Part shown: positions 1 through 34,939 of the stretch, one piece after another
How positions within the stretch are numbered: position 1 is the first letter of the stretch
Layout of the letters: each line of letters opens with the position of its first letter
From: a virus
Lineage: Duplodnaviria > Heunggongvirae > Uroviricota > Caudoviricetes
Strand: one strand, 5' to 3'
IMG/VR virus record: IMGVR_UViG_2541047957_000002
Length of the DNA stretch: 34,939 nt
Position numbers and translations under genes: made by a program
Notes under the pieces: generated by a model
Told to the model about the DNA's origin: nothing
The model's input: only the letters and a program-made list of their open reading frames with translations
Database searches by the model: none

Positions 1-1032
1 TCAAAAACTTGCTATTGATGTTGGTAGTGTTGCCAGCGGATTAAACCGTAATGCAGTTTCCAGGTGATCCGGTGCCAGATGTGCGTAACGCATAGTCATT
101 TTTATGTCGTGATGTCCGAGGATTTTTTGCAAAGCAAGGATATTTCCACCCGACATCATAAAATGCGCCGCAAACGTATGGCGCAGAACGTGTGTCAGTT
201 GACCGCGAGGGAGCACGATAGACGTTTTTTCCATCACGGATAAAAATTGAAAATAGCAGTCTGTGAAGAAATTGAACCCATCAAGCGCCATGATCTCTTC
301 GTAAAGCTCTTTACTGATAGGGATGCTTCTGTTTTTCTTCCCCTTCGTTCTTACAAAGGTAATTCGGTATTTGGTCACCTGTGAACGAGTAAGATTTACG
401 GCTTCTCGCCAGCGTGCGCCTGTGCTTAAGCATATCTTAACTACCAGTGCTAGAATTGGGTCCTGACGTTTGCAATCAGCCAGTAATTCAACAATCTGCT
501 CATGGGTAAGCCATGCCATCTCTTTTTCTGCGATGGTGAATTTTCGCATGTTCTCCAGTGGGTTCGGATACGACCATTCGCCCAGACGGGATAGTTCGCT
601 AAAAACACTACTTAGATAGCTTTGCTCCAGGTTAATGGTGACCGGGCTTGCTCCTTTCTTCCATTTCTCGCTGAAGTAGATCTCGCCTGTCAGGCGTTTA
701 TCTCGATAGTGGGCAAACATTTTAGAGGTGAGATCGGTTGCAAGAGGATTGCCCAGAGCGTCAACCATCAGCAGCAATTTGTCATAGACATGCTGCCCAG
801 CAGTCAGAGATTTACCATGTAGTTTGAACCATAGCTCAACCACGTCTTTCAGGGTTCGACGATCCACTGATTCGCCCAGCCATGGCTTTGATTCGGTTTC
901 TTCCATAGTGTGACGCTCAAAAGCCAGAGCTTCGCCTTTGGTGGCGAATTGTTTACGCACACGACGCCCACTTCGTCCGGCGGGGTAACATTCGCAAAGC
1001 CATTTCCCTGTGGTGAGTTTTCGTACTGCCAT
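1..1032 (-). CDS. int: Tyrosine integrase (P2 Int family)
   Basis: Six-frame ORF 1..1188; C-terminal catalytic region HVLRHTFAAHF...MTMRYAHL (H-x-x-R ... Y). Start placed at the internal Met (MAVRKLTTGKWLCE...), which matches the P2-family Int N-terminus and has a GGAGGG RBS 8 nt upstream; the ORF could begin earlier at 1188. Confidence 0.88.
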   Translation of the reverse strand: MAVRKLTTGKWLCECYPAGRSGRRVRKQFATKGEALAFERHTMEETESKPWLGESVDRRTLKDVVELWFKLHGKSLTAGQHVYDKLLLMVDALGNPLATDLTSKMFAHYRDKRLTGEIYFSEKWKKGASPVTINLEQSYLSSVFSELSRLGEWSYPNPLENMRKFTIAEKEMAWLTHEQIVELLADCKRQDPILALVVKICLSTGARWREAVNLTRSQVTKYRITFVRTKGKKNRSIPISKELYEEIMALDGFNFFTDCYFQFLSVMEKTSIVLPRGQLTHVLRHTFAAHFMMSGGNILALQKILGHHDIKMTMRYAHLAPDHLETALRFNPLATLPTSIASF

Positions 1033-1063
1033 AAAAAATGCCCTCCAGTAGAGAGCATTTTTA

Positions 1064-1079
1064 CTGTATGTATAACCAG
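1064..1079. promoter_or_regulatory. LexA-box-like palindrome CTGT-N8-CCAG upstream of int (tentative)
   Basis: Sequence TACTGTATGTATAACCAGTG; same CTGT-N8-CCAG form as the uvrB SOS box. The second half-site is imperfect. Confidence 0.25.
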
Positions 1080-1220
1080 TGTCAATGTATGAAATCCTAC
1101 GACCATACATCTCACTGAAGCCATAATGAAGTTGGCTATTCTTTTTGCTATGTGAGCATGTAACTTTTGCGGTTAACCTGCGGCTCATTTTTATTTTAGA
1201 CGCAGATATAAAAGCAAAAG

Positions 1221-1412
1221 TTATCGTGAGTTTTTAGTACAGATTTTTTTGGATTTACTAATAGTTCCATCATTGCAAACGAATTTGCCATCTGAGGTAC
1301 AGTGAGAAACACCTCCCTTTTTCCCTGAGCAGGGATAATTTCTAGCATAGGTAGTTAGTGGGTTTAATAACAAAGAACATGACAAAACCACAAAAAATAC
1401 CTTACCAAGCAT
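1221..1412 (-). CDS. Small secreted 4-Cys basic peptide, hypothetical (candidate lysogeny-expressed moron)
   Basis: 63-aa ORF with N-terminal hydrophobic signal-like segment [23 protein letters not shown] and mature part with 4 Cys and many Lys. Strong RBS GGGAGGAAACT before the ATG; sits 15 bp downstream of the cI stop on the same strand; locally AT-rich. Confidence 0.5.
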
Positions 1413-1427
1413 AGTTTCCTCCCGGTA

Positions 1428-2003
1428 CTATTTAACATACTTGACTGTTAAACTTATAATTTTACCAATTATTTCAATGTCTTCTATCTTACATTCGAAG
1501 GCTCTGTTTCCACCCTCGACGAAGATTCTTCCACCGGGTAAACGAGTAATGTCACGGATCGTTACTTTGCCATCAATACTTATTACCCATTTACCATCAC
1601 GTATATCATCAAATTCTTTATCACAAATAAATTCAGAATTGTTATCTGTGATGACAAAAGGTTTTTTAAACGTAGAGGGTAGAAATCCCTTATCAAAAAT
1701 ATAAAAACCGTCTTCACGCAAGGCACCATCAGATAATACATATTTAGCAACTTCCATAGTATTTGTATTACCTGAAGTTTGCTTTGAACCATGTCCGGTT
1801 GTGAGCCAATTAAGCGAGGTGCCCGTTTCAAGGGCGCACTGGATTACCCATTCTGCTGGGAATGAGTCACGCATGTAGCGTGTGGCGAGTGTACTTTTAG
1901 AGATTCCTAAATGATCGCACAACGCCTGTCGAGTTTTGAATCCATAAGCTTCTACCATGCGCTCTATAGCGCCTCGTCCGCCTTTCTCCAAATTCATGGT
2001 CAC
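1428..2003 (-). CDS. cI: Immunity repressor, phage 186 CI-like (191 aa)
   Basis: Size and position diverging from apl; N-terminal HTH-like segment RQALCDHLGISKSTLATRYMR; 186 CI is about 192 aa. Confidence 0.8.
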   Translation of the reverse strand: MTMNLEKGGRGAIERMVEAYGFKTRQALCDHLGISKSTLATRYMRDSFPAEWVIQCALETGTSLNWLTTGHGSKQTSGNTNTMEVAKYVLSDGALREDGFYIFDKGFLPSTFKKPFVITDNNSEFICDKEFDDIRDGKWVISIDGKVTIRDITRLPGGRIFVEGGNRAFECKIEDIEIIGKIISLTVKYVK

Positions 2004-2122
2004 TCCAAGTGAACTTTTATCTTGACGATTTCATTGTGCGATCGTATGTTTATGGTGTTCACAAAATACAAACGATCCGTATTCGTCCTGATTAATCATC
2101 ATTAAACGAGGAATGTTGCATC
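2004..2122. promoter_or_regulatory. Lysis/lysogeny switch region (candidate pR TTGACG-17-TATGTT at 2022-2050; TTGTG/CACAA inverted repeat 2035-2065 as possible operator)
   Basis: Intergenic region between divergently oriented cI and apl; -35/-10-like hexamers with 17-bp spacing; short inverted repeat overlapping the promoter. Confidence 0.4.
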
Positions 2123-2344
2123 ATGAGACCTAACATTTCAATCACTCTTACCACGCCTCATGTGACTATTGAGCGCTATAGCGAGCTGACAGGGCTGTCC
2201 ATCGATACCATCAATGACATGTTGGCTGACGGACGCCTTATCCGTCACCGTTTGCGCAAAGATAAAAAACGCGAAAAAGTGATGATCAACATAGCAGCCA
2301 TGACCGTTGATGCGCTTTCAGAATGCAATCTAAACCTTAATTAG
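2123..2344 (+). CDS. apl: Apl/Cox-like excisionase and lytic-switch regulator
   Basis: 73-aa ORF directly opposite cI and upstream of cII, with HTH-like segment [21 protein letters not shown]; called by position and size. Confidence 0.55.
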
Positions 2345-2376
2345 TTCGATTCTGAAATACATCAGAGGCATTGACC

Positions 2377-2886
2377 ATGTTTGATTACCAAGTTTCCAAA
2401 CATCCACATTTTGATGAAGCCTGTCGTGCATTTGCACTGCGCCACAATCTGGTGCAACTGGCAGAACGTGCAGGCATGAATGTGCAGATTCTGCGGAACA
2501 AGCTGAACCCAGCTCAGCCTCATCTATTAACCGCACCAGAAATCTGGCTGCTTACCGATCTGACTGAAGATTCAACGCTGGTAGATGGTTTTCTGGCACA
2601 GATTCATTGTCTGCCATGTGTACCGATTAATGAGGTGGCAAAAGAGAAACTGCCACATTACGTCATGAGTGCAACCGCAGAGATCGGGCGTGTTGCTGCA
2701 GGTGCGGTATCTGGCGATGTAAAAACCAGTGCAGGTCGTCGTGATGCTATCAGCAGCATTAACTCTGTAACACGACTGATGGCGTTGGCTGCTGTTTCAT
2801 TGCAGGCCCGTTTACAGGCTAACCCTGCGATGGCGAGTGCAGTTGATACCGTGACTGGCCTCGGTGCTTCATTCGGTTTGCTGTGA
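2377..2886 (+). CDS. cII: CII lysogeny-establishment activator (phage 186 CII-like, 169 aa)
   Basis: Translation [24 protein letters not shown]...[25 protein letters not shown]... closely matches 186 CII as I recall it, and the 169-aa length agrees. The ORF track starts at TTG 2371; ATG 2377 is preferred. Confidence 0.85.
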
Positions 2887-2893
2887 GGTGCTT

Positions 2894-3094
2894 ATGCTGA
2901 CGAAAGAACCATCATTTGCATCGCTGCTGGTAAAACAAAGCCCGGCAATGCACTACGGTCACGGCTGGATAATGGGTAAGGATGGTAAACGCTGGCATCC
3001 GTGCCGTTCACAAGATGAATTGCTGGCAGAACTATCAACGAAAAAACGGGGGAACAAATGGCTATTGAAGGCGCTGCGGCGACTGTTCCATTAA
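2894..3094 (+). CDS. Hypothetical early protein (in the position of 186 fil)
   Basis: ORF right after cII; start ambiguous (GTG 2864 or ATG 2894); no recognisable motif. Confidence 0.35.
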   Translation: MLTKEPSFASLLVKQSPAMHYGHGWIMGKDGKRWHPCRSQDELLAELSTKKRGNKWLLKALRRLFH

Positions 3095-3399
3095 GCCCCG
3101 GTGAACGCCTGAATGGACTTAATCACATTGCGGAGTTAAGGGCGAAAGTATTTGGCCTGAATATTGAGTCAGAGCTTGAGCGGTTTATTAAAGATATGCG
3201 TGATCCACGGGATATCAATAATGAACAAAATAAACGGGCACTGGCTGCCATATTCTTTATGGCAAAAATTCCAGCTGAACGTCATAGCATCAGCATTAAT
3301 GAGCTGACCACTGACGAAAAGCGGGAGCTGATTAAAGCAATGAATCATTTTCGTGCAGTGGTGAGCTTATTTCCCAGACGGCTAACCATGCCGAATTAA
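3058..3399 (+). CDS. Hypothetical early protein (113 aa)
   Basis: ORF with RBS ACGGGGGA before ATG 3058; part of the co-oriented early operon. Confidence 0.45.
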   Translation: MAIEGAAATVPLSPGERLNGLNHIAELRAKVFGLNIESELERFIKDMRDPRDINNEQNKRALAAIFFMAKIPAERHSISINELTTDEKRELIKAMNHFRAVVSLFPRRLTMPN

Positions 3400-3466
3400 C
3401 CAACTAATGAAATTAATGGCGTAAACCCGCCGGGCATCCCTTTATCTAAATTCAGGAGAATTGATT

Positions 3467-3700
3467 ATGCGTAATATTGAAACCCTCACGACTAAAACCG
3501 GACCGGATGATGCAGGGCTTAATATTTTACTGACAGAGGCTCGTCTGGAAGAACGCCGGGCAAGGGCTGAAGCAATGGCAGCTCGCCTTGATAGCCTGGC
3601 GTGTCATATAACATCCCGCCAGCTAAACCACGTCGAAGCGGCAGAACTGCTGCGTGTGAATGCTGAAGCAATCCAGAACGAAGCGCAGGAGATCCACTGA
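3467..3700 (+). CDS. Hypothetical early protein (77 aa)
   Basis: ORF with AGGAG RBS 8 nt before ATG 3467 (track starts at TTG 3461); stop overlaps the next start. Confidence 0.45.
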   Translation: MRNIETLTTKTGPDDAGLNILLTEARLEERRARAEAMAARLDSLACHITSRQLNHVEAAELLRVNAEAIQNEAQEIH

Positions 3701-3927
3701 TGGCTGATGCAATGGATCTCGTACAGCAGCGCGTTGAAGAAGAACGCCAGCGTCATATCCGTGCTGCCCGCGCCAAAACGCCGGGCGTGTCCCGCGTGCT
3801 TTGCATTGAGTGTGAAGCAGCAATTCCGCCAGCACGCCGCCGTGCCATTCCTGGAGTGCAGCTTTGCATTACCTGCCAGGAAATCGCAGAGCTGAAAGGC
3901 AAACATTACAACGGAGGTGCTGTATGA
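3700..3927 (+). CDS. TraR/DksA-family C4 zinc-finger protein
   Basis: Cys pattern CIECEAAIP...(17 aa)...CITCQ (C-x2-C-x17-C-x2-C), typical of phage TraR/DksA-like proteins. Confidence 0.6.
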   Translation: MADAMDLVQQRVEEERQRHIRAARAKTPGVSRVLCIECEAAIPPARRRAIPGVQLCITCQEIAELKGKHYNGGAV

Positions 3928-4781
3928 GCACCATCCTGAAATGGGCGGGAAATAAAACTGCCATTATGTCCGAACTGAAAAAACACCTTCCTGCTGGCCC
4001 GCGACTGGTTGAACCTTTCGCGGGTTCCTGTGCTGTGATGATGGAGACGGATTACCCCAGCTATCTTGTTGCGGATATTAATCCTGATTTAATCAACCTC
4101 TATAAAAAGGTTGCTGCTGATTGTGAGGCGTTTATATCTCGTGCCAGAGCTTTATTTGAGGAAGCAAACAGGGAGGTGGCTTATTACAACATAAGGCAGG
4201 AGTTTAATTACTCCACTGAAATTACTGATTTCATGAAAGCGATATATTTTCTGTATCTCAATCGTCATGGTTACCGTGGGTTATGTCGCTATAACAAGAG
4301 CGGGTATTTCAACATTCCCTACGGTAATTATAAAAATCCGTATTTCCCTGAAAAAGAAATTCGCGCATTTGCAGAGAAAGCCCAGCGGGCAACGTTTATC
4401 TGCGCCAGCTTTGATGAAACGCTGGCGATGTTGAAGGCGGGGGATGTGGTGTATTGCGATCCGCCGTATGACGGTACGTTTTCCGGCTATCACACTGATG
4501 GTTTCACTGAAGATGACCAGTATCACCTGGCATCCGTTCTTGAACATCGGTCATCAGAAGGACATCCGGTCATTGTTTCTAACAGTGACACATCCCTGAT
4601 CCGTTCGCTGTATCGCAATTTTACTCACCACTACATCAAGGCAAAACGCAGCATCGGCGTAGCAGCTGGTGAGAGTAAATCTGCAACAGAAATCATCGCT
4701 GTTTCTGGGGCGCGCTGCTGGGTGGGATTTGATCCTTCGCGTGGCGTGGATAGTTCTGCCGTGTATGGAGTGCGTGCATGA
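3924..4781 (+). CDS. dam: DNA adenine methyltransferase (Dam family)
   Basis: Motif I-like PFAGSCAV and catalytic DPPY ([10 protein letters not shown]). ATG at 3924 overlaps the upstream stop (ATGA), and its stop overlaps the A start. Confidence 0.85.
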
Positions 4782-7192
4782 GCCATGCTGATATGAACAA
4801 CTGCAGCGGCTTTAACGAGGCCGCCGCAGCATTCTCATGGAACAGCCCGAAAAAGGCTATTAACCCTTATCTGGACCCGGCGGAAGTTGCGCCGGTTTCT
4901 GCGCTTTCAAACCTGATCACTCTGTACGCTGCCGATAACGAGCAGGAACAACTGCGCCGCGAGGCACTGAGTGATCAGGTCTGGGAGCGTTATTTCTTTA
5001 ATGCATCCCGTGATCCTGTCCAGCGCGAAATGGAGCAGGATAAGCTCATTAGCCGGGCAAAGCTGGCGCATGAGCAGCAGCGTTTTAATCCGGACATGGT
5101 CATACTGGCGGACGTTAACGCCCAGCCTTCCCATATCAGCAAGCCGCTGATGCAACGTATTGAATACTTCAGCAGCCTGGGCAGGCCAAAGGCTTATTCC
5201 CGCTATTTGCGTGAGACGATTAAGCCATGTCTGGAACGACTGGAGCATGTACGCGACAGTCAGCTATCCACTTCTTTTCGCTTTATGGCAAGCCATGAAG
5301 GGCTGGACGGCCTGCTGATCTTGCCTGAAATGAGTCAGGATCAGGTGAAACGCCTGTCTACTCTTGTCGCTGCGCATATGAGTATGTGTCTTGATGCCGC
5401 TTGTGGTGATTTGTATGCCACCGATGATGTTAAGCCAGAAGAAATCCGCAAGACATGGGAAAAGGTGGCAGCAGAAACCCTGCGACTGGATGTCATACCG
5501 CCTGCGTTTGAGCAACTCCGCCGGAAAAGAAACCGCCGTAAACCCGTACCCTATGAACTCATTCCGGGTTCGCTGGCGCGTATGTTGTGCGCCGACTGGT
5601 GGTATCGGAAATTGTGGAAGATGCGTTGTGAATGGCGGGAAGAGCAGTTGCGTGCTGTTTGCCTGGTCAGCAAAAAAGCATCTCCCTATGTCAGCTATGA
5701 AGCCGTGATGCATAAACGTGAGCAGCGCCGTAAGTCGCTGGAGTTTTTCCGTTCTCATGAACTGGTGAACGAAGACGGCGACACGCTGGACATGGAGGAT
5801 GTGGTAAACGCCAGCAGCAGCAACCCTGCGCATCGCCGCAATGAGATGATGGCCTGTGTTAAAGGTCTGGAGCTTATCGCGGAAATGCGCGGTGACTGCG
5901 CCGTTTTCTACACCATCACCTGTCCGTCACGTTTCCATTCCACGCTAAATAACGGCAGGCCCAACCCGACCTGGACAAATGCGACGGTAAGACAAAGCAG
6001 TGATTATCTGGTCGGCATGTTTGCTGCATTTCGTAAGGCGATGCACAAAGCCGGATTGCGCTGGTATGGCGTGCGGGTGGCTGAGCCGCATCATGACGGC
6101 ACAGTTCACTGGCACCTGTTGTGTTTCATGCGCAAAAAAGACCGCCGCGCCATTACTGCATTGTTGCGTAAGTTTGCTATCCGTGAAGACCGCGAGGAGC
6201 TGGGTAATAACACGGGGCCACGCTTTAAGTCTGAGCTGATAAACCCGTGCAAAGGAACGCCGACTAGCTACATCGCGAAATACATCAGTAAGAACATTGA
6301 CGGGCGTGGTCTGGCTGGCGAGATCAGCAAGGAAACGGGTAAATCTCTGCGTGATAACGCTGAATACGTTAATGCCTGGGCGTCTCTGCATCGTGTTCAG
6401 CAATTCCGCTTCTTTGGCATTCCGGGGCGTCAGGCTTACCGTGAACTGCGATTGCTGGCTGGTCAGGCGGCAAGGCAACAGGGTGACAAAAAAGCAGGTG
6501 CGCCGGTACTGGATAACCCGCGCCTTGATGCCATTCTGGCTGCAGCTGATGCTGGTTGTTTTGCCACCTACATCATGAAGCAGGGCGGCGTACTGGTTCC
6601 CCGTAAATATCACCTCATCAGAACCGCTTATGAAATCAACGAAGAGCCGACCGCCTATGGCGATCACGGCATTCGTATTTATGGCATCTGGTCACCCATT
6701 GCAGAGGGTAAGATCTGCACTCATGCAGTGAAGTGGAAAATGGTTCGTAAGGCCGTTGACGTTCAGGAGGCGGCAGCCGACCAGGGCGCTTGCGCCCCTT
6801 GGACTCGTGGCAATAACTGTCCCCTTGCTGAAAATTTGAACCAACAAGGGAAAGACAAATCAGCTTATGGGGATACCAGAACGGACATTACCCGCATGGA
6901 TGACAAGGAGTTGCACGATTACCTGCACAGTATGAGCAAAAAAGAGCGCCGGGAACTGGCTGCAAGGTTACGCCTGGTGAAACCGAAACGGCGTAAAGAC
7001 TACAAACAGCGAATTACAGACCATCAGCGACAGCAGCTCGTCTATGAGCTGAAGTCCAGAGGATTTGATGGCAGCGAGAAAGAGGTCGGTTTACTCCTTC
7101 GTGGCGGCAGTATTCCGTCAGGAGCAGGCCTGCGTATCTTCTATCGGAACCAGCGTTTGCAGGAAGATGATAAGTGGCGGGATCTGTATTAA
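4778..7192 (+). CDS. A: Rolling-circle replication initiator (P2 gpA family)
   Basis: 804 aa; HUH-type motif [10 protein letters not shown] and tyrosine pair YIAKYISK; position at the end of the early operon. Confidence 0.9.
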
Positions 7193-7286
7193 TTACGCGG
7201 GTTAACAATTCGTGCTCTTAATAATACCAGGCATATCAGGCTGATGAACGTAAAAAAACGTTTTACATCAGTAAGATTATTATATA

Positions 7287-7302
7287 CTGTAAATATAAAC
7301 AG
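7287..7302. promoter_or_regulatory. LexA operator (SOS box) CTGT-N8-ACAG
   Basis: TACTGTAAATATAAACAGTG, a near-consensus LexA box lying in the promoter region about 45 bp upstream of ORF 7345 (strong AGGAGG RBS). Confidence 0.7.
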
Positions 7303-7344
7303 TGGTTATGTATACAGTATTGCTTTGGTGTCATAGGAGGAAAG

Positions 7345-7533
7345 ATGCAGGACTATTTTTTGGAGTCTTTGAAGCTCCAGCGCATTGATTTTTTTCTTAA
7401 GCTTGTAGCGGCTAGTGAGTGTAGTGATGAAGAGAAGGGGCTGGCCCTGCAGTGGGTTTCTGAACTAACAGATGAACTCATGGCAAAAATCAGAACCCAC
7501 GAATACAACCGCTCAATGGATGTCATCAGCTGA
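7345..7533 (+). CDS. Small SOS-operon protein, candidate Tum-like antirepressor
   Basis: 62-aa ORF with AGGAGG RBS immediately downstream of the LexA box; function inferred from position only. Confidence 0.4.
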   Translation: MQDYFLESLKLQRIDFFLKLVAASECSDEEKGLALQWVSELTDELMAKIRTHEYNRSMDVIS

Positions 7534-7543
7534 GGTGACTTTT

Positions 7544-7777
7544 ATGCGCATTGAAATAATGATCGATAAAGAGCAGAAGATTAGCCAGTCTACCCTGGAC
7601 GCTCTGGAGTCCGAGCTTTACCGCAACCTGCGCCCCCTGTATCCCAAAACGGTAATTCGTATCCGCAAAGGTAGCTCTAACGGTGTGGAACTTACCGGAC
7701 TGCAACTGGACGAAGAAAGAAAACAAGTGATGAAAATTATGCAGAAAGTGTGGGAAGACGACAGCTGGCTGCATTAA
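7544..7777 (+). CDS. DinI-family protein
   Basis: MRIEIMIDKEQKISQSTLDALESELYRNL...KIMQKVWEDDSWL resembles E. coli DinI (MRIEV...ETWESADDWF); GAGGTG RBS; second gene behind the LexA box. Confidence 0.75.
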   Translation: MRIEIMIDKEQKISQSTLDALESELYRNLRPLYPKTVIRIRKGSSNGVELTGLQLDEERKQVMKIMQKVWEDDSWLH

Positions 7778-7912
7778 GAAACGTTGCTGGCGTCTGAACT
7801 TGCTTCTGGCGTCAGCAAGGTTGAACAACGAGCCCTTGCGAGGCGTTAGCTCTGTAGTGCATGTCTATGCCGCATGAGATCGCATGATCGTTTGAGGATC
7901 GTTTTTGCTAAG

Positions 7913-7936
7913 GCCCGCCAGAACTGGCGGGCTTTT
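7913..7936 (+). terminator. Rho-independent terminator ending the SOS module
   Basis: Perfect hairpin GCCCGCCAG-aa-CTGGCGGGC followed by TTTTGCG. Confidence 0.6.
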
Positions 7937-7981
7937 GCGTAGATCATGCAGGTGCATGAAAACCACTGCATAAAGCGGGCA

Positions 7982-8000
7982 GGCGTGGCGGGGATACGAG
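7982..8000 (+). other. Candidate cos site (cohesive-end sequence)
   Basis: GGCGTGGCGGGGATACGAG followed by CGCGCGC. The first 13 nt are identical to the 186 cohesive end as I recall it (GGCGTGGCGGGGAAAGCAT) and close to P2 (GGCGAGGCGGGGAAAGCAC); it lies on the expected side of portal gene Q. Confidence 0.5.
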
Positions 8001-8101
8001 CGCGCGCAACAGTGTAACAATCTGGATCTAATGTGATATAGTTACTGTAAATATTATTAACTATTCTTATATGCATTATTAAATATTTTAATGGAGCGTT
8101 T

Positions 8102-9775
8102 ATGGAAAAATATCAAGATGAGGAATATGTAGATGATTTAACTGAGCGTGTTTTTCTCATTAAGCAACAACTGGAAGCGGGAAAACTAAAAATAGCTCAT
8201 CATCTTGTAGAAGGTTTTATTGAAAGTTTTAAAAGAATAAGGCTGCGACAGGATGGTAAAGTTGACCCTTCTACTGTTGATGGCAGAATAAGGGCTATGG
8301 GAGCAGCGGTTAATCACTTTTTAGAAAGAGAAGATATAAAAAACAAATACTCTATTCAGGACTTGCAAAGTTCTTACTTTAATATTCTTTTTAGTAATTT
8401 TGGCGAGTTGTTTTATCTGATGAAAAAAACTAATGCAACGCCACATAAAGCATCAAGTTTTTTTTCTCAACAAGAAGAATATGTTAAGCAAATAGAAGAT
8501 ATTTTTCCTGAGTTATATAATCAGGTAATAGAGTTTTGGCAGGTAACATCCGATATTGGTGTAATACATTTGCAGGATGGTTCTCAGTTTAAAGCTAATT
8601 TTTCTGGTGACTTATTTCCTGCATTTGATGAGAATGCTGTCTCTATTGCAGGGTTGTATGTTGATACTATTTCACTTCCATGTCCTATATTAAGAGTCGG
8701 TCGTCTCTATGAAAAGTCAGATAAGGCTGAGTTTACAAGGATACTTCTGAAGCATGTCCTAACATGTATGACATATAAAGAAGTAGCGCTTGAAGATATA
8801 GAGCCAGCAATAGTATTAATTTTGCCGGATAGAAGAGATTTTGAAACTGAGAGCAAAAAAAATTTGATGAGTTTTTGTGAGCCTTATGCTCTGACTCATG
8901 CGCAATATCTCTATGATCGACGGTTCGAAAGCTACGATGAACTTCGAGATTTTAGTTATTCGATGAATGATATTGATGCTGTTCTTAAAAATATTAAGAG
9001 AGCAGATAGACTTATTTTTGATACAGCATGGGGGCTAAATCCAAAAACTCAATTAGAAAAACTACTATCTGATAAAAAAAGAATATCACGTAATGTTGTT
9101 GGTGATCATGCTGGAATGGAGGTTTTCCTTTCCTGCATTGGAAGAATGCCGCAAGCCTATTCAGCAAAATGTAATGCACAAGAACTTGGTAGTACTCCAT
9201 ATATAAATGCAGACACATCTTGGCTCTATTATACTTGGCTTATTGAGTACGAATCTCTTAATTTTGATGTCAATGATATTGAACTAAAAAATTTGCATAT
9301 GGTTCATGCGTTATCTGCTGGTATGCAAGATGGTTTTTCATGGTTAGGAAATGTACCGGTCAATAAAATAATTGAGTTGAGACGTAACAAATTGATGGAG
9401 GATGTAAGATCCATCTTATCAAATGGTGTTGACTCTTTAATCAATTCTTCGGCAGAGAGCTTTTCGAGGACAACGCAAAAAGTAATTGATAATGTAGACC
9501 GGGCTTTTATTGAACATCAAAGGATTCTTGCAAAAGCCCAAAAAGAGAAATTGAGAATTTACGGACTAGATGTCCTACCATGTATCGCAAATGGTGCTAT
9601 AGCAATTGCTGGAGCGCTGACTGGCAATACTACTTTAACGGCGTTAAGTGCAGGCCTTGGAGTAATAGGTATTCCGAGTATTAGTGATATCAAATCTAAA
9701 TTTAAGCAGAGGCAAGAGAAGCTTGATGCCTATCAACGTTCTGTTACAGGTATACTCTTTAGCCATAAATCTTAA
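8102..9775 (+). CDS. AT-rich orphan protein (557 aa), unknown function; candidate anti-phage/abortive-infection cargo with C-terminal hydrophobic Gly/Ala-rich segment
   Basis: Long uninterrupted ORF in a markedly AT-rich block (first 60 nt are 30% GC by count; flanking phage genes look far more GC-rich by eye) with RBS GGAG and its own downstream hairpin. C-terminal segment LDVLPCIANGAIAIAGALTGNTTLTALSAGLGVIGIPSI (about 9565-9685) looks like a membrane or glycine-zipper element. No Walker A or other motif recognised. Confidence 0.75.
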   Translation: MEKYQDEEYVDDLTERVFLIKQQLEAGKLKIAHHLVEGFIESFKRIRLRQDGKVDPSTVDGRIRAMGAAVNHFLEREDIKNKYSIQDLQSSYFNILFSNFGELFYLMKKTNATPHKASSFFSQQEEYVKQIEDIFPELYNQVIEFWQVTSDIGVIHLQDGSQFKANFSGDLFPAFDENAVSIAGLYVDTISLPCPILRVGRLYEKSDKAEFTRILLKHVLTCMTYKEVALEDIEPAIVLILPDRRDFETESKKNLMSFCEPYALTHAQYLYDRRFESYDELRDFSYSMNDIDAVLKNIKRADRLIFDTAWGLNPKTQLEKLLSDKKRISRNVVGDHAGMEVFLSCIGRMPQAYSAKCNAQELGSTPYINADTSWLYYTWLIEYESLNFDVNDIELKNLHMVHALSAGMQDGFSWLGNVPVNKIIELRRNKLMEDVRSILSNGVDSLINSSAESFSRTTQKVIDNVDRAFIEHQRILAKAQKEKLRIYGLDVLPCIANGAIAIAGALTGNTTLTALSAGLGVIGIPSISDIKSKFKQRQEKLDAYQRSVTGILFSHKS

Positions 9776-9781
9776 TGTAGA

Positions 9782-9809
9782 GGGCCGAGGTATTCGGCCC
9801 TTAGTTTTA
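9782..9809 (+). terminator. Rho-independent terminator of the AT-rich cargo gene
   Basis: Hairpin GGGCCGA-ggtat-TCGGCCC followed by TTAGTTTTA; overlaps the stop codon of Q on the other strand. Confidence 0.55.
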
Positions 9810-10835
9810 TATGAAACTGTATGGCATGAATTTTATTATGTCATCTTTGAGCCATTTATTGAGTTCTTCTATTCTGTTTTGTAGCGGTATCAATTCATTA
9901 CGCATAAAAACCTTACTAGCCTTCTCCACATCCCCAAATCCCCCAACATTATTCGGCATTATCCCCATCATTTGCGGCGGCACTCGGTGTGCTGCCATCA
10001 TGTCATCCCGGCTCACGTTCTTGATATTCAAAAATTCATCCTTTGCCGCGACTTCTGACAGAGGAATAATCTGAAGCCCGTCTTTTTTGCCGTTAGGCGA
10101 GTACATAAACAGGTTGCGGAAGTTGCCTGGACCTTTGGCGCTTTTCATCGCGTTACGGAGATTGTTTACATCTTCCTGGTTCTGCGCGGCGTCGGTCATG
10201 TACATGATGAAGCCTGCATGGCTGCCGTTGATGTAATACTTACGGCGGAACAGCGTGGCGGACTCGTTGAGCAGGGCTGACGGAATGGCAGAAAGATAAC
10301 CGGGCAGGCCGTAGATCTCCTGGTTGATATCTGGTTCCATCAGATGAAAAATGCTGCCTTTCGTGAACTGATACGGTTGCGTGGTCATACCGTATTGCAC
10401 AAACCAGTAGGTATCCAGGTCTAACCCGCGTCGGGTATATTTTGCCAGGGCAGGCTCAAGAGCGATAATTTCACCGAACCGGTTCGTGCGTTTCTCCAGA
10501 TAGGCGTTACCAAATACCAGATAGTCCTGCACAAAACGTGAAAAAGCCTGCTGGCTGAGCAGCGGGTGAGGGATGTAGGTGCTGGTCAGAATGTTGCACT
10601 TTACTGCAATCGGGGAACTATGATGAACGGCAGCGCGGAAGGTGCGCGCCAGTCCGTCAAAGCTGACGGGCGGCTCATACCAGCGGTCCATCTGTACGCA
10701 TTCCACATAATCCAGCAGTTCTCGGCGGTCCAGAACAGGAACGGGATCGCCGAAGCTGAATGCTTCGGCTGTAGTTTGACTTTTAAGCTGGATCTGTTTC
10801 GTCGCCGCAGCGCGGTTCTTCTTACTCTTTCCCAT
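9807..10835 (-). CDS. Q: Portal protein (P2 gpQ)
   Basis: 342-aa ORF in the conserved position and orientation next to terminase P (track begins at TTG 10838; ATG at 10835). Confidence 0.88.
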   Translation of the reverse strand: MGKSKKNRAAATKQIQLKSQTTAEAFSFGDPVPVLDRRELLDYVECVQMDRWYEPPVSFDGLARTFRAAVHHSSPIAVKCNILTSTYIPHPLLSQQAFSRFVQDYLVFGNAYLEKRTNRFGEIIALEPALAKYTRRGLDLDTYWFVQYGMTTQPYQFTKGSIFHLMEPDINQEIYGLPGYLSAIPSALLNESATLFRRKYYINGSHAGFIMYMTDAAQNQEDVNNLRNAMKSAKGPGNFRNLFMYSPNGKKDGLQIIPLSEVAAKDEFLNIKNVSRDDMMAAHRVPPQMMGIMPNNVGGFGDVEKASKVFMRNELIPLQNRIEELNKWLKDDIIKFMPYSFI

Positions 10836-12601
10836 CAAAAAAACTCCACAATATTGCTGGTATTGGCGGATTCGCCCTGCAGCGGTTCGTTAAACAGTGC
10901 GTGCATCGTTGCCCAGGCCAGATCGGCGTGGCTGGCTTCTTCGCTGCGGCTGGCTTCATAGGTCGGGCGGTTGCCACTGGCGGTGGTGGCGCGACGGATT
11001 GCCATAAAGGACTGCGCTATGTCGGTGTGTCCGGCGTCAAACTCCAGACGGCGGTGGCTGATAATGTCGTAGGCCTTGAGTACCAGGGCGTTTTTAACGT
11101 TGGGGTTGTAGACAAACTCCCGGACGGCAGGAAAAAACGCTTTCACGTTCTCGTAAACCCCGTGACCAACGCCGGTTGAGTCGATACCGATATAGGTCAC
11201 GTTGTACTGTTCGGTCAGTTTTTTGATGGCGTCAGCCTGGGCGCGGAAGTCCATTCCGCGCCACTGGTGACGCTCAAGAATGCGGAACTTACCGCCCGGC
11301 ACGGCTGGCGGCGCCACCACCACGCATCCGGCGCTGTCGCCGTTCTGCGTACCTTTCGCCGGGTCATATCCGATCCACACTTCGCGCCAGCCAAACGGGC
11401 GCAGGGCCAGTGCATGAAAGTCGGTCCAGACTTCCCAACTGTCCACCATGCACGCCTGCAGCTCGCTGAGTGGGAACACAGACGCGAGATCGTCCACGAA
11501 CTCACACATCAGCAGGTTCTGGTATTCGTCCGGGCTGTACTCCATGCGCAACTGGTCGAGGTCGAACAGGTTACAGCCGCCGCGCACCGCATCTTCCACA
11601 GTGACTATCTGGCGGTACTGCCCGTCTGCGCACAGCAGGCCGGGGGCCAGATTGCTGTGGGACAGGTCGATGTCCACCTTATCGGCTTTGTTGCGCCCTC
11701 GGTTGAACAGCGCACCGGACCAGAACGGATAAGCACTGTGTGTCAGGCTGGATGGCGTGGAAAAATAGGTTTGTCGCCATTTTTTGTGAATAGCCATACC
11801 GGAAGCCACTTTGCGCAGCTCCTGGAATTTCGGTATCCAGAAATATTCATCCAGATACAGGTTGCCGTGGTAACTCTGGGCCGTGCGGGCATTGGTGCCG
11901 AGGAAGTACAGCGTGGCCCCGTTAGGAAGCACCATCGGATCGCCTTTCAGCTCCACCTCCACTTCTTTGGCGAAGTCGATGATGTACTGCTTAAAGACGT
12001 GGGCCTGAGCCTTGCTGGCGGAAAGGAAAATCTGGTTACGCCCGGTTAGCAGGGCGTCAATCAGGGCTTCACGGGCAAAATAGAAGGTCGCGCCGATCTG
12101 GCGTGACTTCAGCAGGTTGCGGATGCGGTTGGTTTTTCCGGCTTCCCACCAGTGGCGCTGGTAGTTGAACATGGAGGAATGGAAGATTTCTTCCAGCTTC
12201 TCAATCTGTTCATCGGTGAAAACGTTCTTTTCCGGCTGACGGCGCGGGCCTTTGTTGCGGTTGGCGACGTTAGGGTTTAAGTCGGCTTCGTTGCCGCCAT
12301 TGTTAAACTTGCCGATCCGCGCATGGCGCTCCGACTGGCGCGCCAGCAGGTCAATCTCTTTGAAATCTTTCCCTTCTTTGTGCTCCTTCATAATGAGCTG
12401 GCAGTAGCGTGCGGCGGTGGTGAGCTGCATCTGATCCAGCGGCCCATAGTCACCCCACTTGTCGCGTTTTTTCCAGCTGTGAACGGTTGCAACTTTCTCG
12501 CCCAGCATTTCAGCAATGCGGGCTACGCGGTATCCCTGAAAGTACAGCAGCATGGCCTGCCGACGGGGATCGAGATCTGCGGGTGTCAGTGTGGTGTTCA
12601 T
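10835..12601 (-). CDS. P: Terminase large (ATPase) subunit (P2 gpP)
   Basis: 588 aa, divergent from capsid gene O, co-oriented with Q; P2-family terminase arrangement. Confidence 0.9.
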   Translation of the reverse strand: MNTTLTPADLDPRRQAMLLYFQGYRVARIAEMLGEKVATVHSWKKRDKWGDYGPLDQMQLTTAARYCQLIMKEHKEGKDFKEIDLLARQSERHARIGKFNNGGNEADLNPNVANRNKGPRRQPEKNVFTDEQIEKLEEIFHSSMFNYQRHWWEAGKTNRIRNLLKSRQIGATFYFAREALIDALLTGRNQIFLSASKAQAHVFKQYIIDFAKEVEVELKGDPMVLPNGATLYFLGTNARTAQSYHGNLYLDEYFWIPKFQELRKVASGMAIHKKWRQTYFSTPSSLTHSAYPFWSGALFNRGRNKADKVDIDLSHSNLAPGLLCADGQYRQIVTVEDAVRGGCNLFDLDQLRMEYSPDEYQNLLMCEFVDDLASVFPLSELQACMVDSWEVWTDFHALALRPFGWREVWIGYDPAKGTQNGDSAGCVVVAPPAVPGGKFRILERHQWRGMDFRAQADAIKKLTEQYNVTYIGIDSTGVGHGVYENVKAFFPAVREFVYNPNVKNALVLKAYDIISHRRLEFDAGHTDIAQSFMAIRRATTASGNRPTYEASRSEEASHADLAWATMHALFNEPLQGESANTSNIVEFF

Positions 12602-12647
12602 GGCACAAACCTACAGCCTTGAATGAAGGCTTTCCCCGCCTGCGGTT

Positions 12648-12665
12648 TGTGTGGTTGTCGGTACA
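12648..12665. promoter_or_regulatory. Ogr-type late promoter activator box TGT-N12-ACA (between divergent P and O)
   Basis: TGTgtggttgtcggtACA, about 80-95 bp upstream of the O start codon. Confidence 0.55.
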
Positions 12666-12743
12666 AATACCGCGCATTGTTTCACTGCCCCCATCACCGC
12701 AACCATAAGGCTCCAGTAAGTTTTTTCTAACGGAGCACGGCTC

Positions 12744-13577
12744 ATGACAGTGAAAGCAAAGCGTTTTCGCATCGGGGTGGAAGGTGCCACCACCGACGGA
12801 CGCGAAATCCAGCGTGAATGGCTGGAACAGATGGCAGCCAGCTACAACCCGGCGGTGTATACCGCGCTGATTAACCTTGAGCACATCAAGTCTTATCTGC
12901 CGGACAGCACCTTTAACCGCTACGGCAAGGTGACGGCGCTGTTTGCTGAAGAAATCACGGAAGGTCCGCTGGCAGGCAAGATGGCGCTGTATGCCGACGT
13001 TGAGCCAACGGAGTCCCTGGTGGAACTGGTGAAAAAAGGCCAGAAATTATTCACCTCTATGGAAGTCAGCCCGAAGTTCGCTGATACGGGCAAAGCCTAT
13101 CTGGTCGGCCTGGCTGCCACTGATGACCCTGCCAGTCTGGGTACGGAAATGCTGACATTCAGCGCCAGTGCAGCCCATAACCCGCTGGCAAACCGCAAGC
13201 AGAATCCTGCCAATCTCTTTACCGCTGCAGAGGAAACGGTGATCGAAATGGAAGAAATCCAGGACGACAAACCGTCCCTGTTTGCCCGCGTCACGGCGCT
13301 GTTTACCAAAAAAGAGCAGTCCGATGACGCCCGGTTCTCTGATGTGCATAAGGCCGTGGAGTTGGTCGCCACTGAGCAGCAGAACCTGAGCGCACGCACC
13401 GAAAAATCCCTGTCTGAGCAGGAAGAACGCCTGTCTGAGCTGGAGACTGCCCTGCAGGCACAGCAAACCGCCTTTAACGAACTGGTGGACAAGCTGAGTC
13501 ATGAAGACAGTCGCCAGGACTACCGCCAGCGTGCAACAGGCGGTAACGCCCCCGCTGACACTCTGACCAATTGCTGA
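12744..13577 (+). CDS. O: Capsid scaffolding protein (P2 gpO)
   Basis: 277 aa, first gene of the O-N-M-L capsid operon; acidic, coiled-coil-rich C-terminus. Confidence 0.85.
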   Translation: MTVKAKRFRIGVEGATTDGREIQREWLEQMAASYNPAVYTALINLEHIKSYLPDSTFNRYGKVTALFAEEITEGPLAGKMALYADVEPTESLVELVKKGQKLFTSMEVSPKFADTGKAYLVGLAATDDPASLGTEMLTFSASAAHNPLANRKQNPANLFTAAEETVIEMEEIQDDKPSLFARVTALFTKKEQSDDARFSDVHKAVELVATEQQNLSARTEKSLSEQEERLSELETALQAQQTAFNELVDKLSHEDSRQDYRQRATGGNAPADTLTNC

Positions 13578-13593
13578 TGGAGCACAAAACCCG

Positions 13594-14652
13594 ATGAAGA
13601 AGAATACCCGCTTTGCTTTTAACACTTACCTGCAGCAGCTGGCGCGTCTGAACGGTGTGGCAGTTGAAGAACTGTCCAGCAAGTTCACCGTGGAGCCGTC
13701 TGTGCAGCAGACGCTGGAAGACCAGATCCAGCAGTCCGCCGCATTCCTGACGCTGATTAACGTCACGCCAGTGACTGAGCAGTCCGGTCAGCTGCTGGGG
13801 CTGGGAGTTGGCAGCACCATTGCCGGAACCACTGACACCACCGCGAAAGAGCGTGAACCTGTCGATCCGACGCTGATGGTCGATGTGGAATATAAATGCG
13901 AGCAGACCAACTTTGACACGGTGCTGACCTACGCGAAGCTGGACCTGTGGGCGAAGTTTCAGGATTTCCAGGTGCGCATCCGTGACGCCATCGTGAAACG
14001 TCAGGCTCTGGACCGCATCATGATCGGCTTTAACGGCGTGAAGCGTGCGAAAACCTCCAACCGTAGCGAAAACCCGCTGCTACAGGATGTGAACAAAGGC
14101 TGGCTGCAGAAAATCCGTGAAGATGCACCGGATCACGTCATGGGCAGCACCACCACGGGCGGTGAAACCACACCGGGTGCGGTGAAAGTCGGGAAAGGTG
14201 GCGAATATGCCAACCTGGACGCCGTGGTGATGGATGCCGTCAATGAGCTTATCGATGTGGTCTACCAGGACGATGACGATCTGGTGGTGATTTGCGGTCG
14301 TGAACTGCTGTCTGACAAGTATTTCCCGCTGGTCAACAAAGAGCAGGAAAACAGTGAAAAACTGGCTGCCGATATGATCATCAGTCAGAAACGCATGGGT
14401 GGCCTGCAGGCCGTGCGTGCGCCGTTCTTCCCGCCGAATGCACTGCTGATCACCCGTCTGGATAACCTGTCCATCTACTGGCAGGAAGACACCCGCCGCC
14501 GCTCAGTTATCGACAACCCGAAACGTGACCGGATTGAAAACTTTGAATCCGTTAACGAAGCCTATGTGGTTGAGGACTACCGCTGCGCCGCACTGGTGGA
14601 AAACATCCAGATTGGCGACTTCAGCGCCGCAGCAGCAGAAACCGGAGCGTAA
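13594..14652 (+). CDS. N: Major capsid protein (P2 gpN)
   Basis: 352 aa, position after O; P2-family gene order. Confidence 0.9.
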   Translation: MKKNTRFAFNTYLQQLARLNGVAVEELSSKFTVEPSVQQTLEDQIQQSAAFLTLINVTPVTEQSGQLLGLGVGSTIAGTTDTTAKEREPVDPTLMVDVEYKCEQTNFDTVLTYAKLDLWAKFQDFQVRIRDAIVKRQALDRIMIGFNGVKRAKTSNRSENPLLQDVNKGWLQKIREDAPDHVMGSTTTGGETTPGAVKVGKGGEYANLDAVVMDAVNELIDVVYQDDDDLVVICGRELLSDKYFPLVNKEQENSEKLAADMIISQKRMGGLQAVRAPFFPPNALLITRLDNLSIYWQEDTRRRSVIDNPKRDRIENFESVNEAYVVEDYRCAALVENIQIGDFSAAAAETGA

Positions 14653-14655
14653 TTC

Positions 14656-15306
14656 ATGAGCCTGAGTCCCGCACGGCAGCATCGCCTGCGCGTTCAGGCT
14701 GAACAGGCCGCCCGCGAGGGCGGCAGCGTTCGCCACGCGTCGGGCTATGACCTGATGCTGCTGCAACTGGCGGAAGACCGCCGCCGTCTCAAGGGCGTTC
14801 AGTCCACGGTCAAAAAAGCGGAAATCAAGGTGGAGCTGCTGCCGAAGTACGCCGCCTGGGCGGAGGGTGTCCTGGCTGCCGGAGGCGCTCAACAGGATGA
14901 CGTGCTGATGTACGTGATGCTGTGGCGCATTGATGCCGGAGATTATGCCGGGGCGCTGGAGATCGGGCGTCACGCCCTGCGTCATGGCTGGGTGATGCCG
15001 TTAGGTAACCGCAACGTGCAGACCGTGCTGGCAGAGGAAATGGCAGATGCAGCCCAGAGCGCAATGCTTGCCGCCACCGGCTTTGATGCCGATCTGTTGC
15101 TGCAGACCCTGGAGCTGACAGACGGTATGGATATGCCGGACCAGTCACGGGCGCGTCTGCATAAAGCGATTGGCGCTGTCCTGAGTGAAAGCAATCCGGC
15201 GTCTGCCCTTAATCATCTCAACCATGCGTTACAGCTCGATCCCCGCTGTGGCGTGAAAAAAGACAAACAGCAGCTGGAGCGCAGACTGCGCAATGACAGC
15301 CGCTGA
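14656..15306 (+). CDS. M: Terminase small/endonuclease subunit (P2 gpM)
   Basis: 216 aa, position after N. Confidence 0.85.
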   Translation: MSLSPARQHRLRVQAEQAAREGGSVRHASGYDLMLLQLAEDRRRLKGVQSTVKKAEIKVELLPKYAAWAEGVLAAGGAQQDDVLMYVMLWRIDAGDYAGALEIGRHALRHGWVMPLGNRNVQTVLAEEMADAAQSAMLAATGFDADLLLQTLELTDGMDMPDQSRARLHKAIGAVLSESNPASALNHLNHALQLDPRCGVKKDKQQLERRLRNDSR

Positions 15307-15401
15307 CAGAACGTGCCCCCGCGCACGGGCGGCACGGGGTGGCGAAAGGCACTGCCACATCAAAACCCCGTCCACCGCCCTCTATTTCAGGAGAAAGCAG
15401 C

Positions 15402-15866
15402 ATGAAGTTTGTTGCGCCAGAACAGGCACCGGAACAGGCGGAAATCATCAGGAATACGCCGTTCTGGCCTGATGTGGACCTGTCGGAGTTTCGCAGTGTG
15501 ATGCGCACTGACGGCACGGTGACGCAGCCGCGTTTAAAACAGGTTGCCCTGTCGGCAATTTCGGAGGTCAACGCAGAGCTGTATGAGTTTCGCAGACGCC
15601 AGCAGATGCTGGGGTATGCCTCGCTGGCAGAAGTCCCGGCGGAACAACTGGACGGCAAAAGCGAGCGCATTCAGCACTATTTCAACGCGGTTTACTGCTG
15701 GGCACGCGCCATGCTCAACGAACGTTACCAGGACTATGACGCCACGGCATCCGGTGCGAAGCGAGGCGAGGAACTGGCGGAAGCAAGCGGTGATTTATGG
15801 CGTGACGCCCGCTGGGCCATCAGCCGGGTGCAGGATGCGCCGCACTGCACAGTGGAGCTTATCTGA
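15402..15866 (+). CDS. L: Head completion/stabilisation protein (P2 gpL)
   Basis: ORF with AGGAGAA RBS before ATG 15402; position after M. Confidence 0.8.
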   Translation: MKFVAPEQAPEQAEIIRNTPFWPDVDLSEFRSVMRTDGTVTQPRLKQVALSAISEVNAELYEFRRRQQMLGYASLAEVPAEQLDGKSERIQHYFNAVYCWARAMLNERYQDYDATASGAKRGEELAEASGDLWRDARWAISRVQDAPHCTVELI

Positions 15867-16069
15867 TGAAAGTGCGTGCGCATCAGTATGACACGGTGGA
15901 CGCACTTTGCTGGCGTCATTACGGGCGCACGCAGGGTGTCACGGAGCAGGTACTGAAGGCAAATCCGGGGCTTGCCGAATACGGCCCCTTTTTACCTCAC
16001 GGGCTGCAGGTGGAGCTGCCGGACATTCCGACAACCACCACCGTGCAGACCGTCCAGCTATGGGACTGA
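15866..16069 (+). CDS. X: Tail protein X (P2 gpX)
   Basis: 67 aa; motif YGRTQGVTEQVLKANPGLAEYGPFLPHGLQVELPD resembles P2 gpX. Confidence 0.8.
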   Translation: MKVRAHQYDTVDALCWRHYGRTQGVTEQVLKANPGLAEYGPFLPHGLQVELPDIPTTTTVQTVQLWD

Positions 16070-16072
16070 ATT

Positions 16073-16288
16073 ATGACGCTTGAGCGAATCAGCGCCTTTA
16101 TCACGTATTGCATCGCCGTCGTGCTGGCCTGGCTGGGCGATTTGTCCATCAAGGATGCCTCAACGCTGGGCGGCCTGATGATCGGTGTGCTGATGCTGGC
16201 TATCAACTGGTACTACAAACACAAAGCCTACCAGCTTCTGCGCGACGGGCAGATCTCGCGGGAGGACTATGAATCCATCAATCGTTAA
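16073..16288 (+). CDS. Holin (71 aa, two predicted TM segments; pinholin-like)
   Basis: Small protein with two hydrophobic stretches and a charged C-terminus, immediately upstream of the endolysin. Confidence 0.6.
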   Translation: MTLERISAFITYCIAVVLAWLGDLSIKDASTLGGLMIGVLMLAINWYYKHKAYQLLRDGQISREDYESINR

Positions 16289-16781
16289 ACGCTGCCTTGT
16301 CGGGGCCGTGCTGGCTATTGCTGCCACGCTGCCGGGTTTTCAGCAGCTTCACACCTCCGTGGAAGGGCTGAAACTGATTGCCGATTACGAAGGTTGTCGT
16401 CTGCAGCCGTATCAGTGCAGCGCGGGTGTCTGGACCGACGGCATTGGTAATACGTCGGGCGTCATTCCCGGCAAAACCATTACGGAGCGACAGGCAGCAG
16501 AAGGGCTGATCTCCAACGTGCTGCGTGTGGAGCGGGCGCTGGAAAGGTGTGTGAAGCAACAGCCGCCGCAGAAGGTGTATGACGCTGCGGTGTCGTTTGC
16601 CTTCAACGTGGGTACGGGCAATGCCTGCAGTTCCACGCTGGTGAAATTGCTCAATCAGCGGCGCTGGGCGGATGCGTGCCGACAGTTGCCGCGCTGGGTG
16701 TATGTAAAAGGTGTGTTTAATCAGGGGCTGGATAACCGCCGTGCGCGGGAGATGGCCTGGTGCTTACAGGGAGCAAACTGA
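16269..16781 (+). CDS. SAR endolysin (T4-lysozyme fold, P1 Lyz / phage 21 R family)
   Basis: N-terminal signal-anchor-release-like segment RCLVGAVLAIAATLPG; catalytic region GLKLIADYEGCRLQPYQCSAGVWTDGIGNT closely matches P1 Lyz (GLELIGNAEGCRRDPYMCPAGVWTDGIGNT). The start codon is uncertain (RBS is very close). Confidence 0.82.
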   Translation: MNPSIVKRCLVGAVLAIAATLPGFQQLHTSVEGLKLIADYEGCRLQPYQCSAGVWTDGIGNTSGVIPGKTITERQAAEGLISNVLRVERALERCVKQQPPQKVYDAAVSFAFNVGTGNACSSTLVKLLNQRRWADACRQLPRWVYVKGVFNQGLDNRRAREMAWCLQGAN

Positions 16782-16782
16782 A

Positions 16783-17160
16783 ATGAAAAAGAAAGTAATC
16801 AGCGGGCTGTTTCTGATGTTATGGATAGCGCTGTTAATCGCCGCAATGGTGTATCCGCAGGGGATTTTTCCGGTACTGGCAGCATCTGGTGTCTGGGTAG
16901 CCTGTCTGCTGACATGGGCAGTAATTCCGGTATCACTGGCTGCGTTAATTAAGAACGGCCCGCTCTGGCAGGAGTTGAGGGCATCTTTGCTGAAGACAAT
17001 TACCCGAAAAGAAAACGTATTTATCAGCTGGATGATGCGATTGCTGATTGTCGTCAGTCTCGCCTGGACGGGGTGGGCTCTTACCCTGGTCTTTTATCTA
17101 CTGACCGTTATTGCCTTCTGGATCACCCGTAATCAGATGGCGCAACAGGTAGCAGCATGA
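16783..17160 (+). CDS. lysA: Membrane protein, LysA-like lysis accessory protein
   Basis: 125 aa with multiple hydrophobic helices; located between the endolysin and the spanin genes. Confidence 0.5.
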   Translation: MKKKVISGLFLMLWIALLIAAMVYPQGIFPVLAASGVWVACLLTWAVIPVSLAALIKNGPLWQELRASLLKTITRKENVFISWMMRLLIVVSLAWTGWALTLVFYLLTVIAFWITRNQMAQQVAA

Positions 17161-17585
17161 ACCGGTTGCTGCTGGTTGTGCTGGCGTTATTACTGGCGGC
17201 GCTGGGCTGGCAGACGTGGCGGCTGGCTGATGCCAGCCAGACCATCAGCACGCAGGCAGATGAGCTGCAGAGCAAAAGCCAGGCACTGGCAAAGAGCAAC
17301 AGCCAGCTTATCAGCCTGTCCATTCTGACAGAAACCAACAACCGGGAGCAGGCGCGACTCTATGCCGACGCAGAACAGACCAGCGCACTACTGAGACAAC
17401 GACAACACCGGATTGAGGAACTGAAACGTGAGAACGAGGATTTACGCCGCTGGGCTGATACTCCTTTGCCTGCTGACATTATCCGGCTGCGGGAACGCCC
17501 CACACTCACCGGAGGTGCAGCTTACCGTCAGTGGTTGTCCGCGAGTGACGCCGTGTCGGCTGGGGCAGGCAGCGCCGCGCACTAA
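17157..17585 (+). CDS. lysB: i-spanin (LysB / Rz-like)
   Basis: N-terminal TM segment LLLVVLALLLAALGW followed by a coiled-coil-like region; contains an embedded out-of-frame lipoprotein gene. Confidence 0.65.
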   Translation: MNRLLLVVLALLLAALGWQTWRLADASQTISTQADELQSKSQALAKSNSQLISLSILTETNNREQARLYADAEQTSALLRQRQHRIEELKRENEDLRRWADTPLPADIIRLRERPTLTGGAAYRQWLSASDAVSAGAGSAAH

Positions 17586-17718
17586 CGGTGACCTGAACGC
17601 GTTGCTGGATGAAACGGAGGCCGCCTGGGCGGTCTGTGCAGACAAAGTGGACATGATTATTGCGTGTCAGGAGCGAAACAGTGAACAAACCACAATCCCT
17701 GCGCCACGCCCTCAATAA
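17428..17718 (+). CDS. lysC: o-spanin lipoprotein (LysC / Rz1-like), overlapping lysB in another frame
   Basis: Lipobox LTLSGC after a short hydrophobic signal; Pro-rich mature part; starts inside lysB and extends beyond its stop. Confidence 0.6.
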   Translation: MRTRIYAAGLILLCLLTLSGCGNAPHSPEVQLTVSGCPRVTPCRLGQAAPRTNGDLNALLDETEAAWAVCADKVDMIIACQERNSEQTTIPAPRPQ

Positions 17719-18112
17719 AGCGGTGCCTTATGTCCGCAATAACCCGGACAAACTGCATCTGTTTGTGGATAACGGTTCGCTGGTTGCCACGGGGGCCAGC
17801 TCCATGTCATGGGAGTACCGCTACACCCTGAACGTGGTGATAGAGGATTTCAGCGGCGACCAGAATCTGCTGATGGCCCCGGTTTTACTGTGGCTTCGGG
17901 ATAACCAGCCCGATGCCATCAATAACCCGGCGTTACGGGAAAAGCTATTCACCTTTGATGTGGATATTTTGCGCAACGATGTCTGTGATATCAGCCTTAA
18001 CCTGCAACTGACGGAACGTGTGCTGGTCAGCACTGACGGCAGTGTGTCGAGCGTTGAAGCTGTAGCAGAACCCGATGAACCTGAAGAAATGTGGACGGTG
18101 AAACGTGGCTGA
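17681..18112 (+). CDS. R: Tail completion protein R (P2 gpR)
   Basis: Position and size; GTG 17681 with AGGAGCG RBS is preferred over the TTG 17660 used by the ORF track. Confidence 0.72.
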   Translation: MNKPQSLRHALNKAVPYVRNNPDKLHLFVDNGSLVATGASSMSWEYRYTLNVVIEDFSGDQNLLMAPVLLWLRDNQPDAINNPALREKLFTFDVDILRNDVCDISLNLQLTERVLVSTDGSVSSVEAVAEPDEPEEMWTVKRG

Positions 18113-18551
18113 ACTGCAGAAGGTGGACGACTGGCTGAGTGCCTTGCTGGCGAATCTGGAACCAGCCACGAGAAGCCGCATGATGCGCCAGCTGGCGCAG
18201 GAACTGCGCCGGACACAGCAGCAGAATATCAGGATGCAGCGCAATCCAGATGGCAGCAGTTATGAACCGCGCAGGGTAACAGCACGCAGCAAGAAGGGGC
18301 GCATCAAACGTCAGATGTTTGCAAAGCTGCGCACCACAAAATACCTGAAAACTGCCGCCAGCGCCGACTCTGCCAGCGTACAGTTTGAAGGCAAGGTGCA
18401 GCGTATTGCCCGTGTTCACCATTACGGCCTGCGTGATCGCGTCAGTCGCAAAGGACCGGAGGTCCGTTACGCAGAGCGCCGCCTGCTGGGTGTAAATGAT
18501 GATGTTGAGGCAATGACCCGCGACATGATTCTGCAATGGCTGGCGGGGTGA
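18105..18551 (+). CDS. S: Tail completion protein S (P2 gpS)
   Basis: 148 aa, GTG start overlapping the R stop. Confidence 0.75.
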   Translation: MAELQKVDDWLSALLANLEPATRSRMMRQLAQELRRTQQQNIRMQRNPDGSSYEPRRVTARSKKGRIKRQMFAKLRTTKYLKTAASADSASVQFEGKVQRIARVHHYGLRDRVSRKGPEVRYAERRLLGVNDDVEAMTRDMILQWLAG

Positions 18552-18555
18552 TCTT

Positions 18556-18573
18556 TGTATCAGCACTGATACA
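18556..18573. promoter_or_regulatory. Ogr-type late promoter box TGT-N12-ACA (upstream of V), perfect palindrome
   Basis: TGTATCAGCACTGATACA, about 50 bp upstream of the V start codon. Confidence 0.6.
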
Positions 18574-18619
18574 AGTTGCAGCACTGCCGCCTTTCTTCCC
18601 CTGATGGCAACCTTTCCCT

Positions 18620-19198
18620 ATGAACGCACAATTAACCGAAATCATGCGCCTTATCACCAACCTGATCCGCACAGGGGTAGTCACCGAAGTGGACAGGGAA
18701 AACTGGCTTTGCCGGGTGAAAACGGGCGAGCTTGAAACCAACTGGATCAGCTGGCTGACGCTGCGTGCCGGGAATGCCCGCACATGGTGGCGACCATCGG
18801 AAGGTGAGCAGGTGGTGCTGCTGAGTCTGGGCGGCAATCTGGAAACCGCCTTTGCGTTACCCGCCATCTATTCGAATCAGTTCGCGCCACCGTCGACGTC
18901 GGCGGACGCCTGCGTGACAGAACATCCTGACGGTGGCTGGTTTGAATACGAACCCGCCACCGGGCGCTGGTATGTCAGGGGCATCAAATCAATGGTCATT
19001 GAGGCCGCTGACAACATCACCATGAAAACCAGTGAGTTTGTACTGGAGGCTGACCGCACGCGCATTAACAGCGAAGTGGTGATCAATGGTGGCGTTACCC
19101 AGGGCGGCGGAGCGATGAGTTCTAACGGGATCGTGGTTGATGCGCATCAGCATACTGGCGTCCTGAAAGGCGGCGATACAACCGGAGGCCCGGTATGA
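18620..19198 (+). CDS. V: Baseplate spike/assembly protein V (P2 gpV)
   Basis: 192 aa; first gene of the V-W-J-I-H-G operon. Confidence 0.85.
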   Translation: MNAQLTEIMRLITNLIRTGVVTEVDRENWLCRVKTGELETNWISWLTLRAGNARTWWRPSEGEQVVLLSLGGNLETAFALPAIYSNQFAPPSTSADACVTEHPDGGWFEYEPATGRWYVRGIKSMVIEAADNITMKTSEFVLEADRTRINSEVVINGGVTQGGGAMSSNGIVVDAHQHTGVLKGGDTTGGPV

Positions 19199-19554
19199 CG
19201 CTTTATAGCGGGATGAACAATACCAGCGGCAAAGTCATTACTGATATTGATCATCTGCGCCAGTCGGTGCGGGACATTCTGCTGACACCGCAGGGTAGCC
19301 GTATTGCCCGCCGGGAATATGGTTCCCTGCTGTCGGCACTGATAGATCAGCCACAAAATCCGGCATTACGCCTGCAGGTCATGTCGGCAGTGTATGTGGC
19401 GCTGAGTCGCTGGGAGCCACGGTTGACGCTGGATTCCATCACCATCAACAGCAATTTTGACGGTTCAATGGTGGTGGAGCTGACCGGGCGGCGGAATAAC
19501 GGTGTGCCTGTGTCCCTTTCCGTATCAACAGGAGCAGAGAATGGCAGTGATTGA
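19195..19554 (+). CDS. W: Baseplate protein W (P2 gpW)
   Basis: 119 aa, position after V. Confidence 0.85.
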   Translation: MTLYSGMNNTSGKVITDIDHLRQSVRDILLTPQGSRIARREYGSLLSALIDQPQNPALRLQVMSAVYVALSRWEPRLTLDSITINSNFDGSMVVELTGRRNNGVPVSLSVSTGAENGSD

Positions 19555-20449
19555 CCTTTCGCAGTTGCCTGCACCGCAGATTGTGGATGTGCCGGACTTT
19601 GAGACGCTGCTTGCCGAACGCAAGGCAGAATTTGTGGCGCTTCATCCGAAAGATGAGCAGGAAGCAGTGATCCGCACGCTGGAACTGGAATCTGAACCCG
19701 CCACTAAATTGTTGCAGGAGAACGCTTACCGTGAGTTGCTTCTGCGCCAGCGCATTAACGAAGCCGCGCAGGCGGTGATGGTGGCTTACGCGATGGGCGG
19801 CGATCTTGACCAGCTCGCTGCCAACTACAACGTGACACGCCTGACGGTGACGCCTGCTGATAATGATGCTGTGCCGCCCGTTGCAGCTGTGATGGAAAGC
19901 GATGAAGCGTTGCGCCTGCGTGTGCCTGCAGCCTTTGAAGGGCTTTCTGTTGCGGGGCCAACTGCAGCTTATGAATTTCATGCCCGAAGCGCCGACGGTC
20001 GGGTGGCGGATGCTAGTGCAACCAGCCCGGCACCTGCAGAGGTGGTGCTGACTGTCCTTAGCCGCGAAGGCGATGGAACTGCAGAAAAAGACCTGCTGGA
20101 CGTGGTGGAAAAAGCTCTGAACAGTGAGAACGTCCGCCCGGTGGCTGACCGTCTTACGGTTCGCAGCGCAGAAATCATCCCGTATCGCGTGGAAGCCACC
20201 ATTTTTCTCTATCCGGGACCGGAAGCAGAGCCGGTAATGGCAGCGGCAAAAGCCAGTCTGCAGAAGTACATTGCCAGCCAGACGAGGCTTGGTCGGGATA
20301 TTCGCCGTAGCGCCATCTTTGCTGCTCTGCATGTTGAGGGTGTTCAACGTGTGGAACTGGCTTCTCCGCTGGCGGATGTGGTCCTGAACAAAACACAGGC
20401 GGCATCATGTACGCAGTGGAGCGTAACCAACGGAGGAACGGATGAATAG
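19541..20449 (+). CDS. J: Baseplate protein J (P2 gpJ)
   Basis: ATG 19541 with AGGAGCAGAGA RBS; 302 aa; position after W. Confidence 0.85.
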   Translation: MAVIDLSQLPAPQIVDVPDFETLLAERKAEFVALHPKDEQEAVIRTLELESEPATKLLQENAYRELLLRQRINEAAQAVMVAYAMGGDLDQLAANYNVTRLTVTPADNDAVPPVAAVMESDEALRLRVPAAFEGLSVAGPTAAYEFHARSADGRVADASATSPAPAEVVLTVLSREGDGTAEKDLLDVVEKALNSENVRPVADRLTVRSAEIIPYRVEATIFLYPGPEAEPVMAAAKASLQKYIASQTRLGRDIRRSAIFAALHVEGVQRVELASPLADVVLNKTQAASCTQWSVTNGGTDE

Positions 20450-21047
20450 TCTGCTGCCACCGGGTTCAACTTCACTGGAGCGCCGACTGGCGCAAACCTG
20501 TAGCGGGATTTCTGATTTGCAGGTGCCGCTGCGTGACTTGTGGAATCCGGCTACCTGTCCGGTCAGCTTCCTGCCTTATCTCGCCTGGGCGTTCTCTGTG
20601 GATCGCTGGGACGAGGGCTGGACAGAAAGCGTCAAACGCCAGGTAGTGAAGGATGCTTTTTATATTCATCAGCATAAAGGAACCACCAGTGCCGTGCGGC
20701 GGGTGGTGGAACCGTTCGGATTCCTGATCCGCATTATTGAGTGGTGGCAGACCGGAGAAACACCGGGCACGTTTCGCCTGGATATCGGCGTGCAGGACCA
20801 GGGCATCACTGAAGATACCTATCTGGAACTTGAGCGACTGATAAGCGATGCCAAACCATGTAGCCGCCACATGATCGGCATGTCCATCAATCTGCAGACC
20901 AGCGGCCCGCATTGGGTGGGAGCCGCCAGCTATCTTGGCGAAGAAATCACGATCTATCCGTATATCAACGAAACGATTATTTCCGGTGGCACCGCGCATG
21001 AAGGCGGGGCGGTCCATGTTATTGACACAATGAGAGTGAATCCATGA
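20442..21047 (+). CDS. I: Tail protein I (P2 gpI)
   Basis: 201 aa, between J and the tail fibre gene H. Confidence 0.8.
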   Translation: MNSLLPPGSTSLERRLAQTCSGISDLQVPLRDLWNPATCPVSFLPYLAWAFSVDRWDEGWTESVKRQVVKDAFYIHQHKGTTSAVRRVVEPFGFLIRIIEWWQTGETPGTFRLDIGVQDQGITEDTYLELERLISDAKPCSRHMIGMSINLQTSGPHWVGAASYLGEEITIYPYINETIISGGTAHEGGAVHVIDTMRVNP

Positions 21048-22675
21048 GCACAAAATTTTATACCCTGCTGACGGATATTGGCGCGGCGAAACTTGCCAGC
21101 GCCGCCGCGCTCGGTGTGCCGCTAAAAATTACCCATATGGCGGTGGGCGATGGCGGTGGAGTATTGCCAACGCCGGACGCAAAGCAGACGGCACTGGTAA
21201 ATGAGAAACGCCGGGCTGCGCTGAATATGCTTTATATCGACCCGCAGAACAGCAGCCAGATTATTGCCGAACAGGTGATCCCTGAAAACGAGGGCGGTTG
21301 GTGGATACGTGAAGTGGGCTTGTTTGATGAGTCCGGGGCATTGATTGCCGTGGGCAACTGCCCGGAAAGCTATAAGCCGCAACTGGCTGAAGGTAGCGGG
21401 CGCACTCAGACCGTGCGCATGGTGCTGATTACCAGCAGCACGGACAATATCACCCTGAAAATCGACCCTGCTGTAGTGCTGGCAACCCGCAAGTATGTGG
21501 ATGACAAGGCACTGGAGCTGAAGGTGTACGCGGATGATCAGATGGCAAAACATCTTGCCGCACCGGACCCGCATTCACAGTACGCGCCAAAAGCCAGCCC
21601 GACATTTACCGGAACCCCCAAAGCGCCAACGCCAGCGGCGGGGAATAATACCACGCAGGTTGCGACCACTGCGTTTGTACAGGCGGCACTGACGGCCCTT
21701 ATTAATGGTGCGCCAGCCACGCTGGACACGCTGAAAGAAATAGCCGCAGCCATTAACAATGATCCGAATTTCAGTACCACCATTAACAATGCGCTGGCAC
21801 TTAAAGCACCGTTGTCGAGTCCGGCACTCACCGGAACGCCAACAGCCCCCACGGCGGCGCAGTCGGTCAACAATACACAGATTGCCACTACGGCTTTTGT
21901 GAAATCGGCGATTGCAGGAATGGTGGGTTCTGCACCTGCTGCACTGGATACACTGAACGAACTGGCGGCGGCACTGGGGAATGATCCGAACTTTGCCACG
22001 ACAATGCTTAATGCGCTGGCAGGTAAACAACCGCTGGACAATACGCTTACCAATTTGAGTGGAAAGGATGTAGCTGGTCTTCTCACATACCTTGGTATCG
22101 GAGAAATCTATGCACCGATCAACAGCCCGTCGTTTACTGGTACCCCGTGCGTGCCAACAGCGGACCAGTCTGAAATAGATTTTCGTATTGCAAATACCGC
22201 ATTTGTTGCTCAGGCCATTGCGATTCTGAATGGCGGTGCACCTGCCGCATTGAACACACTAAAAAAACTGGCGTTGGCAATTAATAACGACGCTAGTTTT
22301 TATTCCACAGTAAACAATGCACTGGGACAGAAGGCCGCTCTGTCAGACTTTACATATTCCAAAACCAGTTCGTCTGTTGTAGGTAATCAACCGGGTGGAC
22401 TTCGTTTTATGTGTGGAGAAACATCTGTGCCGACAGATTCAAACGGCAATGTGTTTATCACATTACCTGACACGTTTTTAAATCGGGTTGTTTATGCAGA
22501 GGCACATCAGTCTAAAGGCAGCTATACCGCTGATGTGGAGCCTTTTATTTTCTCATCATACCCCACTTCGAATGGCCCAACTTCGACGATTTCGTTTGCA
22601 GTACGCAATTCTAAAACAGGTGTTCCGCTAATAAACTCAGCAATTACTCTCCAATATTTTGTTAAGGGCTACTGA
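21044..22675 (+). CDS. H: Tail fibre protein H, constant N-terminal part plus currently expressed variable C-terminus
   Basis: 543 aa; N-terminus matches the P2 gpH type (MSTKFYTLLTDIGAAKLA...); internal tail-fibre repeats; contains the left inversion crossover site. Confidence 0.9.
   Translation: MSTKFYTLLTDIGAAKLASAAALGVPLKITHMAVGDGGGVLPTPDAKQTALVNEKRRAALNMLYIDPQNSSQIIAEQVIPENEGGWWIREVGLFDESGALIAVGNCPESYKPQLAEGSGRTQTVRMVLITSSTDNITLKIDPAVVLATRKYVDDKALELKVYADDQMAKHLAAPDPHSQYAPKASPTFTGTPKAPTPAAGNNTTQVATTAFVQAALTALINGAPATLDTLKEIAAAINNDPNFSTTINNALALKAPLSSPALTGTPTAPTAAQSVNNTQIATTAFVKSAIAGMVGSAPAALDTLNELAAALGNDPNFATTMLNALAGKQPLDNTLTNLSGKDVAGLLTYLGIGEIYAPINSPSFTGTPCVPTADQSEIDFRIANTAFVAQAIAILNGGAPAALNTLKKLALAINNDASFYSTVNNALGQKAALSDFTYSKTSSSVVGNQPGGLRFMCGETSVPTDSNGNVFITLPDTFLNRVVYAEAHQSKGSYTADVEPFIFSSYPTSNGPTSTISFAVRNSKTGVPLINSAITLQYFVKGY
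21596..22345 (+). repeat. Three tandem tail-fibre repeat units within gene H
   Basis: Repeated peptide pattern SP.FTGTP.APT...NT.IATTAFV..AI....AP.ALDTL.ELA.A..ND..F..T..NAL starting at about 21596, 21818 and 22124. Confidence 0.6.
22080..22105. promoter_or_regulatory. Left inversion crossover site (hix/gix-like 26-bp site) inside gene H
   Basis: TTCTCACATACCTTGGTATCGGAGAA is an inverted repeat of the site at 24148-24173 and resembles the hix/gix consensus; both encode the same peptide frame. Confidence 0.6.
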
Positions 22676-23094
22676 TGAAAATATTTTACAGTCCATCGTT
22701 GAATGGTTTTTTACTTGAGGCGACAGCAGAAGAATATGACGGGGAGGATTTAACAGAGGTTAGTCAGGACGTATACAATCAGTTTATTGCAGGTTCAGAA
22801 ACTCAAATCATGGTTGCCGGTAATAGTGGCCCTGTGTGGCAGGATGCGCCGGGGCCGACACAGGAAGAACTGACTCAGGCGGCAGAGTATGAGCGCCAGC
22901 GGCGAATATATGACGCTAACGATTTCATGAACAGCAAACAATGGCCTGGTAAAGCAGCTATTGGTCGTCTGAAAGGTGAGGAACTGGCACAATATAATTT
23001 GTGGCTGGATTATCTGGACGCACTGGAGCTGGTCGATACCGCCAGTGCGCCAGATATTGAATGGCCTACGCCTCCGGCAGTTCAGGCCAGATGA
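22675..23094 (+). CDS. G: Tail fibre assembly chaperone (P2 gpG / Mu U-like)
   Basis: 139 aa, ATG overlapping the H stop; C-terminal motif APDIEWPTPP shared with the inverted paralogue. Confidence 0.8.
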   Translation: MKIFYSPSLNGFLLEATAEEYDGEDLTEVSQDVYNQFIAGSETQIMVAGNSGPVWQDAPGPTQEELTQAAEYERQRRIYDANDFMNSKQWPGKAAIGRLKGEELAQYNLWLDYLDALELVDTASAPDIEWPTPPAVQAR

Positions 23095-23668
23095 CATCCG
23101 GCGCGGTGCTGGTATCTGTTGCCGTCACCGCGTCAATGTAATCCAGCACAGTGTTAAGGCTGGTTGTTTCTGCCTGCGTCAGTTTACGTCCGGCCTGCAA
23201 TTTCAGCTGAATCAGACTGATTGAAGCCATTGCAGTATCAATCAGTGACTGGCGCTGTGCTTCTGCTGCATCTACTGCGGCGCTATGCTGTGCTTCGGTA
23301 TCCGTCACCCATTTCTCACCATCCCATTTATCGTATGGCGTTAACGGGGCGATAGTGGTTGTATTATCAGGGTAATCACCCGGAGCTGTGATTTCTTTTG
23401 ATTCTCCTGTTTCGGTGCTAAAGACGATTTCACCGCGATGGTCTGGCACATATTCCCATGAGTTAAAATCTGCAGAACGGCAGATTGCATAACCAGCTTT
23501 GTATGCGCCTGGAGCATCTAAACAGGAATATGCCGGAATGCCGACACCAACAGCAAGATATTCAGTTGAAGCTGAAATATACTCCCGTGTCTCACTGTCA
23601 TAGTTATAAACGGTAATATCTCCTGCCTTTGTGGCAATTAATTCACTGTTTAATTCTGCGTTATTCAT
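23066..23668 (-). CDS. Alternative tail fibre assembly chaperone (tfa', inverted orientation)
   Basis: 200 aa, convergent with G and overlapping it by 29 bp at the 3' ends; C-terminal APDVIWPELP motif. Confidence 0.7.
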   Translation of the reverse strand: MNNAELNSELIATKAGDITVYNYDSETREYISASTEYLAVGVGIPAYSCLDAPGAYKAGYAICRSADFNSWEYVPDHRGEIVFSTETGESKEITAPGDYPDNTTTIAPLTPYDKWDGEKWVTDTEAQHSAAVDAAEAQRQSLIDTAMASISLIQLKLQAGRKLTQAETTSLNTVLDYIDAVTATDTSTAPDVIWPELPEA

Positions 23669-24201
23669 TATGCGGCCCTCACAATATAGTTAAAAGCGAT
23701 ATTTCGTGGGCGCGTTTCATTCGCACCTGCAGGTTTAGTCGTTGCAGCAACAACACCACCCTCTGTAATAGCCGGGTTAGGAATTGGGTAATTATCGAAG
23801 TCAATGGCCGGAGACAAGGGCGTGATTTGTTTTAAAATCGTGGTGCCTGTAAAACTTTCCAGAGTCTGGTCGTTAGTTCGTGAAGTCCAGATTCCCCAAT
23901 AGTGGTTATGACTGACAATCGCACCGTCCTGAAGCGTTAATAATCCCCTTCCGTTATCCACTCCACGCCCGTCATCCCAGCCACGAATAAACTCACCGCG
24001 TAAATCAGGTAATTTATTTGTCGGATAAGCCTTTGCCAGTTCCGGGTATTCTTCAGCAGAAAAAGCTGCTCCGTTGCATTTTAGCCAGCCTGTCGGCGGA
24101 GTGGCTGAAGGCCACGGAACAGGCACCCCAACCGGTAATGCAGAGCCTTCTCCCAAACCAACGTTTATGAAAATGCAGAGATAACGGCTAACTGGCATCA
24201 T
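23668..24201 (-). CDS. Alternative tail fibre variable C-terminal segment (Hv'), silent in this orientation
   Basis: ORF carrying a tail-collar-like motif GWLKCNGAAFSAEEYPELAKAYP; its 5' region contains the right crossover site in frame with the H site, so inversion would fuse it to the constant part of H. Confidence 0.7.
   Translation of the reverse strand: MMPVSRYLCIFINVGLGEGSALPVGVPVPWPSATPPTGWLKCNGAAFSAEEYPELAKAYPTNKLPDLRGEFIRGWDDGRGVDNGRGLLTLQDGAIVSHNHYWGIWTSRTNDQTLESFTGTTILKQITPLSPAIDFDNYPIPNPAITEGGVVAATTKPAGANETRPRNIAFNYIVRAA
24148..24173. promoter_or_regulatory. Right inversion crossover site (hix/gix-like)
   Basis: TTCTCCCAAACCAACGTTTATGAAAA matches the Hin hix consensus TTCTTGAAAACCAAGGTTTTTGATAA at 20 of 26 positions and lies 50 bp upstream of the invertase gene. 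Confidence 0.65.
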
Positions 24202-24222
24202 CCCCGGTTTTTATTCAGGGGA

Positions 24223-24795
24223 TTGATCATGCTTATTGGCTATGTCCGCGTGTCAACAAATGACCAGAACACCGATTTGCAACGTAATGCACTGAACTGC
24301 GCGGGATGTGAGCGGATTTTTGAGGACAAAATCAGTGGCACTAAGTCCGACAGACCGGGGCTGAAAAAACTACTCAGGACACTATCGGCAGGAGACACGC
24401 TGGTTGTCTGGAAGCTGGACAGGTTGGGGCGCAGTATGCGGCATCTTGTTACGCTGATAGAAGAGTTGCGCCAGCGTGGTGTGAATTTCAGAAGCCTGAC
24501 TGACAGTATTGATACCAGTACCCCAATGGGCCGTTTCTTTTTTCATGTCATGGGTGCCCTGGCTGAAATGGAACGCGAACTGATAGTTGAACGTACCAGG
24601 GCAGGGCTGGCTGCAGCTCGTGCCAAAGGCAGAGTAGGTGGACGCCGTCCTAAGTTGACCACCGAACAGTGGGCACAGATTGGGCGTTTACTCGAGGCCG
24701 GAGAATCAAGACAGCGTATTGCACTGATTTTTGATGTAGGCGTTTCTACCATTTATAGAAAATTTCCGGCAAATAAGATCAATGAATCCCCCTGA
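24223..24795 (+). CDS. Serine DNA invertase (Hin/Gin/Pin/Cin family)
   Basis: 190 aa; N-terminal catalytic region GYVRVSTNDQNTDLQ and C-terminal HTH; classic resolvase/invertase architecture next to an invertible tail-fibre cassette. Confidence 0.9.
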   Translation: MIMLIGYVRVSTNDQNTDLQRNALNCAGCERIFEDKISGTKSDRPGLKKLLRTLSAGDTLVVWKLDRLGRSMRHLVTLIEELRQRGVNFRSLTDSIDTSTPMGRFFFHVMGALAEMERELIVERTRAGLAAARAKGRVGGRRPKLTTEQWAQIGRLLEAGESRQRIALIFDVGVSTIYRKFPANKINESP

Positions 24796-24843
24796 ATCAG
24801 CATTATGTTGATTATCCCTGCAAGCAGACAAATACCGTTATTT

Positions 24844-24861
24844 TGTGTGAATAACGACACA
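24844..24861. promoter_or_regulatory. Ogr-type late promoter box TGT-N12-ACA (upstream of FI)
   Basis: TGTgtgaataacgacACA, about 85 bp upstream of the FI start codon. Confidence 0.55.
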
Positions 24862-24937
24862 ACTGCGCTTAGCTGTTTGTCAGGCACAATCACTTCAACA
24901 TAGGGCGAAGCCTAATCCAATCAGGAGGTTCGCCACT

Positions 24938-26110
24938 ATGGCTCAGGATTACCACCACGGGGTGCGCGTTGTTGAAGTCAACGAAGGCACCCGATCTATT
25001 ACCACGGTGAGCACCGCCATCGTGGGTATGGTCTGCACGGGCGATGATGCCGATGCAAAAATGTTTCCTCTTAATAAACCCGTGCTGATCACTGATGTGC
25101 TGACTGCCAGCGGTAAAGCGGGTGAGTCAGGTACTCTGGCCCGTTCGCTGGATGCCATCGCTGACCAGGCAAAACCCGTGACCATTGTTGTGCGTGTGCC
25201 GCAGGGTGAAACGGAAGACGAAACCACGACCAATATCATCGGCGCAGTGACCGCTGAAGGTAAAAAAACAGGTATGAAAGCCCTGTTATCTGCCCAGTCA
25301 CAGCTCGGCGTTAAACCGCGCATTCTCGGCGTGCCAGGCCACGACACCAAGGCGGTAGCTACTGAGTTGCTGAGCGTGGCGCAAAGCCTGCGTGGATTTG
25401 CTTACCTGTCAGCGTATGGCTGCAAGACAGTGCAGGAGGCGATCACTTACCGCGAAAACTTCAGCCAGCGCGAAGGGATGCTGATCTGGCCTGACTTTAC
25501 TGGCTGGGACACGGTGCTGAATGCCGAAGCAACGGCATATGCCACCGCCCGTGCGCTTGGTCTGCGCGCCAAAATTGACGAGCAGACCGGATGGCACAAA
25601 AGCCTGTCCAACGTGGGCGTGAACGGTGTCACCGGAATTTCTGCAGATGTGTTCTGGGATCTGCAGGACCCGGCAACCGATGCAGGTCTGCTGAACCAGA
25701 ACGACGTCACCACGCTTGTGCGTAAAGACGGTTTCCGCTTCTGGGGTTCCCGCTGCCTGAGTGATGACCCGCTCTTTGCCTTCGAAAACTACACCCGCAC
25801 GGCGCAGGTGCTGATGGACACGATGGCAGAAGCACACATGTGGGCGGTGGATAAACCGCTGAACCCGTCGCTGGCCCGCGACATTATCGAAGGTATCCGC
25901 GCCAAAATGCGCAGCTTGGTCAGTCAGGGCTATCTCATTGGTGGTGATTGCTGGCTGGACGAGTCGGTGAACGACAAAGACACGCTTAAAGCCGGAAAAC
26001 TCACCATCGACTACGACTACACGCCAGTGCCGCCACTTGAAAATCTGATGCTGCGCCAGCGCATCACCGATCAGTACCTGGTGAATTTCGCCAGCCAGGT
26101 CAGCGCGTAA
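24938..26110 (+). CDS. FI: Contractile tail sheath protein (P2 gpFI)
   Basis: 390 aa, AGGAGG RBS; first gene of the FI-FII-E-T-U-D operon. Confidence 0.9.
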
Positions 26111-26119
26111 GGGGACAAC

Positions 26120-26635
26120 ATGGCTTTACCACGCAAATTAAAACATCTGAACCTGTTTAACGACGGGAACAACTGGCAGGGAATCGTTGAGTCGCTGACG
26201 CTGCCGAAATTCACCCGCAAATATGAGAAGTATCGCGGCGGCGGTATGCCGGGGGCGGTGGATGTGGATCTGGGACTGGATGACAGTGCACTGGATACAG
26301 AATTTTCTATTGGTGGTACCGAACTGCTGCTGTTTAAGCAGATGGGCAAATCCACGGTGGATGGCATCCAGTTGCGCTTTACCGGCTCTATCCAGCGTGA
26401 CGATACCGGGGAAGTGCAGGCCGTGGAGCTTGTGGTGCGTGGACGTCACAAAGAAGTGGATTCCGGCGAGTGGAAGACGGGCGAAAGCAACACCACCAAA
26501 GTGACCAGTACCAACAGCTACGCGAAGCTGACCATCAATGGTGAGGTGCTCTATGAAGTGGACCTTATCAACATGGTGGAAATTGTGGACGGTGTGGACC
26601 TGATGGAAGCGCACCGCAACGCCCTCGGCCTCTGA
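26120..26635 (+). CDS. FII: Tail tube protein (P2 gpFII)
   Basis: 171 aa, directly after the sheath gene. Confidence 0.9.
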   Translation: MALPRKLKHLNLFNDGNNWQGIVESLTLPKFTRKYEKYRGGGMPGAVDVDLGLDDSALDTEFSIGGTELLLFKQMGKSTVDGIQLRFTGSIQRDDTGEVQAVELVVRGRHKEVDSGEWKTGESNTTKVTSTNSYAKLTINGEVLYEVDLINMVEIVDGVDLMEAHRNALGL

Positions 26636-26689
26636 TGTATCTGAACGGCGCGGGATACCGCGCCAGAACCCAATTTACAGGACAACAAA

Positions 26690-26992
26690 ATGAGCGATAA
26701 GCAGACTGAAAAGACCATTCAACTGGATACCCCTATCAAGCGCGGTAAAACGGAAATCACCGAAATTGTGCTGCGTAAGCCGCAGTCCGGTGCGCTGCGC
26801 GGCACGCGCCTGCAGGCCATTATGGATATGGATGTGAACGCGATGATGACCGTGATCCCCCGCATTTCCAGTCCGGTACTGACTGCACAGGAAATCGCAG
26901 AGATGGACCCGGCAGATCTCACCGCTATATCGGTTGAGGTTGTCACTTTTTTGTTGAAGAAGTCGGTGCTTGCCGGTTTACCGACAGCCTGA
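26690..26992 (+). CDS. E: Tail assembly chaperone E (P2 gpE)
   Basis: 100 aa ORF between the tube and tape measure genes; contains slippery heptamer T TTT TTG at 26947-26953. Confidence 0.8.
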   Translation: MSDKQTEKTIQLDTPIKRGKTEITEIVLRKPQSGALRGTRLQAIMDMDVNAMMTVIPRISSPVLTAQEIAEMDPADLTAISVEVVTFLLKKSVLAGLPTA

Positions 26993-27126
26993 CGGTTGAC
27001 GATCTGGTGGCAGACATCGCCACCATTTTTCACTGGCCGCCATCCGTTACTGACGTTATGCCGCTGACCGAAGTGCTGGAATGGCGGTATAAAGCGATTC
27101 AGAGAAGCGGGGCCAACGATGAGTGA
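26690..27126 (+). CDS. E+E' programmed -1 frameshift product (tail assembly chaperone)
   Basis: After a -1 slip at TTTTTTG (26947-26953) the -1 frame stays open through 27123 and ends at TGA 27124-27126, overlapping the T start; predicted product about 144 aa (P2 E+E', as I recall, is about 142 aa). Confidence 0.7.
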
Positions 27127-30100
27127 TAACAACCTGCGGCTGCAGGTCATTCTTAATGCGGTTGACAAACTCACCCGCCCATTCCGTGTTGCACAGGCCA
27201 GTTCGAAAGAGCTGGCTGGCGCAATCAGAAACTCCCGTGACGCATTAAAGCAACTCAATCAGGCGGGTAATAGCCTGGAAAAATTTCGCAAGCTGCAGGC
27301 TGATAACAAGAAGTTAGGCGACAGGCTGAACTATGCCAGACAGAAGGCTAATTTGCTTAGCTCTGAGCTGGAGGCGATGGAACAACCATCACAACGGCAC
27401 CTTGTGGCTTTAGGTCGGCAAACGCTGGCAGTCCAACGCCTGGAAGAACAGCAAAAATATTTGCAGAAGCAAACGGCGCTTGTGCGTGCAGAACTGTACC
27501 GGGCGGGAATTTCTGCGAAAGATGATGCGGGAGCAACTGCCCGTTTAGCCCGTGAAACATCACGTTATAACCAGGAATTGTCGAAACAGGAGGCGCGGCT
27601 GAAGCGACTGGGTGAAGCTCAGCGCAGGATGAATGCGGCGCGTGCCAGTTATGCCCGTTCGCTGGAGGTGCGCGATCGTATTGCAGGAGCCGGAGCCACT
27701 ACCACGGCTGCAGGGCTGGCAATGGGGACGCCAGTGATGGCGGCAGTAAAAAGCTATACCAGCATGGAAGATGCCATGAAAGGTGTGGCAAAGCAGGTCA
27801 ATGGTCTGCGTGACGATAATGGAAACCGTACTGCACGTTTTTATGAAATGCAGGATGCCATCAAGGCTGCCAGCGAACAGTTGCCGATGGAAAACGGTGC
27901 GGTGGACTTCGCTGCACTGGTTGAAGGTGGTGCGCGCATGAACGTCGCAAACCCTGACGACAGCTGGGAAGACCAGAAACGTGACCTGCTGGCCTTCGCC
28001 AGTACGGCAGCAAAGGCGGCAACAGCCTTTGAGCTGCCAGCGGATGAACTGTCAGAAAGTCTGGGGAAAATCGCCCAGCTCTACAAAATACCTACCCGCA
28101 ATATTGAACAGCTCGGCGATGCGCTGAACTATCTGGATGATAACGCCATGTCGAAAGGGGCGGACATCATTGATGTGATGCAACGTCTGGGCGGTGTGGC
28201 TGACCGTCTGGATTATCGTAAAGCGGCGGCACTGGGTTCCACCTTTCTGACACTGGGCGCTGCGCCGGAGGTTGCAGCCAGTGCAGCAAACGCGATGGTG
28301 CGTGAATTGTCCATTGCCACCATGCAAAGCAAGAGTTTCTTTGAAGGGATGAATCTGCTGAAACTCAATCCTGAAGTGATTGAAAAGCAGATGACGAAGG
28401 ATGCGATGGGAACTATCCAGCGTGTGCTGGAGAAGGTGAACGCACTGCCGCAGGACAAGCGTCTGTCTGCCATGACCATGTTGTTTGGTAAAGAGTTTGG
28501 CGATGACGCGGCGAAACTGGCAAACAACCTGCCGGAACTACAGCGCCAGCTAAAACTGACAGCGGGCAATGATGCGCTCGGTTCCATGCAGAAAGAATCC
28601 GACATCAACAAGGACTCACTTTCTGCTCAGTGGTTGCTGGTTAAAACCGGAGCGCAGAATACCTTCAGCAGCCTGGGCGAAACGCTGCGCCAGCCGCTGA
28701 TGGATATTCTGTACACGGTGAAAAGCGTCACGGGGGCGTTGCGCCGCTGGGTGGAAGCTAACCCGGAACTGACAGGCACACTGATGAAAGTAGTGGCTGT
28801 TGTGGCTGCGGTTACCGTAGGCCTCGGCACCTTAGCGGTGGCGCTGGCTGCAGTGCTGGGGCCGCTGGCAGTGATCCGTCTGGGATTCTCTGTGCTGGGT
28901 ATCAAAACGTTACCTTCCGTTACGGCAGCAGTAACTCGAACCAGCAGCGCGTTGTCCTGGCTGGCTGGCGCACCACTGGCACTGCTGCGACGCGGGCTTG
29001 CTTCATCGGGCAACGCAGCGGGTTTACTTACTGCTCCGTTGTCGTCTTTGCGTCGCACGGTATCACTGATGGGGAATGTCCTGAAAACTGTAGCAGGTGC
29101 GCCGGTTGCACTTTTGCGGTCTGGATTATCCGGTTTACGTGCTGTTGCTGTGATGTTTATGAATCCACTGGCAGCACTACGCGGTGGGCTGGCTGCCGCA
29201 GGCGCGGTGCTGCGTGTGCTCGCATCCGGCCCGCTGGCGATGCTGCGCGTTGCCCTGTATGCCATATCTGGTCTGTTAGGTGCTCTGCTCAGTCCGATAG
29301 GTCTTGTGGTTACTGCACTGGCGGGCGTGGCGCTGGTTGTCTGGAAATACTGGCAACCCATCACCGCATTTCTCGGTGGCGTGGTGGAAGGATTCAAAGC
29401 GGCGGCAGGTCCCATCAGTGCAGCGTTCGAACCGCTTAAGCCCGTGTTCCAGTGGATTGGCGACAAAGTGCAGGCGCTGTGGGGCTGGTTTACTGATCTG
29501 CTGACGCCCGTTAAGTCGACCTCTGCCGAACTGCAGAGCGCAGCGGCAATGGGGCGGCGATTCGGGGAGGCACTGGCGGAAGGGCTGAATATGGTCATGC
29601 ATCCGCTGGACTCCCTGAAATCCGGCGTTTCCTGGTTGCTGGAGAAGCTCGGCATTGTCAGTAAAGAGGCCGCAAAGGCAAAACTGCCGGAAAGCGTGAC
29701 GCGTCAGCAACCTGCGACGGTGAATGCAGACGGTAAAGTGATGATGCCATCGGGTGGTTTTCCATCATGGGGATATGGCTTTGCGGGGATGTATGACAGC
29801 GGCGGGTATATCCCGCGCGGGCAGTTTGGCATCGTCGGTGAAAACGGGCCGGAAATTGTTAACGGCCCGGCAAATGTGACCAGCCGGAGAAATACAGCTG
29901 CACTGGCTGCCGTTGTTGCCGGAATGATGGGCGTTGCTGCCGCGCCAGCAGAGCTTCCACCGTTGCACCCTTTGGCACTTCCCGCGAAAGGTGGAGAAGC
30001 AATTGTGAGTCGCGCAGCCACTGTGCCGCTCGTTCAACGGATTGAGGCACCGACGCAGATCATCATTCAGACGCAGCCAGGACAAAGTGCGCAGGATATT

Positions 30101-30196
30101 GCGCGGGAGGTGGCACGCCAGCTTGATGAACGTGAACGCAGGCTGAAGGCAAAAGCCAGGAGTAACTACAGCGATCAGGGGGGATACGACGCATGA
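27119..30196 (+). CDS. T: Tail tape measure protein (P2 gpT)
   Basis: 1025 aa, Ala/Leu-rich with coiled-coil and hydrophobic regions; position after E/E'. Confidence 0.9.
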   Translation: MSDNNLRLQVILNAVDKLTRPFRVAQASSKELAGAIRNSRDALKQLNQAGNSLEKFRKLQADNKKLGDRLNYARQKANLLSSELEAMEQPSQRHLVALGRQTLAVQRLEEQQKYLQKQTALVRAELYRAGISAKDDAGATARLARETSRYNQELSKQEARLKRLGEAQRRMNAARASYARSLEVRDRIAGAGATTTAAGLAMGTPVMAAVKSYTSMEDAMKGVAKQVNGLRDDNGNRTARFYEMQDAIKAASEQLPMENGAVDFAALVEGGARMNVANPDDSWEDQKRDLLAFASTAAKAATAFELPADELSESLGKIAQLYKIPTRNIEQLGDALNYLDDNAMSKGADIIDVMQRLGGVADRLDYRKAAALGSTFLTLGAAPEVAASAANAMVRELSIATMQSKSFFEGMNLLKLNPEVIEKQMTKDAMGTIQRVLEKVNALPQDKRLSAMTMLFGKEFGDDAAKLANNLPELQRQLKLTAGNDALGSMQKESDINKDSLSAQWLLVKTGAQNTFSSLGETLRQPLMDILYTVKSVTGALRRWVEANPELTGTLMKVVAVVAAVTVGLGTLAVALAAVLGPLAVIRLGFSVLGIKTLPSVTAAVTRTSSALSWLAGAPLALLRRGLASSGNAAGLLTAPLSSLRRTVSLMGNVLKTVAGAPVALLRSGLSGLRAVAVMFMNPLAALRGGLAAAGAVLRVLASGPLAMLRVALYAISGLLGALLSPIGLVVTALAGVALVVWKYWQPITAFLGGVVEGFKAAAGPISAAFEPLKPVFQWIGDKVQALWGWFTDLLTPVKSTSAELQSAAAMGRRFGEALAEGLNMVMHPLDSLKSGVSWLLEKLGIVSKEAAKAKLPESVTRQQPATVNADGKVMMPSGGFPSWGYGFAGMYDSGGYIPRGQFGIVGENGPEIVNGPANVTSRRNTAALAAVVAGMMGVAAAPAELPPLHPLALPAKGGEAIVSRAATVPLVQRIEAPTQIIIQTQPGQSAQDIAREVARQLDERERRLKAKARSNYSDQGGYDA

Positions 30197-30678
30197 TGAT
30201 GGTGCTGGGATTGTACGTGTTTATGCTGCGCACCGTTCCGTATCAGGAACTGCAGTATCAACGCAGCTGGCGACATGCGGCAAACAGTCGGGTAAACCGA
30301 CGTCCGTCCACGCAGTTTCTGGGACCGGAAAACGACATGCTGACGCTTTCCGGTGTTCTTATGCCGGAAATAACAGGCGGCAGGCTGTCGTTGCTGGCAC
30401 TGGAGCAGATGGCAGAACAGGGGAAAGCATGGCCCCTGATTGAAGGCAGCGGCACGATTTACGGCATGTATGTGATTGAGGGACTGAATCAGACTAAAAC
30501 GGAGTTTTTCCGCGACGGTATGCCGCGCCGGATTGAGTTCACCCTGTCGCTCAAACGAGTGGATGAATCCCTGTCCGATATGTTCGGTGATCTCAGTGCG
30601 CAACTGAATAATTTGCAGGACACGGCAACGTCTGCCTTAAGCGATATCAGTAAAACGGTGGGAGGGCTGCTGTCGTGA
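30193..30678 (+). CDS. U: Tail protein U (P2 gpU)
   Basis: 161 aa, start overlapping the T stop. Confidence 0.85.
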   Translation: MMMVLGLYVFMLRTVPYQELQYQRSWRHAANSRVNRRPSTQFLGPENDMLTLSGVLMPEITGGRLSLLALEQMAEQGKAWPLIEGSGTIYGMYVIEGLNQTKTEFFRDGMPRRIEFTLSLKRVDESLSDMFGDLSAQLNNLQDTATSALSDISKTVGGLLS

Positions 30679-31775
30679 ATTTCAGCTCTGAACTGCTTAA
30701 CAAAGGCAACAAAACTCCCGCATTCAGCATCAGTATTGAGGGCAGGGATATCACCACTGTGCTGGATAACCGCCTGATGAGTTTGACGCTGACGGATAAC
30801 CGGGGCTTTGAAGCGGACCAGCTTGATCTGGAGCTGGATGACGCTGACGGAAAAATCGTGCTGCCGCGCCGTGGTGCGGTTATTACGCTGGCGCTGGGCT
30901 GGAAGGGGCAGCCGCTTTTCCCGAAAGGGGCATTCACAGTGGACGAGATTGAACACACTGGCGCACCGGACCGCCTGACTATCCGGGCGCGAAGTGCTGA
31001 TTTTCGGGAAACGCTGAATACCCGCCGTGAAAAATCGTGGCATAAGACCACCGTCGGGGAAGTGGTGAAGGAAATAGCCGCGCGGCACAAGCTGAAGATG
31101 GCACTGGGTAAAGACCTGTCGGATAAGCCCGTAGAGCATATAGACCAGACTAATGAGAGTGACGGCAGTTTTCTGATGCGGCTGGCGCGACAGTACGGTG
31201 CCATCGCGTCGGTGAAAAATGGCAATCTGTTATTCATCCGGCAGGGGCAGGGCAAAAGCGCCACTGGTAAACCTCTGCCAGTGATCACTATCACACGCAA
31301 GGACGGCGACAGTCACCGATTTACCCTGGCAGATCGCGGAGCCTACACGGGCGTAATTGCCAGCTGGTTGCATACCCGCGAACCTGCGAAGAAAGAAAGC
31401 ACCACGGTGAAGCGTAAGCGCAGAACTAAGAAGCAGAAGAAAGAGCCAGAAGCGAAGCAGGGCGATTACCTGGTGGGTACGGATGAAAACGTGCTGGTAC
31501 TTAATCGCACTTATGCCAACCGGAGCAACGCCGAACGAGCGGCGAAAATGCAGTGGGAACGCCTGCAACGCGGCGTTGCGTCATTCTCGCTACAACTGGC
31601 GGAAGGGCGGGCAGATCTCTACACGGAAATGCCAGTGAAAGTCAGTGGCTTTAAACAGCCGATAGATGATGCGGAATGGACCATTACGACTCTGACACAT
31701 ACTGTCAGCCCGGATAACGGTTTTACAACCAGTATTGAACTCGAAGTGAAGATTGATGATTTCGAAATGGAATGA
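30675..31775 (+). CDS. D: Tail protein D (P2 gpD)
   Basis: 366 aa, GTG start with GGAGGG RBS; last gene of the tail operon. Confidence 0.85.
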   Translation: MNFSSELLNKGNKTPAFSISIEGRDITTVLDNRLMSLTLTDNRGFEADQLDLELDDADGKIVLPRRGAVITLALGWKGQPLFPKGAFTVDEIEHTGAPDRLTIRARSADFRETLNTRREKSWHKTTVGEVVKEIAARHKLKMALGKDLSDKPVEHIDQTNESDGSFLMRLARQYGAIASVKNGNLLFIRQGQGKSATGKPLPVITITRKDGDSHRFTLADRGAYTGVIASWLHTREPAKKESTTVKRKRRTKKQKKEPEAKQGDYLVGTDENVLVLNRTYANRSNAERAAKMQWERLQRGVASFSLQLAEGRADLYTEMPVKVSGFKQPIDDAEWTITTLTHTVSPDNGFTTSIELEVKIDDFEME

Positions 31776-31865
31776 TTCTTCGCAATGGAGAACTTTTAAG
31801 TTTGCAAAATGGAATAATAAGGTATCATTATTGTGAATTTAGCAAAAATGGGGAGAACTCGAAAA

Positions 31866-32084
31866 ATGATGATTTGCCCACTGTGTGGAAGTGCCGCCCA
31901 TACTCGCAGCAGTTTTCAGGTATCTTCATTGACCAAAGAGCGTTACAACCAGTGCCAGAACATTAACTGCAGCCATACTTTTGTTACCCATGAAACTTTT
32001 GTTCGTTCGATTGCAACGCCAAAAGAGTCAAATCCGGTTCAGCCGCATCCAATGAAATCAGGACAGGTGGCGCTCTCTCTTTGA
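31866..32084 (+). CDS. ogr: Late gene transcriptional activator Ogr (zinc finger)
   Basis: MMICPLCGSAAHTRSS...KERYNQCQNINCSHTF... matches the P2 Ogr C2C2 zinc finger (MFHCPLCQHAAH...KERYHQCQNVNCSATF); ATG 31866 chosen. Confidence 0.85.
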   Translation: MMICPLCGSAAHTRSSFQVSSLTKERYNQCQNINCSHTFVTHETFVRSIATPKESNPVQPHPMKSGQVALSL

Positions 32085-32164
32085 CGCTGCCGCCATTTTG
32101 TCGCCATCGTTAAAAAGCAGTGCTTCTAACATCATGATTTTAAAAGGCATAAATTTCAGACAAC

Positions 32165-32207
32165 AAAAAACCCATCAACCTTGAACCGAAATGGCGGGGT
32201 TGATGGG
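32165..32207 (-). terminator. Rho-independent terminator (minus strand) downstream of ybjL, near the presumed prophage/host junction
   Basis: Stem CCCATCAACC ... GGTTGATGGG with an A-run on the plus strand, giving a T-run after the hairpin on the minus strand. Confidence 0.5.
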
Positions 32208-32319
32208 CTCCACAAAATGGGGACATCAAAGAAAAGCAGTGGCACTAATTAAGACTGATGCCCTGCGGAAAAGTTCTGCGGTTGTGCAAAAAAATTTCAT
32301 TTTCAGGGCAACTTCAGTT

Positions 32320-34005
32320 TTATCCTAATCCTGGCCATACCATGACGATGATTGTCCCTGCCAGCGTCAGCAGGACGTTGGCGATTGCGTAGGTGCCCGC
32401 ATAGCCCAGCGCAGGGATGTTACTGCGAGCTGTATCACTGATGATCTCCATTGCCGGCGCGCAGGTGCGTGCGCCCATCATTGCGCCGAACAACAGTGCG
32501 CGGTTCATTCGCAATACATAAGCACCGAACAAGAAACAGATAACCACGGGCACAAGACTGACAATTAATCCGGCAATCAACATCTGACCGCCAATCGCGC
32601 CCAGGCCGTTATTAATACCGCTACCGGCGCTCAGACCAACGCCTGCCATAAACACCATCAAGCCGAACTCTTTCACCATGCTTAATGCACCTTGCGGAAT
32701 GTAACCGAAGGTCGGGTGGTTAGCACGCATAAAGCCCAGCATAATTCCGGCGAATAACAACCCGGCAGCGTTCCCCATGCCGAAACTGAATGTGCTGAAC
32801 TGGAAGGTGATCATCCCGATCATCAGCCCAATAACAAAGAAGGCGCAAAATGCCAGCAGGTCAGTGACCTGGCTGTGAATCGAGATAAAGCCGATGCGAT
32901 CGGCGATGGTTTTTACGCGACGGGCATCACCGCTGACTTGTAAAACGTCACCTTTGTTAAGCACGACGTTGTCATCTATCGGCATCTCAATCTGGCTACG
33001 AATGACGCGGTTAAGGAAGCAACCGTGATCGGTCAACTTCAGTTGTGCGAGACGTTTACCTACAGCGTTATGGTTTTTAACGACCACTTCTTCAGTGACG
33101 ATACGCATGTCGAGAAGGTCACGATCGAAAACTTCTTTACCGTTACGGAAGCTGGGATCGAGTCGGGCATGGGCGTCGGGATAGCCTACCAACGCTATTT
33201 CATCGCCCATTTGTAGCACGGCATCACCGTCTGGATTTGCCAGAATCCCGTTACGTCGAATACGTTCAATGTAGCAGCCGGTTTGTCGATAAATACCCAG
33301 TTCACGCAGATTTTTGCCGTCGGTCCAGGCCACCAGCTCCGGGCCGACGCGATAGGCGCGGATCACCGGTAAATAAACCTTACGGTTGGCATCAGTGTCC
33401 AGGCCACGTTCGCGGGCGATTTGCTGGGCGCTGGTCTGTAAGTCCTGATGCTGCAATTTCGGCAAGTAACGCGCACCAACAATCAAACTCACCAGACCGA
33501 TTAAATAGGTTAAGGCATACCCGAGGCTCAGATTATCCAGTGCCAGTGAGAGCTGCCTGCTTTCCATGCCGGAATGACGCAGTGTATCGCCAGCACCGAC
33601 CAGAACCGGTGTCGACGTCATAGAGCCTGCTAACATACCGGCCGTCAGGCCAATATCCCAGCCAAACAGCTTACCTAACCCTAAGGCGATCACCAGCGCA
33701 CTGCCAACCATCACCAGTGCTAACATTAGGTAATTTTTCCCATCGCGAAAAAAAATGGAAAAAAAGTTCGGTCCGGCTTCGACCCCGACGCAGAAAATAA
33801 ACAGCATAAAGCCAAGATTAAGCGCATCGGTGTTAATGCTGAAATGTTGTTGGCCTAATAACAGCGATACGACTAAAACGCCAATGGAATTACCCAGTTG
33901 GATCGAACCAAGTCGTAACTTTCCGAGACATAGCCCAAGCGCGAGGACCACAAATAATAACAGAATGTAATTCCCATTTAACAATTCGGCGACGTTTATA
34001 TTCAC
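32320..34005 (-). CDS. ybjL: Putative transporter YbjL (AAE family), host gene
   Basis: 561-aa translation [29 protein letters not shown]... recognised as E. coli YbjL; multiple TM segments. Confidence 0.9.
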
Positions 34006-34274
34006 GGAGGCTAACTTCTTGTTTACTAGTAAGCTGTTGAAAGAAATGGTAATTTACGATAATGTTTTTTACCAGAATTCAGGGCGCAGATTCATTCAGC
34101 GCACCTAAACGATAGTAAAGTAACAATATATTTTACTAGTGTAATCACATTAGGTATCAACGGCTATATGAATTGCGTTGGCCTATATTAGCATGGAATG
34201 CGAAGCGGCTTTATCTTACTGAACGCCACACTGGCGAAAAATGTGTTCGATAGACGCAGTGTCAGGAGGAACGA

Positions 34275-34652
34275 GTGAAACATAAACAACGTTGGGCGGG
34301 GGCAATCTGCTGTTTTGTCCTCTTCATTGTGGTGTGCCTTTTTCTGGCGACGCACATGAAAGGCGCTTTTCGGGCTGCCGGGCATCCTGAAATCGGCTTG
34401 CTATTTTTCATTCTTCCTGGAGCAGTCGCCAGCTTCTTTTCACAGCGTAGAGAAGTCCTGAAACCTCTGTTTGGCGCAATGCTGGCGGCACCCTGTTCGA
34501 TGCTCATTATGCGGCTGTTTTTTTCACCGACGCGCTCATTCTGGCAAGAGCTGGCATGGTTACTAAGCGCGGTGTTCTGGTGTGCGCTGGGGGCACTGTG
34601 TTTCTTATTTATCAGTAGTTTGTTTAAACCACAGCACAGAAAAAATCAGTAA
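34275..34652 (+). CDS. ybjM: Inner membrane protein YbjM, host gene
   Basis: 125 aa, GTG start with AGGAGG RBS; hydrophobic; the conserved E. coli neighbour of ybjL and grxA. Confidence 0.8.
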   Translation: MKHKQRWAGAICCFVLFIVVCLFLATHMKGAFRAAGHPEIGLLFFILPGAVASFFSQRREVLKPLFGAMLAAPCSMLIMRLFFSPTRSFWQELAWLLSAVFWCALGALCFLFISSLFKPQHRKNQ

Positions 34653-34671
34653 AGCCCTCAACGCGAGGGCT
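34653..34671. terminator. Hairpin between convergent ybjM and grxA (probable bidirectional terminator)
   Basis: AGCCCTC-aacgc-GAGGGCT stem-loop in the 30-bp gap between the two convergent stops. Confidence 0.45.
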
Positions 34672-34681
34672 TGTCAGACGA

Positions 34682-34939
34682 TCAGGCGTCCAGATTTTCT
34701 TTCACCCATGCAGCAAAATCGGTATAGCCGCCGATATGTTGCTGATCGACAAAAATCTGCGGCACGGTTTCTACGGGTTTACCTGCCTTTTGTTGTAGAT
34801 CTTCTTTAGTGATCCCTTCCGCACGAATATCTACATACTGATACTGAAAATCATCGCGTTCATTGCTCAATTTCTCAGCCAGATCTTTTGCACGCACACA
34901 GTAAGGGCAACCCGAACGACCAAAAATAACGGTTTGCAT
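34682..34939 (-). CDS. grxA: Glutaredoxin 1, host gene
   Basis: 85-aa translation MQTVIFGRSGCPYCVRAKDLAEKL... with CPYC active site; the start codon is the last three bases of the window. Confidence 0.9.
   Translation of the reverse strand: MQTVIFGRSGCPYCVRAKDLAEKLSNERDDFQYQYVDIRAEGITKEDLQQKAGKPVETVPQIFVDQQHIGGYTDFAAWVKENLDA

Follow-up and report, generated by a model that had tools for sequence, protein, structure and literature searches.

A YdcA-family gene between cI and int of a 186-type prophage encodes a predicted periplasmic four-cysteine peptide and candidate exclusion factor

Near the start of the window (the whole stretch of DNA analyzed, 34,939 nucleotides), an open reading frame of 63 codons plus stop lies on the minus strand at 1221..1412, between the genes for a 186-type CI repressor and a P2/186-type tyrosine integrase. 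Both neighbors are on the same strand. The repressor gene is the upstream partner at 1428..1997 (Pfam Phage_CI_repr, E 2.8e-33, and Phage_CI_C, E 3.7e-29; also annotated in RefSeq), with its start placed at 1997 in RefSeq and an alternative GTG at 2003. The integrase gene occupies 1..1032 (Pfam Int_N, E 3.1e-32, and Phage_integrase, E 6.9e-22) and begins with an ATG at 1032. Fifteen nucleotides separate the cI stop codon (TAG, 1430-1428) from the ORF, and they hold a minus-strand Shine-Dalgarno sequence, GGGAGG, at 1418..1423, 5 nt ahead of the ATG at 1412-1410. A preliminary description of this DNA had reported a 63-aa minus-strand ORF with a strong ribosome-binding site 15 bp past cI and upstream of int, and we found the same arrangement at every position. 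It had also remarked on the local AT-richness, which is borne out by a GC content of 35.4% in the ORF versus 51.7% in the window; cI and int have 39.8% and 47.1%, respectively.

The product belongs to the YdcA family. It scores 115.8 bits against NCBIfam model NF007463 (PRK10040.1-2; cutoff 93), covering model positions 1-58 of 58, and matches phrog_6000 with E 1.9e-34, and its near-identical homologues carry a precomputed Pfam PF27300 assignment. RefSeq holds an identical protein in other E. coli genomes, the "YdcA family protein" WP_000900883.1, with exactly these coordinates. There, the flanking genes are annotated as "phage repressor protein CI" and "phage integrase," and the prophage adjoins rcdA/ybjJ. 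The homology search that the preliminary description had suggested thus returned RefSeq, NF007463, phrog_6000, and PF27300-bearing homologues alike, and the sequence is already catalogued, with an identical protein in RefSeq and dedicated NCBIfam and PHROG models. The preliminary description had not recognized the family.

Codon changes were compared between the window and the ACN002 allele of E. coli. The two differ at 12 nt, of which 11 are synonymous and one is a conservative non-synonymous change (R24K); within the mature part, the count is nine to zero. Judged by this pattern, with a dN/dS of ~0.02 between the two E. coli alleles, the ORF is under strong purifying selection and is a genuine, strongly conserved gene, beyond chance expectation. 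The same figures rule out an untranslated leader. The notion of a spacer or int leader with a fortuitous ORF, which might be suggested by a short, AT-rich frame within a structured, intergenic-looking region, has next to no chance of being correct given the 11-to-1 ratio, family HMM scores above curated cutoffs, hundreds of homologues in unrelated contexts, and a real int leader that is a distinct conserved stretch of ~95 nt beside int.

The 190 nt between the ORF and int are highly structured, with RNA folding of positions 1020-1230 giving z = -6.1. An alignment of sibling prophages (A4) divides this interval into two parts: the int-proximal ~95 nt are conserved whatever cargo is present, and the distal ~100 nt (1125-1223) accompany the ydcA-like gene. 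The distal part includes a long imperfect hairpin right after the ORF stop (1161..1223, minus strand), which is cargo-specific; it was found only in prophages that have the ydcA-like gene alone in this position, and siblings with other cargo next to int do not have it. In the conserved int leader, a hairpin and U-run at 1034..1062 (minus strand) end just before the int ATG and pair with the int Shine-Dalgarno sequence, GGAGGG (1046-1041). This hairpin is kept in phage 813R9 via compensatory changes. The leader also contains a promoter-like element, TTGACA-17-AAAAAT, at 1057..1085 (minus strand), a consensus match that is conserved in A4. No RNA family was matched in an Rfam scan of positions 1-3000 of the window.

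The lysogenic operon of phage 186 is annotated in its record as pL-cI-int-orf69-terminator, with cI abutting int, and the window shows this layout with an insert of ~395 bp. On the minus strand, the stretch from cI to the ORF showed no terminator-like site. Because the ORF lies directly behind cI with no such site in between, the simplest expectation from the layout is that it is co-transcribed with cI from the lysogenic promoter. The situation is likely different for int: the hairpin at 1034-1062 is probably an attenuator or terminator setting int apart from the transcript of cI and its cargo, and because this conserved hairpin and U-run pair with the int Shine-Dalgarno sequence, int may be largely uncoupled from that transcript. 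The "lysogenic cI-int transcription unit" of the preliminary description therefore stands in its first part, the ORF behind cI, and is doubtful in its second, the co-transcription of int.

We compared the interval between cI and int across related phages and prophages, and its content varies. Phages 186 and ESSI2_ev129 have nothing there. Phage vB_EcoM-813R9, which uses the same rcdA attachment site, carries a 558-aa protein matching the PD-Lambda-1 defense system (E 3e-120), and in E. coli FDAARGOS_1251, a KAP NTPase that matches PDC-S20 (E 2e-171) comes after a ydcA-like gene. Klebsiella phage 4LV2017 contributes a 349-aa ORF with no assigned identity. In Yersinia prophages, the order cI-ydcA-int is kept, with cI ~40% and int ~48% identical to those of the window, and the small protein 62-70% identical. 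Haemophilus phage HP2 (and S2) encodes a 60-aa homologue, which the HP2 record leaves unannotated and whose start falls at the cI stop (TAATG); in HP2, the next genes are one for a secreted protein with an OB-fold (tRNA_anti-like) and then int. The comparison of cI-int junctions that the preliminary description had proposed thus shows the ORF retained in E. coli relatives, in Yersinia prophages, and in HP2. In Moraxella and Acinetobacter phages, the ydcA-like gene lies among late genes and not between cI and int.

From these arrangements, the cI-int interval reads as a variable cargo slot. The insert lies between conserved phage genes, varies among relatives, and has a GC content of 35% versus 52% for the window, as expected of a moron. 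We are highly confident that the ORF is an accessory moron of the YdcA family, with the precursor architecture described below, between cI and int of a 186-type P2-like E. coli prophage beside rcdA. The anti-phage cargo in sibling slots fits, by analogy, an accessory or exclusion role. A 2026 survey placed 8% of the defense systems of P2-like prophages between integrase and primase (PMC13586616). The shared slot is where the likeness to PD-Lambda-1 and the PDC-S20 KAP NTPase ends, as these are large cytoplasmic proteins of NTPase or nuclease type, whereas the product in the window is predicted to be a 40-aa periplasmic peptide. No family in PADLOC-DB 2.0 matched the window protein at E <= 0.01.

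Of 5426 complete E. coli genomes, 648 (~12%) contained the DNA of this gene, in two allele groups. The family as a whole is far wider, with 229 confirmed loci among GTDB species genomes of alpha-, beta-, and gamma-proteobacteria, 505 IMG/VR contigs, 57 plasmid records, and 449 cluster representatives at 50% identity. One member is YdcA of E. coli K-12 (b1419; PRK10040, NF007462-NF007464, PF27300), to which the window protein is 57% identical overall. Both have a signal peptide followed by a domain of ~35 aa with the pattern PCSG.KGG[VI]SHC...GKFVCNDG[ST]IS.SKK.C. They differ in setting, as E. coli ydcA is a core chromosomal gene beside cybB, and the gene in the window is phage cargo with its own equivalog model. 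Because this core chromosomal member exists, the YdcA family is not phage-specific. Several other genes share the systematic name, namely, ydcA of Bacillus (a rhomboid), of the gonococcal island, and of F-like plasmids, and we take these to be unrelated.

No common neighbor gene emerged when the closest ORFs on either side were scanned with Pfam, upstream at 75 family loci and downstream at 73; the neighbors included 4 CI repressors, 5 integrases, 3 cytochrome b561 genes, and 6 DUF2946 genes. Since there is no conserved partner among the nearest neighbors, the protein would appear to work alone. Literature searches turned up no paper on ydcA with both periplasmic and disulfide terms and none on the YdcA family in connection with periplasmic DNA binding and superinfection exclusion, and we found no published expression or phenotype data for the prophage ORF.

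The precursor has a clear bipartite architecture. Codons 1-23 (1344..1412, minus strand) encode a predicted signal peptide whose hydrophobic core peaks at 2.7 in a 9-residue Kyte-Doolittle window, with predicted signal peptidase I cleavage after A23 (TYA). The remaining 40 aa, R24-R63 (1224..1343, minus strand), form the mature domain with four invariant cysteines; further invariant residues are P27, S29, K32, G33, G34, F44, D48, G49, S52, S54, and K55. In an alignment of 23 sequences (A1), the N-terminal 20-25 residues are hydrophobic but unconserved in sequence, with a variable h-region; Ala23 at position -1 is invariant, and the conserved domain begins 3-5 residues on, at an invariant Pro-Cys. 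In a wider set of 192 family proteins, Ala occupies the corresponding -1 position in 72%, with most others offset by one residue, and the -3 position is A, T, S, or V in most. The cysteines of the window protein are spaced C-x9-C-x7-C-x11-C, as the preliminary description had read from the translation, and 181 of the 192 proteins have spacings of 9/6/11 or 9/7/11.

The family alignment, with its variable h-region and invariant Ala23, therefore backs the earlier proposal of a signal-peptide-like N-terminus with a site after TYA. Cleavage there would give a peptide of 40 aa with a net charge of ~+7, in agreement with the roughly 40-aa, Lys-rich, basic, four-Cys mature part that had been described. 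Across the family, the net charge of the domain has a median of +4 and ranges from -2 to +8, and because it varies in this way, polycation behavior is not universal among members.

The preliminary description had further pointed to a lipobox-like VLSC and had drawn a functional analogy to Cor and Llp. Cor (of phi80, N15, and HK022) and Llp (of T5) are small receptor-blocking envelope lipoproteins made by a resident phage, and they protect against superinfection. The VLSC motif does exist in the window protein (residues 9-12), but it is restricted to the closest relatives, and lipobox-like motifs occur in only 4 of the 192 family proteins. From the combined pattern of Ala at -1, spacing, and lipobox across the family, the product is predicted to be a signal peptidase I substrate that yields a 40-aa periplasmic peptide, and not a lipoprotein. 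The likeness to Cor and Llp as small envelope proteins of a resident phage thus does not extend to lipoprotein processing, nor to sequence: the protein's only significant PHROGs match is phrog_6000, whose function is unassigned, and PADLOC showed no similarity to known exclusion families. An outer-membrane lipoprotein of Cor/Llp type, cut at VLSC and blocking FhuA-type receptors, would suit a gene in the lysogenic operon, but we consider it highly improbable, as cleavage at Cys12 would leave a signal peptide of 11 residues, too near the N-terminus, and the signal peptidase I Ala at -1 is invariant in A1.

The mature domain has one credible relative among solved structures, Dis2 (Lpg0823) of Legionella. 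This was the top PDB match both by phmmer (E 2.2e-4) and with the family profile (E 1.7e-4). In the AlphaFold2 model of the whole precursor, the overall pLDDT was 74, with block means of 88-91 for residues 31-50, and Foldseek again returned Dis2 as the top match (prob 0.75, 35-37% identity). PF27300 is also assigned to a Dis2 homologue. Each of the two Dis2 lobes has the pattern GG[VI]...G..V.CN[DN]G.[IY]S..C, and Dis2 shares the motifs C.K.GG[IV]..C and G..V.CN[DN]G..S..C with the window protein. Taken together, sequence and model suggest, with modest statistical support, that the domain resembles each lobe of Dis2. Dis2 is periplasmic, disulfide-bonded, and near the outer membrane, a likeness to the predicted periplasmic location of the window protein. 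The two differ in organization, as Dis2 has two lobes in tandem, contains five disulfides, and is built into a 13-fold type IV secretion system (T4SS) cap, whereas the window protein is a standalone single lobe with four cysteines, in a P2-like prophage; we found no T4SS genes in the window. Dis2 has been described as a dispensable peripheral subunit under the outer membrane that contacts DotK, DotC, and DotD and as having no homologues outside Legionellales (PMC8486379, PMC12716638).

Several other resemblances were examined and rejected. NCBIfam lpg1681_fam matched at E 0.11 against a cutoff of 95 bits, and Lpg1681 is a two-TM protein linked to DsbD2. A GULLO2-like Pfam match was sub-threshold (E 0.075) and is considered noise. 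For DUF3761, of which the sequence was reminiscent (CxDGTxSxS...CSxHGGV), hmmscan gave no match at E <= 1.

The domain combinations found across the family offer a second line of evidence on function. The YdcA domain occurs singly, in tandem, or directly after a signal peptide ahead of other modules. Among these are a staphylococcal-type nuclease (SNase, E 4.8e-24), the DNA/RNA non-specific endonuclease Endonuclease_NS in several proteins (E 7e-35, 8e-33, and 6e-24), a PLD-type domain (E 5e-19), and, weakly, HNH. Other fusions involve Lys-rich repeat tails, the PBCV basic adaptor domain, and one VasL domain. The only enzymatic partners seen are nucleases from three unrelated superfamilies, which suggests that the shared ligand is nucleic acid, or at least that the domain serves in a compartment where DNA is encountered. 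The fusions could equally be read as envelope anchoring and not as DNA binding. As far as our searches show, the links to Dis2 and to secreted nucleases have not been discussed in the literature. Nuclease fusions make up a small minority of the family. A 379-aa protein with an LtrA domain (P0079), placed in the 90% cluster of P0052, was discarded as a clustering artefact.

Based on the gene's position, the predicted architecture, and these two lines of comparison, the best overall explanation, to which we assign a probability of roughly 35%, is that the 40-aa YdcA domain lets a lysogen exclude incoming DNA. The protein would be made in lysogens from the repressor transcript. Sec would export the precursor, and signal peptidase I would cleave it after TYA, releasing the 40-residue Lys-rich domain to the periplasm, where the four invariant cysteines would be expected to form two disulfides. 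We propose that the YdcA domain would then serve as a small autonomous periplasmic module for a polyanionic ligand, most plausibly DNA crossing the envelope. The excluded DNA could be the genomes of superinfecting phages and possibly conjugative or transforming DNA, and exclusion could come about by binding the DNA itself or the outer-membrane-proximal machinery through which it passes. The specific form in which a polyanion- or DNA-binding periplasmic module acts as the exclusion factor is a tentative suggestion, which we hold at rather low odds. Counted against the exclusion model are the missing PADLOC match, the chromosomal family members, the lack of a conserved partner, and the variable charge; counted against DNA binding is the fact that Dis2 in the solved structure contacts proteins and not DNA.

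TrbK of RP4, which acts in entry exclusion, and ComEA of competent bacteria are small envelope or periplasmic proteins controlling DNA entry. The likeness lies in the elements that carry the YdcA domain, namely, phages, mobilizable plasmids, and secreted nucleases; no homology to TrbK or ComEA was detected, and for YdcA it is solely the domain fusions that point to DNA binding.

The alternative that fares best has the peptide dock in the envelope or mask a receptor. It would bind a host protein near the outer membrane, or lipid head groups, and thereby change a receptor for phages, a route of injection, or a channel for secretion or conjugation, so that exclusion would proceed by protein contact instead of DNA binding. 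The sole structural relative speaks for this, as the lobes of Dis2, a peripheral subunit near the outer membrane, bind proteins, namely, the lipoproteins DotC and DotD and the OmpA-like DotK. The defense and cargo slot of the lysogenic operon is also compatible with docking, as are the nuclease fusions when taken as envelope anchors. However, E. coli and the window are without a Dot/Icm system, and no conserved neighbor hints at a partner. The family extends over alpha-, beta-, and gamma-proteobacteria, whose envelopes differ greatly, which speaks for a generic ligand, and a polyanion is the better match for the basic tails and basic adaptor fusions. We regard docking, including exclusion by protein contact, as conceivable but somewhat improbable.

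A role in host physiology is unlikely, though the 57% identity to core YdcA speaks for it. Here, the gene would be a conversion gene that confers YdcA-like envelope-stress or acid and organic-acid tolerance and raises lysogen fitness, with no anti-phage role. Many family members do sit in ordinary chromosomal contexts. The literature links E. coli ydcA to two things only: its deletion sensitized E. coli W to 3-hydroxypropionate, and it has been described as acid-induced under YdcI control (PMC7642389). However, the deletion phenotype is indirect, as deletion of yieP overrode it (PMC7642389), and the family is heavily enriched on prophages, small plasmids, and viral contigs. The defense genes that share the slot are better explained by a role in conflict between mobile elements.

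There is very little to recommend a secreted antimicrobial or a protease-inhibitor-like knottin, of the defensin/bacteriocin or plant Pin-II type. A 40-aa peptide with four cysteines and a net charge of ~+7 would fit, as would weak PDB sequence matches to Pin-II inhibitors (E 0.07-0.8), but with the family profile Pin-II is left at E 0.22 while Dis2 stays at 1.7e-4, so that we consider the Pin-II matches a chance similarity among Cys-rich proteins. Moreover, no immunity, export, or maturation genes lie nearby, and a Sec signal alone would leave the peptide in the producer's periplasm.

To a phage biologist, a small secreted moron behind a repressor is unsurprising, and the sequence object itself is ordinary. 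Its interest lies in a prophage copy carried by roughly one in eight complete E. coli genomes, in a position that suggests continuous expression alongside the repressor, and in a slot occupied in sibling phages by validated anti-phage systems. From the nuclease fusions and the resemblance to Dis2 come two concrete hypotheses, periplasmic DNA binding and docking near the outer membrane, both of which are cheap to test with a 40-residue peptide. If either were true, it would give a name to a new small exclusion factor and an annotation to YdcA, to an orphan T4SS subunit, and to several hundred ORFs of phages and plasmids, the unannotated HP2 gene among them.

A broader and more doubtful generalization of the DNA-binding reading is that the YdcA domain, or Dis2 lobe, is a widespread and so far unrecognized periplasmic mini-domain that binds DNA or another polyanion. 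It would serve as a substrate-binding module in secreted nucleases and, on its own, as a new class of exclusion factor with which mobile elements intercept DNA entering the periplasm. If so, this would provide the first functional handle on Dis2 of Dot/Icm and on E. coli YdcA. The mobile elements concerned are 186/P2-like and HP2 prophages, siphophages of Moraxella and Acinetobacter, and small mobilizable plasmids. The UniRef cluster name "conjugal transfer protein" was probably propagated from small MOB plasmids in which the gene follows "TraD," and we give it no functional weight. One example is a 3.9-kb MOBQ plasmid from Acinetobacter, with five genes annotated, on which the ydcA-like gene lies directly after "TraD," beside mobilization genes.

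The slot between the repressor gene cI (1428-1997, minus strand) and the integrase gene int (1..1032, minus strand), which in the window carries the ydcA-like gene (1221-1412, minus strand), has other contents in sibling prophages. In E. coli FDAARGOS_1251, a KAP NTPase (PADLOC PDC-S20; L169 1142-2669) adjoins the ydcA-like gene, and in phage vB_EcoM-813R9 PD-Lambda-1 (L166 4085-5761) stands in its place. The slot behaves as a small defence hotspot, with expression predicted from the lysogenic promoter.

Comparison of the window with phage 813R9 (L166 5755-5856) and FDAARGOS_1251 (L169 1050-1150) revealed a conserved int leader (window 1034-1085, minus strand), in which a promoter-like TTGACA-17-AAAAAT precedes a hairpin and U-run that pair with the int Shine-Dalgarno sequence immediately 5' of the int ATG. 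In phage 813R9, compensatory changes preserve this hairpin. The leader may therefore insulate int from the transcript that covers cI and the cargo. The arrangement would differ from that of phage 186, in which cI and int are contiguous. Within the 3' end of cI, we also observed an antisense sigma-70-like site (TTAACA-17-TATAAT, 11/12 consensus match; 1432-1460, plus strand) that points toward cI; it may be a chance occurrence in AT-rich DNA.

Haemophilus phage HP2 carries a 60-aa YdcA-family ORF (L001 2920-3102, equivalent to about 2486-2668 of NC_003315.1, complement), which has no annotation in the HP2 reference record and likewise none in S2. Its ATG overlaps the cI stop codon (TAATG). It is followed by orf1(S), whose predicted secreted product contains a tRNA_anti-like OB-fold domain (PF12869, E 2.8e-13). 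Elsewhere in the family (L052 1723-2655; proteins P0115, P0162, P0189, and P0194), secreted nucleases from three superfamilies (Endonuclease_NS, SNase, and PLD-type) contain a fused YdcA domain, and beta- and alpha-proteobacterial members have a second Cys domain with a match to the PBCV basic adaptor (PF08789). A further YdcA-family gene lies directly 3' of "TraD" (L171 728-904) on the Acinetobacter pittii plasmid pApiMCR53a, which is mobilisable (MOBQ), 3916 bp long and annotated with five genes. The UniRef label "conjugal transfer protein" for the E. coli prophage protein probably stems from a "TraD" neighbourhood of this type.

A 557-aa ORF (8102-9775, plus strand) lies in the stretch that separates the replication gene (4778-7192) from the portal gene (9807-10838), a known hotspot in P2. 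As a Pfam search of this ORF returned no match and PADLOC gave only a weak one, to DitB (E 3.4e-9), we consider it a candidate for a defence gene not yet characterised. Positions 7472-7777 contain a DinI-like gene.

At the right end of the window, an ogr-like prophage gene (31833-32084, plus strand) precedes a host gene for an Asp-Al_Ex/TrkA_C transporter (32320-34005, minus strand), probably ybjL. This order places attR between about 32085 and 32320, and the prophage is located between rcdA and the transporter gene.

Follow-up and report, generated by a model that had tools for sequence, protein, structure and literature searches.

Why would a temperate phage whose hosts already make Dam encode a DNA adenine methyltransferase of its own, and keep the gene directly in front of its replication initiator gene? 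We address this question for a gene, dam, in a 34,939-nucleotide stretch of DNA (IMG/VR virus record IMGVR_UViG_2541047957_000002, Caudoviricetes), referred to below as the window. Judged by sequence comparison, the window holds a Felsduovirus-type prophage (the type of Fels-2, SopEPhi, RE-2010 and the retron-Ec67 prophage) of the P2 family in E. coli, the host being identified from a 100% match of dam and the ybjL/ybjM flank. The gene occupies positions 3924 to 4781 on the plus strand (858 nt, 285 amino acids; ATG 3924-3926, TGA 4779-4781). Because all known hosts are already Dam-positive, the selective benefit of a second dam is not obvious. We assign a probability of roughly 0.85 to the reading that dam encodes a functional orphan Dam-family methyltransferase, most likely a GATC N6-adenine methyltransferase, that would be silent in the lysogen, made with the initiator protein gpA in lytic growth, and used to supplement host Dam.

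Family assignment, selection and orphan status

The dam product matches the Pfam D12-class N6-adenine methyltransferase family PF02086 over the full model (positions 1-253 of 253; E 3.9e-77; 259.8 bits against a cutoff of 22), and its score of 322.8 bits against NCBIfam TIGR00571 'dam' lies above that model's cutoff of 114.85. The closest solved structure is that of E. coli Dam (2g1p, E 2e-73), followed by DpnM and T4 Dam, and the best PADLOC model is 'orphan methyltransferase' (370 bits). Taken as profile and structure scores, these matches are far beyond chance, and they bear out the Dam-family membership that the initial annotation had read from the letters and proposed to check by homology search. 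The product scores 288.8 bits against the host-Dam equivalog NF008152 / PRK10904, under its cutoff of 441, and thus falls outside the group that this model defines as host Dam orthologs.

The motifs follow the alpha-type order, with FAGS at residues 32-35, the recognition segment at residues 114-137 and DPPY at residues 179-182. On the plus strand, motif I, with the AdoMet-binding segment EPFAGS (residues 30-35), is encoded at 4011 to 4028, as placed by the translation and by alignment to E. coli Dam (EcoDam); the DNA-recognition segment lies at 4263 to 4334, delimited by the same alignment and by what is conserved across the clade and other GATC methylases; and the catalytic motif IV, whose DPPY had been named earlier as the mark of this enzyme, is read at 4458 to 4469 from the translation, the EcoDam alignment and a comparison of phage Dam proteins. 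The phage product is 47% identical to E. coli K-12 Dam over 269 aligned residues, and it shares with EcoDam (PDB 2G1P) the fold family, the motif order, DPPY and residues K9, Y119, L122, R124, P134 and Y138 (EcoDam numbering). It differs in an N120R replacement, a deletion of five residues after DPPY and another C-terminal tail. The genomic settings differ as well: in MG1655, host dam lies in the order damX-dam-rpe, whereas the phage gene is part of a prophage early operon.

Substitution patterns point to a protein that is in use. The dN/dS ratio of dam is 0.16 relative to the copy in RE-2010 and 0.14 relative to the copy in SopEPhi, which is 73% identical in amino acid sequence. A ratio of about 0.15 implies purifying selection on the Dam protein sequence and not merely on the reading frame, and in these sequence comparisons it shows that dam is maintained by selection. 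An alternative TTG start at 3864 was rejected; it lacks a Shine-Dalgarno (SD) signal and is unused in the RE-2010, SopEPhi and RefSeq annotations, all of which give 858 nt. At 46.9%, the G+C content of dam falls short of the 56.6% and 53.0% of its neighbours, which fits acquisition as a cassette but proves nothing.

The genes flanking dam are a TraR/DksA zinc-finger gene and the gene for gpA, neither of which is a nuclease partner. A Pfam and PADLOC scan that covered the genes flanking dam and two cargo open reading frames (ORFs) found no cognate restriction endonuclease beside dam of the kind seen in type II systems such as DpnII or MboI, and the methylase motif [DNS]PP[YFW] occurs in no plausible ORF of the window other than as the DPPY of dam. 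Since no restriction partner is present in the flanks, dam is, by its gene neighbourhood, an orphan methylase.

Predicted target specificity

The residues through which EcoDam recognizes its target have been described (PMC4417163): R124 reads the fourth base pair of GATC, L122 and P134 read the third, K9 and Y138 read the first, Y119 intercalates, and N120 contacts the orphaned thymine. In our alignment, K6, Y117, L120, R122, P132 and Y136 of the phage protein correspond to K9, Y119, L122, R124, P134 and Y138 of EcoDam, and all are identical. The sole DNA-contact residue that has changed is N120, which is replaced by Arg118.

Conservation within the clade follows the same pattern. In an alignment of 118 sequences, comprising the dam product and 117 full-length homologs of 71-100% identity, K9, Y119, R124 and Y138 (EcoDam numbering) are invariant, as are F35 and G37 of motif I. 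L122 is kept in 115 and P134 in 117 of the 118 sequences, and DPPY is invariant or nearly so. The Arg at the N120 position is likewise fixed (118/118).

We also compared the protein with more distant phage enzymes, namely P1 Dmt (annotated as a GATC methylase), a T4-type Dam and three other P2-family Dam proteins. These proteins (for P1 Dmt, its Dam domain) are 22-52% identical to the dam product, all belong to the D12 class, and all have DPPY and the equivalent of R124. The equivalent of P134 is present in the T4-type Dam and in the rest of the set, with Gly in P1 Dmt alone. The N120 position is variable, with Ser in the T4-type Dam, and the length of the loop after DPPY varies among the GATC enzymes compared. 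Within this set, the combination of N120R and a five-residue deletion directly after DPPY is peculiar to the Felsduovirus Dam subclade; unlike it, the Dam proteins of Yersinia phage vB_YenM_42.18, Klebsiella phage Kp4861-1 and Salmonella phage SI7 have Asn at the N120 position and a longer loop after DPPY.

Because the residues with which EcoDam reads GATC are identical in the phage protein and conserved in its clade, we strongly predict that the dam product is most likely a GATC methylase, with high but incomplete confidence. Counted against this explanation are the score under the host-Dam equivalog cutoff and the changes beside functional sites, that is, N120R and the five-residue deletion.

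Operon context and expected expression

The dam gene is the third member of an unbroken chain of four genes linked by overlapping stop and start codons, all on the plus strand. The chain begins with a DUF2732 gene (3467-3700; PF10809, 1.9e-29), whose coordinates match those in RE-2010 and RefSeq and which meets the next gene in a TGATG junction. It continues with the TraR/DksA-type C4 zinc-finger gene (3700-3927; PF01258, 1.2e-10; TIGR02419, 64.3 bits, above cutoff) and dam, and it ends with the replication initiator gene A, which encodes the rolling-circle nickase (4778-7192; Phage_GPA, PF05840, 5.4e-127). Further upstream of the DUF2732 gene are a DUF5347 gene, Fil, CII, an Apl-sized ORF and a divergent gene for a CI-type immunity repressor (1428-2003, minus strand; PF07022 and PF16452; 32% identity to 186 CI). 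As read from these assignments, the layout is that of a 186-style switch followed by an early lytic operon, and the profile matches of the zinc-finger and gpA neighbours uphold the earlier placement of dam among the early lytic and replication genes.

A putative early promoter pR (TTGACG-17-TATGTT, 2022-2050, plus strand) agrees with the consensus at 9 of 12 positions and sits between cI and the Apl-like gene, as pR does in 186. A consensus scan detected no promoter-like site on the plus strand between pR and position 8014, and none internal for dam. One antisense consensus match inside dam (4354-4327) was dismissed as chance level, with 5 matches found against 8.0 expected. There is no convincing hairpin before the DUF2732 gene that would correspond to the tR1 terminator of 186 (z = 0.01), and none was found in a terminator scan. 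Because pR is the only promoter-like site upstream on the plus strand, we infer that dam is silent in the lysogen through CI repression of pR and that induction or infection leads to its transcription along with the replication genes. Given that dam belongs to a CI-repressed early operon and has no promoter-like site of its own, an effect of the phage Dam on host methylation during lysogeny is unlikely.

The junctions suggest that the genes are also linked in translation. The TGA of the upstream ORF (3700-3927) lies at 3925-3927 and overlaps the dam start in an ATGA (3924-3927), and the ATG of the downstream ORF (4778-7192) lies at 4778-4780 and overlaps the dam stop in a second ATGA (4778-4781). 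Both overlaps, which had been proposed from the initial reading, are exact to the base. The dam ATG is preceded at a distance of 6 nt by a GGAGG (3913-3917), and the gene A start at 8 nt by a GGAG (4766-4769); as read from the plus strand, the two signals with their overlaps span 3913-3927 and 4766-4781. Overlapping stop and start codons with SD sequences inside the upstream ORFs are the structural arrangement required for translational coupling. In addition, a hairpin is predicted at the dam start, in which the SD pairs with dam codons 2-4 and the AUG is in the loop (z = -3.4 relative to shuffled sequences), and in the predicted fold at the A start, the 3' end of dam contributes to a stem in which the AUG of A is base-paired (z = -1.96). 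A precedent is given by the record of phage 186 (NC_001317), according to which A seems to be translated only when translation of the gene before it (orf84) runs to the end. The last gene before A overlaps the start of A in orf84-A of 186 and orf83-A of P2 just as in dam-A, although the gene in this position is unrelated to dam, being a PAPS-reductase domain protein in 186 and DUF5405 in P2. Based on the ATGA overlaps, the predicted hairpins and the 186 precedent, coupling of the zinc-finger gene, dam and A in translation is likely.

Proposed role and distribution of GATC sites

We propose that CI repression of pR would keep dam off in the lysogen and that, once lytic growth starts, Dam would be made together with gpA by translational coupling. 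It is generally understood that host Dam is limiting during fast phage replication, and the proposed benefit rests on this: the phage enzyme would add to the host activity and bring all 119 GATC sites of each fast-replicating genome to full methylation ahead of packaging. Progeny DNA in this state may then be shielded, in the next host, from restriction enzymes of the MboI/DpnII type, which cut GATC and are sensitive to methylation, and it may also escape the action of MutH and SeqA on hemimethylated or unmethylated DNA.

The prophage shows no avoidance of GATC; its 119 sites give an observed/expected ratio of 0.74, a value like those of other 4-mer palindromes. The homolog of the ori nick site (~6789-6820) lacks GATC. 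This homolog of the P2/186 site was mapped from the P2 and 186 annotations; it lies inside gene A (approximate coordinates) and reads CTTGGACTCGTGGCAATAACTGT here, compared to TCGGAGTCCTGTCAATAACTGT in P2. Five GATC sites occur within 150 nt of intergenic DNA at 7878-8025, and at 7878-7897 three GATC are found in 25 nt inside a GATCGTTT direct repeat, beside a terminator-like hairpin (~7912-7937). Clustering was rejected as a sign of regulation by Dam, the densest cluster not being significant relative to random placement (P 0.17-0.39). An inverted repeat at 2040-2057 / 2060-2077, with 18-nt arms that are 78% complementary and 2 nt apart, has a GATC at both outer ends. This 38-bp palindrome (2040-2077) extends over the putative -10 of pR, and in this immunity type it probably serves as the operator for CI.

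Alternative explanations

It is unlikely, in our estimation, that the enzyme is active with a relaxed or different specificity, recognizing GATC together with near-cognate sites or another short motif and protecting phage DNA against restriction systems that host Dam leaves uncovered. Such a change would be in keeping with the score under the host-Dam equivalog cutoff and with the fixation, beside functional residues in the Felsduovirus clade, of N120R (118/118) and the five-residue deletion. Two published cases point in the same direction: plasmid-expressed prophage dam homologs methylated ATC/GAT besides GATC (PMC4417163), and for a D12 methylase, perhaps unrelated to dam, of an E. coli ST131 prophage, no recognition site was reported to be known among homologs with more than 65% identity (PMC4659465). 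However, every residue with which EcoDam makes base-specific contacts is conserved in the phage product, and the one replaced residue touches the orphaned thymine and does not discriminate sequence, with the T4-type Dam having Ser there. The length of the loop after DPPY, as noted, varies among GATC enzymes too, and GATC specificity is the reading that we prefer.

A mainly regulatory function, in which over-methylation of phage or host GATC sites would adjust phage gene expression or the choice between lysis and lysogeny once the prophage is induced, is very improbable as the principal role, although it is compatible with supplementation of host Dam. A possible target is the pair of GATC sites that bound the palindrome at the putative pR -10, and excision of SopEPhi is reportedly favoured by Dam methylation (review, PMC7380047). 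Against this, the immunity region is mosaic and unlinked to dam: RE-2010 has the same dam with a different small repressor, and the window CI shares only 32% identity with 186 CI. The ori nick site without GATC and the lack of significant GATC clustering elsewhere argue in the same direction. We consider it extremely unlikely that the methylase activity is irrelevant or lost and that the ORF is kept as a translated spacer that opens the ribosome-binding site of gene A. The dependence of A translation on orf84 in the 186 record, the occurrence of unrelated genes in this slot in different P2 relatives, and the pairing of the A AUG in the predicted fold would all fit such a spacer, but a mere spacer would not conserve catalytic and recognition residues, which are invariant or nearly so among the homologs of 71-100% identity, and dN/dS is about 0.15 over the whole of dam. 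A functional Dam made alongside gpA remains the explanation that we favour.

Relatives and prevalence

The 1.9 kb around dam are 96-98% identical in nucleotide sequence to Salmonella phage RE-2010 (Felsduovirus), Klebsiella phage 4LV2017, dozens of further Klebsiella prophage isolates and Escherichia phage Cartapus. RE-2010 matches at 97.8% over 1.9 kb, with an identical gene order of DUF2732, TraR-like gene, dam and A, which identifies the operon as Felsduovirus-type. The dam counterpart in RE-2010 is ELphiS00010. In SopEPhi, orf8 occupies the same slot in the same gene order and is annotated as 'similar to retron EC67 DNA adenine methylase' (73% amino acid identity). In the records of annotated relatives, the gene that separates a zinc-finger/DksA-like gene from the replication gene is called as a DNA adenine methylase, and this gene order is also tabulated in a paper on Klebsiella kp52145 (PMC7826664). 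The same paper notes that the 34-kb retron-Ec67 element, later recognised as a 186-related prophage, encodes a Dam methylase (PMC7826664). The exact protein is listed at NCBI as 'MULTISPECIES: DNA adenine methylase [Enterobacteriaceae]' from 159 contigs, and its 90% cluster contains 4038 member sequences, one of which is named after the retron Ec67 enzyme. A copy of dam with 100% identity is found on an E. coli chromosome, and E. coli F829 has an identical copy that RefSeq annotates as DNA adenine methylase. RefSeq WP_021578436.1, the Dam of a Felsduovirus-type prophage, is among the closest known relatives.

In the Felsduovirus-type relatives (RE-2010, SopEPhi, 4LV2017 and WP_021578436.1), the 858-nt length, the gene order and the overlaps are the same, and dam itself shows no substantive difference. 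The window differs from RE-2010 in its immunity module, which is a 186-type CI/Apl/CII module here and has a small repressor there, and in the cargo downstream of A. A possible correspondence of dam to M.EcoMIV of E. coli EC958 (PMC4659465) was dropped, since the one P2-family prophage in the EC958 regions examined was of Xuanwuvirus type and lacked dam.

Among 5426 complete E. coli genomes, dam was present in 1239 and the A allele of this lineage in 1289, compared to 1724 genomes with a P2-type A (with DUF5405 upstream) and 125 with a 186-type A. Similarly, in a phage collection, 56 records had a Dam with at least 60% identity and 57 had a gpA with at least 80%. The gene is already known, and records of this abundant P2-family prophage lineage routinely list it. 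Its presence by itself matters little: dam is standard in this type of prophage, which is among the commonest in E. coli, Salmonella and Klebsiella. A second dam that would normally be silent is thereby carried by about 23% of the complete E. coli genomes, and it is relevant to the interpretation of dam-mutant phenotypes after prophage induction and of methylomes of induced cultures.

The slot upstream of gene A in the P2 family

In P2, Orf83 (DUF5405) lies between the zinc-finger gene and A, and in the 186 record (3891-5748 of the record examined) the slot contains an RNase_T-type exonuclease, DUF5405 and a PAPS-reductase-domain protein. According to a published comparison, P2 has no methylase gene (PMC3091744). 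The earlier suggestion that dam is accessory relative to P2 agrees with both observations, and dam is not a core gene of all P2/186 relatives, as the slots of P2 and 186 hold other genes. The gene is accessory to the P2 family and nearly fixed in the Felsduovirus-type early operon.

Distant D12 Dam genes (39-52% identity) are found just upstream of A in phages of three other genera, Yersinia phage vB_YenM_42.18, Klebsiella phage Kp4861-1 and Salmonella phage SI7, and in SI7 (878-3008) a C5-cytosine methylase lies between Dam and A. No Dam was found upstream of A when the slot was examined in Xuanwuvirus, phiO18P, Kappa and a Mannheimia phage; the 'putative DNA methyltransferase' with which Vibrio phage Kappa is annotated near rep was not counted, as it gave no Pfam match to a methylase. 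The slot thus holds Dam in at least four genera, Dam with a C5 methylase in SI7, and an exonuclease with a PAPS-reductase-domain protein in 186. Enzymes that modify DNA recur directly ahead of the replication gene in the P2 family. A broader hypothesis, which we regard as tentative and rather doubtful, is that the slot between the TraR-like gene and A is a family-wide cargo site of Peduoviridae for DNA-modification or counter-restriction genes coupled to the initiator, and that the Felsduovirus Dam subclade (N120R, five-residue deletion) has altered properties. These could be relaxed specificity or hyperactivity on replication intermediates, and if this were true, the protection given by Felsduovirus Dam would extend beyond GATC-cutting enzymes.

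In vB_YenM_42.18 (NC_070913), the intact Dam ORF of 279 amino acids (2965-3804; 52% identity) lies directly upstream of gpA. The public record leaves this ORF unannotated and calls two tiny hypothetical ORFs there.

Other features of the window

Downstream of A, a LexA-box-like CTGTAAATATAAACAG precedes a 62-aa ORF (7345-7533) and a DinI-family ORF (~7544-7777), and this arrangement (7285-7777) resembles the SOS-controlled tum operon of 186. An ORF of 557 amino acids (8102-9775, plus strand) lies in the slot downstream of the A and DinI genes, where P2 carries tin/old. It is AT-rich (35% G+C) and has no Pfam match and a weak PADLOC match to DitB (3.4e-9). In the corresponding place the RE-2010 annotation names an 'abortive infection protein', and the ORF is missing from the E. 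coli F829 prophage, which is identical in other respects. We consider the ORF candidate anti-phage defence cargo. Between the integrase and CI genes, a 63-aa ORF (1221-1412, minus strand) has a hydrophobic, signal-peptide-like N-terminus and several cysteines; it is listed as a RefSeq hypothetical protein in a related prophage and could act in lysogenic conversion. The right end of the window (32320-34652) is host chromosome, with a YbjL-type Asp-Al_Ex/TrkA_C transporter gene on the minus strand and ybjM, which places the end of the prophage before ~32.3 kb.

Follow-up and report, generated by a model that had tools for sequence, protein, structure and literature searches.

A likely split-tum SOS induction operon with a predicted double LexA operator in a Fels-2/186-like prophage

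After DNA damage, RecA-stimulated cleavage of LexA derepresses SOS promoters. The p95-tum-orf97 unit of phage 186 lies directly after gene A and has a LexA-repressed promoter, annotated as TTCACA-18-TACTGT, in which the −10 hexamer is the first six bases of the LexA site. The CI repressor of 186 is inactivated by Tum and not by cleavage; by binding this repressor, Tum keeps it off its operators (PMC3121763). Tum is one protein, as an initial annotation of the DNA studied here had stated, with a length of 146 aa, and it looks like a fusion of an antirepressor with DinI (Lemire et al. 2011, PMC3121763). The 186 record also lists a 76-aa truncated Tum from an internal GTG that “modulates SOS induction”, so a free DinI-like protein has a counterpart even in the fused form.

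According to a passage of PMC3121763 that cites Bunny et al. 2002, tum is split by a stop codon in Fels-2 and PSP3. The same paper gives, second-hand from a personal communication, antirepressor activity for the upstream gene of PSP3. In the PSP3 annotation, tumA is “similar to 5' end 186 tum; UV induction of prophage” and tumB is “similar to dinI and 3' end of 186 tum”. The title of Bunny et al. 2002 names Fels-2 as the reason why a lexA null mutation is lethal. When Salmonella carrying Fels-2 was exposed to the mutagen MX, STM2727 was upregulated 5.5- to 14.8-fold, and STM2726-2727-2728 were flagged as induced (PMC2225428). A more distant parallel is found in the dinI-gfoA/gftA operons of Gifsy-1, -2 and -3, which are LexA-controlled and pair a DinI homologue with a small antirepressor that inactivates a non-cleavable repressor; they differ in that dinI comes first, the antirepressor and repressor belong to other families, and the prophages are lambdoid (PMC3121763). 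The module we describe is therefore not new in kind: it is an ordinary, described feature of Fels-2/PSP3-type prophages.

We analysed a stretch of 34,939 nucleotides (the window), all of which is a P2/186-like prophage. On the minus strand lie int (4-1032), a small lipoprotein-like ORF listed between int and cI, and the CI repressor gene (1428-2003). A separate LexA-controlled promoter, distinct from the tum-type unit, was noticed before int. The plus-strand early operon encodes an apl-like protein, cII (Pfam Phage_CP76), fil, DUF5347, DUF2732, a DksA-type zinc finger, a Dam-type methylase and the replication protein gpA (gene A, 4778-7192; Pfam Phage_GPA, E = 5e-127). The unit under study occupies the 70-750 bp after gene A; it starts 70 bp past the end of gpA and is transcribed in the same direction. 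Its features below are on the plus strand, except for the LexA boxes, to which no strand is assigned.

The initial annotation had assigned the repressor to the 186 type, and our analysis agreed. Along its entire length, window CI showed 32% identity to 186 CI (E = 7e-38), and it contained the Pfam domains Phage_CI_repr and Phage_CI_C. A Pfam domain scan of the protein found no S24 peptidase (autocleavage) domain, which fits inactivation by an antirepressor and not self-cleavage. Lambda-like induction, in which RecA would stimulate CI to cleave itself and a LexA-controlled unit would be unneeded, is the textbook default, and nothing specific to the window supports it. Against it stand the 186-type N- and C-terminal domains, the missing S24 domain and the kinship to a CI that Tum inactivates. 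CI autocleavage was rejected on the S24 result, and we give lambda-like induction almost no probability. CI is the presumed target of an antirepressor, and an antirepressor would be the route by which the early lytic promoter is released, since CI has no self-cleavage domain.

We predict a promoter of the 186 p95 type at the start of the unit. The −35 hexamer TTTACA (7262-7267) is separated by 17 nt from the −10 hexamer TACTGT (7285-7290), which forms the first six bases of a LexA box (box 1, TACTGTAAATATAAACAGTG, 7285-7304). A generic consensus promoter scan of the window did not call this promoter. We assigned it because its layout matches that of annotated 186 p95 and is conserved in 37 related loci, with the −10 hexamer kept in all of them. 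Among the 20 relatives that carry two LexA boxes (see below), the mean information content of the −35 hexamer was 1.8 bits per position, compared to 0.75 for the spacer.

Box 1 has three mismatches to the consensus TACTGTATATATATACAGTA and is the sole match with three or fewer mismatches in the 34.9 kb; none of 100 shuffled sequences gave one. It scored 23.5 bits with a LexA position weight matrix, level with recA and uvrB, where the 99.9th percentile of the window was 2.2 bits. The matrix was built from E. coli LexA sites, and it ranks umuDC, recA and lexA in line with their published heterology indices. The initial annotation had described a near-consensus LexA operator at these positions that overlaps the promoter, and had proposed scoring it with such a matrix; both the operator and the overlap were borne out.

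An intrinsic terminator at 7910-7936 closes the unit, as had been noted. It consists of a stem-loop (AAGGCCCGCCA-GAAC-UGGCGGGCUUUU, 7910-7935; −23.4 kcal/mol) followed by UUUU, and the surrounding 150 bp are 95% identical to Fels-2. A consensus terminator scan did not call it, because the T-run has only four T. A second strong hairpin (7780-7822, −23.1 kcal/mol), which has no U-tract, follows the stop codon of the DinI-like gene and lies inside a segment of ~80 bp (7778-7858) that has no counterpart in Fels-2. By comparison with t95a of 186, this hairpin may terminate transcription in part or help to stabilize the RNA. All elements listed in the initial annotation were found, at coordinates that were exact or within one base.

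The first gene of the unit, here called tumA-like, encodes 62 aa (7345-7533). The strong ribosome-binding site that had been ascribed to it is an AGGAGG at 7335-7340, four bases ahead of the ATG and conserved in relatives. To characterize selection on the reading frame we compared 38 sequences, which yielded 11317 synonymous and 5912 nonsynonymous codon differences; the same comparison gave 1866 and 15556 in one of the other two frames and 1255 and 16023 in the other. This pattern indicates a real, constrained gene under purifying selection.

The initial annotation had proposed aligning both ORFs of the unit to 186 Tum. For the DinI-like ORF this succeeded with BLASTP. For the 62-aa ORF, pairwise BLASTP gave no alignment with either 186 Tum or PSP3 TumA, and a tblastn search of phages with the Tum N-terminus did not reach Fels-2 or PSP3; here the relationship to Tum emerged from profile methods. 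An HMM of diverse members of the 62-aa family matched 186 Tum residues 6-48 (E = 2e-10; best decoy, 0.5), and hhalign of the family against 186 Tum gave 95.9% probability (E = 5e-9, residues 3-44 of both). In PHROGs the 62-aa ORF belongs to phrog_698 and PSP3 TumA to phrog_1993, and the 186 Tum N-terminus matches both. Matched directly to PSP3 TumA, the family HMM gave E = 1.6, a remote relation. These profile matches support homology of the 62-aa ORF to residues 3-48 of 186 Tum, the N-terminal, putative antirepressor part.

An earlier large protein search had yielded near-identical sequences only, and the diversity used here comes from an exhaustive search of 1.84 billion protein representatives. 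This returned 66 relatives of the 62-aa ORF, almost all of them free-standing proteins of 55-75 aa. None of the 66 was a Tum-length protein with an N-terminal match, that is, a fusion to DinI. AlphaFold predicted a two-helix hairpin for the 62-aa protein (pLDDT 85.8), and a search for solved structures related to the family found none. The literature search found no experiment on this exact protein family. By analogy with 186 Tum and PSP3, the 62-aa protein would bind CI and block its binding to operators, and we refer to it as a presumed CI antirepressor.

The second gene (tumB, DinI family, 7544-7777) encodes the 77-aa DinI-like protein that the initial annotation had recognized. It matched Pfam DinI (PF06183) at 81.3 bits, compared to a cut-off of 24.2, over profile positions 1-63 of 63 (E = 6.6e-23). 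It corresponds to the C-terminal half of Tum (41% identical to 186 Tum residues 71-145, E = 3e-24), and its proposed alignment to E. coli DinI was also obtained, through the solved structure 1GHH (E = 2.7e-6). The protein keeps the conserved C-terminal W-E-D/E...W motif and is assigned to PHROG 189, “RecA filament binding protein DinI”. By analogy with E. coli DinI, this protein may bind RecA filaments and modulate their co-protease activity, and feedback on the SOS response, as had been suggested, is plausible.

The two genes are separate ORFs in different frames, as reported previously (starts at 7345 and 7544, offset 199). A GAGG ribosome-binding site for the DinI-like gene (7532-7535) overlaps the TGA stop of the upstream gene, which suggests coupled translation. 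Because 186 Tum is one 146-aa protein and the window ORFs lie in different frames, the pair could be read as a tum gene broken by a frameshift, in a prophage no longer inducible. We observed that relatives share a stop codon, then GGGG or GAGG, and then 9-13 nt to the ATG of the DinI-like gene, with all three relative frames represented and a stop present even in the in-frame cases. The two-cistron form is conserved in Escherichia, Salmonella, Klebsiella, Citrobacter, Enterobacter, Serratia, Pantoea and Tatumella; the 66 relatives from the exhaustive search included no Tum-length fused form; and Fels-2, which has the same split form, is in a group described as UV-inducible because of tum. Conservation of the stop, ribosome-binding site and gap in all frames points to a stable two-cistron design and not a frameshift. 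On these grounds the frameshift pseudogene was rejected, and its probability is negligible.

We compared the unit to its closest described counterparts. In Fels-2 (Salmonella LT2), STM2728 and a DinI-family gene follow gpA, and the DNA of the unit is 96.7% identical to that of the window. The 62-aa proteins differ at the last residue only, the DinI-like proteins are identical, and Fels-2 shares the promoter, the double LexA operator and the terminator region. The differences are few. In Fels-2 a third gene, STM2726 (243 aa), separates the DinI-like gene from the terminator, where the window has the ~80-bp hairpin segment; two or three central bases of the second LexA box differ (ATATGT versus ATGTAT); and the cargo gene past the terminator is not the same. 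BLASTP found no similarity between STM2726 and 186 Orf97.

PSP3 resembles the window in the position of the unit after gene A, in its two-cistron split, in a tumB that is a close homologue of the DinI-like gene, and in a LexA box that overlaps the promoter. Unlike the window it has a single box. Its TumA belongs to PHROG 1993 and not 698, the two being linked only via 186 Tum, and its CI has an extra N-terminal extension of ~100 residues. The 186 unit shares with the window its LexA-repressed promoter with the −10 in the box and its position directly after gene A; each of the two window ORFs is homologous to one part of Tum, and the CI proteins are of the same family. It differs in that the two parts are fused, there is a single LexA box, and orf97 follows a partial terminator. 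The window and 38 relatives yielded no homologue of orf97.

We identified a second LexA box, CAGTGGTTATGTATACAGTA, at 7300-7319 (box 2), which was absent from the initial annotation. It scored 15.4 bits, third best in the window, and covers about +3 to +23 of the predicted transcript. The 16-bp cores of the two boxes, CTGTAAATATAAACAG (7287-7302) and GTGGTTATGTATACAG (7302-7317), overlap by one base, and the second begins with GTG. This is the geometry of a colicin-type double operator, with two cores of the CTG-N10-CAG type and a one-base overlap. In colicins, double SOS boxes are bound by two LexA dimers, repression is very tight, and expression is limited to a small share of the cells (PMC2994835).

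The second box was present in 20 of 37 distinct upstream segments. In these 20 relatives the part unique to box 2 had an information content of 1.65 bits per position, similar to box 1 (1.70) and above the adjacent leader (0.57); the same positions in the 17 single-box relatives had 0.58. Box 2 is therefore conserved as strongly as box 1, and the double operator is conserved in the enterobacterial clade. This conservation is consistent with cooperative binding of two LexA dimers to the predicted double operator, which, as published for colicins (PMC2994835), would tighten repression or delay induction.

We used 56 nt of the Fels-2 operator as a query and obtained matches in 1105 plasmid records, mostly of small, mobilizable plasmids. 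In the two matches examined, the gene that begins ~40 bp downstream encodes a cloacin-like tRNase bacteriocin in one case and colicin N in the other. The operator of these colicin/cloacin promoters has nearly the same sequence (TATACTGTA-ATA-AA-CAGTGGTTAT...TACAGT), and 38 of 42 bases match between the Fels-2 operator and the cloacin-like promoter. The colicin/cloacin units differ in that their downstream genes are unrelated, and the −35 region and leader are dissimilar. The colicin-type double operator is a modest addition to the known tum-type module.

To assess conservation of the unit we collected related loci with an alignment of seven sequences, which gave 38 Enterobacterales genomes, 37 of them with upstream sequence. 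In Escherichia, Buttiauxella, Serratia, Citrobacter, Kluyvera, Raoultella, Enterobacter, Lelliottia, Leclercia, Klebsiella, Pantoea, Tatumella, Erwinia and Izhakiella, gene A is followed by a 62-aa gene, and those relatives whose flanking sequence sufficed keep the gene order of 186, PSP3 and Fels-2. We found a LexA box 40-97 nt upstream of the 62-aa homologue in 37/37 loci and scored 18-28 bits in all except L041, where it is degraded (15 bits, distal CAG half-site lost). A 186-family CI lies upstream in most loci, usually about 5-7 kb away. The distance from the unit to the portal gene Q ranges from 0.8 to 5.0 kb, a variable space typical of a cargo hotspot. Several E. coli chromosomes contain the window unit at 100% identity, two E. 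coli phages match it at 97-98%, and 1144 of 5426 complete E. coli genomes (about a fifth) carry the unit.

The distribution of the two genes bears on whether the unit is mainly SOS-modulating cargo, a phage DinI whose small upstream ORF is a leader or is unrelated to induction. In RefSeq and PHROGs the DinI-like gene alone has a functional label, the small ORF being left as hypothetical or of unknown function, and deletion of the dinI homologue in Gifsy prophages did not affect induction, so DinI is separable from induction there (PMC3121763). We observed the opposite of what cargo would suggest: the 62-aa gene is present in 38/38 loci and degenerate only in L040 (ATA start, altered C-terminus), whereas the DinI-like gene is absent from 16/38 and truncated in two more. 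These data suggest that the small gene is the core of the unit and the DinI-like gene an accessory. Together with the purifying selection on the small ORF and its homology to the Tum N-terminus, they make the cargo reading highly improbable. The dispensability of the DinI cistron is a further modest addition to the known module.

Our data support the view, put forward in the initial annotation, that this unit is the likely induction switch, and each step that could be computed held. We consider it likely, with good confidence, that the unit is the split-tum SOS induction operon of a Fels-2/186-like (Peduoviridae) prophage and works as follows. In the lysogen, two LexA dimers would sit on the double operator and block the −10 hexamer, the start site and the ~20 bases at the head of the transcribed region, a step with strong sequence support. 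Upon DNA damage RecA would be activated, LexA would cleave itself and the promoter would fire, giving a predicted transcript of ~640 nt with two closely spaced cistrons. The 62-aa protein, judged by its homology, would then sequester CI and stop its binding to DNA, and the early lytic promoter would be released. The DinI-like accessory protein would probably modulate RecA filaments and so tune the SOS signal. Binding of LexA to the operator, of the 62-aa protein to CI and of the DinI-like protein to RecA is proposed here from 186, PSP3 and Fels-2.

We compared the divergence of the 62-aa protein to that of CI in 31 prophages. The median pairwise identity was 76% for the 62-aa protein (range 53-100) and 42% for CI (28-99). 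The two divergences were not positively correlated (Spearman −0.09), and the small protein was the more conserved in 97% of pairs. Relative to the window, 62-aa proteins were 63-100% identical where the CIs were 29-89% identical. One locus (L028) pairs an 84%-identical 62-aa protein with a 186-like CI (60% identical to 186 CI, 29-30% to window CI). The absence of co-divergence with CI is unexpected for a specific binding pair, and it is our main reservation on the mechanism. It suggests either a docking surface common to the whole CI family or a target other than the one that analogy suggests.

Two readings follow from this reservation. In one, the 62-aa protein is LexA-controlled and Tum-related but acts mainly on a target other than the cognate CI, or it is a generalist that acts on many heteroimmune CIs or on another conserved partner. 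The uncoupled divergence and the L028 pairing favor this reading. The 62-aa protein is nonetheless homologous to the antirepressor part of Tum, and in almost every case the prophage that carries it also encodes a 186-family CI. The CI N-terminal domain, moreover, has many residues that are invariant across these prophages and could form a common docking surface, so that CI is still a possible target. We therefore regard this reading as unlikely. The other reading, which we offer tentatively, keeps CI as the target: the 62-aa protein may be a generalist antirepressor that docks on a surface common to 186-type CI proteins, kept silent by the double operator barring strong or sustained damage.

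For the split-tum induction operon as such, the finding matters little, since prophages of this common type are expected to have such a switch for induction. What we add is modest: the double operator, the dispensable DinI cistron, the absence of co-divergence between the 62-aa protein and CI, and an SOS-controlled int promoter. The finding has value for annotation, since the 62-aa gene is labelled hypothetical although it is carried by so many complete E. coli genomes, and it very probably decides whether these prophages respond to DNA-damaging antibiotics. If the 62-aa protein is a generalist, one SOS-induced copy could induce co-resident heteroimmune P2-like prophages. The double operator, the conserved antirepressor and the LexA-controlled int promoter may bear on the induction threshold of P2-like prophages and on cross-talk between prophages.

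The promoter of the 62-aa tumA-like gene (7345-7533) overlaps an A-rich inverted repeat, GTAAAAAAACGTTTTAC (7245-7267, plus strand), at its −35 hexamer. The A-run of this repeat is nearly invariant across the related loci, and the repeat might act as an UP-like element or as a binding site. At the other end of the gene, we observed a weak hairpin, GTCATC-AGCTGA-GGTGAC (7522-7539, plus strand; local fold about −9 kcal/mol), which covers the stop codon of the 62-aa gene as well as GAGG, the ribosome site of the downstream DinI-like gene. As judged from sequence, the hairpin is compatible with translational coupling of the two genes; it may also be fortuitous, because the sequence there is not conserved among relatives. 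Many distant members of the 62-aa protein family (P0147, P0149, P0152, P0155, P0172, P0177 and P0181) carry a C-terminal tail, K-N/S-P-Q/R-x-G-G-...-G-G-x-x-L/F-Q. The 62-aa protein in the window does not have this tail.

The interval from the tum terminator to the portal gene Q (9807-10838, minus strand) holds a single cargo gene of low GC that encodes 557 aa (8102-9775, plus strand). Searches of Pfam and PHROG returned no match for this gene, and its match to the PADLOC model "DitB" was weak (E = 3e-9, 34 bits). In relatives, the cargo site is between 0.8 and 5.0 kb long; in this variation it resembles the hotspot for cargo or defence genes known from P2-like phages. Upstream of the cargo gene we found a palindrome, ATAGTTA-N12-TAACTAT (8040-8066), that starts with the LexA-like half-site TACTGTAAATAT.

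The gene for the host small RNA RybB (32162-32240, minus strand; Rfam, 105 bits) is located close to the window's right end. The prophage therefore appears to end immediately before RybB, with host flank included in the window.

The window contains a second strong LexA box, TACTGTATGTATAACCAGTG (1062-1081, within 1030-1098, minus strand; 23.1 bits), which is separate from the tum operator. On the int strand it takes up the 17-nt spacer between the hexamers of a good promoter (TTGACA-17-AAAAAT), and the int start codon is ~30 nt downstream of it. A terminator-like hairpin followed by a T-run (GCTCTC-TACTG-GAGGGC-ATTTTTT, minus strand) separates the −10 element from the int ATG. This element contains the int ribosome site, and the left arm of its hairpin contains the predicted transcription start of the int promoter. 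The layout is retained in two diverged int alleles, in loci L044 (90% identical) and L040 (78% identical). The second int type (~52% identical), located directly next to the repressor gene cI, does not have it. The arrangement of promoter, LexA box and hairpin suggests, at the sequence level, that read-through from the cI operon would stop before int, and that int would be expressed only from the LexA-repressed promoter.

What the first reader, a model, noticed from the sequence alone, without database searches (positions are those of the whole stretch)
8001..9809. AT-rich 557-aa orphan gene inserted exactly between cos and portal gene Q: candidate undescribed single-gene defence or abortive-infection cargo
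A 1.67-kb ORF (8102-9775) sits in a sharply AT-rich block (first 60 nt are 30% GC by count; the flanking phage genes look far more GC-rich by eye) that begins about 25 bp after the candidate cos site and ends in its own hairpin terminator right at the Q stop codon. In P2 as I recall it, cos and Q are separated by only about 100 bp, so this is a discrete foreign insertion in the A-to-Q accessory region where P2-like phages are known to carry anti-phage cargo (old, tin). The protein has no motif I can assign (no Walker A, no clear nuclease or kinase signature). It ends with a Gly/Ala-rich hydrophobic segment (LDVLPCIANGAIAIAGALTGNTTLTALSAGLGVIGIPSI, small-xxx-small repeats) followed by a basic tail, which suggests a membrane-inserting effector. 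It is transcribed opposite to Q/P and sits downstream of the SOS-regulated tum module, and the +-strand terminator at 7913-7936 implies it has its own AT-rich promoter region (8030-8095), so it may be expressed in the lysogen.
Basis: partly seen in the sequence, partly recalled or inferred. Interest (0 to 1): 0.85.

Follow-up and report, generated by a model that had tools for sequence, protein, structure and literature searches.

The report
Standalone DitB-like defence candidate in P2 hotspot
A 557-residue gene of foreign composition sits in the known variable "defence hotspot" next to the packaging site of a P2/186-like prophage; it belongs to a large, unstudied protein family distantly related to one half of the two-gene Aditi anti-phage system, and is a plausible but untested single-gene phage-defence protein anchored to the membrane.

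Summary
ORF 8102-9775 (+) lies in an AT-rich block (GC 0.35, GC3 0.25; flanks 0.50-0.57). The block starts at 8008, 7 bp after the cos cohesive-end equivalent (7982-8000), and ends in a hairpin terminator (9780-9802) before the portal stop. P2 and 186 have only ~170 bp here.

This is the published gpA-gpQ defence hotspot of P2-like phages. Only 17 of 1,272 E. coli genomes sharing the flanks carry this gene; others carry retrons, nucleases or KAP NTPases.

The protein is not an orphan. It represents 757 clusters (50% identity) in at least 7 phyla. It always stands alone, and in a minority of sampled loci lies beside Gabija or MADS genes or in the P4-satellite hotspot. It has no Pfam domain and no structural analogue, despite a confident model (pLDDT 82).

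Its core is remotely but significantly homologous to DitB of the two-gene Aditi system. DitA is absent everywhere. The family adds a conserved C-terminal Gly/Ala-rich hairpin with basic flanks.

Best reading: a single-gene, membrane-tethered anti-phage protein, a standalone variant of the Aditi DitB module. Defence function and mechanism are inferred, not shown. An allele is already catalogued as "hypothetical" in Rousset 2022 Table S5; no test of it was found.

The parts
7913..7936 (+). Hairpin plus T-run ending the upstream A/DinI-like (tum-type) transcription unit, before cos
   Evidence: GCCCGCCAG-AA-CTGGCGGGC-TTTTG is visible in the sequence. The automatic scan did not list it because the T-run has only 4 T.
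7982..8000 (.). cos cohesive-end equivalent (19 nt); the conserved junction continues to 8007
   Evidence: Aligns to the annotated cosL of P2 (1-19) and cos of 186 (1-19). The motif was found at 7982. The sequence is identical through 8007 in five prophages carrying different cargo.
8008..9806 (.). Variable cargo block (foreign, AT-rich insertion) between cos and the portal gene
   Evidence: Homology to other P2-like prophages stops at 8007. GC is 0.31-0.38 against flanks of 0.49-0.61. P2 and 186 have only 167 and 176 bp here. Other prophages hold different cargo.
8014..8042 (+). Sigma-70 promoter-like site (GTAACA-17-TATAGT with TG extended -10); candidate own promoter
   Evidence: Consensus scan. 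This is a consensus match only. The number of such sites in the region is not above shuffles.
8093..8096 (+). Shine-Dalgarno GGAG, 5 nt upstream of the ATG
   Evidence: Read directly from the sequence.
8102..9775 (+). 557-aa ORF (stop included): standalone DitB-like family protein
   Evidence: ORF list. RefSeq annotates it as 'hypothetical protein' WP_097335535 / WP_024235280. 212 close homologues of uniform ~556-560 aa length. 757 representative clusters. dN/dS is 0.084 against the Citrobacter orthologue.
8102..8491 (+). N-terminal helical region (aa 1-130), mostly absent from DitB (one weak, non-significant alignment of family positions 102-150 to DitB 4-52)
   Evidence: AF2 helices 7-25, 33-44, 61-82, 85-109 and 114-122 at pLDDT 84-95. 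About 15 of the best 150 representative clusters start near residue 80-85, so they lack the first ~80 residues.
8492..9457 (+). DitB-homologous alpha/beta core (aa ~131-452) with conserved polar residues H156, K164, D188, T189, R348, S373, R427, R436
   Evidence: PADLOC DitB E=3.4e-9 over residues 195-452, found in 26 of 43 family members. The 82-sequence family HMM scores DitB at 38.4 and 17.9 bits, against a maximum of 7.7 bits in 2,000 shuffles; HMM positions 131-374 align to DitB 35-275. Conservation.
9461..9562 (+). Charged stalk helix (aa 454-487) leading into the hairpin; its last 16 residues are net +4
   Evidence: AF2 predicts one continuous helix over 454-507. The N-flank is net positive in 91% of family members.
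9563..9679 (+). Gly/Ala-rich hydrophobic helical hairpin (aa 488-526: ~20 aa, a 4-aa neutral turn, ~16 aa); candidate membrane-inserting or anchoring element
   Evidence: Highest KD19 in the protein, 1.62. Family-mean peak 1.39 in 82 divergent sequences. In 200 members the median maximum KD19 is 1.70, and this is the most hydrophobic segment in 85%; Hessa dGapp median is +3.9 kcal/mol, which is marginal. Ala+Gly make up 31% and the segment is uncharged.
9680..9772 (+). Basic amphipathic tail (aa 527-557) ending in the conserved motif [ST]-P-x-G-[LI]-L-F
   Evidence: The C-flank is net positive in 78% of members. Motif conservation: S547 71%, P548 76%, G550 83%, L552 71%, F553 65%. G550 and F553 are invariant in A1.
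9780..9802 (+). Rho-independent terminator-like hairpin between the convergent cargo gene and portal gene Q
   Evidence: 10-bp stem, 6 GC pairs, T-rich tail. Each alternative cargo has its own hairpin at the equivalent place. P2 and 186 have tQ/tW there.
9807..10838 (-). Portal gene Q (flank; not part of the cargo)
   Evidence: ORF. RefSeq annotates it as 'phage portal protein'.

Best explanation
The block 8008-9806 is a horizontally acquired 'moron' cassette in the cos-adjacent gpA-gpQ defence hotspot of a P2/186-like prophage. It has its own promoter-like site, ribosome-binding site, a single 557-aa gene and a terminator.

The protein belongs to a widespread family that always occurs as a single gene. 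Its central alpha/beta core is a remote homologue of DitB, one of the two proteins of the Aditi anti-phage system. The family lacks DitA. It carries instead an N-terminal helical region and a C-terminal stalk, a Gly/Ala-rich hairpin and a basic tail.

Proposed mechanism (inferred). The protein is made in the lysogen and sits at the cytoplasmic face of the inner membrane. The hairpin holds it there, with both basic flanks in the cytoplasm. The DitB-like core senses an infection cue through its conserved His/Lys/Asp/Arg/Ser pocket. The C-terminal hairpin then rearranges or oligomerises to compromise the membrane, or to block a membrane-associated step, which aborts the incoming phage's cycle.

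What is shown: the position, foreign composition, accessory status, cassette autonomy, family breadth, DitB homology, absence of DitA, conservation of the hairpin, and purifying selection.

What is inferred: the anti-phage function (about 0.6), membrane association (about 0.5) and a membrane-disrupting abortive mechanism (about 0.3).
For: Hotspot location. The gene lies between replication gene A and portal Q, next to cos. This is the locus Rousset et al. showed to be a reservoir of anti-phage systems. The 2026 NAR study found that unknown genes picked from the P4 satellites' equivalent hotspot gave protection in 6 of 8 tests, and that machine-learning scores flag 15-32% of the unknown P2 proteins as antiviral.

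Accessory status. 17 of 5,426 E. coli genomes carry it, while 1,272 share the flanks. The same slot holds a retron St85 pair, a dsDNA-nuclease pair, DprA or a KAP NTPase in other prophages.

Foreign but functional. GC is 0.354 and GC3 0.246. dN/dS is 0.084 against a Citrobacter orthologue in the same slot, which has the same AT-rich signature.

Defence-type contexts elsewhere. In Aquitalea it lies next to GajA/GajB inside Tn7-like cargo. GajA/GajB occur in 3 loci and MADS genes in 3-4 loci; integrases, transposases and R-M parts lie within +/-3 genes across 26 loci. It occupies the P4-satellite hotspot in Enterobacter and Pseudocitrobacter. It also sits in an integrase island in Aeromonas.

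DitB homology. PADLOC E=3.4e-9, found in 26 of 43 members. The family HMM scores DitB at 38.4 and 17.9 bits, against at most 7.7 bits for 2,000 shuffles.

Single-gene unit. No neighbour is conserved across 26 loci. No DitA-like gene was found.

Hairpin. It is conserved as the most hydrophobic segment in 85% of 200 members. It has basic flanks and a neutral 4-residue turn, consistent with the positive-inside rule.

Not a virion or housekeeping protein. No PHROG, Pfam, NCBIfam, BFVD or PDB match.
Against: - There is no experimental phenotype for this protein or for any family member. It was not among Rousset's tested systems as far as the stored tables show, nor in the DefensePredictor supplements.
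- DitB homology is remote: pairwise hhalign against two DitB sequences gives only P=0.008. Aditi's own mechanism is unknown, so the homology transfers a 'defence' label but no biochemistry.
- The hairpin is only marginally hydrophobic. Hessa dGapp has a median of +3.9 kcal/mol, and only 1% of members fall at or below 1. Its second arm is about 16 residues. It could be a buried or oligomerisation element and not a membrane segment.
- The defence enrichment of neighbourhoods is qualitative. Known defence genes were seen in a minority of loci. Several contexts are uninformative.
- The promoter call is a consensus match no better than shuffles.
Confidence: 0.55

Rival explanations
1. Superinfection-exclusion protein. 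It would be a membrane-anchored prophage protein that blocks DNA entry or another envelope-associated early step of incoming phages, without killing the cell, in the manner of Sie/Imm-type proteins. It would not be an abortive-infection effector.
For: It is prophage-borne, has a lysogen-type cassette, and has a C-terminal hairpin with basic flanks that suggests inner-membrane tethering. No toxic or enzymatic domain is recognisable.
Against: The family is common outside prophages, in chromosomal islets, transposon cargo and next to Gabija. That distribution is typical of general defence genes more than of phage-specific exclusion proteins. About 490 residues are cytoplasmic, with a conserved polar pocket, which suggests sensing or catalysis and not passive blocking.
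Confidence: 0.15
2. Soluble defence protein. The Gly/Ala-rich hairpin would be a buried or oligomerisation element. The DitB-like core would act directly on a nucleic acid, nucleotide or phage protein, with no membrane role.
For: The hairpin is marginal on the Hessa scale, with a median of +3.9 kcal/mol. AF2 models it as a continuation of a long helix packed in a helical bundle. The conserved Arg/Lys/His/Ser/Asp residues in the core would suit binding of a phosphate-containing ligand. DitB itself works without such a hairpin.
Against: pLDDT drops to about 59-68 over residues 501-530. Basic flanks around an uncharged ~40-residue segment follow the positive-inside rule in most members, although the protein is net acidic. 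KD19 is at least 1.6 in 69% of members.
Confidence: 0.15
3. Not a defence gene. It would be another kind of accessory cargo: a counter-defence factor, a lysogenic-conversion or fitness factor, or a selfish addiction-type gene that merely hitch-hikes in recombination hotspots.
For: Function is untested. Hotspots also carry non-defence morons. Only a minority of neighbourhoods contain recognised defence genes.
Against: Homology to a validated defence component, DitB. It occupies precisely the slots that hold retrons, nucleases and KAP NTPases in sister prophages and in P4 satellites. It is adjacent to Gabija in three unrelated genomes. Unknown genes drawn from the P4 satellites' hotspot protected in 6 of 8 tests. 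At 557 aa it is large for a typical anti-defence protein (own knowledge).
Confidence: 0.12
4. A phage structural, packaging or replication protein of this prophage lineage, so core and not cargo.
For: It sits beside the packaging site and the portal and terminase genes.
Against: It is absent from about 99% of E. coli prophages with the same flanks, and absent from P2 and 186. Only one record in 50,697 phage genomes has it. No PHROG or BFVD match. It is found in non-phage contexts across phyla.
Confidence: 0.01

Closest known systems
Aditi defence system (DitA + DitB; Millman et al. 2022)
   Same: The central ~250-320 residues are significantly, though remotely, homologous to DitB. Shared motifs include E-[NH]-x-V-S-x-G-x-Y...D-[TD]...P and G-x-x-x-Q-A...P-[YF]-I. 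Like Aditi, it has no recognisable domain and lies in defence and mobile contexts.
   Different: Aditi is a two-gene system. No DitA is present here, in the window or in 26 other loci. The protein has 557 aa against 361-372 aa for DitB. It has an extra N-terminal helical region, and a C-terminal stalk, hydrophobic hairpin and basic tail that DitB lacks. The two Aditi systems cloned for testing were from Firmicutes; this family is mainly proteobacterial but spans at least 7 phyla.
P2 cos-adjacent hotspot cargo (old, tin, retrons, TIR+TM systems and others; Rousset et al. 2022)
   Same: Same genomic slot between gpA and gpQ next to cos. It is accessory and variable, has atypical composition, and forms a self-contained cassette. 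An allele is listed in their Table S5 as 'hypothetical + DinI + hypothetical'.
   Different: It has no sequence or domain relationship to Old, Tin, retrons, PARIS or any Rst_/PD- model in PADLOC. It does not appear in the stored supplementary tables of systems they tested.
Defence effectors with transmembrane helices (for example the TM partners of retron, CBASS and Thoeris-type systems, and RexB); own knowledge, not tested here by homology
   Same: A short C-terminal hydrophobic helical hairpin is attached to a large cytoplasmic sensing module. This suggests membrane disruption as the output.
   Different: No sequence match to any such family in PADLOC or Pfam. The hairpin is Gly/Ala-rich and only marginally hydrophobic. 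In that respect it looks more like the insertion hairpins of soluble-to-membrane proteins such as colicin pore domains (own knowledge) than like constitutive TM helices.
Eleos / bacterial dynamin-like LeoBC
   Different: Only 1 of 43 family members gives the hit. There is no GTPase or P-loop domain. No LeoA partner was noticed in the contexts examined, and no neighbour is conserved. The match most likely reflects similar composition.

Membership tests
Aditi (DitA+DitB) | A DitB homologue is present | tested here: met
   PADLOC DitB E=3.4e-9, found in 26 of 43 members. The family HMM scores DitB at 38.4 and 17.9 bits, against at most 7.7 bits for 2,000 shuffled controls. The homology is remote and covers only the core.
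Aditi (DitA+DitB) | An adjacent DitA gene (two-gene operon) | tested here: not met
   hhalign of A1 against DitA gives E=0.15. phmmer of DitA against 436 neighbour ORFs from 26 loci, and against the window in six frames, gives E>1 throughout. No neighbour family is conserved. Only the first ~400 of 483-490 DitA residues were available.
Aditi (DitA+DitB) | DitB architecture: ~360-370 aa with no hydrophobic C-terminus | tested here: not met
   The protein has 557 aa. DitB aligns only to about aa 131-452. The stalk, hairpin and tail are absent from both DitB sequences.
Aditi (DitA+DitB) | Confers phage resistance | not testable with these tools
   Needs cloning and plaque assays.
P2-like phage cos-adjacent defence-hotspot cargo (Rousset 2022) | Located between gpA and gpQ, adjacent to cos | tested here: met
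   Gene order A - 62-aa ORF - DinI-like - cos - cargo - Q - P. cos aligns to the P2 and 186 cohesive ends. The junction lies at 8007/8008.
P2-like phage cos-adjacent defence-hotspot cargo (Rousset 2022) | Variable content among otherwise homologous prophages | tested here: met
   17 of 5,426 E. coli genomes carry this gene, while 1,272 share the flanks. Alternative cargo is seen in L005-L008.
P2-like phage cos-adjacent defence-hotspot cargo (Rousset 2022) | Demonstrated anti-phage activity | not testable with these tools
   The allele WP_024235280 is listed only in the locus catalogue (Table S5) and was not found in the other stored supplementary tables, including the table of tested systems.
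Membrane-spanning abortive-infection effectors | Bona fide transmembrane helices | tested here: inconclusive
   Median KD19 is 1.70, and 69% of members reach 1.6. Basic flanks and a neutral turn are present. However, Hessa dGapp has a median of +3.9 kcal/mol and the second arm is about 16 aa. No dedicated TM predictor was available.
Eleos / bacterial dynamin-like proteins (LeoBC) | Dynamin-type GTPase domain; consistent profile match | tested here: not met
   No Pfam GTPase hit. The LeoBC hit has E=0.0046 and occurs in 1 of 43 members only.
Phage structural / morphogenesis proteins | Homology to virion or assembly protein families; presence in related phages | tested here: not met
   PHROGs best E=0.13. 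BFVD Foldseek best E=0.72. One hit among 50,697 phage records. Absent from P2 and 186.

The most novel reading that the evidence does not exclude
This family would be a widespread, single-polypeptide immune system with a previously unseen fold. A DitB-type sensor core would be hard-wired to a marginally hydrophobic, colicin-like insertion hairpin that is kept sheathed in the resting protein. On sensing phage, the hairpin would be driven into the inner membrane, making this a new class of membrane-disrupting abortive-infection effector. It would also explain Aditi: DitB would be the sensor module, and DitA the separable effector that the hairpin replaces here.
Probability: 0.2. Interest if true: 0.7.

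Novelty: new variant of a known kind. Interest (0 to 1): 0.5.

Why it matters
Aditi is one of the few validated defence systems with no recognisable domain and no proposed mechanism. This family shows that the DitB module also exists as a much more widespread, self-sufficient single gene, with 757 clusters at 50% identity in at least 7 phyla. It is native to E. coli prophages and therefore directly testable in the standard host with standard phage panels.

It offers three things:
- A tractable entry point to the Aditi/DitB mechanism.
- A confident predicted structure with no solved analogue.
- A concrete hypothesis of effector swapping, with a membrane hairpin in place of DitA.

It also adds one more annotated occupant to the roughly 19% of P2-like prophages that currently have 'no identifiable defence' at their hotspot.

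Tried and rejected
1. Pfam, NCBIfam and PHROGs scans gave only noise, with E of 0.13 or worse.
2. A sequence search of the PDB gave nothing meaningful.
4. I re-predicted the DitB-like core alone (aa 100-455) to get past the helical matches. The model was poor (pLDDT 66, pTM 0.45, conserved sheet around 30), so I did not use it for a fold search.
5. The LeoBC/dynamin lead was rejected. It appears in 1 of 43 members and there is no GTPase domain.
6. A DitA-DitB fusion was rejected. Neither the N/C-terminal extensions nor the ~190-aa N-terminal domain of the long variants resemble DitA.
7. A HEPN-like R-x4-H at R467-H472 was rejected because R467 is not conserved (consensus).
8. Identity with systems newly named from the P4 satellites' hotspot was rejected. 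Toga is an AAA/SMC-head ATPase, and the others are nuclease, kinase, KAP or R-M-like. Family motif strings are absent from that preprint's supplements.
9. Accessions were not found in the DefensePredictor supplements.
10. Two literature searches on 'Aditi/DitA/DitB' were swamped by unrelated words. A clean search for DitB plus phage returned no papers.
11. Rfam found no RNA element in or near the cassette.
Full report
**Observation.** The window is a complete P2/186-like prophage. ORF 8102-9775 (+) encodes 557 aa and has a GGAG 5 nt upstream of the ATG. Windowed GC is 0.31-0.38 between 8000 and 9650, against 0.49-0.61 on both sides. The ORF has GC 0.354 and GC3 0.246, whereas genes A and Q have GC3 of 0.571 and 0.590.

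Window 7982-8000 (GGCGTGGCGGGGATACGAG) aligns with the annotated 19-nt cohesive ends of P2 and 186. Five E. coli prophages carrying different cargo are identical through 8007 and unrelated from 8008. The foreign block is therefore 8008-9806.

A promoter-like site with an extended -10 lies at 8014-8042. A strong hairpin terminator at 9780-9802 lies 4 nt before the convergent portal stop. Each alternative cargo carries its own hairpin at that position. In P2 and 186 the cos-to-portal spacing is 167 and 176 bp; here it is 1,806 bp.

**Where it sits.** Rousset et al. 2022 defined exactly this region as a hotspot of anti-phage systems: cos-proximal, between gpA and gpQ. The 2026 NAR study of thousands of P2 and P4 elements confirms it. 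That study reports that 19% of P2 elements have only unknown genes there. Unknown genes picked at random from the P4 satellites' equivalent hotspot protected in 6 of 8 tests. Machine-learning scores flag 15-32% of the unknown P2 proteins as antiviral.

In 5,426 complete E. coli genomes, 1,272 carry the conserved cos segment but only 17 carry this gene. Sampled sister prophages hold other cargo between the same cos segment and Q:
- a retron St85 effector plus reverse transcriptase
- a dsDNA-nuclease pair
- DprA
- a KAP-like P-loop NTPase

An allele of the protein, WP_024235280, appears in Rousset's Table S5 as 'hypothetical + DinI + hypothetical'. It does not appear in the other stored supplementary tables, including the table of tested systems. 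I also did not find it in the DefensePredictor supplements. It is not one of the newly named hotspot systems; Toga, the only single-gene candidate I could not exclude from the text, is an AAA/SMC-head ATPase.

**The protein is not an orphan.** A word-indexed search found 212 relatives, nearly all 554-561 aa, all named 'hypothetical' and with no Pfam domain. An exhaustive profile search found 757 representative clusters at 50% identity, of which 265 had E of 1e-30 or better.

Loci from species-representative genomes cover Gamma-, Beta- and Alphaproteobacteria, Cyanobacteria, Acidobacteriota, Chloroflexota, Firmicutes, Bacteroidota and Melainabacteria. The Citrobacter orthologue (79% identity) sits in the same cos-Q slot of a P2-like prophage. 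It has the same AT-rich signature and a dN/dS of 0.084. So this is a functional protein under purifying selection that moves horizontally.

**Context elsewhere.** All-against-all clustering of 436 neighbouring ORFs from 26 loci found no conserved partner. The only neighbour family present in three or more loci is a GajA-like OLD-TOPRIM ATPase.

Scanning 124 genes within +/-3 positions gave these counts:

| Neighbour family | Loci |
|---|---|
| GajA and GajB | 3 |
| MADS components | 3-4 |
| Integrases | 3 |
| DDE transposases | 3 |
| Type I R-M parts | 2 |
| Psu | 2 |

Individual contexts:
- In Aquitalea the gene is Tn7-like cargo, immediately upstream of a Gabija pair.
- In Aeromonas it lies in an integrase/AlpA island beside mutS.
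- In Enterobacter soli and Pseudocitrobacter it follows P4-type alpha-primase, Psu and delta genes, which is the cos-adjacent hotspot of P4-like satellites.
- Other contexts (E. kobei, Yersinia, Scandinavium) are small islets or mobile-element neighbourhoods.

The signature is that of a standalone, mobile, defence-island-type gene. The enrichment is qualitative.

**What the protein looks like.** Pfam, NCBIfam and PHROGs give nothing, and no PDB chain is related by sequence. AlphaFold2 with 43 homologues gives a confident model with mean pLDDT 81.7 and pTM 0.73. It has an N-terminal helical region, a central alpha/beta core with four short strands, and a 54-residue helix (454-507) running into a helix-turn-helix and a final helix.

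Across 82 sequences only 22-44% identical to the query, the residues conserved at 90% or more include a polar set: Q89, Y92, H156, K164, D188, T189, R348, S373, R427, R436 and N464. This is compatible with a ligand-binding or catalytic pocket of unknown specificity.

**Relation to Aditi.** PADLOC's DitB model matches residues 195-452 at E=3.4e-9 and matches 26 of 43 family members. Millman et al. describe Aditi as two proteins with no detectable domain even by HHpred. Their supplement gives DitA (483/490 aa) and DitB (372/361 aa) sequences.

An HMM of the 82 divergent family members scores B. simplex DitB at 38.4 bits (HMM 131-374 aligned to DitB 35-275) and the validated S. kuerlensis DitB at 17.9 bits. 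The best of 2,000 shuffled DitB sequences scores 7.7 bits. hhalign with only two DitB sequences is weaker, at P=0.008.

DitA shows no similarity to the family, to any of the 436 neighbours, or to anything in the window in six frames.

The core is therefore a genuine remote DitB homologue. The Aditi membership test fails on the defining two-gene architecture and on protein architecture. The literature held here contains no mechanistic work on Aditi or DitB.

**The C-terminal module.** Residues 488-526 form the most hydrophobic stretch of the protein, with KD19 of 1.62. In 200 full-length members the C-terminal segment has a median maximum KD19 of 1.70, and 69% reach 1.6. It is the most hydrophobic segment in 85% of members.

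It consists of roughly 20- and 16-residue arms joined by a 4-residue uncharged turn. Ala and Gly make up 31% of it. The 16 residues before it are net positive in 91% of members (median +3). The 19 residues after it are net positive in 78% (median +2). The proteins are net acidic overall.

That pattern fits the positive-inside rule for an N-in/C-in hairpin or a re-entrant anchor. On the Hessa biological scale, however, the arms are marginal (median +3.9 kcal/mol). Constitutive Sec-type insertion is therefore not predicted. A post-translational or conditional insertion, or a buried oligomerisation role, remains possible.

The extreme C-terminus carries a conserved [ST]-P-x-G-[LI]-L-F motif. DitB lacks all of this.

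**Mechanism proposed.** Shown:
- an autonomous, foreign, accessory cassette in a validated defence hotspot
- a single-gene family with a DitB-type core under purifying selection
- a conserved C-terminal hairpin with basic flanks

Inferred:
- The protein is expressed from the prophage and tethered to the cytoplasmic face of the inner membrane.
- The DitB-like core senses an infection cue.
- The hairpin module delivers the output, either membrane damage (abortive infection) or interference with a membrane-associated phage step.
- By analogy with modular effector swapping in other systems, the hairpin may functionally replace DitA.

I put the anti-phage role at about 0.6, membrane association at about 0.5, and a membrane-disrupting abortive mechanism at about 0.3. 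The rivals are non-lethal superinfection exclusion, a soluble DitB-like enzyme or binder with a structural hairpin, non-defence cargo, and a structural phage protein (effectively excluded).

**Novelty and verdict.** The locus type is known, and the gene has been catalogued but never named. No test of it was found in the sources checked.

What is new here:
- recognition of a large standalone DitB-related family
- its distinct architecture and its lack of DitA
- a confident fold with no solved analogue
- its movement between P2 and P4 hotspots, transposon cargo and chromosomal islets

This is best classed as a new variant of a known kind. Interest is moderate. A specialist would expect an unknown hotspot gene to be defensive. 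The link to the mechanistically opaque Aditi system, and the direct testability in E. coli, make it a worthwhile experimental target.

Noticed in passing
window 7345-7777: Between gene A and cos lie a 62-aa ORF (7345-7533) and a DinI-like (186 Tum-type) gene. The DinI-like gene lies within ORF 7472-7777, and RefSeq calls a 77-aa product. Both genes recur in five of the six sister prophages examined, upstream of varying cargo; one (L008) has only the 62-aa ORF. Some prophages also carry extra cargo on this A-proximal side of cos (L006, L008), so the hotspot has two sub-slots separated by cos.
   Followed up: partly
P0195, P0223, P0233, P0238, P0240, P0245, P0246, P0251, P0261, P0266 (residues ~1-200): About ten representative clusters of the family carry an extra, mutually homologous N-terminal domain of ~190 aa. 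It has invariant W14, W19, F50, W53, R114 and others. It has no Pfam, PADLOC or PDB match and no similarity to DitA. It is an uncharacterised fused module that may be an alternative sensor or effector.
   Followed up: partly
L010 8644-11671; L022 5240-9079: In Enterobacter soli and Pseudocitrobacter vendiensis the family gene follows P4-type alpha-primase, Psu-domain and delta-like genes. That is the P4-satellite cos-adjacent hotspot. In L022 the next gene downstream looks like a portal (Q-like) N-terminus, which hints at a P4/P2 chimeric junction at cos.
   Followed up: partly
A1 members, N-terminal ~65 residues; P0218 residues 309-374: 10 of 43 family members give weak hits (best E=6e-4) to the small PADLOC 'Avs1c' model (86 positions) in the N-terminal helical region. 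The significance is unknown.
   Followed up: no
NZ_CP016404.1 1602379-1605720 (hit H12): In E. coli strain 210221272 the 2.1-kb query matches in two pieces spread over 3.3 kb, with three 'hypothetical protein' features. This suggests an insertion of about 1.2 kb, possibly an IS element, inside or beside the cassette.
   Followed up: no
window 32162-32240 (-): The host sRNA gene RybB (Rfam RF00110, 105 bits) lies just beyond the prophage's late-gene end and marks the bacterial flank. On the other side, the related locus L001 shows the integrase next to rcdA/ybjJ.
   Followed up: no
L005 4249-6976: A sister prophage carries a two-gene cargo in the same slot: a 'dsDNA nuclease domain-containing protein' (359 aa) and a 552-aa hypothetical protein. 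The second is similar in size to the protein studied here. I did not compare the two.
   Followed up: no
CP019275.1 / NZ_CP019275.1 (37,446 bp) and NZ_CP019279.1 (22,592 bp), E. coli 13P477T: The same strain carries the cassette on the chromosome and on two small extrachromosomal records. One of these is also filed in the phage collection. This may reflect an excised or replicating P2-like element, or an assembly duplication.
   Followed up: no

Follow-up and report, generated by a model that had tools for sequence, protein, structure and literature searches.

Does the tail-fibre operon of this prophage carry an inversion switch that exchanges the tip of the fibre, and does the segment in fact occur in both orientations? 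We addressed this question in a window of 34,939 nucleotides, by which we mean the whole stretch of DNA that was analysed. Judged by its gene content, the prophage is a P2-like (Peduoviridae), apparently complete prophage of E. coli, in which the P2 late-gene order V-W-J-I-H-G-(hotspot)-FI-FII-E-T-U-D is present along with the gpA replication gene and the Q/P/O/N/M packaging and head genes, and the P2-type tail and baseplate gene set is complete. The gene order was derived from the Pfam families assigned to adjacent genes in identical loci, the ORF map of the window, matches to GPA and integrase, and the P2 reference order. The latter also bears out the position that a first-pass annotation had given to the cassette, namely the slot between G and FI in which P2 carries fun(Z). 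The features of the locus are as follows.

21044-22675, plus strand: full H ORF in the present orientation, 543 aa, with N-terminal PF12571
21044-22079, plus strand: constant N-terminal part of H (aa 1-345), outside the invertible segment; PF12571 (Phage_tail_fib) over aa 1-150
22080-22105, no strand assigned: left crossover site (pix/gix/hix-like), TTCTCACATACC-TT-GGTATCGGAGAA, core TT at 22092-22093, dyad symmetry 10/12
22094-24159, no strand assigned: invertible segment, bounded by the core dinucleotides of the two sites and measuring 2,068 bp from one centre to the other, from the in-silico flip; inverted in contig L013
22106-22675, plus strand: Hv, the variable C-terminus of H that is currently expressed, 189 aa
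22675-23094, plus strand: tfa, P2 G-like tail-fibre assembly chaperone and partner of Hv; PF02413 (Caudo_TAP, E 9e-25), phrog_188
23066-23668, minus strand: tfa', TfaE-like tail-fibre assembly chaperone and partner of Hv', silent here; PF02413 (Caudo_TAP, E 3e-32)
23668-24147, minus strand: Hv', variable C-terminus of the alternative fibre, carrying a tail-collar domain and silent here; PF07484 (Collar, E 9e-16), phrog_523
24148-24173, no strand assigned: right crossover site, TTCTCCCAAACC-AA-CGTTTATGAAAA, core AA at 24160-24161, dyad symmetry 8/12
24229-24795, plus strand: serine DNA invertase of the Pin/Gin family, 188 aa; PF00239 and PF02796

By its ORFs this arrangement has the layout of the Mu G-segment type, with the constant 5' part outside, alternative 3' parts in opposite orientations inside and a reading frame that stays open both ways, and each variable part is followed by its own chaperone, which gives two convergent Caudo_TAP genes. 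The ORFs and their Caudo_TAP and Collar domains agree with the earlier proposal that tfa and, in inverted order, an alternative tfa' and Hv' lie between the sites. The two chaperone genes overlap by 29 bp and their products share the motif APD(I/V)(E/I)WP at their C-termini (..SAPDIEWPTPP.. and ..TAPDVIWPELP..), both of which had been noted before and were found again. In relatives, the constant part of H is 96–99% identical and collinear as far as the left site, where homology breaks off. The Hv' ORF extends across the right site (23668-24201, minus strand).

The two 26-bp sites had been proposed to form an inverted repeat, and the recomputed alignment indeed matches them as such at 20 of 26 positions. 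Their central dinucleotides, TT and AA, are complementary, which is what inversion requires. Since the longest exact run is 6 nt and the pair contains no 9-nt exact seed, a repeat search with default seeds did not report it, and the pair was verified by direct comparison. The right site is identical at all 26 positions to the right site of the e14 P segment and contains CCTTCTCCCAAACCAA, the repeat reported for e14 inversion (PMC12529663). When compared with hixL, the left site matches at 19 and the right site at 20 of 26 positions. Mu gix, read from NC_000929 in the same register, is matched at 16 and 17 of 26 positions. Across the sites, H reads ..Y-L-G-I-G-E.. and the reverse ORF ..N-V-G-L-G-E.., so that the motif L/V-G-I/L-G-E is encoded in the same frame in both, as the first-pass annotation had stated.

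Inversion of about 2.1 kb had been predicted to fuse the constant part of H to Hv'. When the segment is flipped in silico at the core dinucleotides, the constant part is joined in frame to Hv' in a 513-aa fibre, and the start of tfa' overlaps the H::Hv' stop codon (TAATG). This fibre occurs with 100% identity and coverage in public E. coli assemblies (P0121), as does the silent ORF of 207 aa that the flipped state was predicted to contain (P0233, 100%/100%), and the present 543-aa H protein is likewise found in databases. Fusion of Hv' to the constant part of H is seen in P0121, in L005 and in phage 500465-1. On the nucleotide level, the E. coli contig L013 (GCA_054662595.1) differs from the predicted flipped window by 5 mismatches in 8,896 nt, and its hybrid site, TTTTCATAAACG-TT-GGTATCGGAGAA, is exactly as predicted. 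By this comparison L013 represents this prophage in its flipped state (99.94% identical), and its hybrid site shows, as read from the assembly, that exchange took place at the core. A related prophage in the sister strains ZH48 and ZH49 has flanks that are 100% identical and a homologous segment of 1,841 bp that is inverted between them. Both types of junction are frequent: among 5,426 complete E. coli genomes, 442 contain the H::collar-Hv' junction and 957 the Hv'-site-invertase junction. As judged from these assemblies, both orientations are shown to occur in nature at exactly these sites, which match to the base the points where homology breaks and the junction of the natural inversion, and the comparative evidence indicates that the segment inverts by exchange at the core dinucleotides. 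Inversion in P2-like E. coli prophages has been demonstrated experimentally before (Goldberg 2014), in EPEC P2-like prophages inversion and phase variation were demonstrated by WGS and PCR (PMC4272514), and inversion of the e14 P segment by PinE and PinQ has been measured by qPCR (PMC12529663).

Two further observations in the assemblies were considered and rejected. Several contigs end at window positions 22947-23102, which might be taken for mixed orientations; these ends look like repeat-induced breaks, because they fall where the tfa/tfa' sequence common to other prophages begins (window 22915 onward). Another contig, L010, was examined as an invertase-mediated event between loci, but since its homology switches near window 23723, away from the site, it more likely reflects a chimera or rearrangement mediated by repeats.

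The gene placed at 24223-24795 had been assigned to the Hin/Gin/Pin family. While the family assignment stands, the start is most likely the ATG at 24229 rather than the TTG at 24223, since the start is called in this way in relatives. The protein matches PF00239 (E 2e-53) and PF02796 (Resolvase and HTH_7), aligns end to end with the Gin structures 3UJ3 and 4M6F (E 1e-92) with a conserved RVSTNDQ motif, and shares 87% amino acid identity with PinE and 75% with Mu Gin. A mutation of the catalytic serine, which would point to an inactive enzyme, was looked for; the ORF is intact, Ser9 is unaltered and Arg42 is present. In Hin, contact with Fis and the enhancer is made by K47, K/R48, K/R51, Q151, R154 and L155, residues which are kept in invertases and not in resolvases (PMC3798978). 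All of them are present here as K46, K47, R50, Q150, R153 and L154, with an offset of -1 relative to Hin. The cis-acting recombinational enhancer of Fis-dependent invertases comprises a pair of Fis sites and usually lies within the 5' portion of the invertase gene. In the corresponding 5' region, which has 83.6% nucleotide identity to pinE, a Fis-consensus scan gave weak matches only and located no enhancer, no conserved pair or spacing of Fis sites relative to gin was found, and a profile of third-codon-position identity against gin likewise located none. A scan for promoters and terminators did not rise above shuffled sequences, in that no invertase promoter was predicted above background and no terminator was identified between the cassettes.

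To place the locus among characterized systems, we compared its parts with those of known invertible segments. The likeness to the Mu G segment that had been proposed is borne out for the layout of the switch, but by sequence comparison the closest relative is the P-segment/Pin system of e14 rather than Mu G/Gin or Hin. In this cryptic prophage of E. coli K-12 (stfP-tfaP / tfaE-stfE / pinE), the order is the same as here: constant part, site, variable part with chaperone, inverted second chaperone with second variable part, site and invertase. The alignment to known segments that the first-pass annotation had suggested gives, besides the identical right site, 65% amino acid identity of Hv' to StfE and 90% of tfa' to TfaE; the 3' part of tfaP is also shared, and the cassette is found in its entirety, with 98.1% nucleotide identity, in one e14-like element. 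Inversion of the e14 type has been shown experimentally (PMC4272514, PMC12529663). In contrast to e14, which is defective and has a Mu-type baseplate, the prophage whose H gene bears the cassette here is P2-like and apparently complete. The left site has an unrelated outer half (TTCTCACATACC in the window, CTCTCGAAAACC in e14), the constant part is unrelated as well, Hv as the variable part now expressed is different from StfP, and the segment spans 2,068 bp instead of 1,797 bp. The Mu G segment with Gin (Sc-Sv-U / U'-Sv') and the P1 C segment with Cin follow the same logic, with the invertase gene likewise immediately to the right of the segment, and Mu gix shares with the present sites the 26-bp register and the coding context L-G-x-x-E. 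However, gix forms perfect 34-bp repeats with a TC core, to which the sites here show only the partial match given above, the chaperones share only about 30% identity with U and U', the G segment measures about 3 kb and the phage backbone is different. Salmonella Hin/hix resembles the present system in its invertase family, in 26-bp sites whose core is AA/TT and in the conservation of the residues that contact Fis, whereas a promoter is flipped there and coding cassettes here.

Loci in P2-like phages and prophages (EPEC E2348/69; 500465-1, pro483, Cartapus; Z/fun hotspot) share the phage family, the G-FI slot and the invertase family, and DNA invertases with inverted neighbouring genes have been noted at the Z/fun hotspot (bioRxiv 10.1101/2024.10.15.618418). 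In the Peduoviridae phage 500465-1, the flanks are 98.5% identical to the window and the collar module lies in the opposite orientation. Unlike the other P2-like loci, the window combines the collar cassette, which is common, with an Hv that is rare and was absent from all 5,426 complete E. coli genomes searched, and while one EPEC prophage has a three-repeat shufflon, only two sites are present here.

We conclude that the locus is very probably a two-state site-specific inversion switch of the Pin/Gin type in the tail-fibre operon of a P2-like E. coli prophage. Dimers of the invertase would bind both 26-bp sites, cleave at the central TT and AA, and, by a 180-degree rotation of half of the synaptic tetramer, invert the 2,068-bp segment, while the promoter would remain outside together with the first two-thirds of H, its constant 5' part. 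In the present orientation Hv would complete H and be followed by tfa, whereas in the opposite orientation the collar-domain Hv' would complete H, followed by tfa'. A population of lysogens would then release particles with either of two receptor-binding tips. For this switch we infer dependence on Fis and an enhancer, the rate of inversion and a change of host range on flipping.

Three other accounts of the locus were weighed against this switch. The inverted repeat might have arisen by chance, with the convergent cassettes being a simple duplication or insertion without site-specific recombination. Taken alone, the 20/26 repeat is indeed not significant: in 30 shuffles of the 6-kb region a mean of 0.33 such inverted pairs occurred, with at least one pair in 7 of the 30, so the case for the sites draws on other evidence. 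Each site is internally dyad-symmetric, the two cores are complementary, and in a scan of the whole window with a PWM built from these same sites they score 31.8 and 29.3, where shuffled sequences reach 16.1 at most, the left site being the highest-scoring position and both far above every other one. The full match of the right site to e14 and the coincidence of the sites with homology breakpoints and inversion junction likewise speak against a chance origin, and L013 together with the ZH48/ZH49 inversion already refutes this account, whose probability we regard as negligible. As the same scan found no third crossover site in the whole window, a shufflon was rejected as well.

Alternatively, the second cassette and the invertase could be relics from e14-like or other phages in a frozen mosaic that has lost inversion. 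The imperfection of the sites (20/26, and 8/12 dyad symmetry on the right), the fact that the five contigs encoding the exact H protein all show the same orientation, the outcome of the Fis-consensus and promoter scans and the occurrence of the same cassette beside a truncated invertase in e14-like elements would fit such a decayed state. It is nevertheless very improbable, given that a 99.94% identical prophage has the flipped segment and the exact hybrid site, that the invertase is intact with complete catalytic and Fis-contact residues, that the right site equals an experimentally active e14 site, and that orientation differs between the sister strains. Somewhat less remote, though still unlikely, is the idea that the switch serves the host, mainly or additionally, in that the short ORF adjoining the invertase would be expressed in the lysogen and block adsorption of other phages. 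This ORF is a 177-aa stfE-like frame at present and a 207-aa chimera with the Hv tip after the flip; it starts with ATG, reads outward through the right site in both states and is annotated by gene callers in many genomes. The kinship with the e14 P segment (identical right site, PinE, TfaE) adds to the appeal of this idea, as inversion by PinQ or PinE creates StfE2 in e14, an inhibitor of T2 adsorption (PMC12529663). On the other hand, the complete P2-type tail and baseplate set means that a function in the virion suffices for the switch, no promoter is predicted for the ORF, its run past the site may merely reflect a missing stop codon, and its distal Hv part is unrelated to StfP. If it were true, functional P2-like prophages, beyond cryptic ones, would provide phase-variable superinfection exclusion activated by a recombinase.

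Under the preferred reading of a tail-fibre switch, inversion swaps the fibre tip and probably, with it, the hosts attacked. Hv has no Pfam match, and PHROG tail-fibre repeats match over aa 1-90 only; its distal ~100 aa, which belong to no Pfam family, are the putative receptor-binding part. Homologues of Hv come from E. coli drafts, Citrobacter, Hafnia and Enterobacter, and a contig scan with Hv peptides returned a single partial relative from Trabulsiella (55% identity), which is uninformative on orientation. Since Hv and the Collar-domain Hv' are unrelated in sequence, it is likely but unproven that they use different receptors.

The device is real but well known: its anatomy, the in-frame fusion and the intact enzyme are established here, tail-fibre inversion switches of this kind were known already, and the current understanding is unchanged. 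The result is of use mainly for annotation: H, both tfa genes, the fragment labelled "phage tail protein" and the "recombinase family protein" belong together as a single functional unit, and an assembly, whichever orientation it shows, captures one moment of a population that is mixed. Hv, as a rare expressed tip without family assignment, could be of interest for the engineering of receptor-binding proteins. Finally, a P2-like phage and an e14-like element whose cassettes are 98% identical present a clean case of the exchange of a tail-fibre module across unrelated backbones.

The tail-fibre cassette was placed by the first-pass annotation in the slot where P2 carries Z/fun, a position borne out by the P2 G-FI interval, which contains fun(Z). 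Its features are the following.

Features of the tail-fibre cassette, in window coordinates
21044-22675, + strand, H, tail-fibre gene, 543 aa, PF12571 at the N-terminus (ORF map; Pfam/PHROG scans)
22080-22105, left crossover site, TTCTCACATACC-TT-GGTATCGGAGAA, dyad symmetry 10/12
22106-22675, + strand, Hv, the expressed tip of H, 189 aa
22675-23094, + strand, tfa, tail-fibre assembly gene, Caudo_TAP
23066-23668, - strand, tfa', second assembly gene, convergent with tfa, Caudo_TAP
23668-24201, - strand, Hv' ORF, phage tail-collar domain PF07484
24148-24173, right crossover site, TTCTCCCAAACC-AA-CGTTTATGAAAA, dyad symmetry 8/12
24229 (ATG, likely start) to 24795, + strand, serine recombinase (invertase), 188 aa, Resolvase and HTH_7
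from 24938, FI, tail-sheath gene, downstream of the invertase

The ORF coordinates agree with the previously noted 29-bp overlap of tfa and tfa'. An invertase gene does follow the right site as claimed, but its proposed TTG start at 24223 gives way to the likelier ATG at 24229, which yields 188 aa and is the start called in relatives. Elsewhere the window carries the genes of a P2-type prophage (integrase, gpA, Q/P/O/N/M, V-W-J-I and FI-FII-E-T-U-D), and it is 100% identical across 11.6 kb to E. coli GCA_000461695.1 scaffold KE702598.1. The window start falls within the phage integrase gene (1-1188, - strand). At the window end lies an Asp-Al_Ex/TrkA_C transporter gene (32320-34005, - strand) that is already past the prophage, which puts the right prophage end after ogr/D (about 31.8 kb) and before 32.3 kb. 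The P2 old/tin hotspot, flanked by gpA and the portal gene Q, holds a 557-aa ORF (8102-9775, + strand) that matched nothing in Pfam or PHROG and whose sole PADLOC match, to DitB, is weak (E 3e-9); this may be defence cargo that has yet to be characterised.

The two 26-bp sites had been described as inverted repeats, and on recomputation 20 of 26 positions agree, with complementary central dinucleotides (TT/AA). Such a pair is not significant alone, as a shuffled 6-kb region yields a mean of 0.33 pairs of this kind, and an automated repeat search did not pick up the left/right pair. That the sites are real rests instead on four other observations. The right site agrees at all 26 positions with that of the P segment, the invertible segment of the E. 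coli K-12 cryptic prophage e14, and contains CCTTCTCCCAAACCAA, the repeat reported from the e14 inversion junction (PMC12529663). Mu gix (NC_000929) aligns in register with both sites at 16-17 of 26 positions. A half-site matrix scan gives this pair scores of 31.8 and 29.3, against 11.8 for the next best position and a shuffle maximum of 16.1, and a third crossover site was not found anywhere in the window. Finally, homology breakpoints in relatives coincide to the base with both sites.

Inversion had been predicted to fuse the constant part of H to Hv', and this is what an in-silico flip of the window between the core dinucleotides produces: an uninterrupted 513-aa H::Hv', the stop codon of which overlaps the tfa' start (TAATG), while a 207-aa silent ORF with Hv comes to adjoin the invertase. 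Public E. coli assemblies contain exact copies of both the predicted flipped fibre (protein P0121) and the 207-aa ORF (protein P0233), with identity and coverage of 100% in each case. P0233 is encoded on contig L013 (GCA_054662595.1), which agrees with the flipped window predicted in silico at all but 5 of 8,896 positions. Its hybrid site, TTTTCATAAACG-TT-GGTATCGGAGAA, is also the predicted one: at the core, the right site's outer half meets the left site's inner half. Such a junction marks conservative site-specific exchange at these sites within this lineage of prophages. A second, independent line of support for the inversion model, likewise by comparison of assemblies, is a related prophage in the sister pig isolates ZH48 and ZH49, whose flanks are 100% identical around an inverted 1,841-bp segment. 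Among 5,426 complete E. coli genomes, the H::collar-Hv' junction is present in 442 and the Hv'-site-invertase junction in 957.

Several short-read contigs (L006, L007, L012 and L013) stop inside the 3' portion of tfa or where tfa and tfa' overlap (window 22915-23102). A mix of orientations was considered and rejected as the reason; sequence that other prophages share (e14-type tfaP/tfaE) starts there, and this coincidence makes the breaks look repeat-induced. Another arrangement is seen in the metagenome contig L010 (ERZ1304128 NODE_680, 7680-11632), where H/tfa/tfa' resembling those of the window continue into a different collar variant and the right site has another outer half, TTATAAAAAAGG, followed by a 182-aa resolvase and chromosomal yciI/yciA/yciB/yciC; the P2 tail operon is otherwise absent. 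Since homology switches near window 23723 and not at the crossover site, L010 probably represents a repeat-mediated chimera or rearrangement.

Over its full length the invertase can be aligned with Gin (structures 3UJ3 and 4M6F, E 1e-92). Its identity to Gin is 75% and to the e14 invertase PinE 87%, and the RVSTNDQ motif and Ser9 are intact. In Hin, K47, K/R48, K/R51, Q151, R154 and L155 are conserved in Fis/enhancer-dependent invertases and not in resolvases (McLean et al., PMC3798978); all are found here at an offset of -1 (K46, K47, R50, Q150, R153 and L154). A recombinational enhancer was not located by a Fis-consensus scan or a codon-third-position comparison with gin, and a promoter/terminator scan gave nothing above shuffles.

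Hv has no family in Pfam, its distal ~100 aa are without family assignment, and it was found in none of the complete E. coli genomes searched. Its occurrence is confined to some draft E. coli genomes and to Citrobacter, Hafnia and Enterobacter, in which the homologues are silent ORFs of 200-350 aa; most homologues are annotated as hypothetical, with one Buttiauxella relative named 'pyocin knob domain-containing'. By these searches, Hv is a rare cassette within a common switch.

Of the known systems, the e14 P segment with PinE is closest in sequence and layout, having the same arrangement, an identical right site, and TfaE and StfE at 90% and 65% identity. An e14-like element whose baseplate is of the Mu type carries the whole cassette (window 22089-24364) with 98.1% identity; the constant part there is a different one, and homology begins within the left site. 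The contigs concerned (L014-L017; e.g. L014 6001-10540) carry Mu gp45-48-type baseplate genes, and have an invertase gene truncated to 63 aa; after it, where K-12 e14 has mcrA, comes a GmrSD type IV restriction gene. In the P2-like Escherichia phage 500465-1 the flanks are 98.5% identical and the collar module has the opposite orientation; E. coli ATCC 8739 has the orientation of the window, but another cassette replaces Hv. For P2-like prophages of EPEC E2348/69, inversion has been demonstrated with sequencing and PCR, at one locus as a simple two-state switch and at another as a three-repeat shufflon (PMC4272514), and a P2 hotspot survey recorded DNA invertases, and neighbouring genes that are inverted, at Z/fun (bioRxiv 10.1101/2024.10.15.618418). 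These precedents thus already describe the type of element, the family it belongs to and where it sits.

When the e14 P segment inverts, it is reported to give rise to a chimeric protein, StfE2, which blocks T2 adsorption (PMC12529663). That the short ORF next to the invertase may likewise act in the lysogen is a minor possibility. The sites, the in-frame flip, the flipped contig and the invertase confirm the initial observation of an invertible cassette and support its interpretation; the mechanism is very likely a Pin/Gin-type inversion which, with a possible effect on host range, would switch the tail-fibre tip together with its chaperone.
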